From Candidatus Poribacteria bacterium (GTDB lineage: Bacteria > Poribacteria > WGA-4E > PCPOR2b): DNA of 64,000 nt. The DNA lies in contig OZ244587.1 in NCBI GenBank assembly GCA_965218095.1, positions 2,624,001-2,688,000 on the forward strand. Direction: 5' to 3'. Position numbers and translations under genes: made by a program. Of the stretch, positions 1-64,000 are shown one piece after another. Positions within the stretch are counted from its first letter, which is position 1; each line of letters begins with the position of its first letter. The notes beneath the pieces were generated by a model. That model saw only the letters and a program-made list of their open reading frames with translations, was not told the DNA's origin and searched no databases.

Positions 1-231
1 ATCTGCATCCGTAAAGCGCAGGTTCAAGATGTAGTGGATAACCTGCTCTAATCCTGCCACTATCAGATACTCCCCCTGCGGGATGGAGCGGACAAAGTAG
101 TTCTCAGTGCAGATTGCGTTGTTCCCACTGTCAAAATCCGCCTTGCCCATCGTGAACTCGTAATAGTCCGTGAACAACGCCATATTCGATTCGGTGAGGA
201 GTCCGGATTGGGGTGCTTTCGCCATAGTCAT
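1..231 (-). CDS. pncB: Nicotinate phosphoribosyltransferase, N-terminal part (runs off the window edge)
   Basis: Not in the ORF track. Manual translation gives MTMAKAPQSGLLTESNMALFTDYYEFTMGKADFD...YFVRSIPQGEYLIVAGLEQVIHYILNLRFTDAD, with the LxTDxYxxTM and AGLEQ NAPRTase motifs. Confidence 0.85.
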   Translation of the reverse strand, partial: MTMAKAPQSGLLTESNMALFTDYYEFTMGKADFDSGNNAICTENYFVRSIPQGEYLIVAGLEQVIHYILNLRFTDAD

Positions 232-387
232 TGTGCCTTTTTTGCAAAAAATACGAGTTTTTTCACTTGTGGGTGAAGTAAAATATGTCCGATTTTCGGA
301 CGAGCACTGCCAGTTGAGATGAGCGAAATCCCGCGTAGCGGGGCTTGTTTTTAAGGACATGCACCCCCTGAACAAGTAAGTCCGTCC

Positions 388-633
388 TCAAATCATCTCA
401 TAACGAATATCAATGCTCATTCTACCCTCCAAGGCTTCGGTGAGTATTGTAAGCAATTCCTCATCACAACCGTTCTCTGCGAGGAAACCCAGGGTCTCTG
501 CGTCAATATAATAATCCTGATCCTCGACGCCTTCCTCCTCAAGGTTATCAATGAGAAGCTGCACTTGATCTTCGGTAATCATCCCGAGTCTCTGGTCATT
601 TTCGAGGTCTATTAGTCTATACATTTGGTTCAT
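388..633 (-). CDS. Small acidic hypothetical protein
   Basis: 81-aa D/E-rich ORF (LEEEGVEDQDYYID), co-oriented upstream of pncB. Confidence 0.7.
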   Translation of the reverse strand: MNQMYRLIDLENDQRLGMITEDQVQLLIDNLEEEGVEDQDYYIDAETLGFLAENGCDEELLTILTEALEGRMSIDIRYEMI

Positions 634-673
634 ATGAACTCATTGCGGGTAGTTTCTTGGAAGTCTAATAGAG

Positions 674-719
674 CGAAGGGAAGCATCTCTTCTTAAGGTG
701 CAAGAGATGCTTCCCTTCG
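674..719. terminator. Perfect 18-bp stem hairpin, terminator-like
   Basis: cgaagggaagcatctctt-N10-aagagatgcttcccttcg. Confidence 0.5.
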
Positions 720-923
720 TTGAGGCTGACGGGAGAAGCGCGCGTTTTACTCGCTATAAGTTCTATTATCTCCAAAAGTTTACATTTCGCCCAAAAAATG
801 CGGCATAAATCTGTGCGCCTCAAATGCTTTATTATTATGGAAAGCTGACATTACTTACCTCAAGTTGATTGTCACGTTAATAATGTACCTCGATTTGGTC
901 AGACTTGCAACCCTATTTTTTAC

Positions 924-952
924 TTGACACGATCGCAGATTTCAGTCAAAAT
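924..952 (+). promoter_or_regulatory. Putative sigma70 promoter
   Basis: TTGACA-17 nt-CAAAAT upstream of the ATG at 991. Confidence 0.45.
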
Positions 953-990
953 AGAATTCCGTTATCTTACCAGAAAGGCGGTCTATAACA

Positions 991-1836
991 ATGAGTGAGC
1001 AACTCTTTATCAGTCACACCTTTACGGAACCCGGTGGTTTCACGTCCGGTATTGAAGGACCTGCTTGCGATGCTGAGGGCAATCTCTATGCCGTCAACTA
1101 CGCACGTCAGCACACAATTGGGAAGGTCACCCCGGAAGGGCAATGCAGTGTATTCGTCGAACTCCCTAACGGCAGCATCGGGAACGGTATTCGTTTCAAC
1201 AGTGCAGGTTTCATGCTCATCGCCAACTACACGAACCACAATATCCTCAAGGTCGATATGAATACGCGAGAAATCCGCGTTTATGCGCACGAGTCAACCA
1301 TGAACCAGCCGAACGATATTGCCATCGGCGCCAACGATATCGTCTACGCCAGCGATCCGGATTGGGCTGAGTCCACGGGGCAGATTTGGCGTATCGACAC
1401 CGATGGGAAAGTCACTCGCCTCGAAGCGGATATGGGAACGACTAACGGCATCGAAGTTAGCCCCGATGAGCGCACCCTCTACGTCAATGAGACCATGCAG
1501 CGCAACATCTGGGCTTATGATCTGTCTGCTACAGGAGAAGTCAGCAATAAGCGTTTGCTGATTCAGTTCCCCGATTTTAGTATGGACGGTATGCGCTGCG
1601 ATATTCAAGGCAATCTCTATGTGACGCGCCACGAGAAAGGCACCGTGGCCAAGGTTTCCCCGCAGGGTGAGGTGATTCTGGAAGTTGAACTTGGCGGAAA
1701 GCGTTGTACCAACCTTGCTTTCGGTGGACCCGATGGTCGCACCTGCTATGTGACCATCGCAGATCGGGGGAATGTCGAATATTTCCGCACAGATCTACCA
1801 GGTCGAAGTTGGCAGCTTTTCAAGGAGGTTAAATGA
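991..1836 (+). CDS. SMP-30/gluconolactonase/LRE family protein
   Basis: EGP, PND, TNGIEVSPD, DGMRCD and TNLAFGG motifs of the six-bladed SGL propeller. Confidence 0.92.
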   Translation: MSEQLFISHTFTEPGGFTSGIEGPACDAEGNLYAVNYARQHTIGKVTPEGQCSVFVELPNGSIGNGIRFNSAGFMLIANYTNHNILKVDMNTREIRVYAHESTMNQPNDIAIGANDIVYASDPDWAESTGQIWRIDTDGKVTRLEADMGTTNGIEVSPDERTLYVNETMQRNIWAYDLSATGEVSNKRLLIQFPDFSMDGMRCDIQGNLYVTRHEKGTVAKVSPQGEVILEVELGGKRCTNLAFGGPDGRTCYVTIADRGNVEYFRTDLPGRSWQLFKEVK

Positions 1837-2444
1837 TAGGTTATTCAAGGATATCCGGTATCGTCCTGTTGATGCTGCTGAGTATCAACCCAGGGCTTAT
1901 CGCGAAGGAAGGCGACGAGTTAATTGGGAAACCTGCTCCGGAATGGGGGGTGCTGGAGTGGATGAATTCACAGCCGCTCAAGCTGAAAGAGTTAGAGGAC
2001 AAAGTGGTTCTCATTCGTTGGTGGACGGAGACATGCCCATTTTGTACCCGTAGCGCACCCGCGCTGAACGAATTTCACGACACCTTCGAGGACAAGGGTT
2101 TGGTCGTGATTGGGATGTACCATCCGAAACCGCCCGGTCCGCGTCGTCAAAAAGTGCGCGAGCAGGCGGTGAAGCGACTCGGCTTTGAATTCCCGATTGC
2201 GCTGGATATGGGTTGGAAAACGTTGATACGTTATTGGCTGGCTGATTACAGACACCGATGGACCTCAGTCAGCTTTCTCGTCGATAAGCGGGGAAAGATT
2301 CGCTATATCCATCCGGGCGGTGAGTATTACAAAGGAGAGGGCGAAACACGGACGGAAGCCCAACGGGATTATCACGAGTTGAAAGCGATGATTGAAAAAC
2401 TCATCGCGGAACCTTCTCAGTCCAAAGCTGAATCGTCGGATTAG
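1833..2444 (+). CDS. Exported TlpA/AhpC-TSA-like redoxin
   Basis: Signal peptide, IGKPAPE, WWTETCPFC (CxxC); overlaps the upstream stop codon. Confidence 0.85.
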   Translation: MIGYSRISGIVLLMLLSINPGLIAKEGDELIGKPAPEWGVLEWMNSQPLKLKELEDKVVLIRWWTETCPFCTRSAPALNEFHDTFEDKGLVVIGMYHPKPPGPRRQKVREQAVKRLGFEFPIALDMGWKTLIRYWLADYRHRWTSVSFLVDKRGKIRYIHPGGEYYKGEGETRTEAQRDYHELKAMIEKLIAEPSQSKAESSD

Positions 2445-2588
2445 TGGATTGAACCTTGGTCAGCGGAAAGCGTGCACCATCGGACGGAGGCTGACCTTCC
2501 GCCGACGGTTCATCATCTATGTCGTAACAATGGACGGCAAAACGATGGAGATTGTCAACTTTGAACAGGTAGGGATGCAGTGCACAGT

Positions 2589-5291
2589 TTACTTATCCAG
2601 CGAAAGCCGGAATACCCCCTCTGCCGCTGTGCCGATGTAGAGTGTTGTCCCATCAAGTGCAAGTAACCTGACAATGCGTTGCATCGGAGCAACCCGCTCC
2701 CACGAATCCGATTCCTGCGCCAAGCGGAAGATCCCACGAGAGCTGGTCCCATAGAGCGTTGTGCCATCGACAAGCTGCATCTCAATGTCGCCATCGGATA
2801 ATCCGGCGACGATTGACGTCCATGTTTCGCCGCCATCTGTCGAGCGAAAAACCCCATCTCGCGGCCCGGCGACATAAATCGTCCTGCCGACGAAGGCCAA
2901 ATCATGAGTACCGGTTTGCTGCTCCCAATTTCGCATGTTTTTTCTCACATCCGTCCACGAATCGCCTTCGTCAAACGAGCGGAACAGTTTCCCATTATTT
3001 GCGCTAACGTAGACGGTTTTACCTGACACAGCCAACGTTCCCCATTGCAAATCCTTCAGTCCGAGGTCTGTCCACAGGTCCTCCCCGACTTTCCACCGAT
3101 AGAGCCATTGTCCCTGCCCCATTTGCGCGATGACGTAGAAGGTCTCTCCGGCGTCCACCAATTGATCAACGGTATACATCCTGTTCTTAGCTGATTGCAT
3201 TTTCGTCTGAATTGGCATCCATGAGTTTCCGTCGTCTGCCAAGCAATAAATTCCAGAAGTTGATGGGTTCCACCTGTAGTTGGTTTCGTTCGTCCCTGCA
3301 TAGAGTTTTCCTCCCGAAACTGTCAGCGTCGCCCCATTACTGGCAACCAATCCATCATTCACCGCCACCCACGAATTCCCACCATCCGCTGATTTGACGA
3401 TACCATCGCCTGTTATAGTATAGAGTGCGTTTCTGAAAAATACCAAGCTATCAATCCAAGTATTGATGATGCCGGTGTTGATTTTCGTCCACGATTCTCC
3501 ACCATCCATCGAGCGGAAAACTCCATCGTCGGTGGCGACGTAAAGCGTCTTCTCAGATAAGGTCGCTATGGAGAGGGGGGTTTGATTGGTCAAACCGGTG
3601 TTAAACATCGTCCATGAGTTACCGGCATCAGTTGAGCGAAACACCCGACCATCGGGCGAACCTGAGCCGATGTAGAAGACCGTGTTTCCCACCGCCGCCA
3701 ATTCGCCGCTGAAATGCTGCATCAATTCGGACTTAATTGACCTCCAGAAATTGCCTGTATCCGTTGAGCGGAAAAGTCCACCGTCCGCCGTGGCTGCATA
3801 GAGGCTGTTTTCAGAGATAGCGAATGAGACGATTTTTTTAGATACGGCGGTGAGTTTTGTCCATGCAGATACAACGGTAAGTTTTGTCCATGAATTCTCG
3901 CCGGCTTTGAGGCGGAACATGCTGTGGGGAGTTTTTGCGAAAAGCGTCCTTCCACTCACCATCAAGCGTCGAATATCTCGGTAGATTAATCCGTCGTTGA
4001 TTGGCGTCCACGATTCGCCGTCATCATCCGAGCGAAAGACACCCTTTTCAGGTCTTCCAATGTAAAGCGTATCGCCGATGAACGCCACTGCATCAATCCC
4101 TCGATCCTTCCTGATCCACGTCAACTGCTGCCACGAGTCGCCGCCGTTGGTCAAGTAGAAAAGGTCGCCGCCTGTGCCGGCATAGAGGGTGTTTCCCTTT
4201 TGCGCCAACGCGAAGACGGTGGGAAGCATGTTGTTCTCATAGACCCGCAAACCGTTGTTGGCGTGCACCCACGTTTCACCGCCATCCGTTGAGCGGAAGA
4301 TACCACCTTCTACTGCTCCGGCAAAGAGTATTCCTTCCGGCGTCGCGTGCAGGGCCATAATTGCTCCACCGTAAGGTCCGTTGGTCTGCGTCCAGCCAAT
4401 TTTATCCGATTCTATATCGTTCTGTGAATCCGACGTAGCCTCCCAAACCGAACCATCTTCCCGATTTCCATTTCCCGCCGCTCCTGCATTCGACGCCCCT
4501 GCCCGATTGACCTTCGAGAACTTCGCTACCGGCATTTCAATTATCGGTGCATCAACGATTTCAACCATCGTCGCCGATTCGGGCGCATCAAGGCTGTAAG
4601 GCAACTGAAATCTTGCAGTCTTAACCCCCAAGCCGACAAGCAACGTGACCACGGCACAAGTGGTTTGCTCGTTGGCCCAGAAGTCAACGGGACGTTGAGG
4701 ATTCGGCGCATAATCTCTTGCGTCAAAGCCGGTGGAAGTTGGAAGCCTCCCAAGGTTTCTTCAATCATCGTCAATTCCTCCTTCAAGCGAATTCGGGCGC
4801 GATAGAGTCGATCTCTGATGGCGCCACATGACGTACCGATGAACCGTCCAATCTCGTCGCAGGTCATCCCCGCCATGTAGTAAAGTGTCAAGACGGTTCG
4901 TTCACTTTCGGGGAGACTTTCGAGCGCATTGTGAATCTCCTCACGCACACGCGCATCAGCATACTTCGCCCATGACTGCGCGTTCATCTCCCCCTTGACC
5001 CTATCGAATGATTCAGTTCGTAGGCGATTTTGCCGAAGCCAAGAGATACAGCACCGTGCGGCAATCACGTAGAGCCAGCCGGGGAAGTGTACCGGATCTT
5101 TGAGCGTCGATAATTTCTGGTATGCCTTGAGATAAGGTGTCCTGCGTGATTTCTTCGGCGGTGTGGAAATCGCCGAGTTTGCGGCAAGCCAGGGCGTGGA
5201 CAGATCCTTTGTACTTATCCACCAGAAAACCGAAAGCGGATTCGTCGCCCGCCAATGTGCGTTGAATCAATCCAGCGTCATGAAGTGCCAT
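2589..5291 (-). pseudogene. ECF sigma-70 factor fused to a BNR/Asp-box beta-propeller, split over three frames
   Basis: 5013-5291 region 2 (GDESAFGFLV, AEEITQDT); 4541-5068 region 4 (LPESERTVLTLYY, RLYRARIRL); 2589-4652 repeated FRSTDGGETW boxes; frame breaks near 5130 and 4650. Confidence 0.8.
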
Positions 5292-5583
5292 TTTCTATCT
5301 CCCGGTGTCATCATCAAGATTCAGGATACATTTGCATCCCCGCGTATCAAGACCTCGCTACGATAGAGCAAGTACGGAACACAGATCTGCGTTCCCTAAT
5401 CATGTCTTTCTGTTTATAATGACGCACATTTGCAACAGATCATCAGATGGCCGATCCGTTTTTTGATCTTGATTTCCATTTGACTTGATGCTAAACTGAG
5501 AACCAAAAATTTCACATAAATATTTCCATCGGAGTAAATTTTCGGCTCTCGTGACGAAAAGACTCAGCGAGGAGGAGGAGCCC

Positions 5584-6828
5584 ATGAGCAAATTAGCGAT
5601 TCAGGGCGGCGACAAAGCCATCACTTTAGACCAAAGTGAGGCTTCGCAGTGGCCCATTATTGATGACGAGGTCACCGCAGCCGTCGTCAACCAATTGCAA
5701 AGTGGGGAGATCTCGTTTTCAGATACCATCTACAAATTCGAGGAGGAGTTTGCCGCTTATCACGGCGTCAAGTATGCCCTGGCGCACAACAACGGGACCG
5801 CTTCGATTCATGGGGCACTGTTCGGGATTGGGGTTGGGCCGGGTGATGAAGTCATCACCCCTGCTGCAACGTTTTGGGGGACGTATATGCCCATCCTCTC
5901 CTGTCAGGCGATTCCGGTTTTCTGCGATATTGACCCGTTCACCGGCTGCGCTGACCCAGAAGATATCAAGCGACGAATCTCTCCCTACACGAAAGCAATC
6001 ATTGTCGTCCATCTCGGCGGGATGCCAGCGGAGATGGACGACATTATGGAAATCGCAAAGTGTCACAATATCTTCGTGCTTGAAGACTGTTCGCACGCTC
6101 ACGGCGCGACCTACAAAGGCAAAAAGGTTGGGACAATCGGAGATGTAGGATGTTTCAGCATGCAAGCGGGAAAACTCTTGCCGAGCGGCGAAGGTGGGGT
6201 GATGATTACGGATAATCTGGAGTATTCCGAGCGGGCAATCTGCCTCGGACACTACGAACGCATTCGCGATCTTCCCGACGAGAAATATCGCAAGTATGCC
6301 AAGACCTGCTTTGGATACAAATACCGCATCGCCCCAATTTCCGCCGCCATTGCTCGTGTCCAACTACGGCATCTTGATGAGCGTAACAAATGCCGGGACG
6401 ACAGCGTGATGTACCTGATGGACGGCATTGCAGAGTGTCCGGGAATCTATCCGATCAAGCCTTCGGCCGATAGCTTCCGCGGGTATTACAGTCGCCCCTA
6501 CGTCCGCTATGTCCCTGAAGAACTCGGCGGATTGCCGAAAGAGAAATTCATCGAAGCGTTGCAGGCAGAAGGCGCAAACGTGAATAGCGGTGCACCGGGA
6601 GGCAGCGACCACCTGTCAGCGGTGTTCCAGGAACGGAATCACCCAGCTTTCACTCGCCCTGAAAATAAACGGGAAGTGAAATATCAGAAAGGAGACCTGC
6701 CCGTTTCTGAGAACCCACGTGAAGATCTGTTCACCATTCCGGTCTTCCCCAGAACCGGCAAGGCGCTGTTAGACCAGTACATCGAAGCCTTTGGGAAGGT
6801 TGCGACCCATGTTGCGGAACTCGTTTGA
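5584..6828 (+). CDS. DegT/DnrJ/EryC1/StrS PLP-dependent aminotransferase
   Basis: NNGTASI, GPGDEVI, EDCSHAHGA, FSMQAGKLLPSGEGG; GGAGGAG RBS before ATG 5584. Confidence 0.93.
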   Translation: MSKLAIQGGDKAITLDQSEASQWPIIDDEVTAAVVNQLQSGEISFSDTIYKFEEEFAAYHGVKYALAHNNGTASIHGALFGIGVGPGDEVITPAATFWGTYMPILSCQAIPVFCDIDPFTGCADPEDIKRRISPYTKAIIVVHLGGMPAEMDDIMEIAKCHNIFVLEDCSHAHGATYKGKKVGTIGDVGCFSMQAGKLLPSGEGGVMITDNLEYSERAICLGHYERIRDLPDEKYRKYAKTCFGYKYRIAPISAAIARVQLRHLDERNKCRDDSVMYLMDGIAECPGIYPIKPSADSFRGYYSRPYVRYVPEELGGLPKEKFIEALQAEGANVNSGAPGGSDHLSAVFQERNHPAFTRPENKREVKYQKGDLPVSENPREDLFTIPVFPRTGKALLDQYIEAFGKVATHVAELV

Positions 6829-6841
6829 AAATGAGAAAGAG

Positions 6842-6903
6842 CGTAAAACCTGAAACGTAAAACGTGAATTTCTTACGTTTTACGCATTACGTTTTACGTT
6901 TCG
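6842..6903. repeat. Inverted heptamer repeats (cgtaaaa/ttttacg) between convergent genes; probable bidirectional terminator
   Basis: cgtaaaacctgaaacgtaaaacgtgaa...ttacgttttacgcattacgttttacg. Confidence 0.6.
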
Positions 6904-6943
6904 TGATTTCTCGATTGCCTGCAATTAGCAGTACATCAGTCCA

Positions 6944-7930
6944 TCAGCCGTAAAGCTGCGCAACATATTCGGCGTAACCGTTGTAGAGCAGCGTCGGGCG
7001 TCTTTTCCATGTGAAGGCTGGGCCTCGACCAATCATCCGTTCCGAGGCTTGTGACCACCGTGGGTGAGGCACGTCGGGCTCAACATTCGCCTCAAAACCG
7101 TATTCGTTCGGTTGAAGGCTGTTCCAGAACGTCTTCGACTGATAGTTGAGAAACTCAATTTTTACGATGGATTTGGCACCCTTGAAGCCGTACTTCCACG
7201 GCACCACTTCGCGGATGGGGGCACCATGCTGTTTTGGAAGTTCGTGACCATAGATACCGATGGCAAAAAATGCCAGTTCGTTTGCCATTTCGTCAGTGCG
7301 GAGACCTTCTGTATACGGCCACGGAAGCCGAGACAAGCTAAGCCCCGGGCCTTTGGTAATCTTTGGGTTGTAAAACGAGATGAAGCGAACGAATCTCGCC
7401 TCTGACATCGGTTCGACATCATCAATGATCCGCTTCATCGGGAAGCCGAGCCATGGAACAACCATTGCCCACGCCTCAACACAACGGAAGCGATAGACCC
7501 GCTCCTCAAGGGGAAATTTCTTCTTGATGTCGTCCATGTCATAGGTGCGAGGATTCCGGACTAAGCCGGTGACCTCTACTTTCCAATTTTCGGTCGGCAA
7601 CGCCTGCGCTGCTTTCCAGATGGATTTTGAACCACCGAATTCATAGAAATTGTTATACTTGGCAGCAAGAGCTTCGTCAGTGATGGGGCGGTCAACCTTT
7701 GCAAAGGCTAGATTTCGTTTGACCGATCCGAATTTCATCAGGTTCGGGTCTATTTGGGGAGGCGTTTTTGACTCCGATTCGCTCGCGCAACCGAGAATAG
7801 GACTGCCGGCGATGCTCAAACCGGCACCAGCAAGCGTCGTCAAGAACCGCCGCCGATTCATAAAAGCTGTTTCCGGCGTGGCCTCCCGCTCTGGAATCTC
7901 CCAAGCTTTTGGAATATGGATGTTTGCCAT
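6944..7930 (-). CDS. msrP: Protein-methionine-sulfoxide reductase catalytic subunit MsrP (YedY)
   Basis: Tat motif NRRRFL, YNNFYEF, RFRCVEAW, VPWKYGFK, PHPRWSQASER. Confidence 0.95.
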   Translation of the reverse strand: MANIHIPKAWEIPEREATPETAFMNRRRFLTTLAGAGLSIAGSPILGCASESESKTPPQIDPNLMKFGSVKRNLAFAKVDRPITDEALAAKYNNFYEFGGSKSIWKAAQALPTENWKVEVTGLVRNPRTYDMDDIKKKFPLEERVYRFRCVEAWAMVVPWLGFPMKRIIDDVEPMSEARFVRFISFYNPKITKGPGLSLSRLPWPYTEGLRTDEMANELAFFAIGIYGHELPKQHGAPIREVVPWKYGFKGAKSIVKIEFLNYQSKTFWNSLQPNEYGFEANVEPDVPHPRWSQASERMIGRGPAFTWKRRPTLLYNGYAEYVAQLYG

Positions 7931-8133
7931 GGATTTACCCTCTCTTTCTGCGTACTACCACGATATTCGTAGCGCGTGGACTGCATCGAACGGAAATGTA
8001 AAGCGCGAAACGTGACGAGTGAGAAGTGACGCGCTCGTTTTTCATGTCTCACTCATCATGTAATAGATGGTACACCTTATTCCGTCAATCGAATCGGTCG
8101 TGATAGTACAGTTTTAATCCTTCCAATACTTCC

Positions 8134-8973
8134 TTACACACGCTTCCACCGACTTGGGTTCATTCCCGGTGCTCCTTTTTTCATGTTCGGTGGTTTGTTG
8201 CCACCGTGATAATCCCAGTGGCGGGTGTTGCGGTCGCTGAATAATGGTCTAACGGAATCCGGCAGTTTCGCTAGGTCTGCATCATCCCAGGTTGACACTT
8301 TGTCTTGGGGGCCCGCCCATGCCGGACGATAAGCGATAGCGAGCATTGCACGGGGATAGTCGCCAACATTAGGGAAGTTGCCGTGAAAGACTTTGTGGTT
8401 GATCAGTACCGCTGAACCCGCTTTCGCAGGGACCATCACCTCTTCGGGGTGCGATTCAAAACGTTTGTAGGGATTCGCATCGGCGTGCATCGAGAGGTGG
8501 GATCGGGGGATGACGCGGAACGGAGAAACCTCCGGGGTGAGATTATCAAGGTAGTACAGCACCCGGACCATAAAGGGAACGCTGCCATCGTAACCGAAGA
8601 TTTGAGAGCCGTAGGGTTGCCCGTCCGTGTGCAGGCTGATGCCCGGATGCCCCGGTTCGGAACGGGCGTAGCCGTAGCTCATCATAATAATCTCGTCGCC
8701 AAAAAGTTCCCGCAAGAAGGACAGGGTTGGGGGATGGGCAAGCAGTTCCGTGAGTGCCCCCCCTCTAAATTGGATGTTCGGACATCCCCGCTGATATACA
8801 CTGTAATCGACTGCGCGGGTTTCCAACTTCGCGGTTTCCGACTTAAGTCGAGCGACGTGGTCAGGAGACAGCAGGTCTGGCAGCAAGAGATAGCCTTCAA
8901 CTTCGATCTGGCGAATTCGCTCGCCGAGCGTCAAAGCTGACCAGTCACGGTCATCAATGCGTGGTGTGTTCAT
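8134..8973 (-). CDS. Phytanoyl-CoA dioxygenase (PhyH) family protein
   Basis: EGYLLL, HxD (LHTDG), VIPRSH and distal His (VFHG). Confidence 0.88.
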   Translation of the reverse strand: MNTPRIDDRDWSALTLGERIRQIEVEGYLLLPDLLSPDHVARLKSETAKLETRAVDYSVYQRGCPNIQFRGGALTELLAHPPTLSFLRELFGDEIIMMSYGYARSEPGHPGISLHTDGQPYGSQIFGYDGSVPFMVRVLYYLDNLTPEVSPFRVIPRSHLSMHADANPYKRFESHPEEVMVPAKAGSAVLINHKVFHGNFPNVGDYPRAMLAIAYRPAWAGPQDKVSTWDDADLAKLPDSVRPLFSDRNTRHWDYHGGNKPPNMKKGAPGMNPSRWKRV

Positions 8974-9231
8974 TGCGATTCCTCCAAATGTCGTCGAAAT
9001 CTGAGATGAAAGATGGTGAGCCTAATTTTTATTCCGATTAAGAACTTCCATGTGAAAAAATTTGGTTCACAGTATTTAGGTTATCCTATTTGGCGGATGA
9101 TGTCAATAAGGAAATATCGAATTTTTTGTTGCAGAGTGCCCGTTTGTCTGCTAATATGGTAGGTCAAACGCACTCTTCAAAATCAGAGTTCACAGACATC
9201 TCTAAATATGGCTTTTCTGAGGAGAAAACTC

Positions 9232-11055
9232 ATGCCCGAATCATATCAAGGTTCACATCAGCAGTACGACGCGATTTGCCAATCCAACGTGATGATTCCG
9301 ATGCGCGATGGCGTATGCCTAGCGACCGACATCTACTTTCCTGCGCTGGGCGGTCAGCCGACGTCGGGAAAATTTCCGGTAATCCTAGAACGTACCCCCT
9401 ACGATAAGGCGGCAGCGGGAAATGTGACAAACGGTGCCTACTACACCCGGCGAGGCTACGTCTGCGCGATTCAGGATGTGCGAGGCAGATTCGCCAGCGA
9501 CGGTGAGTGGTATCCCTTCGCCAAAGAAGCCCCCGATGGCTACGACACGGTGGAATGGCTCGCCGCCCAAGAGTGGAGTGATGGACAGGTCGGCACGATG
9601 GGCGGGTCGTATTGCGGCAGCGACCAATCCGCGCTGGCAACCCTCAACCCGCCGCATCTTTCGACGATGATTGTCGCTGTTGGCGCGTCGAATTACTATC
9701 ACTGTTCGATGCGACAAAACGGTGCGCTCGAACAACGTTTCATGATCTATGCCTTCCGAATGGCGACCACCAGCAAGGAAGCGTTTGCCGATGCTAACAT
9801 CAAAGCTGCAGTTGACAAGGCGTTTGCAAATGTGGACGAGTGGGTGTCTCGTGCCCCGCTCAAGAAAGGCACATCGCCGTTGCGGATGCTGCCGAATTAC
9901 GAACAATGGGTGCTCGATCTATTCACGCACGGAGAATATGATGACTATTGGAAGCAACGCGGGTACGCCATCTCGCAGTATTACGAAGAGCACGCCGACG
10001 TGCCGACGCTCTACCTCGGTGGGTGGTATGATTCGTATGCGCGGGCGACCTGCGAGAATTTTACTGCACTCAGCAAAATGAAAAAGTCGCGGCAGGTGCT
10101 GTTGATGGGACCGTGGACGCATGGCGGCTGGAGCGTGTCGAATGCAGGCGACATTGATTTCGGGAATCACTCATTCATTAATTACAATGACCTGCGGCTG
10201 GCGTGGTTCGACCACTTCCTCAAAGGGATGCACACAGAAGTCGCTGACTGGTCGCCGGTCAAGATTTTCGTGATGGGCACCGGCAAGGGGACAGCCAACT
10301 ATCAGGGGCGCCTTCATCACAGCGGCCGTTGGCGCGACGAGCAGGACTTTCCCTTGCCCGACACCCAGTTCACGCCTTACTACCTTCATGCCGACGGCGA
10401 GATGTCTACCACTCTACCACTCACCACTGACCACTCACCAAGCCGCTTTAGCTTTGATCCGCGAGAACCGGTCCCAACCATTGGCGGCGGAATCTCCGCT
10501 GCTGAACCCATCATGGGCGCTGGCGCGTTTGACCAGCGTGGGGACTCCAGGTTCTTTGGCTGCAAAGACACCCTTCCCCTCAATGCCCGCAGTGATGTGC
10601 TGACCTTCCAGACCCACCCGTTAGAGGACGATGTGGAAGTCACGGGACCAATTACGGTCAAACTCCACGCCTCATCATCGGCCCGCGATACCGACTTCAC
10701 AGCTAAGCTGATTGACGTTTGCCCATTGAGCGATGACTATCCCGACGGGCTTGCTATCAACCTGACAGACACTATCATCCGCGCCCGCTACCGAAACAAT
10801 TGGGAGGCTCCAGAGTTACTGGAGCCGGGGAAAGTCTACGAGTTCACCTTTCAACTTTATCCAACTTCCAACGTCTTCAAGAAGGGACATCGGATTCGCT
10901 TAGACATTTCCAGCAGCAACTGGCCGCGCTTCGACGTGAATCCGAACACGGGCGGCGATTTGGGCTTCGAGCGGCGGTTTGAGATTGCAGAGCAGGCGAT
11001 TTATCATGAGCCCGAATACCCGTCGCATGTGGTCTTACCCATTCTTGAGCGATAG
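9232..11055 (+). CDS. CocE/NonD family serine hydrolase
   Basis: PMRDGVCLATDIY, RTPY, QDVRGR, GGSYCG nucleophile elbow, GGWYD, GPWTH, ISSSNWPRF. Confidence 0.93.
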   Translation: MPESYQGSHQQYDAICQSNVMIPMRDGVCLATDIYFPALGGQPTSGKFPVILERTPYDKAAAGNVTNGAYYTRRGYVCAIQDVRGRFASDGEWYPFAKEAPDGYDTVEWLAAQEWSDGQVGTMGGSYCGSDQSALATLNPPHLSTMIVAVGASNYYHCSMRQNGALEQRFMIYAFRMATTSKEAFADANIKAAVDKAFANVDEWVSRAPLKKGTSPLRMLPNYEQWVLDLFTHGEYDDYWKQRGYAISQYYEEHADVPTLYLGGWYDSYARATCENFTALSKMKKSRQVLLMGPWTHGGWSVSNAGDIDFGNHSFINYNDLRLAWFDHFLKGMHTEVADWSPVKIFVMGTGKGTANYQGRLHHSGRWRDEQDFPLPDTQFTPYYLHADGEMSTTLPLTTDHSPSRFSFDPREPVPTIGGGISAAEPIMGAGAFDQRGDSRFFGCKDTLPLNARSDVLTFQTHPLEDDVEVTGPITVKLHASSSARDTDFTAKLIDVCPLSDDYPDGLAINLTDTIIRARYRNNWEAPELLEPGKVYEFTFQLYPTSNVFKKGHRIRLDISSSNWPRFDVNPNTGGDLGFERRFEIAEQAIYHEPEYPSHVVLPILER

Positions 11056-11076
11056 GGAAAACGTGAAAATGAATTT

Positions 11077-13701
11077 TTACGCATTAACACTGCCTTTCCC
11101 TCCGAGATTCCAGAAGCCAGAAATTATCGCCGTGATTGGGATAGTCAGTACGAGACCAAGTGTGCCAGCAAGTAAACGCACAATTTCCGCGGAGGCGATC
11201 CCGATGCTCAAAAGCTCCACTGTGGGCGATCGGAAGAGATCCAGATTCGGTGTTGCGACTGCCATGATGAACAGTAGCTCCACACCCAGATAAGCGAACA
11301 CAAGCGTATTCACCATCGTGCCGAGAATGTCAGTGCCGACGTTCATCCCGGACGCAATCAATCGCCAAGTAGGCATGTTCGGATTCGCTCGACGAATTTC
11401 TTCCATTGATGAAGCGACCTCAATGGCGCCGTCCACCGCCACGCCGAGCACCCCCATTAACATTCCCGCAAGCAGCACTTGGCGGAAGTCGAAAGGCGGT
11501 TCCCGCATTGCTTCGACGATGTCCGCTGAAATAGCATGTTCCAATCCGGAAAAATGCAGGTAGTTTTGCGCGAACATGACAATCAGTCCAGCGACAAGGA
11601 TGCCTCCCATTGTGCCTAACACGGCTGAAAAGGTTTTCCGGCTGGGTCCAATCACAAACACGAGGGATACAAATGCAATCATACCAGAGGTGACGGTGAC
11701 GATCGCCACAGCATTATTCCCTTGTGAAATCAGAGGCAGCATGAAGAAATAGATAATCATCCCTGAGCCAATCATCGCGCAAGCGGTGCGCACACCTTCG
11801 TTTCGGCCCACAATGATGATCAGCATCAACATCAATCCAGCCATCCATATCAGGAATCGGTCCCGCCCATACTCCTGCACAATATTGACAAGGCTGATCT
11901 GATTCTCTGTCCCACCCATACGGCAGACAACAATATCTCCCGGCTCGGCAGGGATACTCAGCAGACTTATTTTGTAGTTGAGTATGTTTCGCAGGATAAT
12001 CCGCTGCCCTTTATAGAGCCCTGATAGCATTTCGATTTCAAGGATCTGATGTTCCGTCGTCGCGTGGTAAATGTTGAGTCCATCCCCATCTTTTCCGACA
12101 GAATACGCGACCTCTTCATCTTTATCAGTGATCAGCCACTTCTTGTCTTTCCACTTTTTAATCGAAACAGTGAGATTTGGCGATAATGATATTCCATGAT
12201 TTTCAAACGCATGTCGTAAATCTTCGGAGATAACCCGATTGTCCAGATCGCTTGTGTACTTCGATTCAACGCTAAACAAGAACCCGGCGTTTGATTCGAG
12301 GAGCTGAATGACCCTGCCTTTTGCATACTCAGATTTGGAAATGAGTTCTCCGTTTTGATCATGATGCTCGATAATCGTCGCTGATGTCCGGTTGATTCGA
12401 TCGTGAAGGAAATACGTTCCCACGAGGACAACTGCCAACGCAAGCGGCACCGCCAAACGCGCTTTGCTCCTCGGATCGTCAGTGCGAAAGAGTTCTTCCA
12501 GTTCTTCTTCCGAGGGCAAGTCTTCATCAATTGCTGATGGATCTATTTTCCGATACCGGGTCAGTATGCCTGCGATGACTGCTGCAATTGGAACAGTCAA
12601 GACGAGCCCAATCGTTCCAACGATAGCTTGTATGATAACGACCGCCGTGGTTTCATCATTCGCCAGTCGCAGGAAAGGGTACAGGACTCCGACTTCTGGA
12701 AAATGGAGGCGTGGGAGCAACATCGTGATCATGTGCGCACCGAGATAGGCGAAGATAAGCGTGTCCGCCATTGTTCCCATGATGTCTCGTCCCACATTCA
12801 GCCCAGCCCGGATGGCTTGCCGCACCGTGACATTCGGATTGACCTGCTTGACCTCATAAACGGATGAGGAGATGGACATACCCACATCCATCATCGCGCC
12901 AACGGCACCGAGGATCATGCCTGCCGCAAGTAACCCCGTGAAATTCCAATCGTGCGAACCTTCTGTTCGCCACAGGGCGGCGCCAAGTTCGAGAAAGCCG
13001 AATTCTTGAGCCAATCCGGTCAGAATCATCGCTTTCTGGCTGATAACAGAAAGAATCCCAACGGCCGCCAATCCACCGAACGTCCCCAACACGCCGGAAA
13101 TCACCTTAAAGGTGAACCCAGTAATCAGAACAAAAGTCGCGAGGGTCAGCAAAGCAGCAACGAACAAGGCGACGGCAATCGGATTGAAGCCCTTGAGCGT
13201 TAAGGGGACCAGGACGTAGAGAATAACAAAAGCCGTGACAAACAGCGTCAGGATTGCGCGTACTCCTTTCATGCCAGCAACCAGAATCATCAAGCTTGCC
13301 AACACCCCTGCAAGGTAGAGGAGAAAAGGGGTTCGGAAATATTCGAGCATTCGCACATTGTCACGCACATCGTCAATTGTCGTTCGATCCCCGCGTCTAA
13401 GGGGAATTTCAAGGAAAAGCACATCCCGCTTTCGTATAACCCGATCACCGAATGACCTGCCCACCCAGATGTTGTTGACCTGAACGGTCTCCCTGCGAAA
13501 CTGCCCAGAGATGATTCGGAAGGTCACAATCTGATCAACCGCTTCGCTTGTATCCAGTTTTATTGCTCGCCCAAGGCAGACCAACGTCCGCAGTTCACCC
13601 TGGTGTACGATTTCAGCAAACCGAAACAGTTTAACGTGTAAGAAAAAGACGATGACGAGAATCGCCAAAACGCCGAAGATTTTCAGATTTCTTTCATTCA
13701 T
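11077..13701 (-). CDS. YibE/F family membrane protein with two YibE/F domains
   Basis: Two copies of GLNVGRDIMGTMADTLIFAY / GMNVGTDILGTMVNTLVFAY and GTxGLVLTxPI; many TM segments. Confidence 0.88.
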   Translation of the reverse strand: MNERNLKIFGVLAILVIVFFLHVKLFRFAEIVHQGELRTLVCLGRAIKLDTSEAVDQIVTFRIISGQFRRETVQVNNIWVGRSFGDRVIRKRDVLFLEIPLRRGDRTTIDDVRDNVRMLEYFRTPFLLYLAGVLASLMILVAGMKGVRAILTLFVTAFVILYVLVPLTLKGFNPIAVALFVAALLTLATFVLITGFTFKVISGVLGTFGGLAAVGILSVISQKAMILTGLAQEFGFLELGAALWRTEGSHDWNFTGLLAAGMILGAVGAMMDVGMSISSSVYEVKQVNPNVTVRQAIRAGLNVGRDIMGTMADTLIFAYLGAHMITMLLPRLHFPEVGVLYPFLRLANDETTAVVIIQAIVGTIGLVLTVPIAAVIAGILTRYRKIDPSAIDEDLPSEEELEELFRTDDPRSKARLAVPLALAVVLVGTYFLHDRINRTSATIIEHHDQNGELISKSEYAKGRVIQLLESNAGFLFSVESKYTSDLDNRVISEDLRHAFENHGISLSPNLTVSIKKWKDKKWLITDKDEEVAYSVGKDGDGLNIYHATTEHQILEIEMLSGLYKGQRIILRNILNYKISLLSIPAEPGDIVVCRMGGTENQISLVNIVQEYGRDRFLIWMAGLMLMLIIIVGRNEGVRTACAMIGSGMIIYFFMLPLISQGNNAVAIVTVTSGMIAFVSLVFVIGPSRKTFSAVLGTMGGILVAGLIVMFAQNYLHFSGLEHAISADIVEAMREPPFDFRQVLLAGMLMGVLGVAVDGAIEVASSMEEIRRANPNMPTWRLIASGMNVGTDILGTMVNTLVFAYLGVELLFIMAVATPNLDLFRSPTVELLSIGIASAEIVRLLAGTLGLVLTIPITAIISGFWNLGGKGSVNA

Positions 13702-13875
13702 TCAGCTTACCTTCCTTTTCTATGGTGGAATGAAACCCAGGCTGCACGGCTTGGGACACTTCGGTTGCACACTTCGGTGCGGAAATATAAGACGTAACGA
13801 GTCAAACGTGACATTGATTGTTGATTGACGAACAATCCTCATATAAGCGCAATTTTTGTACCTTCCAATACACTG

Positions 13876-15702
13876 TTACGCTTTACCCGCCCGTCCGCTC
13901 AAATGTTTGTGGATACTTGCCGCGACACCATGTGGAATCCCTTTAACGGCAAGGAGTTCATTGAGGGTGGCTTGGCGGATCTTTTCAACGGATGCGAAAT
14001 GCTGGAGTAACGCCTGTTTCCGTTTGGTACCGATGTTGGGAATCTCATCGAGGATTGAGTGGGTGAGTTCTCGACTCCGCAACTTGCGATGGTAGGTGAC
14101 GGCAAATCGATGGGCTTCGTCGCGCAGCCGCTGGATGAGGTGAAGGGTCGGATTATCGTGTCGGAGTATTATCGGATCAGATCGGTTAGGGAGGAAGATA
14201 TGCTCGAATCGCTTAGCAAGCCCGATAATCGGCAGATGGCTCAAATCAAGCGAGCCCAACACTTCGCAGGCGGCATTCAGTTGTCCTTTGCCCCCATCGA
14301 TCAGGATGAGGTCTGGGAAGCAATTCTCCTCAATAGCGCGGCGGAATCGACGAGTGACCACCTCTTGCATCATGGCAAAATCGTTTTGACCTTCGACGGT
14401 GCGAATCTTGAAGCGTCGACACTCAGATTTCGCGGGTTTGCCATCTTCCACCACAACCATTGATGCTACAGGAAATCGATCGCCGAGGTTGGAGATGTCA
14501 AAGCCTTCAATCCGCTGCGGTGGGTGAGGCAGGTTCAACAACTCCTGTAACTCAATCAGTGCCGGATTGTTCCCCACTTTGAGGACGACGTGCTGTTCCT
14601 TCCGTTCGAGGAGAATGCCCGCATTTTTCGCTGCCATCGCCACCAACTGGCGTTTGCGCCCTCTTTGCGGAATATGCAGCGTCACCTGACTGCCACGTTT
14701 TTCAGAAAGCCAACTCTGGATGGCTTCAGGCATGTCGATTTCGTCGGGCAGCAGGATAGTTTTGGGAATGAATGACGTATCTTGATAGTATTGTTGGAGG
14801 AAGGCGGTCAACGCTTCGATCGTCGATTCTGAATGAACATCATTCAAAAAGTAGTGTTCGCGCTCGATTAGCTTCCCGTCACGTACCATCAGCACTTGCA
14901 CGCATGCTTCATCACCTTTGTGCGCCACGCCGATTACGTCCTCATCTTCCGCCGAAGGGTTATCGAGATTCTGTTTGGTGATTGCCTGCTTGACAGTTTC
15001 GATTTGATCGCGGTATTTCGCGGCGCTTTCAAAGTCGAGTTCCTTGGCTGCTGCCTGCATCTTTGTTGTGAGGTCTTGAATGACCGCTGTGATGTCACCA
15101 CTGAGAAATCGACGGACGTTCTTCACAATCTGTTCGTAATCATCGACGCTGATCAGATTCGCGCAAGGTCCGGGACAGCGTTGAATGTGATAATCTAGGC
15201 AGACACGATGCGGGTTGCCCGATGCCTTCAGATCCAGATTACAGGTGCGGATGGGGAACACCTTCGTGAGTTGCTTGATTGTCTGGCGGGTCGCACGGGT
15301 ATGCACAAAGGGACCGAAATACCTTGCGCCATCACTCTCCTTCCGACGGGTGATGTAAAGCCCCGGAAAGGGTTCGTTGATTGTCACCTTCAAGTAGGGA
15401 TAACGTTTATCGTCCTTGAGCTTGATGTTGTAGCGAGGTTGGTGCTGCTTGATCAGGTTATTTTCAAGGATGAGCGCCTCGACGTTGCTCGCAGTGAGGA
15501 TATAGTCAAGGTCGTGGACATAGCGCAGCATCGGCTTGGTCAGGGCATGCGGGGTGGCCGTGTCTTGAAAATAGGATCTGACTCGTTGCCGCAAGGAAGC
15601 TGCCTTGCCGACGTACAAAATCTTCCCATCGGCATCCTTCATCAAGTAGACACCGGGGCTGGGAGGGAGGTTTGCCAGCTTGTTTTTGATTTGCTGGTTC
15701 AT
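13876..15702 (-). CDS. uvrC: Excinuclease ABC subunit C
   Basis: GIY-YIG PGVYLMKD..YVGKA, LKDDKRYPY, RIEGFDISN, LIDGGKGQL, RDEAHRFA, C-terminal HhH. Confidence 0.97.
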   Translation of the reverse strand: MNQQIKNKLANLPPSPGVYLMKDADGKILYVGKAASLRQRVRSYFQDTATPHALTKPMLRYVHDLDYILTASNVEALILENNLIKQHQPRYNIKLKDDKRYPYLKVTINEPFPGLYITRRKESDGARYFGPFVHTRATRQTIKQLTKVFPIRTCNLDLKASGNPHRVCLDYHIQRCPGPCANLISVDDYEQIVKNVRRFLSGDITAVIQDLTTKMQAAAKELDFESAAKYRDQIETVKQAITKQNLDNPSAEDEDVIGVAHKGDEACVQVLMVRDGKLIEREHYFLNDVHSESTIEALTAFLQQYYQDTSFIPKTILLPDEIDMPEAIQSWLSEKRGSQVTLHIPQRGRKRQLVAMAAKNAGILLERKEQHVVLKVGNNPALIELQELLNLPHPPQRIEGFDISNLGDRFPVASMVVVEDGKPAKSECRRFKIRTVEGQNDFAMMQEVVTRRFRRAIEENCFPDLILIDGGKGQLNAACEVLGSLDLSHLPIIGLAKRFEHIFLPNRSDPIILRHDNPTLHLIQRLRDEAHRFAVTYHRKLRSRELTHSILDEIPNIGTKRKQALLQHFASVEKIRQATLNELLAVKGIPHGVAASIHKHLSGRAGKA

Positions 15703-16256
15703 CGTCGTGCCCTCTGACTAATTGTGCGCAAATATACTGCGAAAGGGCATAAATGACGCTTTTATATCTTGAATCCTGAATTTTGCATCTTCGATGGATA
15801 CCAGATTCAAGATGCAGGATACAGGATGCCGGTGATGTAAATCATAACCTGTTGCGGTATACTATTCATTGCTCCTATTTGCAGCAGACAAAAAACAGGA
15901 AGAAGTGCTGCAAACCTTCGTCGATGCAGCGAAATCGAGTTTATTAGAATCGCTGTCAGGCTTTATCCCGAAACAATGAGGAGGATGTATATCATGAAAG
16001 GCACTCACCCCACAATCTAAGAAAGTGTCAATGAGTTAATAGATTAGTTTGGCTTGGATGTCTTTGCTGAAGCCTATCTCAGATCCCACTCACCAGAAAC
16101 ATGGCTGGAGCCGCTCTTGGCTTAGATGGACAAAAACGAGGTCTGCCAACTCCTTCAAAGGAAGTTAGCAGAGTTGGAGGAGGGAAAGGATGGCGACCAT
16201 GTCGAAAGGTGATTCGTGCAAGCAGCGTTTTCTCACTTCCAAAAGCGGGCAAGGCT

Positions 16257-16490
16257 TCAGTCCAAAGTAACTTCCCTCCCTGCCCGGAACGATCTCTCTG
16301 CAGCAAGTACCAACCGAGCAATATTACGAGCGTGTTCCAATGTGACCGGATATTCCGAATCGTTCTTCACAGTATCCACGAACGTCGTCAATTGCCGTGT
16401 GAAAGCATCACCAGAACCATCAATAGGGACGGGTTCGTATTTTTCACCTTTGGAAAATCATAGAAACGGCTTGCTACCATTGCTTTGACC
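16257..16490 (-). pseudogene. C-terminal remnant resembling a Gfo/Idh/MocA oxidoreductase
   Basis: Manual translation DAFTRQLTTFVDTVKNDSEYPVTLEHARNIARLVLAAERSFRAGREVTLD*, with an in-frame TGA upstream and no start. Confidence 0.55.
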
Positions 16491-16609
16491 GAAACGCCGG
16501 GACTCTCAATCAACCATCAGGTACATTGCGTACAGGTGCACGTCCTCGGGACGGATGCCTCTGAACGTGACCTGGACCGAATCGGTCCCTTATAAAACGA
16601 AGGGCGGAG

Positions 16610-17083
16610 TTACTGCATATCTCGAATTGTCGTCGCCAAACGGACGCGTTGTGCCAACAGTTGAAGTCTTGCTTCTGCTACATCAAGATCCGTTGCGACT
16701 TCTGCTTCGACCTTTGACTTAATCCACTGGAGTTGCCGCTCGCGTATGGCTTCGATGTTGTGAAACTCCTTGATCGCAACATCAGGTTGATGTTTCGCTA
16801 CTGCGAGTTGAAGGCGTGCTTCAGATAGCTTGAGTTGCGCCTCTCCTACCTCTAGCGACGTAATAAGTCCACGGTGCTCTTTAGCTTGTGCAAACGAAAG
16901 TGCTTGTTCACGTAGCGCGACACTCTCCTGAAGTGCTTGAATAATCTCTTGTTGCATCTGGGCCTTAAGCCCAACGACTTGAGCGGGAGTTGAGCGCGAA
17001 TAGACGCTCAAGATAACGACAGCGCAAGCAATGAGGGCGAAAACGCTAAAGACTATAAAGATATGGCGGGAATACATAATCAT
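16610..17083 (-). CDS. Exported helical protein with two TolC/OEP-like helical repeats
   Basis: N-terminal hydrophobic segment; ITSLEVGEAQLKLSEARLQL and ATDLDVAEARLQL. Confidence 0.6.
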   Translation of the reverse strand: MIMYSRHIFIVFSVFALIACAVVILSVYSRSTPAQVVGLKAQMQQEIIQALQESVALREQALSFAQAKEHRGLITSLEVGEAQLKLSEARLQLAVAKHQPDVAIKEFHNIEAIRERQLQWIKSKVEAEVATDLDVAEARLQLLAQRVRLATTIRDMQ

Positions 17084-17245
17084 TCCTCCGATTTCAATCT
17101 AACGACTCGATTCTGCCTCGAAACGATGCTGAGATCGGCGTCAGTTCAACCTTCAGAACACCTAATCAGCCCAACGACAGCAATTCTTCTCTTTACCACT
17201 TCAGAACAAGCATAAGGCCCAAATCGTATAACCATTAGACTTTAA

Positions 17246-20203
17246 TTAGAAAGTTTGGGTCAAGCGCACCAACGACAAACGACCAATTTCCGGGGCACCA
17301 ATAAATGGCTGATACATATTATTCAGCAGATTCTGGACTGTCAACGACAGGCGAGGTCTTGGACCGAATGGCAAGTCGTAGCCCGCGTTTAAGTCAATCG
17401 TATAATACGATGCGACGTCATCGACGTAAACCCCCGAATTCACAGGGAAGCCAGCCACAAAATTCACCCGGGCACCTGCCGCCAATCCTAGATTGGTGTT
17501 GTGGTATTGAACGTTTGCCCCGAACTTATTCTTAGGCGCGTTCAGGGCGATGTCCCTGAGATCGTTCTCGAATAAGTCCTTGCTGACGAACGAGTAATTC
17601 CCGCCGAAACTCAAACTCGGATTGAGATAATAGGTCAAGCTGCAATCCAACCCGTTGAGCGAGATGTCCCCGTAGTTGCGATAGGTCAACATAACCGCGT
17701 TTGGATGATCTACCTCCTGTTTAGGAGTCACTGTACCAACAACGGACAACAACTGTACCAACTCATCAACAGGCGAACCATTATCGTTACCGCCCCGATC
17801 AGGATTGTCAAACGCAAGCAATGCCTGATTGAGTGTAGCATTTTTGGGATCGCTCAACGCCGCGCCGAGTTGCTTTCCAAGAGAAGCACTTGTTGCAGGG
17901 TTTAAGACCACAATTGGGGTCTCAACCACCAAGGGACCGATGAAATCGTTAATTCTTGTGTGATAGACATCGGCGGAAAAAGCCAACTTGTTCATGAGAA
18001 TCCCTTTGTAACCGAATTCATACGTCTGTGTTATCGTTGGCTTCAGCGGGTCAACGTCTTTTACACCCTCAATCTCCTCAAGTTTCCTTGTCTCCGGATT
18101 AAGAATGCGTAAGACATTATTTGTCCCATCAACCTGCTCTGGAATGATGCTAGCAAGTCCATTGGAGAAGTTTTCTACCATAAATGCTGCAAGACCTTCC
18201 ACCACCTCCGGTGGCAATGCTTGAAGTACCTTTGGTACTATCTGCTGAAGTTGTTCGGGTGGCAGGGCCGCAATCGCACCCGGTTGCAGCAATGGGGTTA
18301 GCTCCGGCGGCAGTCCTTGAAGGGCTTGCGGCGGAAGTGTTGAAAATGCTTGTGTTGCCAGTCCTTCAATTGTTTCCGGGGGCAACGCTGCAATGGTCCC
18401 TGGCAGTGCTTCAGGAGTTGTCTTTTCCTTCAGGCCCGCTTTAAAAATGCCAATGACCGTCTGTCGTGTACCGCCCCATAGACCCCTGGTAGAATCGGCA
18501 TCATCAAGGTTAATGTAATCTTGGGGTGATGGCGAGAAAGGTGAACGAAACTGCGGTAATCCACCTTCACCTCTTTCGAAGGTGAATCCTGTTTCGGCAG
18601 GAACACCCTGCGCCCGTACATCAATACCCAACCCAAAGGGGTTCTTTTCTCCTAGCCTGTCTAGGAATAGGTTGGAAGTTCCCGGGGTGCTGAAAGCGCG
18701 ATTAAAGGTGAGCCTCAAGTTATGGTCGTCGTTTGGCTGGAAGGCAAGCGCGGCACGCGGTGAAAAGACCAGATCGCTGAGGTGATTGTGGTCATCAACC
18801 CGTCCAGCAAGAATGAGCTTTATCTCTGGCAGGATTTTGGTCTCGGATTGCAAATACGCACCGACCTCGTTGATGTTGTCCTTATCCTCATAGCGGCCAT
18901 TGATTGACCCTTCGGTATCGGGGCGGGTCAGCAACAGATCTACACCGTAAGTAAAGCGTTGACGCTCTCCAAGGCTGTAACCGTGCTGAATCTGCCCGAC
19001 GTACAGATCGGAATTGTCAATGATTGGGTCATTGGGCCGCAGGAGGTAGGTATCCCCAGCATCGCTACGGTTCCAAAAGACTTGTGCAAAGAGGTCTTTG
19101 TAAATGAACCGGCCTTGGGCGTAACCGTAAGTCCAGTTTTTGACTTGACCGGCTCCGAGACCAGTCAGTTCAATCCCGGTGAATTGTGTGAAACCACTGG
19201 CAAGAATCGTCGTCAGATCATCGCTGGGACGATAATCCACGCGAAATTCGCTGCTGGCTTTGTACGTATCAAAGTCCGGTTCACCTTCGCCTTCTTCGAC
19301 ATCTTCTTTCGATCGCCCCTCTTCCCAATCATTCCCCTGAAAATAATTCCCTGAAAGCTTATAGCCGATCGTCTCATTGATAACGCCTGCATGTCGAAGC
19401 GAACCCATGAGTACACTCCGCTCACCGCCGCCAAGGCTGACGGTCGTCCCTTGGGAGGTGAACGGTGACCGGGTGAGGATGTGCATGACACCGTTGGCAC
19501 TGTTTGGACCGTATAGCGCCGCACCAGGGCCTGAGACGATTTCAATCTGTTCAATATCTTCGTTTGTGGTCGGGATGAGGCTGTAGGAGTTGACACGCAG
19601 AGAGGGAACACGAGCAATGCGATTGTCAACGAGCGACAGAAGTGAGCCCGAAAAAACGTTGTTGAAGCCACGAACGACAACATGCGATGAGCTCAGCCCA
19701 GTATTCACAACGTCCACCCCTCGCACCGATTTCAAGTGCTCGGTAACACTCGGTGCAACACGGTCTCTGATTTGCGAAGCACTAACAAGGGCGACCGATG
19801 CCGGGGCTTCAAGCACCTTTTCCCGACGGCGCGATGCCGTAACGGAAACCTGTTCAAGTTGAATAATTTCTGAGGAGAGCGCAATTTCTACCGATTTGGT
19901 TTCGTCGGCGACAAGTTCAACGTTTGCCATAACCCTATCGGCATAACCGGGGGAGGATGCAGTAATCGTGTAAACGCCGGCAGGCAAATCTGCGATTTCA
20001 AACGCGCCGATTGCGTCGCTAACGCCTTCGGTGGAGGCGCCGGTTTGGGGCGTGACAGTAATGGAAATACCGTTCAGTTTATCGCCGGTTTGGGCATCTG
20101 TCACCATGCCGTTCAAGGTGGCGGCTTGCACCGACACCGAAGGGACAGCCAAAACAGCGAGTAGGACCAATAACAAGACACTGTGTAGGTTCAATTGTTT
20201 CAT
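17246..20203 (-). CDS. TonB-dependent receptor with N-terminal carboxypeptidase-regulatory-like domain
   Basis: Signal peptide, GMVTDAQTG, VSVTASRR, IEIVSGPGAALYGPN plug, VQNLLN, C-terminal Phe. Confidence 0.93.
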   Translation of the reverse strand: MKQLNLHSVLLLVLLAVLAVPSVSVQAATLNGMVTDAQTGDKLNGISITVTPQTGASTEGVSDAIGAFEIADLPAGVYTITASSPGYADRVMANVELVADETKSVEIALSSEIIQLEQVSVTASRRREKVLEAPASVALVSASQIRDRVAPSVTEHLKSVRGVDVVNTGLSSSHVVVRGFNNVFSGSLLSLVDNRIARVPSLRVNSYSLIPTTNEDIEQIEIVSGPGAALYGPNSANGVMHILTRSPFTSQGTTVSLGGGERSVLMGSLRHAGVINETIGYKLSGNYFQGNDWEEGRSKEDVEEGEGEPDFDTYKASSEFRVDYRPSDDLTTILASGFTQFTGIELTGLGAGQVKNWTYGYAQGRFIYKDLFAQVFWNRSDAGDTYLLRPNDPIIDNSDLYVGQIQHGYSLGERQRFTYGVDLLLTRPDTEGSINGRYEDKDNINEVGAYLQSETKILPEIKLILAGRVDDHNHLSDLVFSPRAALAFQPNDDHNLRLTFNRAFSTPGTSNLFLDRLGEKNPFGLGIDVRAQGVPAETGFTFERGEGGLPQFRSPFSPSPQDYINLDDADSTRGLWGGTRQTVIGIFKAGLKEKTTPEALPGTIAALPPETIEGLATQAFSTLPPQALQGLPPELTPLLQPGAIAALPPEQLQQIVPKVLQALPPEVVEGLAAFMVENFSNGLASIIPEQVDGTNNVLRILNPETRKLEEIEGVKDVDPLKPTITQTYEFGYKGILMNKLAFSADVYHTRINDFIGPLVVETPIVVLNPATSASLGKQLGAALSDPKNATLNQALLAFDNPDRGGNDNGSPVDELVQLLSVVGTVTPKQEVDHPNAVMLTYRNYGDISLNGLDCSLTYYLNPSLSFGGNYSFVSKDLFENDLRDIALNAPKNKFGANVQYHNTNLGLAAGARVNFVAGFPVNSGVYVDDVASYYTIDLNAGYDLPFGPRPRLSLTVQNLLNNMYQPFIGAPEIGRLSLVRLTQTF

Positions 20204-20263
20204 TATATTATCTCCTTTATTGAAGAAATGTTGTGGTTGGTTGCCGCTCTGATAAACGGCGTC

Positions 20264-20314
20264 TCAGAAACCATGTTGTTCGGATAGTCTCTCAATCAAA
20301 AATTCGATTTCTCT
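20264..20314. repeat. Palindromic element, degenerate copy (AGAAACCGAG...AAAAACTCGGTTTCT family)
   Basis: tcagaaaccatgttgttcggatagtctctcaatcaaaaattcgatttctct aligns with 23333-23383. Confidence 0.65.
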
Positions 20315-20430
20315 GGGATAATTAAAGCTTACGCTTGCAGGGCAGAACGGTTTCGACTGAATCGCATTGTTCCGTATGTAGCACCATTTGGATTGCTTGC
20401 TATAATTATACCACCCGATCAATCTCATTT

Positions 20431-21303
20431 TCAAGGGCAGAAACGTCCGGGGCGGTGCGTTTGGCGGCGAGGATTTGTCAGTTTGTCACCATTCATGCCT
20501 GCGATGGCGTCAGCATCGCGGCGATGTCTTTTGGCAAACTCACGCCAATTTTCTTGATGACGCGCAAGCGCAGAGCAATACCGTTTTTCAGCAACGGCAT
20601 CCACGAAAATCTCCTGCACCTCATCCGTCTCTGAATTGACGAGTCGGATGTTGCCGCGTTCCATCGGATTCACGTCCACCTCCGCCAAGACCTGCACGAC
20701 AATGACAGCCGTCGCCCGTTCGGCAAAGTGGGACAACGTCGCCAACGCATCCCCGGGCCAGATCAAGTCACTGAGCAACACACGCAACCCAAAGGGACGC
20801 CATGACCGGGGCCGTCTGGTAAATGATGCCGATAGGTTTCCACGATAGTCAAAATCAATTCCTTCCCAGATTGATGGTCGGTCTGTGCCGTTGCCCGCCT
20901 GCCGATACCCATCTCCCGCAGCCCAGGCGGAGTGGGAGTAGCCGACATTTGATGCCGCAGTCGCAAAGACCGCCGCTAACCTGAGCGTCGCTTACGCCTT
21001 GGGGCTGTTTTCAAGTGCCATAGAGCACGAGCCGTCGATGACGACATCTAGGTGCGAGCTGACTTCGTCCTGATACAACTTGACGGTTAATTTATCGCTC
21101 CGTGCGAAGCCGCTCCAGTTGATTCGCCGCAGGTCGTCGCCCGGCTGGTATTCGCGGTGGTCGATAAATTCCAGCGAACTTCCCGGACGCTTCCCCATCT
21201 GATTCCCGGCGACCCCGAAGGGGACATTGCGTGGAGCGGTCAAGGCATACCGGGTGCCCGCACGTTCACCGTCTATGAGATATTGGCGGTAGGTTTCGTT
21301 CAT
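20431..21303 (-). pseudogene. DUF58 (MoxR-associated vWA-like) pseudogene
   Basis: GSSLEFIDHREYQPGDDLRRINW, VIDGSCSM; in-frame TAA at 20992-20994, after which the same frame continues to RVLLSDL; C-terminus looks degenerate. Confidence 0.85.
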
Positions 21304-21420
21304 GAGGTGTGTTGCGTGTGACGCTGTTAAATTCGTCCTGTTAGCTTTTTATGTACGGGTCAGTAGTAGACGCGCCGAGGCGCGATAAATTGCGCGACGA
21401 CAGACTGAAGTGCGTCAGTC

Positions 21421-22605
21421 CTATTCGGTTAGCATGAAATCTATCAAAAATTGATAGCTATCTATCACAAACAACTCGTCATCCACAACATCATTCTCAA
21501 ACAGATAATTCTCCTCAATGCGGTTTGTTCTGATAAGGATTTTCTTCCCAAAGCCTTTATTTTCACACGCCTTTTTGAGTAACGCTTTCGCCTCCTGTAT
21601 ACTCTCATGCTCTTTTTGAATTTTGATAGCAACGGATTTACCGTTATCGTCTTTCCTGAGAATGCCATCTATGCCCCTGTTATTCGGAACAACTCGTGCG
21701 TCCAATGTTTGAAGTATCGCCACTGTTTGACTGTCTCTGTTCCGGTGATTCCGGGTCTGAGTTTCCGAGACTTTGGACTCGCTCTTTATCGGATTTTCCA
21801 AGCGTTTTTGGGTCAAAGCAACTGCATCCGCCGAGACGTCTATCCCTATATACTTTCGATTGAGTAACTTTGCAGCGACGAGTGTTGTACCACTACCGCA
21901 AAACGGGTCGAGCACTGTATCGCCTGCATCAGTCACAAGTTCAATGATACGCTCCAAAAGAAGAATCGGTTTTTGCGTTGGATACCCGACGCGCTCCGTC
22001 GCTTTTGGGTTCAGATAAGGGATGTCCCAAACGTCTGTTAAAGGCACCCCTTTTTTGAACTTCCCGGAAATCACCTGACCACTCTCGTCTGTTCTATAGA
22101 CCGATTTACCGTTTTTATCTCTCTCTCTCTCTTGCAAAATCTGCTCAATGTTTGTTATTGGCGAATAATCGGTGAAAATTTTATTCAACTTATAACGAGC
22201 GGTTTTACTGTAGAAGTAAATCGTTTGATGAGTGTTCAATAACCCTCTTTTGGCATTAGACCATCGCCTGTAATGCCATATAATTTCACTTCTAAAGTTA
22301 GACACCCCGAACACATCATCCAGAATCAACCGCAAATGGTGTGATGCAGAGCGGTCACAATGTAAAAAGATGCTACCTGTCTCCTTTAAAACACTCGCAC
22401 ACTCGGAAATCCGCTCCTGTAGAAACCTTCGATACGCATCAACATTGTTCCAGCTATCGTGGAATTGATACACTTTAGAATTATCCCGTGTTTTTAGCCT
22501 TTGCGTCTTCTGTGTAAAAAACGGCGGATCAAGGCAGACTAAATCGACTGACGTAGCATCTATTTTTCTCATCTCAAAAAGACAGTCACCTTTATAGAGT
22601 GTCAT
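21421..22605 (-). CDS. Beta-class N4/N6 DNA methyltransferase
   Basis: DPPF precedes YPTQKP and DPFCGSGTT; AT-richer than the flanks. Confidence 0.92.
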   Translation of the reverse strand: MTLYKGDCLFEMRKIDATSVDLVCLDPPFFTQKTQRLKTRDNSKVYQFHDSWNNVDAYRRFLQERISECASVLKETGSIFLHCDRSASHHLRLILDDVFGVSNFRSEIIWHYRRWSNAKRGLLNTHQTIYFYSKTARYKLNKIFTDYSPITNIEQILQERERDKNGKSVYRTDESGQVISGKFKKGVPLTDVWDIPYLNPKATERVGYPTQKPILLLERIIELVTDAGDTVLDPFCGSGTTLVAAKLLNRKYIGIDVSADAVALTQKRLENPIKSESKVSETQTRNHRNRDSQTVAILQTLDARVVPNNRGIDGILRKDDNGKSVAIKIQKEHESIQEAKALLKKACENKGFGKKILIRTNRIEENYLFENDVVDDELFVIDSYQFLIDFMLTE

Positions 22606-22681
22606 AGACCTAACTCCCAAAATAAACCGGCTGTGAATCGCGTGAAAGCAGCAGATTAACTGTCCATTATCGGTGTTTATT

Positions 22682-23305
22682 TTATCTGTTTTCTTCAGCT
22701 ATCCGCGTTAAAATTGCCTGCAAATCAACATCAGTCTTTGTCCTCACATAACTCCAAGCACCATCTCCGGCGTAATATTCACCACCTAATCCGGTATAAA
22801 CAGTTTTTAGCGTGTCCTGAATCCTTATCGCCTGTGCACGGTTGGGATAGTAAAACATAATTCTTATGGGAATATATCCGGTTTCCTGAATGACTTTTGC
22901 CCGGGTGTGTTCTTTGGTGATATGGTCGCCATCCGTTGTGGCGTCACGCCATTTTATCTCAAAGGCTTCGTTACGAACTAAACAATCAATCTCAAATGTC
23001 TTCGGTCTTCGCCCAATGGTATTTGAAATTTTCACTTTGATTTGTGCATCAGAGAATTTACACTGAAAACATCGGATAACTGCTTCCTCCAGAAAAGAAC
23101 CGGCGTACCTTTAAAGGAATCGTCCCTTGTTCTGATAAAGGTCGATAAGTTCCCCTTCCTTGCTCGTTATCCCTAACACTTGATAAATGAGGTAATGGGT
23201 TTTATCGTCACCTTCCATCTCCGCCTTTCTCCCAGTAATTCTGGTTTTAAGCCTTTCTGCATATTCAGACGCAAGCCCTCTTATTTGTTGTTCGATTAAG
23301 CCCAT
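22682..23305 (-). pseudogene. ApaLI-like type II restriction endonuclease with a premature stop
   Basis: The two ORFs share a frame: YQNKGRFL*RYAGSFLEEA...FEIDCL...EIKWRDATTDGDHITKEH; TAA at 23111-23113. Confidence 0.85.
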
Positions 23306-23332
23306 AAAGAATTAGAGTTCCAAGATAGTGCT

Positions 23333-23383
23333 TCAGAAACCGAGATTTTCGGATAACCTCTCAATCAAAAACTCGACTTCTCT
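23333..23383. repeat. Palindromic element copy
   Basis: tcagaaaccgagattttcggataacctctcaatcaaaaactcgacttctct. Confidence 0.65.
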
Positions 23384-23606
23384 AGCGATCTCCTAAATCA
23401 ATTTCATCAAGTGTCGCGGCGGTTGCAGCTTTCTCAAAGAGCGAATCGAGATGGGAAAGACTTCGCATTGACGTAATCTTGTTGATAACCGATTCGGGGA
23501 TAGAATCAAATCTTAGATGTAACAGTTTGAGTACTGCCTCTCATTTCGCTTCTGTTTTGCCTTGAGAAATGCCCTGCTTTTCGCCTCGTTTTACGCCTTG
23601 TTCAAC
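23382..23606 (-). pseudogene. Rpn/DUF4351-like C-terminal remnant
   Basis: VEQGVKRGEKQGISQGKTEAK*EAVLKLLHLRFDSIPESVINKI...LDSLFEKAATAATLDEI. Confidence 0.65.
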
Positions 23607-23681
23607 TTTAAAATTTTAACACACCGGGTGGCTATCCAGCAAGCATTATCTATTGCTCACTACCACAAGGGTTAAAGAGGG

Positions 23682-23825
23682 CTGTAAAGATTTTGACAAA
23701 GGGATCAGTCAGAAACCGAGTTTTTTTACTCCCCCAACGGACAATATCCCCCCAAATAGGATCAATAGAGATTTCTGTGCCAACACGCCAATGAAAAACT
23801 CGGTTTCTTGCCGAAATCTTTACAG
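23682..23825. mobile_element. MITE-like element with nested inverted repeats
   Basis: Outer IR ctgtaaagattttgacaa / ttgccgaaatctttacag (16/18 match); inner IR agaaaccgagttttt / aaaaactcggtttct. Confidence 0.6.
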
Positions 23826-23855
23826 ACTCGTTAAAGGCTCGGTCTTGACAAATAT

Positions 23856-24068
23856 AGTTTAGCCTTACGAATTCCCAAACCGCTCGCTCGCCAGATTGGG
23901 CTCGAACCCAATTCACCGGTCGGATTATCGCTCCGTGGTACAGAGTTAGTCATTGCACCTGTGAGGCAGCCCGGTTTGAAGCTGGAGGACCTTTTAGCCC
24001 AAGTGACGGAGCACAACTTGCACGGTGAAGTGGACACCGGGGACCCGCTAGGTGGTGAGGTATGGTGA
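23856..24068 (+). pseudogene. mazE: MazE/AbrB antitoxin, 5'-truncated
   Basis: SLALRIPKPLARQIGL...LEDLLAQVTEHNLHGEVDTGDPLGGEVW*; no in-frame start; overlaps the mazF start. Confidence 0.8.
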
Positions 24069-24502
24069 AGTCAACCGAGTACATCCCACAGCGCGGCGAT
24101 GCAATATGGATTAACTTCAATCCGCAAGCGGGGCATGAGCAAGCCGGACATCGCCCCGCCGTTGTGCTCTCACCAGGGGCTTATAACAGCAAGGCTAGTT
24201 TGGCGATTCTCTGCTTAATTACCAATCAAGTGAAGGGGTATCCTTTTGAGGTCGCTATCCCTGCGGGGCTGGATCTGACAGGTGTGATTCTGGCAGATCA
24301 GGTCAAGAGCATGGATTGGCGGGCGAGAAATGCCGTGTTGATATGTCCTTTGCCCACGGAGACAGTCGATGCGATTTTACCCGCACAGGTTTTGAACTCA
24401 AGATTACAGAAACGCATTGACGCCGATCCCCGAATCAAGGAGCGATTCCTCAGCGGCATTCCAAGTGGTCAATTCGGCAGTCCCGACGACATCCACGGCT
24501 AG
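24062..24502 (+). CDS. mazF: MazF/PemK endoribonuclease with C-terminus fused to an SDR remnant; probably damaged
   Basis: YIPQRGD, FNPQAGHEQAGHRPAVVLSP, KGYPFEV, DQVKSMDW. Confidence 0.8.
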   Translation: MVKSTEYIPQRGDAIWINFNPQAGHEQAGHRPAVVLSPGAYNSKASLAILCLITNQVKGYPFEVAIPAGLDLTGVILADQVKSMDWRARNAVLICPLPTETVDAILPAQVLNSRLQKRIDADPRIKERFLSGIPSGQFGSPDDIHG

Positions 24503-24590
24503 CCATGTTTCTCGCATCAGATGCGTCGTCATGGATTACTGGTGCAACTATTCCGATGGACGGTGGCAACCTTGCGATGAACGCCGACTT
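24380..24590 (+). pseudogene. Short-chain dehydrogenase C-terminal remnant
   Basis: IPSGQFGSPDDI, then frameshifted LAMFLASDASSWITGATIPMDGG. Confidence 0.7.
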
Positions 24591-24679
24591 GCGGTTTCTG
24601 GTTCCCTAGTTTGTCTCGCAAGACGGGGTGTTTTTAGTTGAGGGTTCACCCTGATGTTGTGTCGGTTCACGATTGTGTA

Positions 24680-25160
24680 TCATTCACCTGCTACTACGGG
24701 TAGCCCGACGAAAAGCCGGCTGTCAATATCCGCAAGCGGATCGACTTCGCCCATCGCTGCGGCACGGGCGAAAACGACGCCGGGGTGCTTTGCTCGCATC
24801 GCACGCACGAGGACGGTGAAGCCTTTCGGTTCGCTGCTGTCGCGCAATTCCCACGCGACTCGTTCCCGTTCCAAATTGAATCGAACAAGCCCCTCCCGTG
24901 AGACGACACAGAACGCGTAGAGTTCATCAGGCGTTAAGCCATCGCAATACCCGTGGCGAATAATGACATCTCCGCCTCGAATGTCTGAAACCATTCCTCG
25001 CGCCCCGACAACTGAAGCGAGTCGATGAAGCCTGCTGTGTGGACCGCGGCTTTTGACCGCGAGAATGTGCGGTCCCAAGTTGTTGTCAGCGAAATCTCTG
25101 TACGCGGCAATCCACTCGATAAGTTCCTCTGCGTAGGCGTTCCACTCTAAAGGCTTCCAT
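24680..25160 (-). other. Possible gene fragment of unknown family
   Basis: Open frame extends upstream of the called ORF (WNAYAEELIEWIAAYRDF) with no clear start. Confidence 0.3.
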
Positions 25161-25292
25161 TATAAATGACACCGCAAGGGATTAAAAAGTTCACGGGATG
25201 GCAAACGAAAAATTCAGCGGAAGCATTGTTGGTTCAGTGGAAAAACGAATCAGCAGGCGAAGGGGTGATTCAGATAGGTGAAAAAAAACTGT

Positions 25293-25323
25293 TTGGCAAA
25301 AATACCACATATCGTGCTATAAT
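25293..25323 (+). promoter_or_regulatory. Putative extended -10 promoter of the helicase-MTase operon
   Basis: TGcTATAAT at 25315-25323, TTGGCA upstream. Confidence 0.5.
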
Positions 25324-25469
25324 GGTTGATACCTGCCGAATCCTGTTATGAGTAAACCAGTAGAGAGTTTCCAGAAGTAGTGAAAATTTGGAATTCAAAC
25401 CTCCGTCCGCTCGGCGTTCCAGTCCCTGCTCTAATTGTGTGGACGACAATTTGAAAGGAATCGTTCTAA

Positions 25470-28400
25470 ATGCCCCGCATCTTCGATAACATTGATCAAC
25501 AGCTGCTACCCGCACTCCGCGAGATCCTCAAAACCGCCGATCATGCCGACTTTTGCGTCGGCTATTTTAACCTGCGGGGATGGAGGGGACTCAGTTCCTA
25601 TATTGAGGAGTGGGAAGGTGGCGAAGGGGACTGTTGCCGCCTACTGGTAGGAATGCAACCGCCTCCTGAAGAAACTCTTCGGGGTGCCATGCGCCTTGAT
25701 AAGCAGGACGATGGAATTGACAATCAAACGGCGTCGCGTTTGAAACAAAGATTGGCAGAGGAGTTCCGCGAACAGTTGACCGTCGGTGTGCCGACCCGTG
25801 AAGATGAAAAGGGTTTGCGCCAATTGGCACGGCAGATCCGCCACGACAAGGTAAAGGTAAAGCTGTTTCTTCGACATCCCCTCCATGCAAAGCTCTATCT
25901 GCTTTATCGACCGGACCCGATTGCGCCGATTGTGGGTTATCTGGGCAGTAGCAACCTGACCCTTGCCGGACTTTCACGGCAGGGCGAACTCAACGTTGAT
26001 GTGGTCGATTCAGACGCCTGTCAGAAATTAGAAGCCTGGTTTGAAGATCGATGGAGTGACAAATGGTGTATTGATATCTCTAAGGAATTGATTGAAATTA
26101 TCGGGCAGAGTTGGGCGCGTGAAGAACGGATTCCGCCGTATCACATCTACATCAAAATGGCGTATCATCTGTCAAACGAAGCGCGTGCGGGATTGACCGA
26201 ATTTCAGATTCCACACGATTTTGAGGGTAAGCTATTTGAATTCCAAACCGCAGCGGTTAAAATTGCAGCGCATCACTTGAACAGACGCGGTGGGGTACTG
26301 ATCGGGGATGTCGTTGGTCTCGGCAAAACGTTGATGGGAACAGCACTCGCACGAATATTTGAAGACGACCACGACCTTGAAACGCTGATTATCTGTCCGA
26401 AGAATCTGGTGAAGATGTGGGAGGATTATCGGCAGAAGTATCGCCTACGTGGAACGGTGTTTCCAATCAGCCGGGTCATCTCTGAGTTGCCGCAGCTTCG
26501 ACGCTATCGCCTTGTCCTGATTGATGAGAGCCATAACCTTAGAAACCGCGAGGGAAAACGCTATAGTGCGATTCGGGAATATATCGAAAAAAATGAGAGC
26601 AAGGTTATCCTCCTCTCTGCAACCCCCTACAACAAAACCTATCTCGACCTCTCTAACCAGTTGCGCCTGTTTGTTGATGAAAGCGGAGACTTGGGGATTC
26701 GACCGGAGCAACTGCTCAAGGCGTTAGGCGGTGAAACTGCGTTTGTTCGCAAACACCAAAGTGGTCCCCGAACGCTTGCAGCCTTTGAGCAGAGCGAATA
26801 CATTGACGATTGGCGTGAATTGATGCGCCTCTATCTTGTGCGCCGTACGCGCAGCTTCATCATAGATAACTACGCCGAAACAGAACCCAAGACGGAACGG
26901 AAATTTCTCACCTTCCCCGATGGGACCCGTTCCTACTTTCCCACACGGCTTCCCAAAACAGTGAAGTTCCCAATTGATGACCAAAACCCTGATGACCCCT
27001 ACGCCCAATTGTACTCTCCGCATGTTGTGAATACCATTAGCAATCTGAAACTGCCTCGATATGGGCTTGCAAATTACATTGACGACGCACCATCGGGACC
27101 GCCGACACCCAGCGAGCAACAAACATTGGACAACCTCTCCCGTGCAGGGAAGCGGTTGATCGGCTTCAGTCGGACCAACCTTTTTAAGCGACTGGAAAGT
27201 AGCGGACACGTGTTCATCCAATCCGTCGAGCGGCACATTCTGCGAAACTATATTTACCTCTACGCGATTGAAAACAACAAACCGCTACCGATTGGAGCGC
27301 AAAATGCCGAGATGCTTGATTCACGCCTCTACGATGAAGATGCCGATGCCCTGAATCTCATATCCGATCCGTTCGATGACGACACTGAGGAACAAGTTGA
27401 TGACACCAGTTCACAATTGGCTTCCTATACAACCGATGCGTTCAAAGAGGAAGCCGCTGAAATCTATCATCTCTACACGACGCAATACAAAAGTCGGTTT
27501 AGGTGGATTCGGCCGGATCTCTTCCGTCGATCACTTTGGAAAGAGCTCACCGATGACGCGCACGCCTTGTTTGAAATCTTGCAACAATACGGCACATGGG
27601 ATGCGGAAAAAGATGCAAAACTGAACGCACTTGAGGACCTCTTAACCCAAACCCATCCCGACGATAAAGTTCTAATTTTCACGCAATTTGCCGATACGGT
27701 GCGCTATCTGAATGAGGCTCTTTCGGCGCGTGGGATTTCTCAGCTAGCCGAGGTAACGGGTGACTCACCGGATCCGACCGAACTGGCATGGCGGTTCAGT
27801 CCGGTCAGCAACAATAAGGAGGATAGCAGCACGCCGCAAAACAAGTTACGGGTTCTCATTAGCACAGATATACTGAGTGAAGGACAGAACCTACAAGATT
27901 GTGCGATTGTTGTCAACTATGACCTACCTTGGGCAATCATCCGCTTGGTTCAACGCGCCGGACGTGTTGACCGGATTGGTCAAGAAGCTGAAAAGATTTT
28001 GTGTTATTCGTTTCTACCGGTAGAAGGTGTCGAGCGCATCATCGCTCTGCGGGCACGCGTCCGGGCACGCCTACATCAGAATGCGGAGGTTGTCGGCACG
28101 GACGAAGCGTTTTTTGAAGATGATGACGATGAAAAAGCGATTGTTGACCTCTACCATGAACGAGCGGACTTGCTTGACGATGAACTGGATAACGATGTTG
28201 ATCTCGCCTCTTATGCGTATCAGATTTGGAAAAATGCGATTACCCAAGATCCAGGCTTAGAACAGACCATTTCTCAACTGCCATATGTCGTCTATTCGAC
28301 ACGACCACACCTCCCGACGGAGACGGAACCGGAAGGTGCACTTATTTACATGCGAACGGGCGAGGGAAACGATGCGCTGGCACGGATAAACCGAGACGGG

Positions 28401-28862
28401 CAGAGTGTAACGGAATCCCAGTTTGCAATTCTGGGTGCCGCAACGTGCGAACCGGATACCCCGGCACTGCCCCCGCTTGAAGAGCACCATCACCTCGTGA
28501 AACGGGGGACAGAGTTGATAGCAGCCGAGGAGAGGTCTGTTGGTGGAGGATTGGGACGACCATCGGGCGCCCGATTCCGTACCTATGAACGTCTGAAACA
28601 GTACGCCGAAGAAGTGAAAGGAACGTTATTTGATACGCCGGAACTGAAACGAGCCATTGAAGACATCTATCGATACCCGTTGCGTCCGGGGGCGACCGAT
28701 ACCCTCAATCGTCAACTGCGTAGCGGTATTTCCGATCAAGCGCTTGCGGAACTGGCGATCACGCTGCGGGACGAGGGTCGGCTCTGTATTGTTCAAGAAG
28801 AAAGACAGACGCGAGAACCGCAGATTATCTGTTCATTGGGGCTTGCCGCAAATGATTCCTGA
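25470..28862 (+). CDS. PLD-nuclease / SNF2-type SF2 helicase fusion
   Basis: HAKLY..GSSNLT PLD motif, GDVVGLGKT, DESH, SATP, SEGQNLQ, QRAGRVDRIG. Confidence 0.92.
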   Translation: MPRIFDNIDQQLLPALREILKTADHADFCVGYFNLRGWRGLSSYIEEWEGGEGDCCRLLVGMQPPPEETLRGAMRLDKQDDGIDNQTASRLKQRLAEEFREQLTVGVPTREDEKGLRQLARQIRHDKVKVKLFLRHPLHAKLYLLYRPDPIAPIVGYLGSSNLTLAGLSRQGELNVDVVDSDACQKLEAWFEDRWSDKWCIDISKELIEIIGQSWAREERIPPYHIYIKMAYHLSNEARAGLTEFQIPHDFEGKLFEFQTAAVKIAAHHLNRRGGVLIGDVVGLGKTLMGTALARIFEDDHDLETLIICPKNLVKMWEDYRQKYRLRGTVFPISRVISELPQLRRYRLVLIDESHNLRNREGKRYSAIREYIEKNESKVILLSATPYNKTYLDLSNQLRLFVDESGDLGIRPEQLLKALGGETAFVRKHQSGPRTLAAFEQSEYIDDWRELMRLYLVRRTRSFIIDNYAETEPKTERKFLTFPDGTRSYFPTRLPKTVKFPIDDQNPDDPYAQLYSPHVVNTISNLKLPRYGLANYIDDAPSGPPTPSEQQTLDNLSRAGKRLIGFSRTNLFKRLESSGHVFIQSVERHILRNYIYLYAIENNKPLPIGAQNAEMLDSRLYDEDADALNLISDPFDDDTEEQVDDTSSQLASYTTDAFKEEAAEIYHLYTTQYKSRFRWIRPDLFRRSLWKELTDDAHALFEILQQYGTWDAEKDAKLNALEDLLTQTHPDDKVLIFTQFADTVRYLNEALSARGISQLAEVTGDSPDPTELAWRFSPVSNNKEDSSTPQNKLRVLISTDILSEGQNLQDCAIVVNYDLPWAIIRLVQRAGRVDRIGQEAEKILCYSFLPVEGVERIIALRARVRARLHQNAEVVGTDEAFFEDDDDEKAIVDLYHERADLLDDELDNDVDLASYAYQIWKNAITQDPGLEQTISQLPYVVYSTRPHLPTETEPEGALIYMRTGEGNDALARINRDGQSVTESQFAILGAATCEPDTPALPPLEEHHHLVKRGTELIAAEERSVGGGLGRPSGARFRTYERLKQYAEEVKGTLFDTPELKRAIEDIYRYPLRPGATDTLNRQLRSGISDQALAELAITLRDEGRLCIVQEERQTREPQIICSLGLAANDS

Positions 28863-28867
28863 ATTAG

Positions 28868-28900
28868 AGAAACCGAGTTTTTCAAAAAAACTCGGTTTCT
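28868..28900. repeat. Perfect palindrome between helicase and MTase
   Basis: agaaaccgagttttt-caa-aaaaactcggtttct. Confidence 0.8.
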
Positions 28901-28969
28901 TGTTCGCATTGACCGCAATTGACCACATCTATTCATTGAGGCTCGCCGCAGGCGCAGGAGATAACGCCG

Positions 28970-31900
28970 ATGCAAATTAATCGCGACCGGACCCGTCAAC
29001 TCCTGAGAGACTTTGAATTTAAATCCCTCCTAGTTGAAGAACTCGGTTGGGACCGTCACAGAGGAGAGGTCAAAACTGAAATCCGAGAAAAGGGGGTTGA
29101 TGAAACCGAATATTCATTGACCGCAATTGCCCAAAAACACGGAATGGCTGTCTTTCACTGTTCGGCAAGAATCGATGGGAGGATTCCAGATTATGCGACC
29201 CGGCGTAAAATTCAACGGGAGGTTGCCAAATCTGTCTACGAACACCTCATCATTTACACTGACGCTGAGAAGACCACACAGATCTGGCAGTGGGTCAAAC
29301 GGGAGCAAGGGAAGCCCCTTGCATGTCGTGAACAATCCTATCGTCGCGAACAGTCCGGTGAGGCACTGATCCAAAAACTGAATACAATCGTTTTTAGCTT
29401 AGCAGAGGAAGAAGAAGGTCTCACGCTGCTGGACGTAACAAGCCGCGTTCGTGCAGCTTTTGACGTGGAACGCGTGACCAAACGATTTTATGACCGTTTC
29501 AAAACGGAACACGCCCGGTTTCTCAACTTTCTCGAAGGAATTCCTGATCAAGAGATGCAACGCTGGTACGCTTCGGTGATGCTGAATCGCCTGATGTTCA
29601 TCTACTTTATCCAGAAGAAAGGTTTCCTGAACAACAACCCGGATTATTTGCGGACCAAACTGGCAAAAAGTAAAACAAACGGTAGAGATCAATACTACAC
29701 TGCTTTTCTCTGTCCACTATTCTTTGAGGGGTTTGCGAAACCGGAGTCCGAACGGAGCAGAGAGGCGAAGCGGCTGCTCGGAAAAGTGCCTTACCTGAAC
29801 GGCGGTATCTTTCAGCGACACCAACTTGAGGAACTCCATGTCGAAGACTCTCGGAACGGAGGGGAAAGGATTCAGATTCCTGACGCTGCATTTGAGGGGC
29901 TTTTTAATTTCTTTGAGGCGTACCAATGGCACCTCGACGAGCGTCCACTGCGGAACGATAACGAGATTAACCCAGATGTCCTCGGCTACATCTTTGAAAA
30001 ATATATCAACCAGAAGCAGATGGGCGCGTACTACACCAAGGAGGACATCACGGAGTATATCAGCAAAAATACGGTGATTCCGTTTCTCTTTGATGCTGCG
30101 CGAAAGAAGTGTAAAATCGCTTTCGAGGGGAAGGCAAGCCTCTGGCAATTGCTAGGAACCGACCCAGACCGTTACATCTACGATGCCGTCAAAACGGGTA
30201 TCGAATCGGATCTGCCGCCGGAGATCGCCGCAGGGATCGACGATGTATCTAAACGCGGACTGTGGAACACGTCTGCGCCCGATAAATATGCTTTACCGAC
30301 GGAGATATGGCGAGAGGTCGTCGCACGGCGGAGTCAATACGAATCAATTCACGCTAAACTTTCAAACGGAGAAATAGATGACATCAACGCCCTCATTACT
30401 TATAACCTCGACATCCGCCAATTCGCACACGACGTAATTGAAAATTGTGAGGGACCCGAGTTGCTACGCGCCTTCTGGAAAGCCATCAATCAGGTGACCA
30501 TCCTTGATCCGACCTGCGGTTCCGGGGCGTTCCTGTTTGCTGCCCTCAATATCCTTGAACCACTCTACGAAGCATGTCTGGATCGGATGGAGGTCTTTCT
30601 TGAAGAGTTAGAACATACCCGCGAAAAGCCGCGTACCGAAAGATTTAGGGATTTCCGCAAAGTTCTTGAAGATATTGAGCAGCACCCAAATCGCCGTTAT
30701 TTCATTCTCAAGTCAATTATTGTCAACAATCTCTACGGTGTAGACATTATGGAGGAGGCGATAGAGATTTGTAAGTTGCGGCTCTTCCTCAAAATGGTGG
30801 CACAGATCGAGGATGTAGATCAGATTGAACCGCTTCCTGACATCGACTTTAACATACAAGCGGGGAATACGCTCGTCGGATATGCGACATACAACGAGGT
30901 GGAAAAAGCGGTCACCGAGAAGTTAGACTTTGATAATACGATGACACGCATTAAAGAAGGGGCGGAAGACGTCAAGCAGTTGTTTGATCGGTTTCGTGAG
31001 CAGCAGACGGAATTGGGCGGTGCCGTAACACCTGATGACAAACAGGCGTTGCGGGATAAACTCAAGGTGTTAGAAGATGAACTCAACCGTTACCTTGCCG
31101 GAGAATACGGCGTAGATCCGAATAAAGGATCTGCTTACCAGAATTGGCTCTCTTCGCACAAGCCGTTCCACTGGTTCATTGAGTTTTACGGAATTCTCAA
31201 GGACGGTGGGTTTAATGTAATTATTGGAAATCCACCGTATGTTTCTATTCGGAAAATAGACTATACATCTAGTCTTGAAGAAAGACTAAAGTTACCCGAC
31301 TTATACGGTTATGTCTTGATTCGGACCCTTGATCTGAGCTCCGATAATGGAAGAAATGGTATGATAATACCGTTGTCTATTACTTTCAGCCGTGATTTTT
31401 CACTATTACGCGAGAGTTTATATATTGAAGGAATCTCTTGGTTTTCGTCTTTTGACAATATCCCGGCCTCAATATTTGCAGGGGTTAGCCAAAGGTGTAC
31501 TATTTGGATAGGCTGCAAGTGCAAGTCTATAGAACGCGCCTGCTTTTCAAGCCCTATGTATCGTTGGCGTTCGATCACAAGATCCTGCTTAATAGATAGA
31601 ATAAATTATGTAAAAATCGCCTGGGAAAATAACAAGGTATTGGGGATCCCTAAAATCCATGATACCGTTCTTTCCAAAGTTCTTGATGTGATAGATGTTA
31701 GAACACACAAACCGTCTCAACGCGTTTTCGCATTACCAAAAGAAACTTCATTATCTCTCTATTTTTCGCCCTCGGCACGCAACTTTATCTCAGTTTTTAA
31801 ATCTGAACCTCCCTGTTTAGATGCCCATACGCTTGAAATAGTATCTTCTTCCTCAGTCCAAAAAGTCAACTTACACAGAAAAACAAACATCAACTCTGCA

Positions 31901-32440
31901 TTAGTGGTTCTTTCAGGAGAGATATTTTTTTGGTATTGGTTAGTCCGAGGAGATGGATTCCATTTAACAACTGGAGATGTTTCAAACTTTCTTAAAGTCC
32001 TTGGACAACTCTCGCCTGAATATCAAGAATATTTGGGCATGTTAGGTGCATGTTTGCACAATAGACGATATGAAGCCTTAGTATTCAAAAAGAATGCTGG
32101 AAAATATGTTGGAAATTTTAATTACCGAAGTCAATTTCCCATTACGCGAAGATCTGATTTGCTGCTTTTAGCCGGTTTAGATCTGGATAAAAATATAGCA
32201 CTAGCGATTTTTGATAATGTGCAGCGTATTTTATCTATCAACGAATTTGCAGGTGAAAAATCTATACCACAAGCGGTTAAACAAAAATTTCCTCCCTCGA
32301 ATATTGATTCTAATCTGGAGTCTGATATTTTTGATCAATTAGATCGCCTGATTGTTGACCATTACAACTTCACCGACGAAGAATTAGACTTCATCATCAA
32401 CTACGACATCAAATATCGGATGGGATTGGGAAATGACTGA
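28970..32440 (+). CDS. Eco57I-like (type IIG-related) N6-adenine DNA methyltransferase with C-terminal target recognition domain
   Basis: VPYLNGGIF, GAYYT, DPTCGSGAF, LYGVDI, GNPPY, terminal YNFTDEELDFI. Confidence 0.92.
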   Translation: MQINRDRTRQLLRDFEFKSLLVEELGWDRHRGEVKTEIREKGVDETEYSLTAIAQKHGMAVFHCSARIDGRIPDYATRRKIQREVAKSVYEHLIIYTDAEKTTQIWQWVKREQGKPLACREQSYRREQSGEALIQKLNTIVFSLAEEEEGLTLLDVTSRVRAAFDVERVTKRFYDRFKTEHARFLNFLEGIPDQEMQRWYASVMLNRLMFIYFIQKKGFLNNNPDYLRTKLAKSKTNGRDQYYTAFLCPLFFEGFAKPESERSREAKRLLGKVPYLNGGIFQRHQLEELHVEDSRNGGERIQIPDAAFEGLFNFFEAYQWHLDERPLRNDNEINPDVLGYIFEKYINQKQMGAYYTKEDITEYISKNTVIPFLFDAARKKCKIAFEGKASLWQLLGTDPDRYIYDAVKTGIESDLPPEIAAGIDDVSKRGLWNTSAPDKYALPTEIWREVVARRSQYESIHAKLSNGEIDDINALITYNLDIRQFAHDVIENCEGPELLRAFWKAINQVTILDPTCGSGAFLFAALNILEPLYEACLDRMEVFLEELEHTREKPRTERFRDFRKVLEDIEQHPNRRYFILKSIIVNNLYGVDIMEEAIEICKLRLFLKMVAQIEDVDQIEPLPDIDFNIQAGNTLVGYATYNEVEKAVTEKLDFDNTMTRIKEGAEDVKQLFDRFREQQTELGGAVTPDDKQALRDKLKVLEDELNRYLAGEYGVDPNKGSAYQNWLSSHKPFHWFIEFYGILKDGGFNVIIGNPPYVSIRKIDYTSSLEERLKLPDLYGYVLIRTLDLSSDNGRNGMIIPLSITFSRDFSLLRESLYIEGISWFSSFDNIPASIFAGVSQRCTIWIGCKCKSIERACFSSPMYRWRSITRSCLIDRINYVKIAWENNKVLGIPKIHDTVLSKVLDVIDVRTHKPSQRVFALPKETSLSLYFSPSARNFISVFKSEPPCLDAHTLEIVSSSSVQKVNLHRKTNINSALVVLSGEIFFWYWLVRGDGFHLTTGDVSNFLKVLGQLSPEYQEYLGMLGACLHNRRYEALVFKKNAGKYVGNFNYRSQFPITRRSDLLLLAGLDLDKNIALAIFDNVQRILSINEFAGEKSIPQAVKQKFPPSNIDSNLESDIFDQLDRLIVDHYNFTDEELDFIINYDIKYRMGLGND

Positions 32441-32837
32441 AGAACAGGAAATGACACTAGAGGGATATAAAGATTTAAGTGCTTGGAATCAACGGGATGC
32501 CCAAACTGTCGTGTCTTTTGATAAAATTTTCTTGCCTGCATCAATTGGCGCATGTGTTTTATCATTAGTAAAAGAACCGTCACAGTTTATTTATGTTTAT
32601 GTCGCGAGCGTGTTATTACTAACATTTTGGGTGTTTCTATCTTGGCGATATAGGCAAAGGATTGCAGACAGATTTTGCATAATGAAAAAGATAGAACGCC
32701 GTTTAGGGTTTGAGGCACATTCGCTAATATCTGATGAACTGAGAGCCCCAAAAGACCGAACATTGAGATGGGGGTTTTACTGGGTGGCTGTTTGTTCGGG
32801 TGCGGTGGTGCTGCTGTGGCAGTGGCTGATCTGTTAG
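32433..32837 (+). CDS. Small membrane protein with about 3 TM segments
   Basis: Overlaps the MTase stop; hydrophobic segments IFLPASIGACVLSLV, FIYVYVASVLLLTFWVFLSW, FYWVAVCSGAVVLLWQW. Confidence 0.7.
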   Translation: MTEEQEMTLEGYKDLSAWNQRDAQTVVSFDKIFLPASIGACVLSLVKEPSQFIYVYVASVLLLTFWVFLSWRYRQRIADRFCIMKKIERRLGFEAHSLISDELRAPKDRTLRWGFYWVAVCSGAVVLLWQWLIC

Positions 32838-32964
32838 GAGGAGACTTTGATCACATTTATAGGGCGCAATGTTGAAACAGGCTGGCTTATAAGTCGTAAG
32901 GAAGTCAAACACTAGACGAAAACGGCAGTGGTTGAAACCATCAAAAACCGAAAAAAGAAATAGA

Positions 32965-33303
32965 ATGCGTGTTGTACAAACAAGAGAGCTAGAAATCTAC
33001 CGCGACGCAAACGGTCGAGCACCTTACATCAAATGGTTTGAATCAATTCGAGATCTAAAGACGCGAACTCAAATTCAATCCCGAATTGACCGCATCAAAT
33101 CCGGTAATTTAGGCGATTACAAATCCGTTGGAGACGATGTATTTGAACTCCGCTTTCGATCTGGTCCCGGCTATCGAATCTATTTTGGACAAGTAGGTAA
33201 TACCATTGTGTTGCTCCTCTGCGGCGGGGACAAATCTTCGCAAGACAGAGATATTAGACGAGCAAAAGCCTATTGGCAGGAATACAAGGAGGTGCCAAAA
33301 TGA
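32965..33303 (+). CDS. RelE/ParE-superfamily toxin (addiction-module killer, HigB/HI1419-like)
   Basis: GNLGDYKSVGDDVFELR, GPGYRIYF, LLLCGGDKSSQDRDI. Confidence 0.92.
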   Translation: MRVVQTRELEIYRDANGRAPYIKWFESIRDLKTRTQIQSRIDRIKSGNLGDYKSVGDDVFELRFRSGPGYRIYFGQVGNTIVLLLCGGDKSSQDRDIRRAKAYWQEYKEVPK

Positions 33304-34649
33304 GACAAATGATAAAATACCGCGATTACCTAGTCGGAAGACTTGCCGATTGCGAAGAGGCAATCGCCTATCTTCAAACCTCCCTAGAAGAATACCAAAA
33401 AGACGGTGACGCTGTTGCATTTTTGATAGCACTCCAAAGCATCGCCGAAGCGCAGGCAGGGAACAACGAACTCGCTTCCCAAGTCTATTTATTGAGCGGC
33501 GGAGTTCACCGCTCACGAGGGGAGTATGACTGGGCGATTGAAGACTATAATACAGTGATAAAACTGACTAACACAATGATAGAAATGAATCCCAATAATG
33601 TTGAAGCCTATATCCGCCGTGGCATGGCTTACCACTACAAAGGCGAGTATGGCTCCACCATTGAAGACTTTACCAAAGCAATAGAACTGGATCCAAGCAT
33701 ACCTCAACTCTATTTAGCGCGAGGCATGGCTTACCACCAGAAATGCGAGTATGGCTCCGCCATTGAAGACGCTACTAAAGCATTAGAACTGAATCCTGAT
33801 AATGCCGAGGCCTATGTGCATCGCGGTCTGGCTTATCAGAGCAAAGGTGATTATGACCGTAGCAAGGACGATTATGACCGCGCCATCGCAGACTTTACCA
33901 AAGCAATAGACCTGAACCCCAATGATACCAACGCGTATTGCGGTCGTGGCTACGCTTACCAGAGCAGAGGTGATTATGACCGTAGCAAAGGCGATTATGA
34001 CCGCGCCATCGCAGACTTTACCAAAGCAACAGACCTGAACCCCAATGATGCCAGAGCCTATTGTGGCCGCGGTTACGCACGTCAAAGCAAAGGCGATTAT
34101 GACGATGCCATCGCAGACTGTACCAAAGCGGTAGCACTGAACCCCAATGATGCCAAAGTCTATAACCATCGCGGAGTTGTCTATTATCACAAAGGCGATT
34201 ATGACGATGCTATCACAGACTTTACCAAAGCGATAGCACTGGATCCCAATTATGCCAAACCCTATAATAGTCGCGGGGCTGTCTATTGTGATAAAGGCGA
34301 AGTTGATCTTGCCATCGTGGACCTGAACAGGGCGATACAACTCAACCCTGATTATGCCGACGCCTATTACAATCGTGGTCTAACTTACGGGGTCAAAGGC
34401 GATTATGACGATGCCATCGTAGACTATAACAAAGCGATAGCACTGAATCCCAATTATGCCGACGTTTATAACAATCACTGGACAGCGCGGTTACACCCGG
34501 AAGTACACGAAGAAACCAGATCAGACCAAACGGCTGCCAGAGACATGGGGAGAAATATCATTACTCCGTTTCATGACGCTTACGAAAACGTCCCGGGTGT
34601 GAATCTGCCGGAAGAAATCGCTGCAATACTGATACCCCCGCAGGCATGA
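33300..34649 (+). CDS. Addiction-module antidote N-terminal domain fused to a TPR array
   Basis: ATGA overlap with the toxin, AAGGAGG RBS; EEAIAYLQTSLEEYQKDGDAVAFLIALQSIAEAQ then about ten AYxxRG...AIxDxxKAIxLxP repeats. Confidence 0.88.
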   Translation: MRQMIKYRDYLVGRLADCEEAIAYLQTSLEEYQKDGDAVAFLIALQSIAEAQAGNNELASQVYLLSGGVHRSRGEYDWAIEDYNTVIKLTNTMIEMNPNNVEAYIRRGMAYHYKGEYGSTIEDFTKAIELDPSIPQLYLARGMAYHQKCEYGSAIEDATKALELNPDNAEAYVHRGLAYQSKGDYDRSKDDYDRAIADFTKAIDLNPNDTNAYCGRGYAYQSRGDYDRSKGDYDRAIADFTKATDLNPNDARAYCGRGYARQSKGDYDDAIADCTKAVALNPNDAKVYNHRGVVYYHKGDYDDAITDFTKAIALDPNYAKPYNSRGAVYCDKGEVDLAIVDLNRAIQLNPDYADAYYNRGLTYGVKGDYDDAIVDYNKAIALNPNYADVYNNHWTARLHPEVHEETRSDQTAARDMGRNIITPFHDAYENVPGVNLPEEIAAILIPPQA

Positions 34650-34680
34650 ATGTTGACAAAATGATGTATTCCGATTTTTA

Positions 34681-34925
34681 CGAAACGAACCCAAACGCGT
34701 CGGTGTGTCGGAATTGTCGGAAAGCTCTAATGGGCGCAAGCTCAAACCTCAATAACTGTAGTGAACGGTAGTTATACAAAGCACTGAATAAATAGGAAGA
34801 TTTGCAACAGCGGCGGAAAGCGGAAGGGCGATAGCCGTTTTTTGCGAAACGAACCCAAACCGCGTCGGTGTGTCGGAATTGTCGGAAAACGTAGTGGGTG
34901 CAGGCTCATAACTCAAGAACTGTAG
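34681..34925. repeat. Two ~81-bp direct repeats (34681-34761, 34845-34925)
   Basis: Both begin cgaaacgaacccaaac(c)gcgtcggtgtgtcggaattgtcggaaa and end aactgtag. Confidence 0.8.
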
Positions 34926-35006
34926 GATACTCAATTTGTTGGACGCTTTTTAGTAAACCCGCGCCGCAACCCAACTTTTTCGTTTGAGGAGTGAAAGATC
35001 GTAACT

Positions 35007-35798
35007 ATGCAACCAATACAACAAATATTCCCAAAGCTATTCTCAATGTTTTCAGATGCAGATGATTTACTCAGTCTTGAACCAGAGGAACTTGCCGGAC
35101 GGCTCTTACTATCTTTAGAGGGCAATGATCGCATCATTCGGGACAACGTTATCTCATCTGAGCTTATGTCAATATCATTCGAGTCCATGCCAGAGATGCG
35201 TCAAAAGTACCCCTCTGGCCGTGACAATGAAATTCTCTTTGCACTCATGGAAGCTTGGCAGTGGTTGGAGCGTGAAGGGTTTATTGCCCCAAGACCAACT
35301 AGCTTAGTGGGCGAATCGTCCCCAGGTGGAATAGATGTATACTTCGTTACCCGACGAGGCAAAAGAATCGAGGCGCCCGAGGACTTAGAGGCTTATCGCA
35401 AGGCAAACCTTTTACCTAAACGCCAACTTCACCCTATAATCGCTCAAAAAGTGTGGTCGCCGTTCTTACGAGGAGACTATGATGATGCTGTTTTTCAAGC
35501 ATTCAAAGAGGTCGAAATCGCTGTCCGCAAAGCTGGAGGTTACGCTAAGCATTATGGTGTCTCTCTGATGCGTAAAGTATTTGATGTCTCAAAGGGTGAG
35601 TTAACCAATCCCGATCCTGATCCTGATCAACCGGAGGCAGAAAAGCAGGCTTTATCAGACCTATTTGCTGGGGCAATTGGCTCTTATAAAAACCCCCACA
35701 GTCACCGAAATGTTCCTGTTACTACAGAAGAAGCAGTTGAGATGATAATCCTTGCAAGTCATCTTCTGCGGATAGTTGATTCACGTAAACCGGCTTGA
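35007..35798 (+). CDS. TIGR02391 (Ymh-like) family protein with an N-terminal extension
   Basis: LHPII, GDYDDAVFQAFKEVEIAVR, YGVSLMRKVF, LFAGAIGSYKNPHSH. Confidence 0.85.
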   Translation: MQPIQQIFPKLFSMFSDADDLLSLEPEELAGRLLLSLEGNDRIIRDNVISSELMSISFESMPEMRQKYPSGRDNEILFALMEAWQWLEREGFIAPRPTSLVGESSPGGIDVYFVTRRGKRIEAPEDLEAYRKANLLPKRQLHPIIAQKVWSPFLRGDYDDAVFQAFKEVEIAVRKAGGYAKHYGVSLMRKVFDVSKGELTNPDPDPDQPEAEKQALSDLFAGAIGSYKNPHSHRNVPVTTEEAVEMIILASHLLRIVDSRKPA

Positions 35799-35959
35799 AA
35801 AGGGGTGGTCATAATTAACCCATATCAAGGCAATTGGAGAAAAACTGAGTTTTTCATTCGTGCATCACCCACCATATCTCAATTGAGCTGATTTGGCCTG
35901 AAATAAATACTTCGGCCAACTCAACAACAATTGAAACATGGTTCGAGGAGGTGATTAGA

Positions 35960-36106
35960 GTGGCAAGAGAAAGAACCGTCAAATACCCACCCAAACGAGG
36001 GAGGCTCAAAAGAAGCGAGGTTAAACGGGTAGTAGAAAAGGTTGTTCTTGGTAGGCGCGGAAATGGAGAGGCGGGGCAGACACGCCAACCGAAAAACAAG
36101 AAATAG
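35960..36106 (+). CDS. Putative 48-aa basic microprotein
   Basis: GAGGAGGTG RBS then GTG; MARERTVKYPPKRGRLKRSEVKRVVEKVVLGRRGNGEAGQTRQPKNKK; below the ORF-track cutoff. Confidence 0.45.
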   Translation: MARERTVKYPPKRGRLKRSEVKRVVEKVVLGRRGNGEAGQTRQPKNKK

Positions 36107-36220
36107 TTTCCCTTACCTCTTTTCTTTCAAAGCCCATCATTAACCATAACCGTATGAGATTGGGAAGTGATTCAAACAAGGTTGAGTGAATATTAAGGAT
36201 TGATTTACAAAGGATTCGGT

Positions 36221-36583
36221 ATGAGAGAAACCGAACAGGACCAGGAAAAACCTCTAGATTGGGTTGGTTCATCACACAAAGATTTGAAGAAATTTCCCGC
36301 AGAGGTTCAAGATGAAATGGGGTACGCGCTTTATGTTGCACAAATTGGGGATAAGCACCCAAAAGCTAAACCGTTAAAGGGATTTTCGGGCGTCATGGAA
36401 ATCCGAAGTAATTACGCAAGTGATACCTATCGGGCTGTGTACACTACCAAAATCGGCGATAGAATTTATGTGCTACACGCTTTTCAAAAGAAATCCAAAA
36501 GAGGCATCCAAACACCGAAGAAAGAAATCGGTCTCATCAAACGCCGATTGAAGCAAGCTCAGGAATTAGCGCAAGGAGGATAG
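36221..36583 (+). CDS. RelE/HigB-family toxin (Gp49/DUF891-like)
   Basis: KPLDWVGSS, AKPLKGF, VMEIR, TYRAVY, YVLHAFQKKSKRGIQTP. Confidence 0.92.
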   Translation: MRETEQDQEKPLDWVGSSHKDLKKFPAEVQDEMGYALYVAQIGDKHPKAKPLKGFSGVMEIRSNYASDTYRAVYTTKIGDRIYVLHAFQKKSKRGIQTPKKEIGLIKRRLKQAQELAQGG

Positions 36584-36586
36584 ATC

Positions 36587-37921
36587 ATGACAGACTATAC
36601 CCCCGGTTCAGGAAACGTTTTTAAGGATTTAGAACTTCCCTCACCCAATGAAAGATTGGCAAAAGCAAAACTTGCATATAAAATCAACCGCTTGATTGCT
36701 GATCAGGGCATGATTCAAAAGAGAGCTGCGGATTTTTTGGGAATAAGCCGATCAAAAATGACGGCACTGAGAAACGGTCGTTTGAAGAACTTTAGCATTG
36801 ACTATTTGGGTTCTCTATTGGGAAAATTGGATCCACATACTGACCTCGATGCTCAAGGTTATGTGCGACGCGCTATTGAGGCATACCACAAAGGCGAGTA
36901 TGGCTCCGCCATTGAAGACTTTACCAAAGCAATAGAACTGGATCCAAGCATACCTCAACTCTATTTAGCGCGAGGCATGGCTTACCACCAGAAATGCGAG
37001 TATAGCTCCGCCATTGAAGACGCTACTAAAGCATTAGAACTGAATCCTGATAATGCCGAGGCCTATGTGCATCGTGGTCTAGCTTATCAGAGCAAAGGTG
37101 ATTATGACCGTAGCAAGGGTGATTATGACCGCGCCATCGAAGACTTTACCAAAGCAATAGAACTGAACCCTAATGATACCAATGCGTATTGCGGTCGTGG
37201 CCACGCTTACCAGAGCAAAGGTGATTATAATCGTAGCAAAGACGATTATGACCGCGCCATCGAAGACTTTACCAAAGCAATAGAACTGAACCCTAATGAT
37301 ACCAGAGCCTATTGTGGTCGCGGTTACGCCCATCAAAGCAAAGGCGATTATGGCGATGCCATCGAAGACTGTACCAAAGCGGTAGCACTGGATCCCAATG
37401 ATGCCAAAGCCTATAACCATCGCGGCATTATCTATTATTACAAAGGTGATTATGACCGTGCCATTGAAGACTTTAATAGAGCGATACAACTCAAACCCAA
37501 TTATGCCCAAGCCTATAATAGTCGCGGGGCTGTCTATTGTGCTAAAAGCGAAGTTGACCGTGCCATTGTGGATTTTAACAGGGCAATACAACTCAACACT
37601 GATTATGCCGAGGCTTATTACAACCGTGGCGTAGCTTACAGGGTCAAGGGCTTGGTTGACCGCGCCATTGAAGACTATAACAGGGCGATACAACTCAAAC
37701 CCAATTATGCCGACGTTTATAAAAATCACTGGGAGGCGTGGTTACACCCAAAAGTACGCGAAGAAACCAGATCAGACCAAACGACTGCCAGAGACATGAG
37801 CAGAAATATCATCACTTCGTCTTATAACGACTCGTCTTATAACGACTACAACAACAGCCCAGGTGTGAATCCGCCAAAAGGAAACACTACAATTGACATT
37901 TCCGCAGGCGTGAATGTTTAA
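36587..37921 (+). CDS. XRE/HTH_37 (HigA-like) antitoxin fused to a TPR array
   Basis: GSGNVFKDL, AKAKLAYKI, QKRAADFLGISRSKMTALRNGRLKNFSIDYL, then about nine TPRs. Confidence 0.9.
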   Translation: MTDYTPGSGNVFKDLELPSPNERLAKAKLAYKINRLIADQGMIQKRAADFLGISRSKMTALRNGRLKNFSIDYLGSLLGKLDPHTDLDAQGYVRRAIEAYHKGEYGSAIEDFTKAIELDPSIPQLYLARGMAYHQKCEYSSAIEDATKALELNPDNAEAYVHRGLAYQSKGDYDRSKGDYDRAIEDFTKAIELNPNDTNAYCGRGHAYQSKGDYNRSKDDYDRAIEDFTKAIELNPNDTRAYCGRGYAHQSKGDYGDAIEDCTKAVALDPNDAKAYNHRGIIYYYKGDYDRAIEDFNRAIQLKPNYAQAYNSRGAVYCAKSEVDRAIVDFNRAIQLNTDYAEAYYNRGVAYRVKGLVDRAIEDYNRAIQLKPNYADVYKNHWEAWLHPKVREETRSDQTTARDMSRNIITSSYNDSSYNDYNNSPGVNPPKGNTTIDISAGVNV

Positions 37922-37936
37922 AGGAGTACCCTAGGC

Positions 37937-39229
37937 ATGTCGAAAGAAACGGTCGAAGGCATCACCAAGATAGTTGTGAGCGGTTTCAAGTCGCTCGCGG
38001 AAGAGTGTGCAATCGACATCCGTCCGCTGACGATCCTTGCCGGCGCGAATAGCTCCGGGAAATCGAGCATCATGCAACCGCTCTTGATGCTGAAGCAGAC
38101 GCTGGAGGCACCGTATGATCCGGGCCCGCTGCTGATTGATGGACCAAACGTTCAGTTTACTGAGGCAACGCAATTTTTGTCCGCACTACCTAACGGAAAA
38201 AGAACAGATCGTTTTCAGATTCAGATTCAGACTCATAAATCTAATGTTTCCAATGCAGTGCGAACGACTTTCAGAAAGGGAAAGAATGGGATTGAAATTG
38301 TCGAAATGACGAAAGAAAATTTAGACCCCGATCAAGCGTTATCTACCAAGTCCCTTACATTATATCCAGAGATGTCGTCTGAAGAAATCAAGTCGCTAGG
38401 TAATCAAGATCCGGCATTCAAGAATTTTGATATAGTGAAGCGTTCGCGCTGTTTTTTGTATTTGGGATCTCAGTATAGTAGTGGGTTCTATGAGGTTACT
38501 TATGGCTTTGGGGCATATATTTTTAATACCATCCACCTACCCGGATTGCGAGGCAATCCAGAACGCACCTACAAACCTGCCAGCACCGGTCCCCGGTATC
38601 CCGGTACATTTGAAAATTATGTTGCGAGTATCATCCATGATTGGCAGGAGACGGAGGATGATCGTCTGAAAACATTAGCCGATGCCCTCTATACCCTTGG
38701 ACTGACAGGGCGGGTCGGTACAAAAAAAATCGATGACACTCGCATTGAACTTCAAGTTGGCCGCCTTCTTCACCGCGGAACCGGCGAAACGGACATGGTC
38801 AGCATCGCCGATGTGGGATTCGGTGTGTCTCAAGTCTTGCCCATTTTAGTCGCCCTGATTGTCGCCGAGCCGGGGCAGTTGGTCTATCTCGAACAGCCTG
38901 AGATGCATCTCCATCCCCGCGCACAGGTCGCGTTGGCGCAAGTGTTAGCAGATGCGGCGCAACGTGGCGTCCGTGTCGTCGCGGAAACGCACAGTTCGCT
39001 GCTGCTTCTGGCGATTCAAACGCTTGTTGCCGAAGGAAGCCTCTCGCCGGAACTGGTGAGGCTGCATTGGTTCACACGGCGCGAAGATGGTGCCACCGAA
39101 ATCAACACCGCCGATTTGGACGAGGTGGGTGCTTACGGGGATTGGCCCGAAGACTTTGATGATGTTGATCTGAAGACGCAGAGCCGTTATCTAAACGCAG
39201 CCCAATCGCGTCTGGCTGAAAGAGCATAA
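37937..39229 (+). CDS. ABC-type (AAA_15/AAA_21, DUF3696-like) ATPase
   Basis: GFKSL, GANSSGKSS Walker A, VGFGVSQVLP signature, YLEQPEMHLHP, ETHS, DWPEDF. Confidence 0.9.
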   Translation: MSKETVEGITKIVVSGFKSLAEECAIDIRPLTILAGANSSGKSSIMQPLLMLKQTLEAPYDPGPLLIDGPNVQFTEATQFLSALPNGKRTDRFQIQIQTHKSNVSNAVRTTFRKGKNGIEIVEMTKENLDPDQALSTKSLTLYPEMSSEEIKSLGNQDPAFKNFDIVKRSRCFLYLGSQYSSGFYEVTYGFGAYIFNTIHLPGLRGNPERTYKPASTGPRYPGTFENYVASIIHDWQETEDDRLKTLADALYTLGLTGRVGTKKIDDTRIELQVGRLLHRGTGETDMVSIADVGFGVSQVLPILVALIVAEPGQLVYLEQPEMHLHPRAQVALAQVLADAAQRGVRVVAETHSSLLLLAIQTLVAEGSLSPELVRLHWFTRREDGATEINTADLDEVGAYGDWPEDFDDVDLKTQSRYLNAAQSRLAERA

Positions 39230-39230
39230 T

Positions 39231-39788
39231 ATGCGGTCAAGGAATTTCAAGCGGCTCGTTGTGGATGCCTCAGTGGCCTTGGCTGCCGGTGGCGGAGAAG
39301 CAACAGATTCAGACGTGGAAGCAAAGAATTTAGTATCAATCAACTGCACCGAATTTCTCGAAACCTTTCGGTACAAATGTCTGCATCACATCGTGATGAC
39401 ACCAGAGATTTCCGAGGAATGGAATAGACATCAATCGAAATTTACGACCACGTGGCTGAGGTCAATGGTCGCTAGAAAGAGATTCGATTATGTCAAACCT
39501 TCCGTGAACAAAGCGTTGCACGACAAAATCGAAAAGACAACAACCCGCGAAACTGAAATTGAGGTGATGCGAAAAGATTTTCACCTCCTCGAAGCGGCAC
39601 TGGCAACCGACCAGACCATCATTTCGCTTGATGAAACCATCCGGCGGCTTTTCGCCCGCACCGCTGAACGTGTTGGTGAAATCCGGGACATTGTTTGGGT
39701 GAATCCTGACCATACAGAGGAAGATGAACCACTCGATTGGCTCCAAAACGGTGCACCGCCGGAAAATCATCGTAAACTCCGCGCTTGA
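39231..39788 (+). CDS. PIN-like domain protein
   Basis: RLVVDASVA, KDFHLLEAAL and IISLD acidic motifs; starts 1 nt after the ATPase stop. Confidence 0.7.
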   Translation: MRSRNFKRLVVDASVALAAGGGEATDSDVEAKNLVSINCTEFLETFRYKCLHHIVMTPEISEEWNRHQSKFTTTWLRSMVARKRFDYVKPSVNKALHDKIEKTTTRETEIEVMRKDFHLLEAALATDQTIISLDETIRRLFARTAERVGEIRDIVWVNPDHTEEDEPLDWLQNGAPPENHRKLRA

Positions 39789-39855
39789 CCGTACATTTAT
39801 CCCTAAAAATAGGGGGATTGTTTAGTTTGGCGCAGCATCCGTATAAGACTCGGAA

Positions 39856-40551
39856 GTGACGCATCCAATTGAACGCATCACACAAAGGGATCCCAATTAC
39901 CCAGCGCAGTTGCGGGGGTATTTGAAAACAGAAGCCCCAGAAATTATCTGGGCGCGGGGGAATGTTGCCCTGCTGACGGATCGGGACACCGGCCCCGATA
40001 AGATCGGTTCCGTTCCGAGAATCCCGACTTGTCGGGAGATTCAAAGCAACTTAAACGGAAACCTCTGGGCACTCTTCTGTTCCAGCAAATGTCCCGCCCA
40101 GATTATCTTGAAAACGCATGAATTGGCTCAGCAATTTCGGGAATCAGGGATACCCACCATAGGAGGTTATCATTCCCCGGTTGAGCGGGAATGCCTTCGC
40201 GTCTTGCTGCGGGGGTCACAACCGATTATCCTATGTCCCGCCCGGAGTATCGAAAACATGCGACCGAGACCAGAGTGGAAAGGGGCATTAGCCGAGGGGC
40301 GTCTGTTAATCCTATCTATTTTTGATAGCAAACATCGGCGATCGACCGCAGCATTGGCAAGCCAACGCAACGCATTTGTTGCGGCACTTGCGGACAAGAT
40401 ATGTATCGCCCATGCCTCGGAAGGTGGTAAGACTCTGCAATTCGCACATCAGGTATTGGAATGGGGCAAACCCCTTTTCACCTTTGACACACCAGCAAAC
40501 AAATCGCTTTTTCAATGCGGCGCGCAGCCGATAGAAAGCCCCTGTCTCTGA
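39856..40551 (+). CDS. DprA/Smf-like (SLOG superfamily) protein, short form
   Basis: DPNYPAQL, ALFCSSKCP, GGYHSPVERECL, QRNAFVAALAD, GGKT. Confidence 0.8.
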   Translation: MTHPIERITQRDPNYPAQLRGYLKTEAPEIIWARGNVALLTDRDTGPDKIGSVPRIPTCREIQSNLNGNLWALFCSSKCPAQIILKTHELAQQFRESGIPTIGGYHSPVERECLRVLLRGSQPIILCPARSIENMRPRPEWKGALAEGRLLILSIFDSKHRRSTAALASQRNAFVAALADKICIAHASEGGKTLQFAHQVLEWGKPLFTFDTPANKSLFQCGAQPIESPCL

Positions 40552-40804
40552 AACACATTGAGATCCCACAGCCCCAAGAGGCAGTTGAGTACCTCCAAAA
40601 GGTCATTCAGGCAGAACCTGAAAATGTTGGCGCATACATGGTCTGGGGGACAGTTACCGCAGCTTACGAAAATTCCTATTTGGAGAAGATGTTTGGGCCG
40701 CTTTTTGACAGGTTGTACGAACCTGAATCTACCAGTTCTGCACCTGAAGATGTTCAATTTCATTAAAATGAGCATCTCGTAAGACAACAATTAAATCGTA
40801 CTGC

Positions 40805-41061
40805 TTAGCAATTGTAGCAGTAGAGCTCACCAATCACGGGCGAAGCCAAGAACACTTTCTCAGTGTCTCTCATTCCCTCTTGTACCACCACCTCACCGGC
40901 AAACAGCGCAATAATGATGTTTGTATCCAGCAGATCCTTATCCGCTGTGCCCTTTGGATGTGCGCCCAAAAGTGCCCGCGTGAAATCCAAAACCTTTCCC
41001 TGTAGTGCGTGAGCCCCTCCAAGTGCTTTATAATCTGCTGAGTGGTCATCGAATCAGCCAT
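40805..41061 (-). pseudogene. vapBC-like remnant (antitoxin fragment joined to a PIN N-terminus)
   Basis: LLDTNIIIALF...SPVIGELY PIN start, truncated; preceded by a frameshifted small-protein fragment. Confidence 0.65.
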
Positions 41062-41299
41062 CGGGTTACCCCCATCTCAATTCATAATTATTGACTCCCG
41101 AAATATGCACCGACCACGATGAGCACACTCAACACAAAGGTGCCGATTACCAGTTTGTTGAATAGAATTTTCATAAATTTCAGTTCTTTTTTTTCAAAAG
41201 CCGAACCTTTTGTCCTATCGTTTGTCCAATCATAACGAAAGTCGTGTTGCATAAACTAACAGCAAACTGATTCCACTTTATTTAACGGAGGGAAATATC

Positions 41300-41917
41300 A
41301 TGTCTCTAACTTTGCGGAAACCCAATCTATCGAGCTCAAAATTGAATCGTCCACTCATAGCTGTGTTTGTCATCGGTTTCGTACTGACAAGTGCATACCT
41401 CATCTCCGCCCAAGAGGATACGCGCCCCGAGCGTTCCACCCGCCAACAGCGGGATCGTGGGGAACGCGGCGAGGGCGGCAGAGGTCAATTTAATCTCGCA
41501 CAGATGGTCGAACGACAAACCCAACGCGCTATCGAGGCCTTGAACCTTTCTGACGAAGAAACTGCTGTCTTAGTGCCGAAAATCAAGGCAATTACACAGC
41601 AACGTATGCAGCAACGCCAAGAGTTGCGGCCGTTTGCAGAAGCACTGCGCACGGCGGTCGATGGTGAAGATGACGTACAGATTAAGTCCGCACTCGAAAC
41701 CCTCAAAGCGAAGCGGGGCGAACAGAAGACGACATCCGAAGCGTTGGAGAAGGAGCTCGTTGAGCTCCTGACTTTGCGCCAAGAAGCTCAGTTGACTATC
41801 GCTGGCGTTGTCAACAGTGATGGCGGATTCGGGGGATTTGGCGGTCGTCGGGGTCGCTTCGGCAGTGGAGACAGACGCCGCGGTGATAGACCGAATAGAC
41901 CACGTGGTAATCAATAG
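41300..41917 (+). CDS. Exported helical protein with R/G-rich tracts
   Basis: GGAGG RBS, signal-like segment, ALNLSDEE, LTLRQEAQL, C-terminal GGFGGFGGRRGRFG. Confidence 0.8.
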   Translation: MSLTLRKPNLSSSKLNRPLIAVFVIGFVLTSAYLISAQEDTRPERSTRQQRDRGERGEGGRGQFNLAQMVERQTQRAIEALNLSDEETAVLVPKIKAITQQRMQQRQELRPFAEALRTAVDGEDDVQIKSALETLKAKRGEQKTTSEALEKELVELLTLRQEAQLTIAGVVNSDGGFGGFGGRRGRFGSGDRRRGDRPNRPRGNQ

Positions 41918-41941
41918 TATCGGGATTTGAGCCAAGCAGCC

Positions 41942-41982
41942 AAGGGGAAAGTGGAGATGACCTTTCCCCTTAGTCGCTTTTT
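41942..41982 (+). terminator. Possible intrinsic terminator or stabilising hairpin
   Basis: aaggggaaag-N10-ctttcccctt followed by a short T run. Confidence 0.45.
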
Positions 41983-42011
41983 CCTGAACCCAACCTGAAC
42001 ACAAGAGGAGA

Positions 42012-42554
42012 ATGCGGATGAAACTCCAAACATTGCACAGTGGATTTATCTTTGCCATCATGATACTTACCATATCTGCATGTGGTAGCCCGAAGTTGCT
42101 AGACATCGAAAAAACCTCAAAAACCTTAAACCTCTCGGAAATCCAACGCAATGTGGTGCGGTCCAAAGTGCAACAGATTGAGAGGATTGTTGAGGATTAT
42201 GAATTAGAGAAGAAGACGTTGGAGTCCGAGTTGGCGGAGATGCGAAATCGGATGCGCGGCGGTGGACGCGGATTTGGTGGCGGCGGTGGCGGCTTCGGAG
42301 GTCGTAGAGGCGGCGGAATGCGTAGCAGTTTTCAGAACAAGATGCAGGCGTTCTATAAACAGCACACAGCTTTTCAAAAACAGATTGACGCTTTAGTCGC
42401 GGAACTCCAAGAGATTCTCGACGAGGAACAGCAAGAGAAATTCGCCGACATCAAACTGCCCGAGCTAAAATTGCCCGAAATGGGACGTGGTGGCGGATTT
42501 GGTGGCGGTCGCAGACGTGGTAGTAGAAGTGGATTTGGCGGTTTGGGCGGATAA
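42012..42554 (+). CDS. Lipoprotein with RGG/GGFGG tracts
   Basis: Lipobox ISAC; LNLSEIQ and ILDEEQQEKF (Spy/CpxP-like LTxxQ pattern); two Gly/Arg/Phe tracts. Confidence 0.8.
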   Translation: MRMKLQTLHSGFIFAIMILTISACGSPKLLDIEKTSKTLNLSEIQRNVVRSKVQQIERIVEDYELEKKTLESELAEMRNRMRGGGRGFGGGGGGFGGRRGGGMRSSFQNKMQAFYKQHTAFQKQIDALVAELQEILDEEQQEKFADIKLPELKLPEMGRGGGFGGGRRRGSRSGFGGLGG

Positions 42555-42790
42555 CCCGCAAGTCCACAAACAATCACACAGGATCAAGGAATGGCGATTT
42601 AATAACCTCGCGCTCGTTACCATATTAGCGATGATGCTTCTGAGCGTCTCGCTAATAACCGATGGTGTTGAATGTGCGGGGCAGGCCGGGACAGACCGTT
42701 GCGCCAAACGTTTGAAATTTGCAATTTCCATTCAGGGTTGTCCCTACTACAGACAGCCTAAATATCGTAAACTCACATGAGGAGACAATC

Positions 42791-44062
42791 ATGATACGAA
42801 AATTTAGCCGTTCAGCAAACGCATTTTTGCATATCACTATTGTGCTTATGAGTAGCAGTATCGTCGGAGCGGAAAATCACGAACCAGTGGCTCAAGCGGA
42901 GTGGCGCCAATGGCGGGGCGCAAATCGGGATGGAGTATCTCTCGAAACAGGTATCCTCAAGGCGTGGCCAGAGACGGGGCCAAAAGAGTTGTGGCGGATT
43001 CCACTTGGCGACGGATTTTCAGGGATCTCAATTGCAAACGGACGCGCTTACACCATGTTCGCCAAAGGGGATGACGAGGTTGTCGTGTGTCTTGATACCG
43101 AAACGGGGGCCGAGCTTTGGCGGCATCTTGACGATTGGTTTTACGAGGAGCGTCAGGGCGGAAACGGTCCGCGCTCAACGCCGACGGTTGATGGCGACAC
43201 GGTTTACGTCCTGAGTGCTTTTGGTCGGCTGGTCGCGCTCGACGCAAATACAGGAGAACAACTCTGGGACCTCGATTTCACAAAAGCATTTTCGAGTCCA
43301 ATGCCGCGCTGGGGCTTCTCGACATCGCCCGTTGTCGAAGGCGACTGGTTGCTCGTTGAGGTCGGCGGCACAAACGACAACACGATTGTCGCCCTTAATA
43401 AGGGGAGTGGTAAACGTATTTGGGGGGTGGCCACTTCGCCCTCCAGCTACTCCTCCCCAATTCTTGTGACCGTCAACGGCGTCCGACAGGCGCTCTTTTT
43501 CGCACGCGATGAACTTCTCGCCGTTTCGCCCAAAGATGGAAACGTGTACTGGCGTTATCCGTGGCATGGGGGGCGGAACAGCGAAAATCGTGTAACACCG
43601 GTGTTCATCCCACCGGATAAGGTTTTCATCTCCACCCGTACTGGTGATTCCGGTGTTGTCCTACGGATAGTAGGCACCGCCGCCGGTATGCGCGTCGAAG
43701 AGGTGTGGCGCAACCATACGATGATTAATGGCTTTTCCACAACCGTACTTCATGACGGTTACATCTATGGTTTCTCAAACACTATCTTTAAGTGTGTCAA
43801 CGCGGATACAGGCGAGGAAAAGTGGAAGACTCGCGGATTCGGTCAAGGCACGGTCATCTATGCCGATCGCCACCTGATCGTTCTCGGCGAAAATGGCAAT
43901 CTCGCGCTCGTTGAAGCGACCCCGGAAGCGTACCGCGAAGTTGCACAGTCGCAAGTGCTTTCTGGACAGTGCTGGACAGTACCGACGCTATCTGGCGGCA
44001 AACTTTACCTGCGAAATCATCAAGAGATGGTCTGTTTGGATCTAAGCGAGCAAGGAGAATAG
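42791..44062 (+). CDS. Exported PQQ-like (BamB-type) beta-propeller protein
   Basis: WRQWRGANRDG, GPRSTP, SYSSP, CWTVPTLSGGKLYLR. Confidence 0.88.
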   Translation: MIRKFSRSANAFLHITIVLMSSSIVGAENHEPVAQAEWRQWRGANRDGVSLETGILKAWPETGPKELWRIPLGDGFSGISIANGRAYTMFAKGDDEVVVCLDTETGAELWRHLDDWFYEERQGGNGPRSTPTVDGDTVYVLSAFGRLVALDANTGEQLWDLDFTKAFSSPMPRWGFSTSPVVEGDWLLVEVGGTNDNTIVALNKGSGKRIWGVATSPSSYSSPILVTVNGVRQALFFARDELLAVSPKDGNVYWRYPWHGGRNSENRVTPVFIPPDKVFISTRTGDSGVVLRIVGTAAGMRVEEVWRNHTMINGFSTTVLHDGYIYGFSNTIFKCVNADTGEEKWKTRGFGQGTVIYADRHLIVLGENGNLALVEATPEAYREVAQSQVLSGQCWTVPTLSGGKLYLRNHQEMVCLDLSEQGE

Positions 44063-44232
44063 TCGATACAAAATACGATCACCCACTGTGCACCCCCTCT
44101 CAAGAAGAGAAACGATTCGACTTCAACAACAACGGTCAACTCAGCGAAGATGAAAAGCAACTGAGCCCAACGAAATGCCACGGGGCGCGGGACGTTAGCG
44201 TTAGCCGAATTTTTCAGAGGTAGAAACAACCA

Positions 44233-44919
44233 ATGAAGCAAGCAAAAATTCTGGGGATTACGGTTTTGGGGTTCATCGCATGTTTTATTATCTTCAAAAT
44301 GGTGCAGAGCGATACGGCTCCCGAACCGTTTCAGTCTCCACAAGCTCCAACCGTATCTCAGCCTACTTTCTCCCCGAAGCGGGCTTTTTCTTTTCACCGA
44401 GAACTAAAGGATTATGAGATTATCGCCGAAAATAACCTGTTTCGACCGCTCGGCTGGAAAAGGGAGGTCCGCCCGCCGGACAAACCCACCCCAACGGTCG
44501 CCCCTGAACCGATTGTTGAAATACCGCCCGCACCCCCGCCGCCGACCTACGCGCTGGTTCTGACGGGGATTGCGAAAAACGGTTCAGACTGGATTGCCGT
44601 TGTCGAAGACCGGGAGCGCAATGAAGGGGCGTTTCTCCGGCGCGGCGAAATGCTAAAGGACGCACGGGTGCAAGATATTTTGTCTGAACATATCACGCTG
44701 GCTCGCGGCGAGACGACCATTCAACTTGCCCTGGGAGAAGGCATCGAATACGGAATAGATGGGCGGATGCGATTCGACACGGCTGGCACAGTGAAAATGC
44801 CGAAACTCGCCGACGAAACGAACAAGCCACCGGAAACGCAGGCGGATAGTGGCAGCGACAGTGCGCAAAGTCTAATTGAACGCATGCGAGAAAGGAGAAG
44901 AAGGGAGTTGAATCAATGA
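44233..44919 (+). CDS. GspC-like membrane-anchored type II secretion accessory protein
   Basis: N-terminal TM, NLFRP, Pro-rich linker, LVLTGI..AVVED..GE HR-like domain; overlaps the secretin start. Confidence 0.65.
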   Translation: MKQAKILGITVLGFIACFIIFKMVQSDTAPEPFQSPQAPTVSQPTFSPKRAFSFHRELKDYEIIAENNLFRPLGWKREVRPPDKPTPTVAPEPIVEIPPAPPPPTYALVLTGIAKNGSDWIAVVEDRERNEGAFLRRGEMLKDARVQDILSEHITLARGETTIQLALGEGIEYGIDGRMRFDTAGTVKMPKLADETNKPPETQADSGSDSAQSLIERMRERRRRELNQ

Positions 44920-47306
44920 CAGAACCCTTAAAATGGGTATTTAACCTTAGTTGTTTACTGCTTTTTCTCCTTACAGTGTCTGTTTTGGTAATTGGTGAAA
45001 ACAAAGTTGCCGAAGGAGAAGCTGAGCCGGAACGCATCTCCATGCGCTTCAAAGATGCTTCGCTCGACCATGTCTTGGAATTTCTCTCCAATGCGACGGG
45101 CTATACCATCATCAAGTCGGCAGATCTGGATGTGCGCGTCACCATCATCAGCCCCGACGACATGCCGGTGGATGGGGCGTTTTCGGTGTTGAACTCTATT
45201 TTGGCAATCAAAGGATATACCAGCATCATCAACGGGCAGAGCGCGAAAATTGTCCCGCTGGCAGATGCGAAACTTGAAGCGACGCCGATACAGGTCGGAA
45301 GCGACCCGGAGGGGATTAAATCGGAGGATACCATTGTCACGCAGGTGATGCCGCTGTCTTCGGCGGATGCGACACAACTGGTCAAAGACCTCAAGGACTT
45401 CGTCCCGCAATACGGTGTGATGACCGCCTATGGTCGAAGTAACACCTTAATCATCACAGCGGCTTCGGCGAATATCAAAAGGTTAGCTAAAATCGTCAAG
45501 CAACTCGATATTTCGATGGCGGACCGGATCAAGATTGAGGTGTTTTCACTGCAATATGCGGACGCCGCCAAGTTAGCCGAAGTCATCACCAAACTGTACG
45601 AGAAGCCGAAGGATGCCGAAACCGCAGCCGAACAGGAGCGGCAGCAGCGTGGGCGTCGAGGCGGATTTGGTGGTCGAGGTCAATTTGGTGGAGATGGCGC
45701 GGGAGATGAAGCCGCAGCCGCTGAAAGTAGTCCCACAGAAGGCGGTGCGCTTCAACTGCTCAGCGAAGTCAAAGCGGTCGCCGATGAAAACACCAACTCG
45801 CTGATTGTCTCTGCCAGCCAACAGAACCTCACTGTGATTCGCGGGCTCGTTTCAGAGCTGGACACACAACGCTTTTCAGAGCCAGAGACGCGTGTGTTCT
45901 CCCTGAAATACGGCGATGCGACGGAGATTGCCAATGAACTGAACCAAGCCTTTTCCAGTGCCGCACGGAACGTCTTTACCGGCGGCGGATTTGGTGGATT
46001 TGGCGGCAGAGGTAGACGGTTTTTTGAAGAGCAACAGCAGGGACGCAGTGGGCAAGGCGGCGAAGGCGTCCTCGGTCTGCCGGAGTTGACGGCTGTTCCC
46101 GACGCACGCACCAACTCAGTCATGGTAACAACAACAAGACAGCAGATGAACGCTGTCGGCAAATTGATTGAACAACTTGACCGGGACATCGCGGACTTTG
46201 CTGAGGACAGCCGGATTTTCACCCTCGAACACGCGGATGCGGCGAATGTGTCGGCTATCCTCAACGAACTGTTGTCAACAGAACTCTTTGAACGCCAAGC
46301 GGCAACCCGCACAAACTTCATTGGAGGTGGATTTGGCGGGTTCGGGGGCGGATTCGGCGGGAGAACGATATCCACCGGCGCGTTGGGGTCGAGCGCACAA
46401 ACCGCCGATGCTGCACGAGGGCTCACAGGCAACGTGAAAATCGTCGCCGATGAAGAGACAAACGCCCTGCTGATTACCACGTTTGTTCGGAATTTCCCCG
46501 CCGTTGAAAAACTGATCAAAGCACTGGATGTGCTACTCCCCCAAGTGCTCATCGAGGCGCAGATTATCGAGGTGACACTCGATGACGAAAGCGCGTTCGG
46601 AGTCGAGTGGATGTGGGAGCAGGGCACGACCATCAACGATGAGACCCATCACCAGGATGCAACAAGCGATTTCGGGCTGACCGAAGAGATTTTCGGCTTG
46701 AAATACGGCATCTTCTCCGGCAAGCTGGACACAATGCTCCACGCCCTGACGAAGGACACGAAGGTCAATATCCTCTCCACGCCGCGCATCATGACCAAAA
46801 ACAATCAGGAAGCGATTATCAACGTCGGTCAAGCGGTGCCCTTTCTGGTTAGTACGCAGGAGACAGCGACGGGCGGCATCTTGACTAGCACAGACTTTCG
46901 GGATGTCGGCGTCATTCTGACAGTCACGCCGCGCATCAACCGCTCTGGAACAGTTTCTCTTGATGTCAACCAACAGATTAACAGCCTGGTTGAATTTACG
47001 CTGTTTGACGCCCCGATCATCTCCACACGCGAGGCGTCGGCGGCCGTCACCGTCAAGGACAAGCAGACGATGGTCATCGGCGGGATGATCAAGGACGACA
47101 AGACCGAGACGGTTCACAAGATACCGGTTCTGGGAGATATTCCGCTTCTTGGGAAGTTGTTTCGGCGAACGGACACGCGGGTTGAGAAGACGGAGTTGAT
47201 GGTGTTCATTACGCCGCATGTGGTCTACACCGATGCGGATGCGAATCAGGTGACGACAGAGCAGAAAGCGAAGCTATACATGCAGAAGGGCAAAACGGAT
47301 AACTAG
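44916..47306 (+). CDS. gspD: Type II secretion system secretin GspD
   Basis: N0 (FKDASL), repeated N domains (DENTNSLIV, DARTNSVMV, DEETNALLI), QVLIEAQIIEV, LSTP, VGVILTVTPRI, IPVLGDIPLLGKLF, ELMVFITP. Confidence 0.92.
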   Translation: MTEPLKWVFNLSCLLLFLLTVSVLVIGENKVAEGEAEPERISMRFKDASLDHVLEFLSNATGYTIIKSADLDVRVTIISPDDMPVDGAFSVLNSILAIKGYTSIINGQSAKIVPLADAKLEATPIQVGSDPEGIKSEDTIVTQVMPLSSADATQLVKDLKDFVPQYGVMTAYGRSNTLIITAASANIKRLAKIVKQLDISMADRIKIEVFSLQYADAAKLAEVITKLYEKPKDAETAAEQERQQRGRRGGFGGRGQFGGDGAGDEAAAAESSPTEGGALQLLSEVKAVADENTNSLIVSASQQNLTVIRGLVSELDTQRFSEPETRVFSLKYGDATEIANELNQAFSSAARNVFTGGGFGGFGGRGRRFFEEQQQGRSGQGGEGVLGLPELTAVPDARTNSVMVTTTRQQMNAVGKLIEQLDRDIADFAEDSRIFTLEHADAANVSAILNELLSTELFERQAATRTNFIGGGFGGFGGGFGGRTISTGALGSSAQTADAARGLTGNVKIVADEETNALLITTFVRNFPAVEKLIKALDVLLPQVLIEAQIIEVTLDDESAFGVEWMWEQGTTINDETHHQDATSDFGLTEEIFGLKYGIFSGKLDTMLHALTKDTKVNILSTPRIMTKNNQEAIINVGQAVPFLVSTQETATGGILTSTDFRDVGVILTVTPRINRSGTVSLDVNQQINSLVEFTLFDAPIISTREASAAVTVKDKQTMVIGGMIKDDKTETVHKIPVLGDIPLLGKLFRRTDTRVEKTELMVFITPHVVYTDADANQVTTEQKAKLYMQKGKTDN

Positions 47307-47429
47307 CATCAGTCCATATTTCAAACAATTATCGTACACAGCAGCAAATATCGTGAAAACTCACAGCCTTGTCCTCGCGGAAGCGGGGAGATTACATCGG
47401 GATTCAAATCAACCGGCTTGGAGGAGCCC

Positions 47430-50021
47430 ATGAAACTCAAACACACCATTACCAACCTTTTCGGAGGACTGTTTGTATTTTCAACGTTAATCGCCGTAAA
47501 CACTTCGGCACAGCACACGCTCTCAGAAGAAGAGAAGCAATTCGACCTCAACGGCGACCGTCGATTGAGCGAAGATGAAAAAGAGATTATGATTGAAGCA
47601 ATCACCCTCGAAACCTTCACAGGAATGCAACTCACCGAACAGGAGATTCGAGAAATGCGCCGTGATGGCGGCCCACGTAGATTTGGTCGCCGAGGGGGTT
47701 TCGGTGGCGGGCGGGGCCCCCGTCGGGCCGAGAAGATTGTCAGCCGTTTTGACACGGACAAAGATGGCAAGTTAAACGATGAGGAGCGAAAAGCCGCTCG
47801 CAAATACATCCACGAGAGCCGAGGTGTAACAGGTGTGTTGCGCCCGTCTGAACCCACTTCGCCGGACACAACGCGCCAAGATGACCTGAAAACGAGCCAA
47901 GCGACCCGGCCCGATGGCGCACCTGATCTCTACGAGGCAAAAACACTCCGCACGCTCTATCTTCGATTCCACGATGCGGATTGGTACGAGCAGCTTGGCG
48001 ACTTCTATCGAACCGATGTTGATGTGCCAGCGGATTTAATCGTTGATGGAAAGCTCTATCCATCAATCGGTGTCCGCTTCCGCGGCAGTTCATCCTATTT
48101 TACGGTTCAGAACGAGAAAAAATCGTTCAACATCACTGTTGACTACAGGGATGACAAACAACGGCTCTACGGTTACAAGACGCTGAACCTGCTCAACGGT
48201 CATTCCGACGCCTCTTTTCTCCGTGAAGTTCTCTATTCAAGAATCGCTCGCAACTACATCCCTGCCCCGAAGGCGAACTTTGTCAAACTGGTCATCAACG
48301 GGGAAAACTGGGGGATTTACATCAACAGTCAACAGTTCAACAAAGATTTCCTTGATGAATGGTTCGGGACTAAAAAAGGTGTTCGCTGGAAAGTTCCGCC
48401 CGGACGCAATAGCGGACTGGTTTACAATGGAGATGACCCCGCTGACTATCAGCAGTCTTATCAACTCAAAACGAAAGTTGCCTTGAATCCCGACGCAGTC
48501 GGGGCGGCTGAGGCGCCAACCGCTTGGGATGATCTGGTTAAGTTGTGCGAAATTTTCGACAAAACATCCGATGACCAACTCGAATCCGAACTTTCTGCGG
48601 TATTCAACATCGACCGGGCACTTTGGTTCCTCGCGCTAGAAAATGTGTTCATCGACAACGATGGCTATATCAGTCGCGCCAGCGATTACGCTCTCTATCA
48701 AGACCCGACGGGCCGCTTTCATCTGCTATCGCAAGACAGTAATGAGACGTTTCGCTTTGCCGGTGGCGGCGGTCCCAACTCTTGGCAGACCAACGAGCCA
48801 ATGCTATCTCCCGTTTCTCAAGAACATGATCTGATGCGCCCCGTCATTCGTCGCCTACTTGCCATCCCGCACCTGCGCGTACGGTATCTTGACCACATTC
48901 GCACCATTGTCAACGAATGGCTTGATTGGGATGTGCTCCATCCGATTATTGCGGAATATCAATCACTCATTGATGCCGAAGTGAAGGCAGACCATAAGAA
49001 ACTCTACTCTTACGAGGCATTTGCCGCGAGTCACATCAGAGATTGGAGCGGCGGTGGAGGCCCCGGTGGTGGGCGTGGCGGTAGCTTGGGGAGAGGCGGA
49101 GGTTTCGGTCTACCACGCGATTTTGGCGGCGGGCGCGGCGGCAGAGGTCGGAGAGTCACGCCCAGTTTCAAGCGTTTTGTCGAGGAACGGTCCGAATATC
49201 TGCTCAATCACCCCGAAATCAATAAACCGACATCAACTATCGCGTTTGTCTCCGCGTCTGAAGAGTTGGTGACAAACCAACCCGCGATAGAAACACTCGG
49301 GGGCGGCCCCGTGCAAATCACAGCCAAGATTGGTGGAGATGTCAAGGTCGATGCAGTCATCTTGTATTATGCCGCCGGGCGATTATCGCCCTTCCAGAGT
49401 GTGCCAATGTCAAAAAACGGGGCAGTCTACGTGGGCGAGATTCCAACTTTTCCCGCAGGAAGGAAAATTCATTACTACGTCGAAGCCCGATCCGTTGAAT
49501 CGCACGGCACAACGACGTTCTTTCCGGCTCAAACTGAATTTGCGCCGTTGACTTACCGCGTCCCCCTTAGCCCTATCGCCGACAGTTCTGCAATCGTGAT
49601 CAACGAACTGATGGCGAACAATATGGAGAGTCTCACCGACCCGCAGGGCGAAAACGATGACTGGATCGAACTGCACAACGTGAGTAGTCATGCGGTCGAT
49701 CTTTCAGGAATGTATCTCAGCGATAGCCAAAAGAATCCGCGTAAGTGGAAGTTTCCCGATGGCACCCAGATTGCCCCTGGCGGTTATCTGATTGTTTGGG
49801 CGGACGAAGACGGCAAAGCACGCTCGGGGCTTCATGCCAACTTCAAGCTCTCAAAGAACGGGGAAACGGTTATGCTCATTGATACCGACCAACAGGGGAA
49901 TCAAGTGCTTGACCAGATCGAATTTGGGGTACAGCAGAAGGATACCGCGATCGGCAGATTGCCTAATGGCACTGGCGACTTTAAGCCGTTGGGGTTGACG
50001 CCGGGGATGCAGAATCAGTAA
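47430..50021 (+). CDS. Exported CotH-family kinase with N-terminal EF-hand-like motifs and C-terminal lamin-tail domain
   Basis: DLNGDRRLSEDE, DTDKDGKLNDEE; GVRFRGSSS, KKSFNI, LREVL, DNDGY; VINELMANN..DWIELHN..DLSGMYLSD. Confidence 0.9.
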   Translation: MKLKHTITNLFGGLFVFSTLIAVNTSAQHTLSEEEKQFDLNGDRRLSEDEKEIMIEAITLETFTGMQLTEQEIREMRRDGGPRRFGRRGGFGGGRGPRRAEKIVSRFDTDKDGKLNDEERKAARKYIHESRGVTGVLRPSEPTSPDTTRQDDLKTSQATRPDGAPDLYEAKTLRTLYLRFHDADWYEQLGDFYRTDVDVPADLIVDGKLYPSIGVRFRGSSSYFTVQNEKKSFNITVDYRDDKQRLYGYKTLNLLNGHSDASFLREVLYSRIARNYIPAPKANFVKLVINGENWGIYINSQQFNKDFLDEWFGTKKGVRWKVPPGRNSGLVYNGDDPADYQQSYQLKTKVALNPDAVGAAEAPTAWDDLVKLCEIFDKTSDDQLESELSAVFNIDRALWFLALENVFIDNDGYISRASDYALYQDPTGRFHLLSQDSNETFRFAGGGGPNSWQTNEPMLSPVSQEHDLMRPVIRRLLAIPHLRVRYLDHIRTIVNEWLDWDVLHPIIAEYQSLIDAEVKADHKKLYSYEAFAASHIRDWSGGGGPGGGRGGSLGRGGGFGLPRDFGGGRGGRGRRVTPSFKRFVEERSEYLLNHPEINKPTSTIAFVSASEELVTNQPAIETLGGGPVQITAKIGGDVKVDAVILYYAAGRLSPFQSVPMSKNGAVYVGEIPTFPAGRKIHYYVEARSVESHGTTTFFPAQTEFAPLTYRVPLSPIADSSAIVINELMANNMESLTDPQGENDDWIELHNVSSHAVDLSGMYLSDSQKNPRKWKFPDGTQIAPGGYLIVWADEDGKARSGLHANFKLSKNGETVMLIDTDQQGNQVLDQIEFGVQQKDTAIGRLPNGTGDFKPLGLTPGMQNQ

Positions 50022-50164
50022 AAACGGATCAGACCGATATAGGCTTAACACATCAAATCATAGAGCATACAAGATTCAAAATCCTGCTTCATTGAATCTT
50101 GAATCCGCTGCCATAAAGATTCCCAAATAATTCGCAATCGCACCCAATCAAGGAAAACCGAACA

Positions 50165-51754
50165 ATGATGTTTGAACTTTACGATACAACTCTTCGGGAT
50201 GGAAGTCAGGGCGAGGGGGTCACCTTCTCAGTTGAGGACAAGCTACTCATTATCAAAGCACTGGATGGGCTTGGGGTTCACTATATCGAAGGCGGCTATC
50301 CCGGCTCGAATCCGAAAGACATTGCGTTTTTCAAGCAGGCAAAGGCGATGAATCTGCAAACCGCCGAGGTTGTTCCATTTGGAAGCACGCGCCATCGCAG
50401 CTATCCGCCGAGCAGTGACCCGAATCTACAGGCGTTGCTGGACACGGGGGCACGTACCGTCACAATCTTCGGCAAGAGTTGGAAGCTGCACGCCACGGAT
50501 GTCCTGTGTGTGACGCCCGAAGACAACCTTGACCTCATCGAAAGTTCCGTTGCATTTCTGACCGAGAATGGACGTCAGGTTATCTACGACGCTGAGCACT
50601 TTTTCGATGGCTTCAACGACAACGCGGATTATGCTCTTCAGACGCTCAAGGTGGCGGCGGACGCGGGGGCGAAATGCCTCGTGCTCTGTGACACGAACGG
50701 TGGACAGCTACCGCTAGAAATTCAGAATGGCGTCAAGGCGGCGATGGCAACGGTTGATTGCCCCATCGGTATCCACACCCACAACGACGCCGGGATGGCT
50801 GTCGCAAACGCGGTGTTGGCGGTGCAAGCGGGCGCGAGCCATGTGCAGGGGACGTTCAACAGTTACGGCGAGCGATGCGGGAATGCGAACCTCTCCTCGA
50901 TTATCCCAACACTGAAACTCAAACTCGGGATTGATTGCGTGAATGAGGCACAACTGAAGCAGATAACAGAAGTCTCACGGCTCATCAGCGAGCTGGCAAA
51001 TCTCCCCCACGATGAACGTCAGCCCTACATTGGGCGGTCCGCCTTTGCCCATAAAGGGGGCATGCACATTGACGCAGTCCGAAAAAATCGGCTGACTTTC
51101 GAGCATATCAACCCGAAATTTGTCGGTAACGAGCAGCGCATCCTCGTCTCCGATCAGGCGGGCAGAAGCGCGGTTGTTAAAAAGATCGAGAACCAATATC
51201 CCGACTTCGATCGGCATTCGCCGGAAGTCATGGCACTTTTCCAACGCTTGAAGGTAGCTGAAAACGAAGGCTATCAGTACGAAGCGGCGGAAGCGTCGTT
51301 TGAGTTGCTCACCCACAAGGTTTTCAACAGCTATCAACCCTTCTTCAATCTCCTCGGATTCTGCGTCATCATTGAGAAGTTCACCAACCACAGCCTTCGT
51401 TCTGAAGCAACAATCAAAGTTGAAGAACCCAATGGCGAGATTGAACATACCGCCGCCGATGGCGATGGTCCCGTCAACGCACTTGATAGCGCACTCCGCA
51501 AAGCCCTTGAGCGTTTTTATCCATCGCTAAAGGACGTCCATCTGACCGATTACAAAGTGCGCGTTTTGGACACGCAAGCAGGGACCGCCGCGAAAGTTCG
51601 CGTCCTCATCGAGGCAAGCGATGGGCATGACCATTGGGGCACAGTCGGCGTCTCCGAAAATATCATCCAAGCGAGTTGGGAGGCATTGACCGATAGTTTG
51701 GAGTATAAGCTCTACAAAGACCGGGAAAAAGAGCGTTCTGATGAACTTCGGTGA
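50165..51754 (+). CDS. cimA: Citramalate synthase
   Basis: YDTTLRDGSQGEG, YDAEHFFDG, LCDTNGG, HTHND, AFAHKGGMH, GDGPVNALD, DYKVRVL. Confidence 0.92.
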   Translation: MMFELYDTTLRDGSQGEGVTFSVEDKLLIIKALDGLGVHYIEGGYPGSNPKDIAFFKQAKAMNLQTAEVVPFGSTRHRSYPPSSDPNLQALLDTGARTVTIFGKSWKLHATDVLCVTPEDNLDLIESSVAFLTENGRQVIYDAEHFFDGFNDNADYALQTLKVAADAGAKCLVLCDTNGGQLPLEIQNGVKAAMATVDCPIGIHTHNDAGMAVANAVLAVQAGASHVQGTFNSYGERCGNANLSSIIPTLKLKLGIDCVNEAQLKQITEVSRLISELANLPHDERQPYIGRSAFAHKGGMHIDAVRKNRLTFEHINPKFVGNEQRILVSDQAGRSAVVKKIENQYPDFDRHSPEVMALFQRLKVAENEGYQYEAAEASFELLTHKVFNSYQPFFNLLGFCVIIEKFTNHSLRSEATIKVEEPNGEIEHTAADGDGPVNALDSALRKALERFYPSLKDVHLTDYKVRVLDTQAGTAAKVRVLIEASDGHDHWGTVGVSENIIQASWEALTDSLEYKLYKDREKERSDELR

Positions 51755-51808
51755 GTCCCGACGCCGATGATAGGTGGAAATTTCCATTGACAATTAGGAG
51801 TCGCTTTT

Positions 51809-52304
51809 ATTCACTTCCCCCAGTTTTTTCTGAGTGGGTATCATCAGCGGTTTTGTAAGCTATAGGTGTAAGAAAGGATTTTCAGGTGTGGTAAAATATC
51901 TCCTTACCCCAATCAGCGAGGCTTCGATGACTCGGCTGATGATAACCAGTGTAGCCAAGATGTTCAAGCCCGTTTTGACGAAACCGGCGTTGAGAAACCT
52001 AATACTCACGACGATAGCAATCGCATTGGCTCAGACATTTTGTCTCAACGAAATCGCCTTCCGGTTGCCGGTTGCGGTCAAAACCTAAAAGACGAAACAG
52101 AACGACTTCTCAGATTCCTTAATCCGGTCTTTCCAATATAAAGCAGGTTATCTCTCAGGAATGGAGCGACTGGTGTCTGGTACCCCTTTCACCCTCACCC
52201 TTTGCAGGGGAGATACTGTTTCTCTGGCTTGACCTCAATGTTTCTGACACATATAGCCGCTAAAACCCCGTCAACTCTCAACACACGAAAAACTGGGGGT
52301 GAAT
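51809..52304. mobile_element. Internally deleted IS remnant with terminal inverted repeats
   Basis: attcacttcccccagtttttt ... aaaaactgggggtgaat imperfect IR enclosing a short degenerate transposase-like ORF (51834-52088). Confidence 0.6.
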
Positions 52305-52334
52305 GAGCGGAATCAGTAAAAATGGATCAGACCG

Positions 52335-52994
52335 ATGGAAATACTACAATCAATTTTCGCGCCATATTCACTCGCAACGCTGGGGACGATCATCCTCAAT
52401 CTGATCCTGGCATTTATGCTCGGTCTGGTTATCGCCGCCGTTTACCGATGGACTCACGTCGGTATGGCAGAAAACTCGATGACTGATGCGTTAATCCTCC
52501 TATGTATGCTCATTGCCGTCGTCATGGTGGTGATTGGCGAGAGTGTGGCGCGTGCCTTCAGCCTCGTGGGTGCCCTGTCAATCATCCGTTTTCGTACCGT
52601 GGTTCAGGATGCACGGGACATTGCCTTCGTCTTTTTCGCCTTAGCGATTGGCATGGCAATCGGTGCCGGTAACTCACCGGTAGCTGTCGTGGGAACGTTC
52701 CTTATAAGCGGCGTCATCATTGGACTCCACCGTTGGCATACAGCTTCTCCAAATGATGGAGAATTTCTTCTGACCTTCCAAGCACCGCTTTATCCTGAGT
52801 ATGAACAGATCTATGAATCGGTTTTCAGCAAACAGTTGTGTGCAAACCGCCTCATTGGTCAGAAGACGACAAAATCGGGAGCCGTCGAGCTGAAATTTCA
52901 TGTGAAATTGAAAAATCCGAAACGCTGGATACATTTTGTCCAAGAGTTTTCCGCATTAGAAGGCATCACAGATGTCAGGTTGATAAAACAGTAG
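52335..52994 (+). CDS. DUF4956 membrane protein
   Basis: ARAFSLVGALSIIRFRTVVQDARDIAFVFFALAIGMAIG. Confidence 0.9.
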   Translation: MEILQSIFAPYSLATLGTIILNLILAFMLGLVIAAVYRWTHVGMAENSMTDALILLCMLIAVVMVVIGESVARAFSLVGALSIIRFRTVVQDARDIAFVFFALAIGMAIGAGNSPVAVVGTFLISGVIIGLHRWHTASPNDGEFLLTFQAPLYPEYEQIYESVFSKQLCANRLIGQKTTKSGAVELKFHVKLKNPKRWIHFVQEFSALEGITDVRLIKQ

Positions 52995-53026
52995 GGGCGG
53001 ACCTGTGTGTTTACCTCAGACATGAG

Positions 53027-53899
53027 ATGAGAAGTAAGGTTATTTTGCTGATTCTTATTGCATCTGTCAGTCTTCTGCTGATCTATCTTCAGTGGCGAAT
53101 CCAGCGGTTTGCGCATCAACACACGCGCTTGACGAGTCCGCAGCCGATCCAACTCCCCTACAAATGGGTCGGTAATATCTCCCCGCTCAAGAAAGTTGAG
53201 CCTTCAGGCATTACCTACCACCCGCAACGCAGAACGGTGTTTGTTGTCGGCGATGAGGGACACCTCTATGAAATGCGTACCGATGGGGAAGCTGTACGAA
53301 CAGAATATCTGAAGCAGGCTGACCTTGAGGGAATTACAGTCAATCCCGTGACAGGGTTTCTATATGCCGTTGTTGAAGGGGAGGAGATGGTCTTTGAGAT
53401 TGACCCGCAAACCTTCCGTGTAACTCGAAAATTCACTGTTAATCGAAATTTCGCAGGGCGCGAGTTGTTGAAAAAGGGGGGCATGGGATTGGAGGCGATC
53501 GTCTTTATTCCAGACGCTTCCCATCCCGAAGGCGGAACATTCTGGGTTGGCAATCAATCTTTCAGTCTTAAGCCAGGGAAAGAGCCATCAATCATCTGTG
53601 AAGTCGTTCTCCCGCTTATCTCATCGAAAACCGGGGAAGGGCGTGGACAGATTATCCGCTTCTTTCCTCTTTCCATCATTGACATCTCTGGGCTTGCCTA
53701 TGACCCCCAACGTCAGTGTCTGCTCGTGATGAGCGACACGACGAACCTTTTGCTGGAAGTGACACTGGATGGAAACGTACGCCGCCAGTACCTGATACCG
53801 GGAGCGGATCAGGAAGGGGTTGTGTTGGACAAGATGGGGTTTATCTACATTGCACAGGAGAATGGGGAAGTCATCAAAATCGAAGATCGCCGAGATTAA
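53027..53899 (+). CDS. SdiA-regulated (YjiK-like) beta-propeller, membrane-anchored or exported
   Basis: N-terminal hydrophobic segment, EPSGITY, DLEGIT, DISGLAYD, DQEGV. Confidence 0.82.
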   Translation: MRSKVILLILIASVSLLLIYLQWRIQRFAHQHTRLTSPQPIQLPYKWVGNISPLKKVEPSGITYHPQRRTVFVVGDEGHLYEMRTDGEAVRTEYLKQADLEGITVNPVTGFLYAVVEGEEMVFEIDPQTFRVTRKFTVNRNFAGRELLKKGGMGLEAIVFIPDASHPEGGTFWVGNQSFSLKPGKEPSIICEVVLPLISSKTGEGRGQIIRFFPLSIIDISGLAYDPQRQCLLVMSDTTNLLLEVTLDGNVRRQYLIPGADQEGVVLDKMGFIYIAQENGEVIKIEDRRD

Positions 53900-54359
53900 G
53901 TTCGACGGTTGTGAGGACCAATTGAATCTGGTTCCACATCGCAATGGATTGGAAATGTATGGCTCGCTAAGGTGCAGCTTCTGTGCCATCAGCGACAGCC
54001 TAATTATACCGAGAACGGAGATTGATTTCACCCTTTGGGCGCACGAAACAGGTTGAGGATTCCGTTCAAACTGCACTGCTTGGTGCAAGACCGAGCTCAG
54101 TGAGAAACTCGTCAGTTTATTGTTTTCATTTAATCCAAGGGAGCGCATTTTATGATAATCGAATGAGGAAAGAAAATTGGTTATCAATATCTCTAAATTC
54201 ATGGCATAATCTCCGAGATAGTTTTCTTTTCATCTGAGCTTGGTTGACAGTTTTGAAGGGCGAAAACAGTCCTGTCGTGTTCAAGAGGTACTGCATAAAA
54301 GCGAATGAAAAATGTGCTTACGCAATTAATGTATTACGTCCGAGCTAATTGCTGCTGAA

Positions 54360-54614
54360 TTGAAACATACCGTGCCGTATCGGCAAGTCGTCACAGTGCT
54401 CAAACGGCTGTGTGGGCTCTCTATCACCACTGGCGCATTAGCGCAATCGATGCAGCCGTTGGCTAAGTGGTTTATCCCCGAATATCAAGTGATTCAAACC
54501 AGATTGCGACAGAGCGACTATGCCTACGTCGATGAAACCGGCTGGCGGTTAAACAGGCAATCGTACTGGCTTTGGGCATTCACCTCCAAGGTTTCACTAC
54601 CGGACCCTAGTTAG
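54360..54614 (+). mobile_element. IS66-family transposase fragment
   Basis: GLSITTGAL, YVDETGWRL, WLWAF. Confidence 0.8.
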
Positions 54615-54797
54615 TATATATAATAAGATCATATGATGCACGCCTCTCCTTATAAATAAGATATCTTCAAACCCTTATGTCTATTGAGTTTTAGGAGTGC
54701 GTCTGCTGTCCGGCGCGGAAAAAGAGGTGGATTTTTCTGTCCGCACGCGGGAGATTTTTCCCTTCAATTGAAAATTGCTATGAGGATCGTAGCCTGT

Positions 54798-54826
54798 TTG
54801 ACAAAAACAGGAAGGTTTGATACAAT
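54798..54826 (+). promoter_or_regulatory. Near-consensus sigma70 promoter
   Basis: TTGACA-17 nt-TACAAT. Confidence 0.65.
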
Positions 54827-54930
54827 TTGCTTATTGTTACGATTTTTTCAGTTATCACGCAACTGAAGTCAGACCTAACCCCCTAATCCCATATGCAACA
54901 AGGCAAGGAATTTGCTGGACGCTGACGCAC

Positions 54931-55079
54931 AGCCCCAAAGGGGCGAAATGTCTATAGCATCCGTGTTTTCTTAGCCCCATCGGGGCGACATGTGGACCAG
55001 CTCGCAAAACATGCCGCTCCTACGGAGCTAGGGCTAACGGTTGGCGTAGGTTCTATAAACATACCACCCCTACGGGGTT
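54931..55079. repeat. Cluster of four REP-like palindromes in inverted arrangement
   Basis: agccccaaaggggcgaaatgt, agccccatcggggcgacatgt, acatgccgctcctacggagct, acataccacccctacggggtt. Confidence 0.7.
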
Positions 55080-55263
55080 GGGCATGTTAGCTTGGTGCAT
55101 ATGCCCCCTAACCCCCTTTCCGATGCAGGAAGGGGAAACAAGAACTTCGTCCATAGATTCGGTGGGATTTCGCGGATTAAACCATCTACCCCCGGAGCCA
55201 CATCCGTGAAATCCTGGGGATGCGTGTTCTTTGATACAATCACAACCACAGAAAGGAGTGTGC

Positions 55264-58200
55264 ATGGCCAATTCGAGTCATCTATTTTTGACGATATTAT
55301 CAACACTTTACACGAAGGAAAGCGCATCCGAAACAGCGAATATCCCGTATCTACGCCAGCCCGCTCTCGCACCGGACGGGAGTGAAATTGCCTTTTGCTA
55401 CGCGGGGGACGTGTGGATGGCTCCCGCTACAGGCGGACAAGCAAGACGCATCACGGCACACCCAAGCTACGATTCGCAGCCGGTTTTCTCTCCCGATGGA
55501 GCACAACTGGCATTTGTCTCTCAGCGCACAGGTGGTGGAAATATCTATGTCATCTCCCTCCAGTCGAACAAGCCGCCGAGACGCTTGACTTATCATAATA
55601 GCGGATTTAGTTCCCCTGCCTGTTGGTCGCCGGGCGGGGAATGGATCTACTTTTCGTCGTACTATGACGGACTTTGCGGCGCGAGTTACAAGATACATAC
55701 CGATGGCGGCACACCTATCCAAGTTGCCAGCGATCCGGTAGAAACCCACTACTATTTAGCAATTTCACCCGATGGGAAAAGGTTGGCTTTTAACAACAAC
55801 GGGCATCAATGGTGGCGGCATGGTCCAAACCCGTCCGGGCATTCCGACATCTGGGTTATGAGTGAGGCAATTGGGGCGAATGACCACCGGCGATTGACGC
55901 AGTATCTCGGCAGAAACCTGAGACCGATGTGGAATGCTGATGGCAGTGGACTCTACTATCTGAGTGACTGTGACGGTGAGGAGAATATCTGGCATATGAG
56001 GCTGGAAGGTGATGCGGAAGCCGAGCAAATCACGCATTTCACGGACGGGCGAGTGTTGCGTCCATCGATCTCTGCAGATGGCAAATGGATCATCTTTGAA
56101 CGTAACTTTCAAATCTGGCGATTGAACCTCGAAAACCGAGAGACTGAACAAATAGAAATTATTGTTCAAACAGACGAAAAATCAAACCCAATTCGTCATC
56201 ATACCTACACCGCACAGATTAACGAACTTCAACTTGCCCCCGATGGCAAGAAGGTCGCTTTCATTGTTCACGGCGAGGTCTTTGCGGATCTGGCGGACAA
56301 AGGGGATAAGGTTAAAAAGGGCGGGGATTCGTTGAAGGTCACGGATACCCCTTTCCGCGAAAGCCAGTTGCAGTGGTACCCTGAGAGCAATTGTGTCGTA
56401 TACGTCTCGGATCGAACGGGGCACAACGAAATTTTCCAATACAATTTCAAAGAGCAGGTAGAAACGCAACTGACCGATTCACCAGAGCAGAAATACGCGC
56501 CGAAATTTTCGCCTGATGGCAAATGGCTCGCTTATCTCCAGGGCGATACCGAAATCTGGTTGATGAACACGGAAACGCAGGAGAAGCGTCCTTTTATCAC
56601 CTATCAAGTGTTTCCAGATGTACCTGAGCCGACGGATTTCGAGTGGTCGCCGGATAGTAGATGGATTGCCTTCATCGCAAGGGATCAGAATTTCTTCAGT
56701 AACCTCTATGCCCAGCATATCGAAGCGGAATCGCCCAGGCGACTAACCTTTCTGAGCAACATCAATTCTTATCGTATCCTCTGGTCGCCTGATGGAAAAT
56801 TCATCGTGTTCAACACAGGGCAGTACCGTACGGAGTCTCAGATTGCACGGGTCGATCTAAAGCCGATTCCGCCGGTTTTCAAGGAAGCGGATTTTGATAA
56901 GCTCTTCCAGGAAGATGAAAAGGACGAGCAGGACAAAGATAAGGAGGACACCCCACAGCCCCTGGAGGTGGAACCAAGTGAAACGGAGGCCAGCGATTCA
57001 GCCGACGAGGATTCGGATGAAGATGGAGACGAAAAGGCGGAGGGTAAGCAGCGGAAAAAGAAGATTGAGCCGGTTGAGATTGAGTTTGAGGAGATTAAGC
57101 ATCGGCTCCGTTTTCTCACGGACTTCAAGCTTAATGCGCAGGCGATGTGTATTCGTCCCGATGGCAAAACCCTGATTTTTCGCGCCTCCATGACTGGGCA
57201 TCCCAACCTCTGGAGTATGTCGCTTGAGGAGGATAAGCGAGGTGAACTTCCCAAACAGTTGACGGCGACGGGGAGCGGAAAAAGCAGTGTCCAGTTCCTG
57301 CCAAAAGGGAAGAAGTTTTACTACCTTGATGGTGGACGCATCCATTCGCTGGGTATGAGCGAAGATGGGGCAAAAGATGGGGATGCGAAGGCATTAGACA
57401 CTAAAGCTGAGGTTGAAGTCAATTTTCATCTCGAAAAGATGCAAGGCTTCGACGAAGCGTGGCGATTGATGCGGGATCACTTTTACGACCCGCAATTCCA
57501 CGGTTGTGATTGGGAACAAGTACGCAAAACATTTCGTCCAATCACCGAGGGGATACAGACCCAGACGGACTTCCGGGAGCTCTTAAACCTCATGGTTGGT
57601 GAGTTAAACGCTTCTCACCTCGGTGCGGGTGGTAAGACCGATACCGCGCCGGATAGTTACCTGGGCGCGGATTTTGAGCGGGAGGCGTTGGAAAACTACG
57701 GACATTTCAAGATTATCCATCTTTTGCCTGAATCCCCGTTAACGCTTCCAGAAGAACCCGCACGGGTTGGGGAGTATCTGGTTGCGGTCGATGGGGTTGC
57801 ACTCAACGGAGGGGTCAACCTACCTGAACAACTCCAGCGAAAAAAGGGGAAACGGGTGCCCGTGAAACTCAACGATAAGCCCCAACTTGAGGGTGCCCGC
57901 GAACTCACTGTCCAACCCATTGACAGCAGTCAGCACCGGAACCTCCGCTACAAGGATTGGGTGCGTTGGAATGAGGCATACATCCACGAAAAGAGTAACC
58001 GACAGCTCGGATACGCTCACATCCGTGAGATGTCTTACGAAGCCTACCTCCAGTTCATCGCCGACCTTGATACTGAAACTCACGACAGAGAAGGGGTTGT
58101 GCTCGATGTCCGATTTAACCCCGGTGGACATATCGCACCTTTCATCCTTGATGTTTTGCACCGCAGAGCCTATACCCAATCAAATTATCGTGGTTTAATC

Positions 58201-58596
58201 AGTACGACAGACACAAACCTCGCAGGCAATCGCATTTTGGAGCAGCCTGTTATCCTTATCACCAATGAACACTCCGGGAGCAATACGGAGATGTTCAGCG
58301 AGGGTTTCCGAAAATTGGGACTTGGTAAAGTGATCGGTATGCCCACGGCCGGTGCGGTCATCTGGACATCGGGCTGGACCTTGCTTGATGGAACGACTTT
58401 CCGTTTGCCTTGGTTAAGGGTCACAACCCTGGAGGGTGAAAATACCGAAGGCACCGCCCGTCCGGTTGATGTTGAGGTCGATCGCCCGCTTGGCGAAGCC
58501 GCGCAGGGGATAGACAGTCAACTTGACGTTGCTGTCGAGCAATTGCTGGCACAGATTGATGGAAATGGTTCCGATCAAAATGGTAGAGATATGTAG
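55264..58596 (+). CDS. Tricorn-like S41 protease (PD40 propellers, PDZ)
   Basis: Repeated SPDG motifs, GELNASH, GYAHI, DVRFNPGG, SGSNTEMF, GMPTAG; acidic linker. Confidence 0.92.
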   Translation: MANSSHLFLTILSTLYTKESASETANIPYLRQPALAPDGSEIAFCYAGDVWMAPATGGQARRITAHPSYDSQPVFSPDGAQLAFVSQRTGGGNIYVISLQSNKPPRRLTYHNSGFSSPACWSPGGEWIYFSSYYDGLCGASYKIHTDGGTPIQVASDPVETHYYLAISPDGKRLAFNNNGHQWWRHGPNPSGHSDIWVMSEAIGANDHRRLTQYLGRNLRPMWNADGSGLYYLSDCDGEENIWHMRLEGDAEAEQITHFTDGRVLRPSISADGKWIIFERNFQIWRLNLENRETEQIEIIVQTDEKSNPIRHHTYTAQINELQLAPDGKKVAFIVHGEVFADLADKGDKVKKGGDSLKVTDTPFRESQLQWYPESNCVVYVSDRTGHNEIFQYNFKEQVETQLTDSPEQKYAPKFSPDGKWLAYLQGDTEIWLMNTETQEKRPFITYQVFPDVPEPTDFEWSPDSRWIAFIARDQNFFSNLYAQHIEAESPRRLTFLSNINSYRILWSPDGKFIVFNTGQYRTESQIARVDLKPIPPVFKEADFDKLFQEDEKDEQDKDKEDTPQPLEVEPSETEASDSADEDSDEDGDEKAEGKQRKKKIEPVEIEFEEIKHRLRFLTDFKLNAQAMCIRPDGKTLIFRASMTGHPNLWSMSLEEDKRGELPKQLTATGSGKSSVQFLPKGKKFYYLDGGRIHSLGMSEDGAKDGDAKALDTKAEVEVNFHLEKMQGFDEAWRLMRDHFYDPQFHGCDWEQVRKTFRPITEGIQTQTDFRELLNLMVGELNASHLGAGGKTDTAPDSYLGADFEREALENYGHFKIIHLLPESPLTLPEEPARVGEYLVAVDGVALNGGVNLPEQLQRKKGKRVPVKLNDKPQLEGARELTVQPIDSSQHRNLRYKDWVRWNEAYIHEKSNRQLGYAHIREMSYEAYLQFIADLDTETHDREGVVLDVRFNPGGHIAPFILDVLHRRAYTQSNYRGLISTTDTNLAGNRILEQPVILITNEHSGSNTEMFSEGFRKLGLGKVIGMPTAGAVIWTSGWTLLDGTTFRLPWLRVTTLEGENTEGTARPVDVEVDRPLGEAAQGIDSQLDVAVEQLLAQIDGNGSDQNGRDM

Positions 58597-58658
58597 GGGC
58601 AAGTCTTGTGCCTGCCCAAAAGTGACAACCCCTTTGGTTACCGGGCGTAACCCCTCTC

Positions 58659-59435
58659 CTATCCGAGAGTCTGCCTAAAGAGCTGAATTGCGAACACCAG
58701 CACGGTGACAACGAGAACGACCCGAATCCACTTATCCCCTTTGGCAACCGCCCAATGACTGCCGACCCAAGCACCTGTGGCATTTCCGACGGCAAGCGTC
58801 AACCCAAGAGGCCAATCGACATTTCTGTTCCAAACGAAGACGATAAGTGCGATGCTGGTGTAAAAAAAGATCACAAACACCTTGATTGCATTGGTGCGAA
58901 CCAGATCGAAACCATTCGTCAGTGTCAGTGCTGCAATGATAATGAACCCCACTCCTGCCTGAATAAAGCCGCCGTAAACACCTACGAAAAAAAAGACGAG
59001 CATCCCGATGATTTTACGGAATAGGCTTAGATTTTCAGTCCCACCTTGCAGCTTTTTGGTTGGGCTAAAAAGAGTCAAAAATAGCACAGCGAGCATGATG
59101 CCAGCGAGAACGCGATTGAAGATTACTTCATCCATCTCAACAGCAATCTTCGCGCCGAACCAGGCTCCGACAAGCGCAGGCAGGGTAAGGAGCGTACTAT
59201 AGCCAAAATCAGAAACACCTTTGCGGCGGAACCCCATAATTCCGCTGGCGTTCTGTATGAAAACCGCGATTCTGTTGGTGCCATTTGCTGTTGCCGAGGG
59301 TAAACCGAGAAAAATCAGAACAGGGAGGGTGAGTAGTGAACCACCGCCGGCAACGGTGTTGAGGAAGCCGGCGAAGACACCGGTAACGAGAATTAACGGG
59401 ACTTCCCAAAAATTTTCCATGTATTGTTTTTGCAA
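58659..59435 (-). CDS. TauE/SafE family (sulfite exporter-like) membrane protein
   Basis: NTVAGGGSLLTLP, ANGTNR, YGGFIQAGVG. Confidence 0.9.
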   Translation of the reverse strand: MQKQYMENFWEVPLILVTGVFAGFLNTVAGGGSLLTLPVLIFLGLPSATANGTNRIAVFIQNASGIMGFRRKGVSDFGYSTLLTLPALVGAWFGAKIAVEMDEVIFNRVLAGIMLAVLFLTLFSPTKKLQGGTENLSLFRKIIGMLVFFFVGVYGGFIQAGVGFIIIAALTLTNGFDLVRTNAIKVFVIFFYTSIALIVFVWNRNVDWPLGLTLAVGNATGAWVGSHWAVAKGDKWIRVVLVVTVLVFAIQLFRQTLG

Positions 59436-59631
59436 CTCCTCGTCGGTTGGGTTGAAAGACTACAGCCACGATTATATCAGTTTTCATCCAGTTTATCCAG
59501 CGAAAAACCGAGAACTTTCGGCATAAATTACGCAGGTTGACTTATTCGGAGATAGTGTGCTAAATTAAGGGGAGCTATTCTGGATTCACCCATTCGTTAA
59601 TTCGCTATTTTCAGAACAGGAGGAGAGAAAT

Positions 59632-60102
59632 ATGTTAGCCGTTAAAGAACTGGGCCATGTGGGAATCTACCGTACCGACCTGCAACGGTCCAAAGACTTT
59701 TACACCCGCATCTTGGGGCTCACAGTTACCGACGAAGCCCCTGACGGTCACATCACCCTCCTCAGCGCGCAGCCAGAGGAAGAACACCATGAAGTCGCAC
59801 TCTGCCCGGGCAGGGACGTGCCACCGGGGGCAAAGGTTATTCAATAGGTGTCCTTCATTGTGGAAGATCTGACGCCCCTGAAGCAGTTTTATCATCAATT
59901 GAAGCGGGAGGGCGTGCGCTTTCGCAGTATTGTCAGTCACGGCATCGCCCTTGCCATTTACTGCTACGACCCTGATGACAACGTCGTTGAGATCTATGCG
60001 AAGACACCGTACAAGATACCACAACAGCTCTCTGAGCCGGTCGATCTCGAGCTGTCAGACGAGGAGTTGCTCGCCATCGCCGAGGGGGGCCAACAGTCGT
60101 AG
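59632..60102 (+). pseudogene. VOC/glyoxalase family protein interrupted by an in-frame TAG
   Basis: LGHVGI..FYTRILG..HHEVAL..VIQ*VSF..SHG..IYCYDPDDNVVEIY in a single frame; TAG at 59845-59847. Confidence 0.82.
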
Positions 60103-60163
60103 CATCGCTACGAACGCTAACCAGACCGTGGAGGCTTTCGCGCCAATCACGAAGGAGAGTGTC

Positions 60164-60797
60164 ATGAGCTTAGAATATTCATCGACAATTGCAAGTATTG
60201 TACAGAAACTCGAAACCCGCGACCCGCTGCCGCCGCTCGCCCCAAGAGAAGAATGGGACAACGAACTCACCCATCGAATTAAAGATATTCCATTAGAGAC
60301 GCTTTTTGATGGGCAATCCATTAAGGATTCAACGATGGGACACGCTATGCAGAGCGGCTTGCTGCTCTGGAACGATGCGCTTGATGTGTCACACACAATC
60401 TCGCAGGGTATCGAAAGCAAAACGGGCAACTATTGGCACGGCATTATGCACCGCCGCGAGCCCGACTATAGCAACGCGAAGTACTGGTTTGGGCGCGTTG
60501 GGGTTCATCCCACCTTTCCCACACTCCGCGAACAAGCGCTAGTGCTGCTCCAAGTTGCTTTGAATTCCGATCTTATCGATCGGGGCGCGTTCAACCGAAT
60601 CTGACTCGCTCGCAGATTATGCCGGGGCAATCAAGGAAAAAGAAAACTGGGATGCCTTTCGGTTCGTTGACTGGTGTCAGGCTTCAGATGGGGATAGGTC
60701 AACGCCGGAAGCAGTGAAAGCGTTTTTACAAGCCGTACAAGTTGAAGAGATTAAACTGTTGCTGAATTACTCATATCAGCAGGCACTCACTGAATAG
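60164..60797 (+). pseudogene. Conserved hypothetical protein, frameshifted by a 31-nt insertion
   Basis: SHTISQ..YWHGIMHRREPDYSNAKYWF; continues in another frame as WDAFRFVDWC..QVEEIKLLLNY. Confidence 0.75.
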
Positions 60798-60889
60798 AAG
60801 TTACGCAGTTGGGCTATGCCATCGGAATGGAGGGGGGCAGGCTCAATATAAGTGCGTAACCCCAATCGAATTGAACAGGAGGTATTACC

Positions 60890-61900
60890 ATGCGTTCTCA
60901 CAATGACTTCCACCGCTATGTATTACTCACCGTGGTTGGTTACATACTCATGACGCTTTGCATCTCTTCCGTCAATGCAGCTTCAATCAAGACCAGTTAC
61001 AAGTATCAAGAGATCAAGCGACTCCATAAAAAGATCCTCCAAAACAGCGAATCGGCAGCACTCAATATGCTGATTGAGAAATCGCGTGCCTTTATCGTGG
61101 AGAATCCGAAATACAAACGGATTGATCAGGTTTACTACATCCTCGGCCACGCACTGACCCGCGCAGGCCATACCGAGGAAGCCATTAAGGCTTATCAACA
61201 ACTTGTGAAAGATTATCCGAAAGCCGCTTATCTTGTGCCCGCTCTGCTGGAGATGGGATTAGCCTACGATCGGCTCGGTCAGCACGACAAAGCGGATGCA
61301 GCGTATCGTCAACTAATTGAACACCCAAAATACGGTTCGCGCGCGTCTGCGAAGACCGCGAAGCGTTTACTGGCACTAAAAAAGGAGAATCGCACCGGCG
61401 AAATCCCCGCAAGCGCCTCACACAGAAGGCGACCGGATGCACTGGTTGGCAAAAAAGCAATCGATTTCAGCGTGAAAGACCTCGACGGCAACGACCTGTC
61501 GCTGGAGAAATATCGCGGCAAGGTGGTCTTGCTTGACTTCTGGGCGGTTTGGTGCGGACCATGCGTCGCTGAAATGCCTAATGTGAAGCGGGTTTACGAG
61601 AAATATAAGGATGCGAACTTCCAAATCATTGGAATTAGCCTCGATCAAAGTCGGGATAAACTGGTGGCTTACCTAGAAAAGCAGGGGATTACGTGGCCCC
61701 AGTTTTTTGATGGAAATGGTTGGCGGAATCAGGTGGCGGAGATGTACGGCATCAACAGCATTCCACACATGTACCTCATTGATGGCGAAGGCGTAGTTCG
61801 CAAGGCAGATGTGCGGGGGAGAGCCCTCGAACCGGCGGTCGCCGAACTGATCCGAGAAAACAACGCGAAATTGAAGGGCAGCGAGCCGGCTGAGAAGTAG
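60890..61900 (+). CDS. Exported TPR plus TlpA-type thioredoxin protein
   Basis: Signal peptide, two or three TPRs, GKVVLLDFWAVWCGPC. Confidence 0.9.
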   Translation: MRSHNDFHRYVLLTVVGYILMTLCISSVNAASIKTSYKYQEIKRLHKKILQNSESAALNMLIEKSRAFIVENPKYKRIDQVYYILGHALTRAGHTEEAIKAYQQLVKDYPKAAYLVPALLEMGLAYDRLGQHDKADAAYRQLIEHPKYGSRASAKTAKRLLALKKENRTGEIPASASHRRRPDALVGKKAIDFSVKDLDGNDLSLEKYRGKVVLLDFWAVWCGPCVAEMPNVKRVYEKYKDANFQIIGISLDQSRDKLVAYLEKQGITWPQFFDGNGWRNQVAEMYGINSIPHMYLIDGEGVVRKADVRGRALEPAVAELIRENNAKLKGSEPAEK

Positions 61901-61972
61901 CGTCCAAGAGACCCATAGATGCTGAGTGACTCAATACCTTCAAAAATTTATGCAAATCAGGAGCATTTTCCT

Positions 61973-63883
61973 ATGAAAACTGTGTTTTTGTTCATACTCA
62001 CACTTATCTTTGTGACGCTTGTGTTGTTGCCAAACACCCTTGCCCAGGATTACACGCAATGGGGTTTACCCGAAGGAGTTAAAGCTCGCTTCGGTAAGGG
62101 TTGGATGTCTAGTAATATCGCGTATTCGCCAGATGGTGCGCGGCTCGCGGTCGCGAGTAGCATCGGAATTTGGCTCTATCACGCACACACCGGCACCGAA
62201 GTTGCCCTGCTCACCGGACAGATGAGGGATGTCAAAAGCATCGCGTTTAGCCCGGATGGTAGCACACTTGCCAGTGGGAGTTGGGACAAGACCGTTCGGC
62301 TGTGGGATGCCGTCACGGGAGCACACAAGCAGACGCTTACCGGACATATGAAGGAAGTCTGGAGTGTTGCATTCAGTCCGGATGGGGACACACTCGCAAG
62401 TGGGGGCAGGGATAATACTATTCGTCTGTGGGATGTCGTCACAGGGGCACACAAGCAGACGCTTACCGGACATACGGGTTGGGTCAGTAGCGTTGCATTC
62501 AGTCCGGATGGTGACACGCTTGCCAGTGGAAGCCGGGACAAGACCATTCGTCTGTGGGATGCTGTTACAGGGGCACACAAGCAGACACTCACCGGGCATG
62601 CAAGGGAGGTCACAAGCGTTGTATTCAGTCCCGATGGTGACACGCTTGCCAGTGGAAGCCGGGACAAGACCATTCGTCTGTGGGATGTTGTCACAGGGGC
62701 ACATAAGCGGACACTCACTAGGCATACAGGGGCGGTCACGAGCATTGCATTCAGTCCGGATGCGGGTACGCTCGTCAGCGGGAGTTGGGCAGTAGGTGCT
62801 TCCATCTGTCTGTGGGATGCTGTCACGGGGGCACACAAGCAGACACTCACCGGGCATACAAGTTGGGTCTGGAGCGTTACATTCAGCCCGGATGGGGACA
62901 CGCTCGCAAGTGGGAGTGGAGACGGTACCATCCGTCTGTGGGATGCCATCACGGGAGTGCATAAGCAGACGCTCACCGGGCATACGTATATGGTCACTCG
63001 CGTCGCCTTCAGTCCCGATGGAGGGACACTTGCAAGTGTTGCGATTTGGTACGGTACTATCCATATGTGGGATACCGCTACGGGGACACACAAGCGGACA
63101 CTCACTGTAGATATGCAGGGTATTATTAGTGTTGCGTTCAATCCGGATTGGGGTATGCTCGCAAGTGGGAGCGGAGATGGCACCTTCCATCTATGGGATG
63201 CCGTCACAGGCACACACAAGCGAACGATTGCCGGACATGATGCTATCACAGGGGAGCACAGGCAGCCGCTCACCGGACATACGGGGGGTGTCATTAGCGT
63301 TGCGTTCAGTCCAGATGGGAATACACTCGTAAGTGGAAGTCAGGACAATACCATCCGGCTGTGGGATACTGTCACCGGAAACCACAAGCAGACACTCACC
63401 GGACACACGGGAGAGGTCATAGGTGTTGCGTTCAGCCCGGATGGGGACACGCTCGCCACTGGGAGTCGAGACAAGACCATCCGTTTGTGGGATGCTGTCG
63501 CGGGGGCACATAAGCAGACGCTCACCGGGTATACAGGGCAAGTCACAAGCGTTGCGTTCAGCCCGGACGGGGATGCACTCGTAAGTGGAGGTCGGGACGG
63601 TACTCTCCATCTGTGGGAGGTTGTTACGGGTGCCCACAAACGGATGCTCACTGGACATACGGGGGAGGTCACAAGCGTTGCGTTCAGCCCGGACGGGGGC
63701 ACACTCGCTAGTGGGAGTGCGGACGAAACCAACCGGCTGTGGGATGCTGTGACGGGGGCACACAAGCGGACGTTCACCGGACATACAGGACAGGTCACAA
63801 GTGTTGCGTTCAGTCCGGATGGGGACACGCTCGCCACTGGGAGCCGGGACGGAACGGTGCTTTTGTGGGACTTGCACCGGTAG
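61973..63883 (+). CDS. Secreted WD40-repeat protein
   Basis: Signal peptide; 13 well-conserved ~42-aa repeats (LTGH..VAFSPDG.TLASGS.D.TIRLWD) plus a degenerate first blade. Confidence 0.95.
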   Translation: MKTVFLFILTLIFVTLVLLPNTLAQDYTQWGLPEGVKARFGKGWMSSNIAYSPDGARLAVASSIGIWLYHAHTGTEVALLTGQMRDVKSIAFSPDGSTLASGSWDKTVRLWDAVTGAHKQTLTGHMKEVWSVAFSPDGDTLASGGRDNTIRLWDVVTGAHKQTLTGHTGWVSSVAFSPDGDTLASGSRDKTIRLWDAVTGAHKQTLTGHAREVTSVVFSPDGDTLASGSRDKTIRLWDVVTGAHKRTLTRHTGAVTSIAFSPDAGTLVSGSWAVGASICLWDAVTGAHKQTLTGHTSWVWSVTFSPDGDTLASGSGDGTIRLWDAITGVHKQTLTGHTYMVTRVAFSPDGGTLASVAIWYGTIHMWDTATGTHKRTLTVDMQGIISVAFNPDWGMLASGSGDGTFHLWDAVTGTHKRTIAGHDAITGEHRQPLTGHTGGVISVAFSPDGNTLVSGSQDNTIRLWDTVTGNHKQTLTGHTGEVIGVAFSPDGDTLATGSRDKTIRLWDAVAGAHKQTLTGYTGQVTSVAFSPDGDALVSGGRDGTLHLWEVVTGAHKRMLTGHTGEVTSVAFSPDGGTLASGSADETNRLWDAVTGAHKRTFTGHTGQVTSVAFSPDGDTLATGSRDGTVLLWDLHR

Positions 63884-64000
63884 AGGATGTCAACGAGGAT
63901 GGGGTTGTAAACTTCTTCGATTTGATATTGTAAAATAAATCCTAAATATGGGAGCAGCGTCGAATCCAATTCTCAGACGTTACTGGGACCGGCTCGATTT

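Follow-up and report, generated by a model that had tools for sequence, protein, structure and literature searches.

A TPR-tail cassette shared by the antitoxins of two unrelated toxin-antitoxin pairs in a Candidatus Poribacteria defence island

The described systems closest to the locus reported here are the accessory antitoxin domains of the Panacea type and the ternary ParA-TPR+TA systems. In Panacea (PanA, DUF4065)/NetFlax, one antitoxin-borne domain is combined with many unrelated toxins, including Doc and RelE-like RNases (PMC8832971, PMC10440598), and Panacea is described as able to play an accessory part, the neutralisation of Doc then falling to a distinct Phd-C segment (PMC10440598). 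In the ParA-TPR ternary toxin-antitoxin (TA) systems, type II units including HigB-HigA and Gp49-HTH are joined to a TPR 'sensor', and the logic proposed for them is that of an immunity-linked cell-death switch (bioRxiv 10.64898/2026.10.19.760177). Here we describe two TA pairs from a Candidatus Poribacteria genome, found in a stretch of 64,000 nucleotides (the window), whose antitoxins carry a common TPR-containing unit. An earlier note on this DNA knew of no described system with such an architecture; our literature searches found none either, but the two concepts above come close.

Both TA pairs sit in a variable slot of a defence island, on the + strand of a genome that is a single 6.35-Mb contig. 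The upstream boundary of the slot is a type IIG restriction-methyltransferase gene (28970..32440, +; PADLOC REase_MTase_IIG, E 4.2e-291). An ORF check found all four TA genes intact where the earlier note had placed them. The decay that it had ascribed to neighbouring TA loci was not confirmed: the MazF ORF (24062-24502) spans positions 1-102 of the 109 of the PemK profile, and the small ORFs at 40805-41061, taken as vapBC remnants, have no Pfam match. Between the two pairs lies, as context, a gene for a Hypoth_Ymh (TIGR02391) protein (35007..35798, +; Pfam E 9.9e-26; PADLOC PD-Lambda-3_B E 8.5e-8). It is followed by a 51-aa ORF (35951..36106, +) without any Pfam family, for which tblastn finds matches upstream of homologues of either toxin at loci L009, L035, L054, L089, L090 and L099. 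It is apparently a cut-down copy of an 87-aa gene found upstream of toxin genes in relatives, the full form of which is present at L035:4447-4710. Downstream of the second pair are an NsnB-like (Menshen-type) ABC/AAA_21 ATPase gene (37937..39229, +; Pfam AAA_21 E 5.3e-26; PADLOC NsnB E 2.2e-53) and a gene for a 185-aa protein (39231..39788, +) which is always paired with the ATPase and is its conserved partner in L009, L030, L031 and L054. This protein matches no family in Pfam, NCBIfam or PADLOC, and its model reaches a pLDDT of 48. A DprA-like (PsyrA-like) gene (39856..40551, +; Pfam DNA_processg_A E 2.5e-11; PADLOC PsyrA E 1.6e-19) forms the downstream portion of the conserved block.

Toxin 1 (32965..33303, +, 112 aa) belongs to the RelE/ParE family, upstrm_HI1419 type, by its match to NCBIfam TIGR02683 (E 2.9e-36; 123.7 bits, where the cut-off is 62.85). 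It preserves each of the 28 columns that are invariant in an alignment of 28 family members, and the family occurs in 144 of the 176 genomes of the phylum. The proposed ATGA coupling was borne out, the toxin stop overlapping the start of a 449-aa ORF (33300-34649). The head of this antitoxin (33300..33476, +) was assigned by partial family match, alignment and complex model as the toxin-binding part of a dnstrm_HI1420-type antitoxin. Its match to Pfam dnstrm_HI1420 (PF21716) is weak (E 0.073, profile positions 12-53 of 90). It shares 37-66% identity over ~60 aa with canonical antitoxins encoded downstream of toxin-1 homologues, one of which matches TIGR02684 with an E of 4.9e-7, below the family cut-off. 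The fusion point was placed in an alignment of 23 antitoxins, including 18 canonical ones (104-151 aa) of the same clade: residues 1-~59 are retained, and TPRs stand in place of the rest, the HTH recognition helix included, up to the C-terminus. The 'antidote N-terminus' of the earlier note is therefore only a part of such an antitoxin. The TPR array that follows (33477..34481, +; Pfam TPR_1 E 2e-86 in nine stretches, and repeat parsing) has one degenerate and eight canonical repeats, two of them of 41 aa. The tail (34482..34649, +), aligned with six paralogous tails, comprises a TPR-like hairpin and three short helices and terminates in an LP-x-E-I-A-A-I-L motif; a paralogous tail was modelled with a pLDDT of 95.2.

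Complexes of toxin 1 with residues 1-95 of antitoxin 1 were modelled, a check suggested by the earlier note. Three runs gave ipSAE values of 0.83, 0.83 and 0.84, against 0.00 for the controls (best of three). The runs share at least 93% of their contacts, with a partner pLDDT of 91, and the modelled interface lies mostly on antitoxin residues 2-49. Of solved complexes, 58 of 80 attain the ipSAE mark used, as do 2 of 110 mismatched pairs; these figures are a rough guide here, as our own alignments were used. The models support, in silico, a retained head that would bind toxin 1.

The second pair was correctly read as a Gp49-type toxin followed by a protein with HTH_37 and TPRs, and the Pfam matches agree. 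Toxin 2 (36221..36583, +, 120 aa) is Gp49/HigB-like (Pfam Gp49 E 1.6e-23, profile 1-90 of 90), and the 444-aa ORF of its antitoxin (36587-37921) starts 3 nt after it. The head (36587..36850, +) contains a complete HTH_37 domain (residues 11-86; E 8.6e-15; 53.4 bits against a Pfam cut-off of 27) and matches PDB entry 2o38 with an E of 8.4e-15. Eight canonical repeats follow (36851..37732, +; Pfam TPR_1 E 3.5e-80 in nine stretches, and repeat parsing). The tail (37733..37921, +) was delimited by alignments and matches the tail profile (E 4.0e-29); its first half is conserved, and its C-terminal half has diverged, now containing a short tandem duplication and no longer the terminal motif. A canonical paralogue of toxin 2 with a 109-aa antitoxin is found at G000 5433165-5433844.

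As had been claimed, the two toxins are unrelated, their best BLASTP alignment covering 11 aa (E 0.023). Between the two long antitoxins, identity is 75% across a stretch of 365 aa that begins at the first full TPR and ends close to the C-terminus; local alignment gives 80% over 337 aa. The earlier note had described one TPR array on both antitoxins; the array is indeed shared, but the shared unit, here called the cassette, also includes a conserved non-TPR part, and consists of 8-10 near-consensus TPRs and a conserved helical tail of ~57 aa. Two DNA tracts of 232-300 nt are 92% identical between the two antitoxin genes, and across genomes the cassettes do not cluster by head type. Together with the protein alignment, this upholds the view that one cassette is carried by two unrelated antitoxin heads, and gives in silico support to a mobile, exchangeable unit that passes between genes by recombination. 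The two genes are neighbours at a distance of 3.3 kb, and concerted evolution between them accounts for at least part of the high identity.

The TPR part is the least conserved portion in 14 of the 16 fusion loci compared; at L089, for instance, the toxin is 86%, the head 81% and the cassette 50% identical. Within each protein the eight repeats vary mainly at helix-A positions 2, 5, 6, 9, 12 and 13 (5-7 residue types each). Substitutions between homologues show a mild enrichment on the concave face (36% vs 22%), and convex positions 19, 22 and 29 are equally variable between homologues. Short and long antitoxin forms have heads that are 79-83% identical with and without the cassette, and the cassette is therefore dispensable for a working antitoxin head.

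A tail profile search recovered eight cassette copies in this genome, all eight in two islands with type IIG restriction genes. The copies other than those of the two antitoxins are fused to TIR or FRG domains, matching ThsB (E 4.2e-23) and PDC-S15 (E 3e-33) respectively, or to the antitoxin of a Doc toxin. In this third TA family, the gene of a TIR-TPR-tail protein overlaps the Doc toxin gene (TIGR01550, E 8.2e-12) by 25 nt, and of 29 further Doc loci in the phylum, 26 have an overlapping upstream gene that encodes TPRs, the tail and the same C-terminal extension, the cassette forming the body of the antitoxin. Short Doc antitoxins (98 aa) have 1-2 TPRs and half a tail. Across the phylum, the profile search found the tail family in 143 of 176 genomes, with about 1,130 matches; the cassette is a promiscuous accessory module of Ca. 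Poribacteria. The earlier note had raised the possibility of a fusion unique to this assembly. The fusions recur with their toxins, however: TPR-tail fusions make up 10 of 80 HTH_37 loci, nine of these ten with a Gp49 gene upstream, and a head-TPR fusion lies downstream of toxin 1 in 6 of 29 loci.

Regulators of the RNPP/AimR type combine an HTH with a TPR-like peptide receptor. Antitoxin 2 resembles them in having an N-terminal XRE-type HTH and, at the C-terminus, a TPR array potentially able to bind a peptide, but a PDB search with its head revealed no sequence relation; moreover the repeats are TPRs of the canonical 34-residue type, a toxin gene accompanies the antitoxin gene and antitoxin 1 has no HTH. 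In Avs/STAND and other TPR-bearing immune receptors (PMC7159879), C-terminal repeat arrays sense invaders and TIR is a common effector. The cassette proteins likewise have repeat arrays at the C-terminus, in some of them behind a TIR domain, but Pfam finds no STAND or other NTPase domain in them. In CapRelSJ46, as reported, an antitoxin element senses a phage protein and frees a translation-targeting toxin, which matches the model of the earlier note; it differs in being a single fused toxin-antitoxin polypeptide whose antitoxin domain is itself the sensor, without repeats (PMC9712102). In some PanA proteins a separate small segment does the neutralising; the present antitoxins share this layout, with a head or C-terminal extension beside the TPR-tail. 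Unlike Panacea, the fold is a TPR superhelix with a helical tail and not DUF4065, the module also occurs in cis with TIR and FRG domains, and its range seems to be largely limited to one phylum; the main texts of PMC8832971 and PMC10440598 contain no occurrence of 'TPR'. In the ParA-TPR systems as described, the TPRs are on a third protein behind a ParA NTPase, whereas here they are fused to the antitoxin without a ParA, and the neighbouring NTPase, whose link to the pairs is doubtful, is of the ABC/AAA_21 type. PADLOC has no model for an antitoxin-TPR architecture and returned only generic weak TPR matches.

We hold, with a probability of about one half, that these are real type II TA pairs whose antitoxins combine a toxin-specific head with an accessory TPR-tail module that probably acts as a regulator or sensor by binding protein. 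Against this reading, the concave-face enrichment is mild and convex positions vary as much, gene conversion between neighbours can explain near-identical cassettes instead of selection for one ligand, working antitoxin heads can dispense with the cassette, and the tail of antitoxin 2 lacks the terminal motif. A rather unlikely but substantial alternative is that the cassette senses nothing and is a stable body that aids folding, dimerisation or solubility, added in antitoxin 2 and replacing the usual DNA-binding/dimerisation part in antitoxin 1 and the Doc antitoxins, the pairs being ordinary addiction modules that stabilise the island. That replacement itself favours a scaffold, as do the 98-aa Doc antitoxins with their 1-2 TPRs and half a tail, the scatter of substitutions across all exposed positions, and the likeness of the TPRs to designed consensus TPRs, folds of high stability that supply the top Foldseek matches (1na0, 3kd7, 2wqh). 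In the NetFlax experiment as described, an inert SUMO tag could substitute for the accessory domain (PMC10440598), so such a domain need not sense anything. However, arrays of 8-15 repeats (up to 629 aa) far exceed the needs of a stabiliser, TIR and FRG domains bear the same cassette yet need no antitoxin scaffold, the repeats differ from each other chiefly at groove positions, and strong tail conservation across the phylum's copies suggests a specific partner. An explanation through assembly or annotation artefact, or decaying pseudogenes, has hardly any probability left. Repeats are difficult for assemblers, the Logan contigs from four runs break within the TPR arrays, and truncated copies are known (the 142-aa one of L054, as well as fragments at other places in this genome); yet the genome is one contig, the ORFs are intact and an independent-run contig spans the HTH-to-TPR junction (36601-36936) with zero differences. 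Several recurrent fusion loci sit on chromosomes of 5-7 Mb, and the presence of the fusions with their toxins in other complete chromosomes rules out an artefact.

It is also conceivable, although improbable, that the NsnB-like ATPase and its 185-aa partner are the centre of a Menshen-like system, with the TA toxins (BECR-type RNases) as detachable effectors and the TPR-antitoxin in the sensor role. Besides the NsnB match, the ATPase lies directly downstream of five of six antitoxin-1-type fusions (the sixth via its twin L035) and of L009, a reading frame runs from the TPRs into the ATPase in two relatives (P0008, L091), and toxin 1 weakly matches the C-terminal part of NsnC (PADLOC, E 0.002). 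Menshen (NsnABC) resembles this locus in its NsnB ABC ATPase and its Gp49/RelE-kind effectors, NsnC being described as an inactive PIN domain with BECR RNases including Gp49 and YoeB types (PMC12065111). Here, by contrast, the RNases are free TA toxins rather than C-terminal NsnC domains, the neighbours that were scanned include no ParB/DUF262 (NsnA) gene, and the 185-aa partner has no effector domain; its PIN-likeness (Atlas PIN cluster 0.91, 133 shared features) is only a lead. At seven HTH_37-TPR fusion loci the ~1.9 kb that follow contain no ATPase gene, another gene intervenes in L057, and the ATPase-185-aa pair also neighbours short antitoxins (L030, L031, L054), lying upstream in L030 and L031. 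The ATPase is 82-94% identical beside antitoxin-1-type fusions and L009, and 67-71% beside short antitoxins; a conserved ATPase beside variable TA cargo is in keeping with the constant flank of an integration hotspot. A role in host interaction, in which 'eukaryote-like' TPR (and TIR) proteins act on sponge proteins and the TA genes are incidental neighbours, is very unlikely. The phylum is a sponge symbiont group by its record names, and sponge-microbiome papers count TPR proteins among symbiosis factors, but the cassette is fused in frame to antitoxin heads in which inspection by eye shows no signal sequence, the toxin genes show translational coupling, restriction/defence genes adjoin all eight copies and three toxin families are served by the same design.

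In the reading that we favour, of toxin-specific heads joined to a protein-binding module, the TPR groove would bind a protein or peptide, which might come from a phage or be a conserved partner in the cell, contacted via the tail. Such binding may determine how stable the antitoxin is, how it oligomerises or how much of it is available, upon which the toxin, or a TIR/FRG domain in cis, would be unleashed and the infected cell would stop growing. Since nearly the same cassette is present on both antitoxins, a single trigger would set off both toxins. That the cassette is also carried by TIR and FRG domains and by Doc antitoxins strengthens the idea that it regulates toxic effectors, and its presence on several cell-killing domains points to a little-studied wiring of bacterial self-defence.

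All four open reading frames proposed in the earlier note are present at the positions given there, and the observation of one array shared by two unrelated toxin-antitoxin (TA) pairs is confirmed and extended; gene order and coupling, the families of toxins and heads, the fusion points, recurrence and cassette exchange are all established. Toxin 1 (32965-33303, + strand) is a RelE/ParE-family protein (TIGR02683; E 2.9e-36; 123.7 bits against a curated cut-off of 62.85), and its stop codon overlaps the start codon of the 449-aa antitoxin 1 (33300-34649, same strand) in an ATGA at 33300-33303, as previously described. Toxin 2 (36221-36583, +) matches Pfam Gp49 over profile positions 1-90 of 90 (E 1.6e-23; 83 bits against a gathering score of 23.9), and the 444-aa antitoxin 2 (36587-37921, +) starts 3 nt past its stop. 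The two toxins were again found to be unrelated when compared by BLASTP. Pfam recognises nine TPR_1 stretches in each antitoxin, and the two antitoxins are 75% identical over 365 residues; the shared part also includes a non-TPR tail, which the earlier description had missed. We refer to the toxin-specific N-terminal part as the head, and to the array with its tail as the cassette or TPR-tail. From family membership we infer that the toxins stop growth, as RNases or, possibly for toxin 1, by gyrase poisoning, and that the heads neutralise them.

The head of antitoxin 2 is a complete HTH_37 domain (residues 11-86; 53.4 bits against a cut-off of 27) and retains the whole HTH. With 444 aa, eight to nine TPRs and a tail, antitoxin 2 is not of the small single-domain type of about 100 aa; the canonical 109-aa form of the HTH_37 antitoxin is encoded elsewhere in the genome. 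The antidote N-terminus claimed for antitoxin 1 is there, but it is only part of an antitoxin, its HTH half having been replaced by TPRs. It aligns with positions 12-53 of the 90 in Pfam dnstrm_HI1420 at E 0.073, a genome-wide search with this family matched one other gene and not antitoxin 1, and the protein does not answer the description of a full dnstrm_HI1420 protein of about 90-100 aa with an HTH. Antitoxins of 104-151 aa lie downstream of toxin 1 homologues in 23 of the 29 best loci of the phylum, and the antitoxin 1 head is 37-66% identical to their first 60 or so residues (for one of these antitoxins there is a TIGR02684 match at E 4.9e-7, short of the family cut-off). An alignment of 23 such antitoxins places the fusion point after residue ~59, beyond which the HTH recognition helix and C-terminal strand of the short proteins are swapped for TPRs. 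Since the recognition-helix segment is replaced, this comparison indicates that antitoxin 1 has very probably lost DNA binding.

Truncated remnants of both heads (64 and 49 aa) occur at 1472591-1472785 and 4130391-4130540 of the whole genome, the latter adjoined by large genes. The toxin 1 family is much expanded in the phylum, with about 650 matches spread over 144 of 176 genomes and as many as 12 in one genome. A small basic ORF at 35951-36106 (51 aa; 87 aa in the relative locus L035:4447-4710) recurs directly upstream of the toxin 1 or toxin 2 genes of relatives, and in the relative protein P0007 it is fused in frame with a type-1 head. It has no assigned family and might serve as a leader or as a third component.

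Complex modelling, which had been proposed as a check, was carried out for toxin 1 with residues 1-95 of antitoxin 1, and the prediction supports binding of toxin 1 by the antitoxin 1 head. The ipSAE was 0.83, 0.83 and 0.84 in three runs, as against 0.00 for the best of three controls; of 80 solved complexes 58 attain the mark used, and of 110 mismatched pairs 2 do so, counts that are only rough because our own alignments were used for the toxin 1 model. Contacts agree to at least 93% between runs, the partner pLDDT is 91, and the predicted interface lies mainly on antitoxin residues 2-49. When the PDB was searched by sequence with toxin 1, neither a real match nor a like complex was found. 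Since RelE/ParE-antitoxin complexes as a class are known, the model may owe part of its score to memorisation.

In both antitoxins, eight canonical TPRs (two of them 41 residues long) are followed by a tail of ~57 non-TPR residues that runs to the C-terminus. A profile built from seven tails finds eight copies in the window's genome. The NCBIfam "TPR end-of-group" model TPR_END_plus (NF047558) was ruled out as a description of the tail, as it matches the TPR part only (positions 1-34 to 1-38 of 56). A structural model of a paralogous tail with two TPRs (pLDDT 95.2) closes with a TPR-like hairpin and, after it, three short helices; with the tail model as query, Foldseek hits in the PDB were confined to consensus and peptide-binding TPRs, and an Atlas look-up with the tail was uninformative.

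The two cassettes of the window are mutually closest among ten compared (80% over 337 aa), and across genomes the cassettes of one head type are interspersed with those of the other. At the DNA level, 92% identity is confined to 33598-33897 versus 36849-37148 and 33869-34100 versus 37120-37351, the rest being far less alike. The first half of the antitoxin 2 tail is closer to type-1 tails than to the tails of its own orthologues. In two relatives (P0008 and L091) a type-1 head and a hybrid array run in frame into the ATPase gene, which is the expected product of a deletion between the two arrays. These comparisons indicate that the likeness of the two arrays is at least partly due to concerted evolution. 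One contig in each of four sequencing runs joins window position 32944 to 36090, skipping 3145 nt; the side of this joint is 24 nt, so that it may reflect either a strain variant without the first TA pair or a repeat effect.

The earlier note had named misassembly, or restriction of the fusion to this one assembly, as one of the outcomes that would overturn it. Several fusions lie on other chromosomes of 5-7 Mb, and the window's genome is itself a single 6.35-Mb contig. The HTH-TPR junction is bridged without a difference by a contig of an independent run. Logan contigs from four DNA runs are short pieces that break up in the repeats, only one listed piece bridging a head-TPR junction; many Logan joints between the two arrays were discarded, having sides of only 20-35 nt, as repeats produce. 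The recurrence on chromosomes and the bridging contig exclude misassembly for practical purposes.

TPR-tail fusions, 337-629 aa long, are present at 10 of the 80 best loci for the HTH_37 head, with a Gp49 gene directly upstream in nine of the ten. One further locus has the head fused to a different C-terminal part of ~450 aa with PF18728, six have a ~70-aa extension and the remainder are short. The PF18728-bearing part (~450-500 aa) was seen on the HTH_37 head in P0001-P0003, P0006 and L053, and the ~70-aa extension in L027, L034, L036, L041, L049 and L057. Downstream of toxin 1, a head-TPR fusion occurs in six of 29 loci, all of the window's own family. The nearest records are named Candidatus Poribacteria, with some Latescibacterota.

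The tail itself is far more widespread, with about 1,130 profile matches in 143 of 176 phylum genomes (2-36 per genome), 575 clusters at E ≤0.001 among 1.84 billion representative proteins, and 638 proteins in 90% clusters. When the 120 best of these 638 were sorted by local BLAST, 51 were found to contain FRG, 23 TIR and 11 a Doc-type extension; 40 had none of these, and neither window head was found in any of the 120. The tail lies within 15 residues of the C-terminus in 79 of the 120. P0078 and P0101 have another C-terminal extension, which by eye is like the C-terminal part of Phd/YefM-type antitoxins. On viral contigs, one relative was found among 141 pattern matches, an FRG-TPR-tail gene by an integrase fragment; this IMG/VR locus (L148:2657-4636) encodes 659 aa with a further C-terminal domain and lies ~2 kb from the tyrosine-recombinase fragment.

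The six other cassette copies of the window's genome all lie inside 20 kb, at 3.517-3.537 Mb. They comprise two TIR_2-TPR-tail proteins, two FRG-TPR-tail proteins, a TPR-tail-only protein encoded directly behind a free FRG gene, the two perhaps being a fusion that has split, and one TPR-tail protein with further C-terminal parts. The TIR domain matches the Thoeris ThsB model at E 4.2e-23 and the FRG domain the candidate system PDC-S15 at E 3e-33. This second island (L001 and L002; genome positions 3514001-3541000) also contains two Eco57I-type restriction-methylase genes, an AAA_21-DUF4435 gene and a PD-(D/E)XK+TPR fragment. One of its TIR-TPR-tail proteins, of 507 aa (L001:2908-4844; genome 3516908-3518841), has a 45-residue extension after the tail; a 25-nt overlap links its gene to that of a Doc toxin (TIGR01550; E 8.2e-12; 45.4 bits against a cut-off of 38.65). 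Doc homologues occur in 107 of 176 phylum genomes. At 26 of the 29 best loci besides this one, Doc is overlapped by an upstream gene for a protein of 98-507 aa (incomplete in some cases, where the locus ends) with TPRs, the tail and this extension, and in the other three the upstream protein of 69-87 aa consists of the extension only. With RelE/ParE-type, Gp49-type and Doc partners, the cassette serves antitoxins of three unrelated toxin families.

A truncated ApaLI-like endonuclease ORF (22682-23035), which covers only profile positions 89-189 of 189, has an intact N6_N4 methylase gene (21421-22620) as its neighbour. The window further encodes MazF, a PLD-SNF2 helicase and a type IIG enzyme (E 4.2e-291), and a Hypoth_Ymh gene separates the two TA pairs. 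A decayed vapBC neighbour, as reported earlier, could not be upheld, since the supposed remnants match no family. Promoter and terminator scans gave results at chance (13 found against 11.4 expected, and 9 against 8.0). Downstream lies a block (37937-40551) of an NsnB-like ABC/AAA_21 ATPase (37937-39229, +; PADLOC NsnB E 2.2e-53, profile 2-334 of 345), its 185-aa partner p185 (39231-39788, +) and a DprA/PsyrA-like gene. For p185 the AlphaFold model was unusable (pLDDT 48.3), the PDB held no profile match better than E 0.45 and no PADLOC model matched; its assignment to an Atlas PIN cluster (0.91, 133 shared features) is a lead only. In one relative (L054) the ATPase has a 175-aa N-terminal extension.

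It is possible that the TA pairs are functionally tied to this ATPase in a Menshen-like manner. Of the components of Menshen (NsnABC; PMC12065111), the NsnB ATPase is matched by that of the window; no DUF262 or ParB match to NsnA (ParB-DUF262) was found among the neighbours scanned, and no NsnC, an inactive PIN fused to an effector, was recognised. The ATPase-p185(-DprA) block recurs in relatives at 67-94% identity for the ATPase (L009, L030, L031, L054 and L057), several of their loci having a type IIG gene beyond the TA cargo. This cargo varies: both types occur, in short or in TPR-fused form, and in some cases other genes are present as well. Seven HTH_37-TPR fusions elsewhere have no downstream ATPase. 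Owing to this variable cargo and the ATPase-less fusions, we read the locus, from its gene content, as a hotspot with a conserved flank.

HTH-TPR order is familiar from the RNPP/AimR regulators (PlcR, NprR, PrgX and AimR), which have a cognate peptide gene. Antitoxin 2 has this order in common with them, but no kinship was seen, and no RNPP chain was among the PDB matches of its head at E up to 1. CapRel (PMC9712102) is among the closest described concepts. Full-text literature searches, which for the ParA, Menshen and NetFlax papers covered the main text, found no antitoxin-TPR fusion and, in agreement with the earlier note, no described system of this architecture. In the HicA preprint, a TPR gene figures only as a neighbour. 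In another of the closest concepts, TA units joined by a ParA-TPR third gene (bioRxiv 10.64898/2026.10.19.760177), the repeats are on the ParA NTPase, whereas in the window they are on the antitoxin itself; no ParA family was present among the genes scanned at 21421-47306. As a general rule, STAND proteins detect invaders through their C-terminal repeats (PMC7159879). STAND and Avs proteins have a central STAND NTPase, unlike the window antitoxins and their TIR and FRG paralogues, which contain no NTPase family. Also among the closest is Panacea (PMC8832971, PMC10440598), a hyperpromiscuous antitoxin domain whose part can be purely accessory, with Doc neutralised by Phd-C. There one domain goes with unrelated toxin families, as the TPR-tail does with RelE/ParE-type, Gp49-type and Doc toxins; DUF4065/Panacea itself was found neither in the scanned heads and tails nor among the best 25 of 28 and 25 of 32 Pfam families of the antitoxins.

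From its architecture and company, the TPR-tail would be an accessory regulatory module, which may bind a protein or peptide and thereby set the stability, assembly or availability of the tethered partner. Such a sensor mechanism is a plausible candidate. The arrays are long and variable, the TPR part is the least conserved in 14 of 16 fusion loci, the repeats differ chiefly at groove positions, and the cassette is also found on TIR and FRG partners, all of which favour sensing. Against it, the concave-face signal between homologues in a diversification test is weak (36% vs 22%), closely related short antitoxins exist, and in NetFlax (PMC10440598) an inert tag can take the place of an accessory domain. 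A bolder form of the sensing hypothesis, to which we give a probability of only about 0.3, is that the TPR-tail is the receptor of an NTPase-free, plug-in family of innate immunity in sponge symbionts, gating any attached killing device. Such a receptor would gate TIR and FRG in cis, and RelE/ParE-, HigB- and Doc-type toxins in trans via short antitoxin leashes. The window's two antitoxins, kept alike by gene conversion, would then fire two different toxins on one trigger. This might be a protein of phage origin or, in a symbiont, a signal from the host or from the population.

Toxin-antitoxin systems are increasingly regarded as phage-defence switches and, to our knowledge, the route by which infection is sensed is known for very few of them. 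Here, a single recognisable module in one phylum is attached to three antitoxin types and two effector domains, and the value of the finding lies mainly in this phylum-wide promiscuity of the TPR-tail. The fusions form a natural swap set for asking what an accessory antitoxin domain does. If the TPR-tail is only a scaffold, it would add to Panacea a second and independent example of hyperpromiscuous antitoxin design. If it does sense, it would amount to an immune receptor built of repeats and working without an NTPase, and would tie TA biology to TIR-type immunity in an uncultured animal symbiont.
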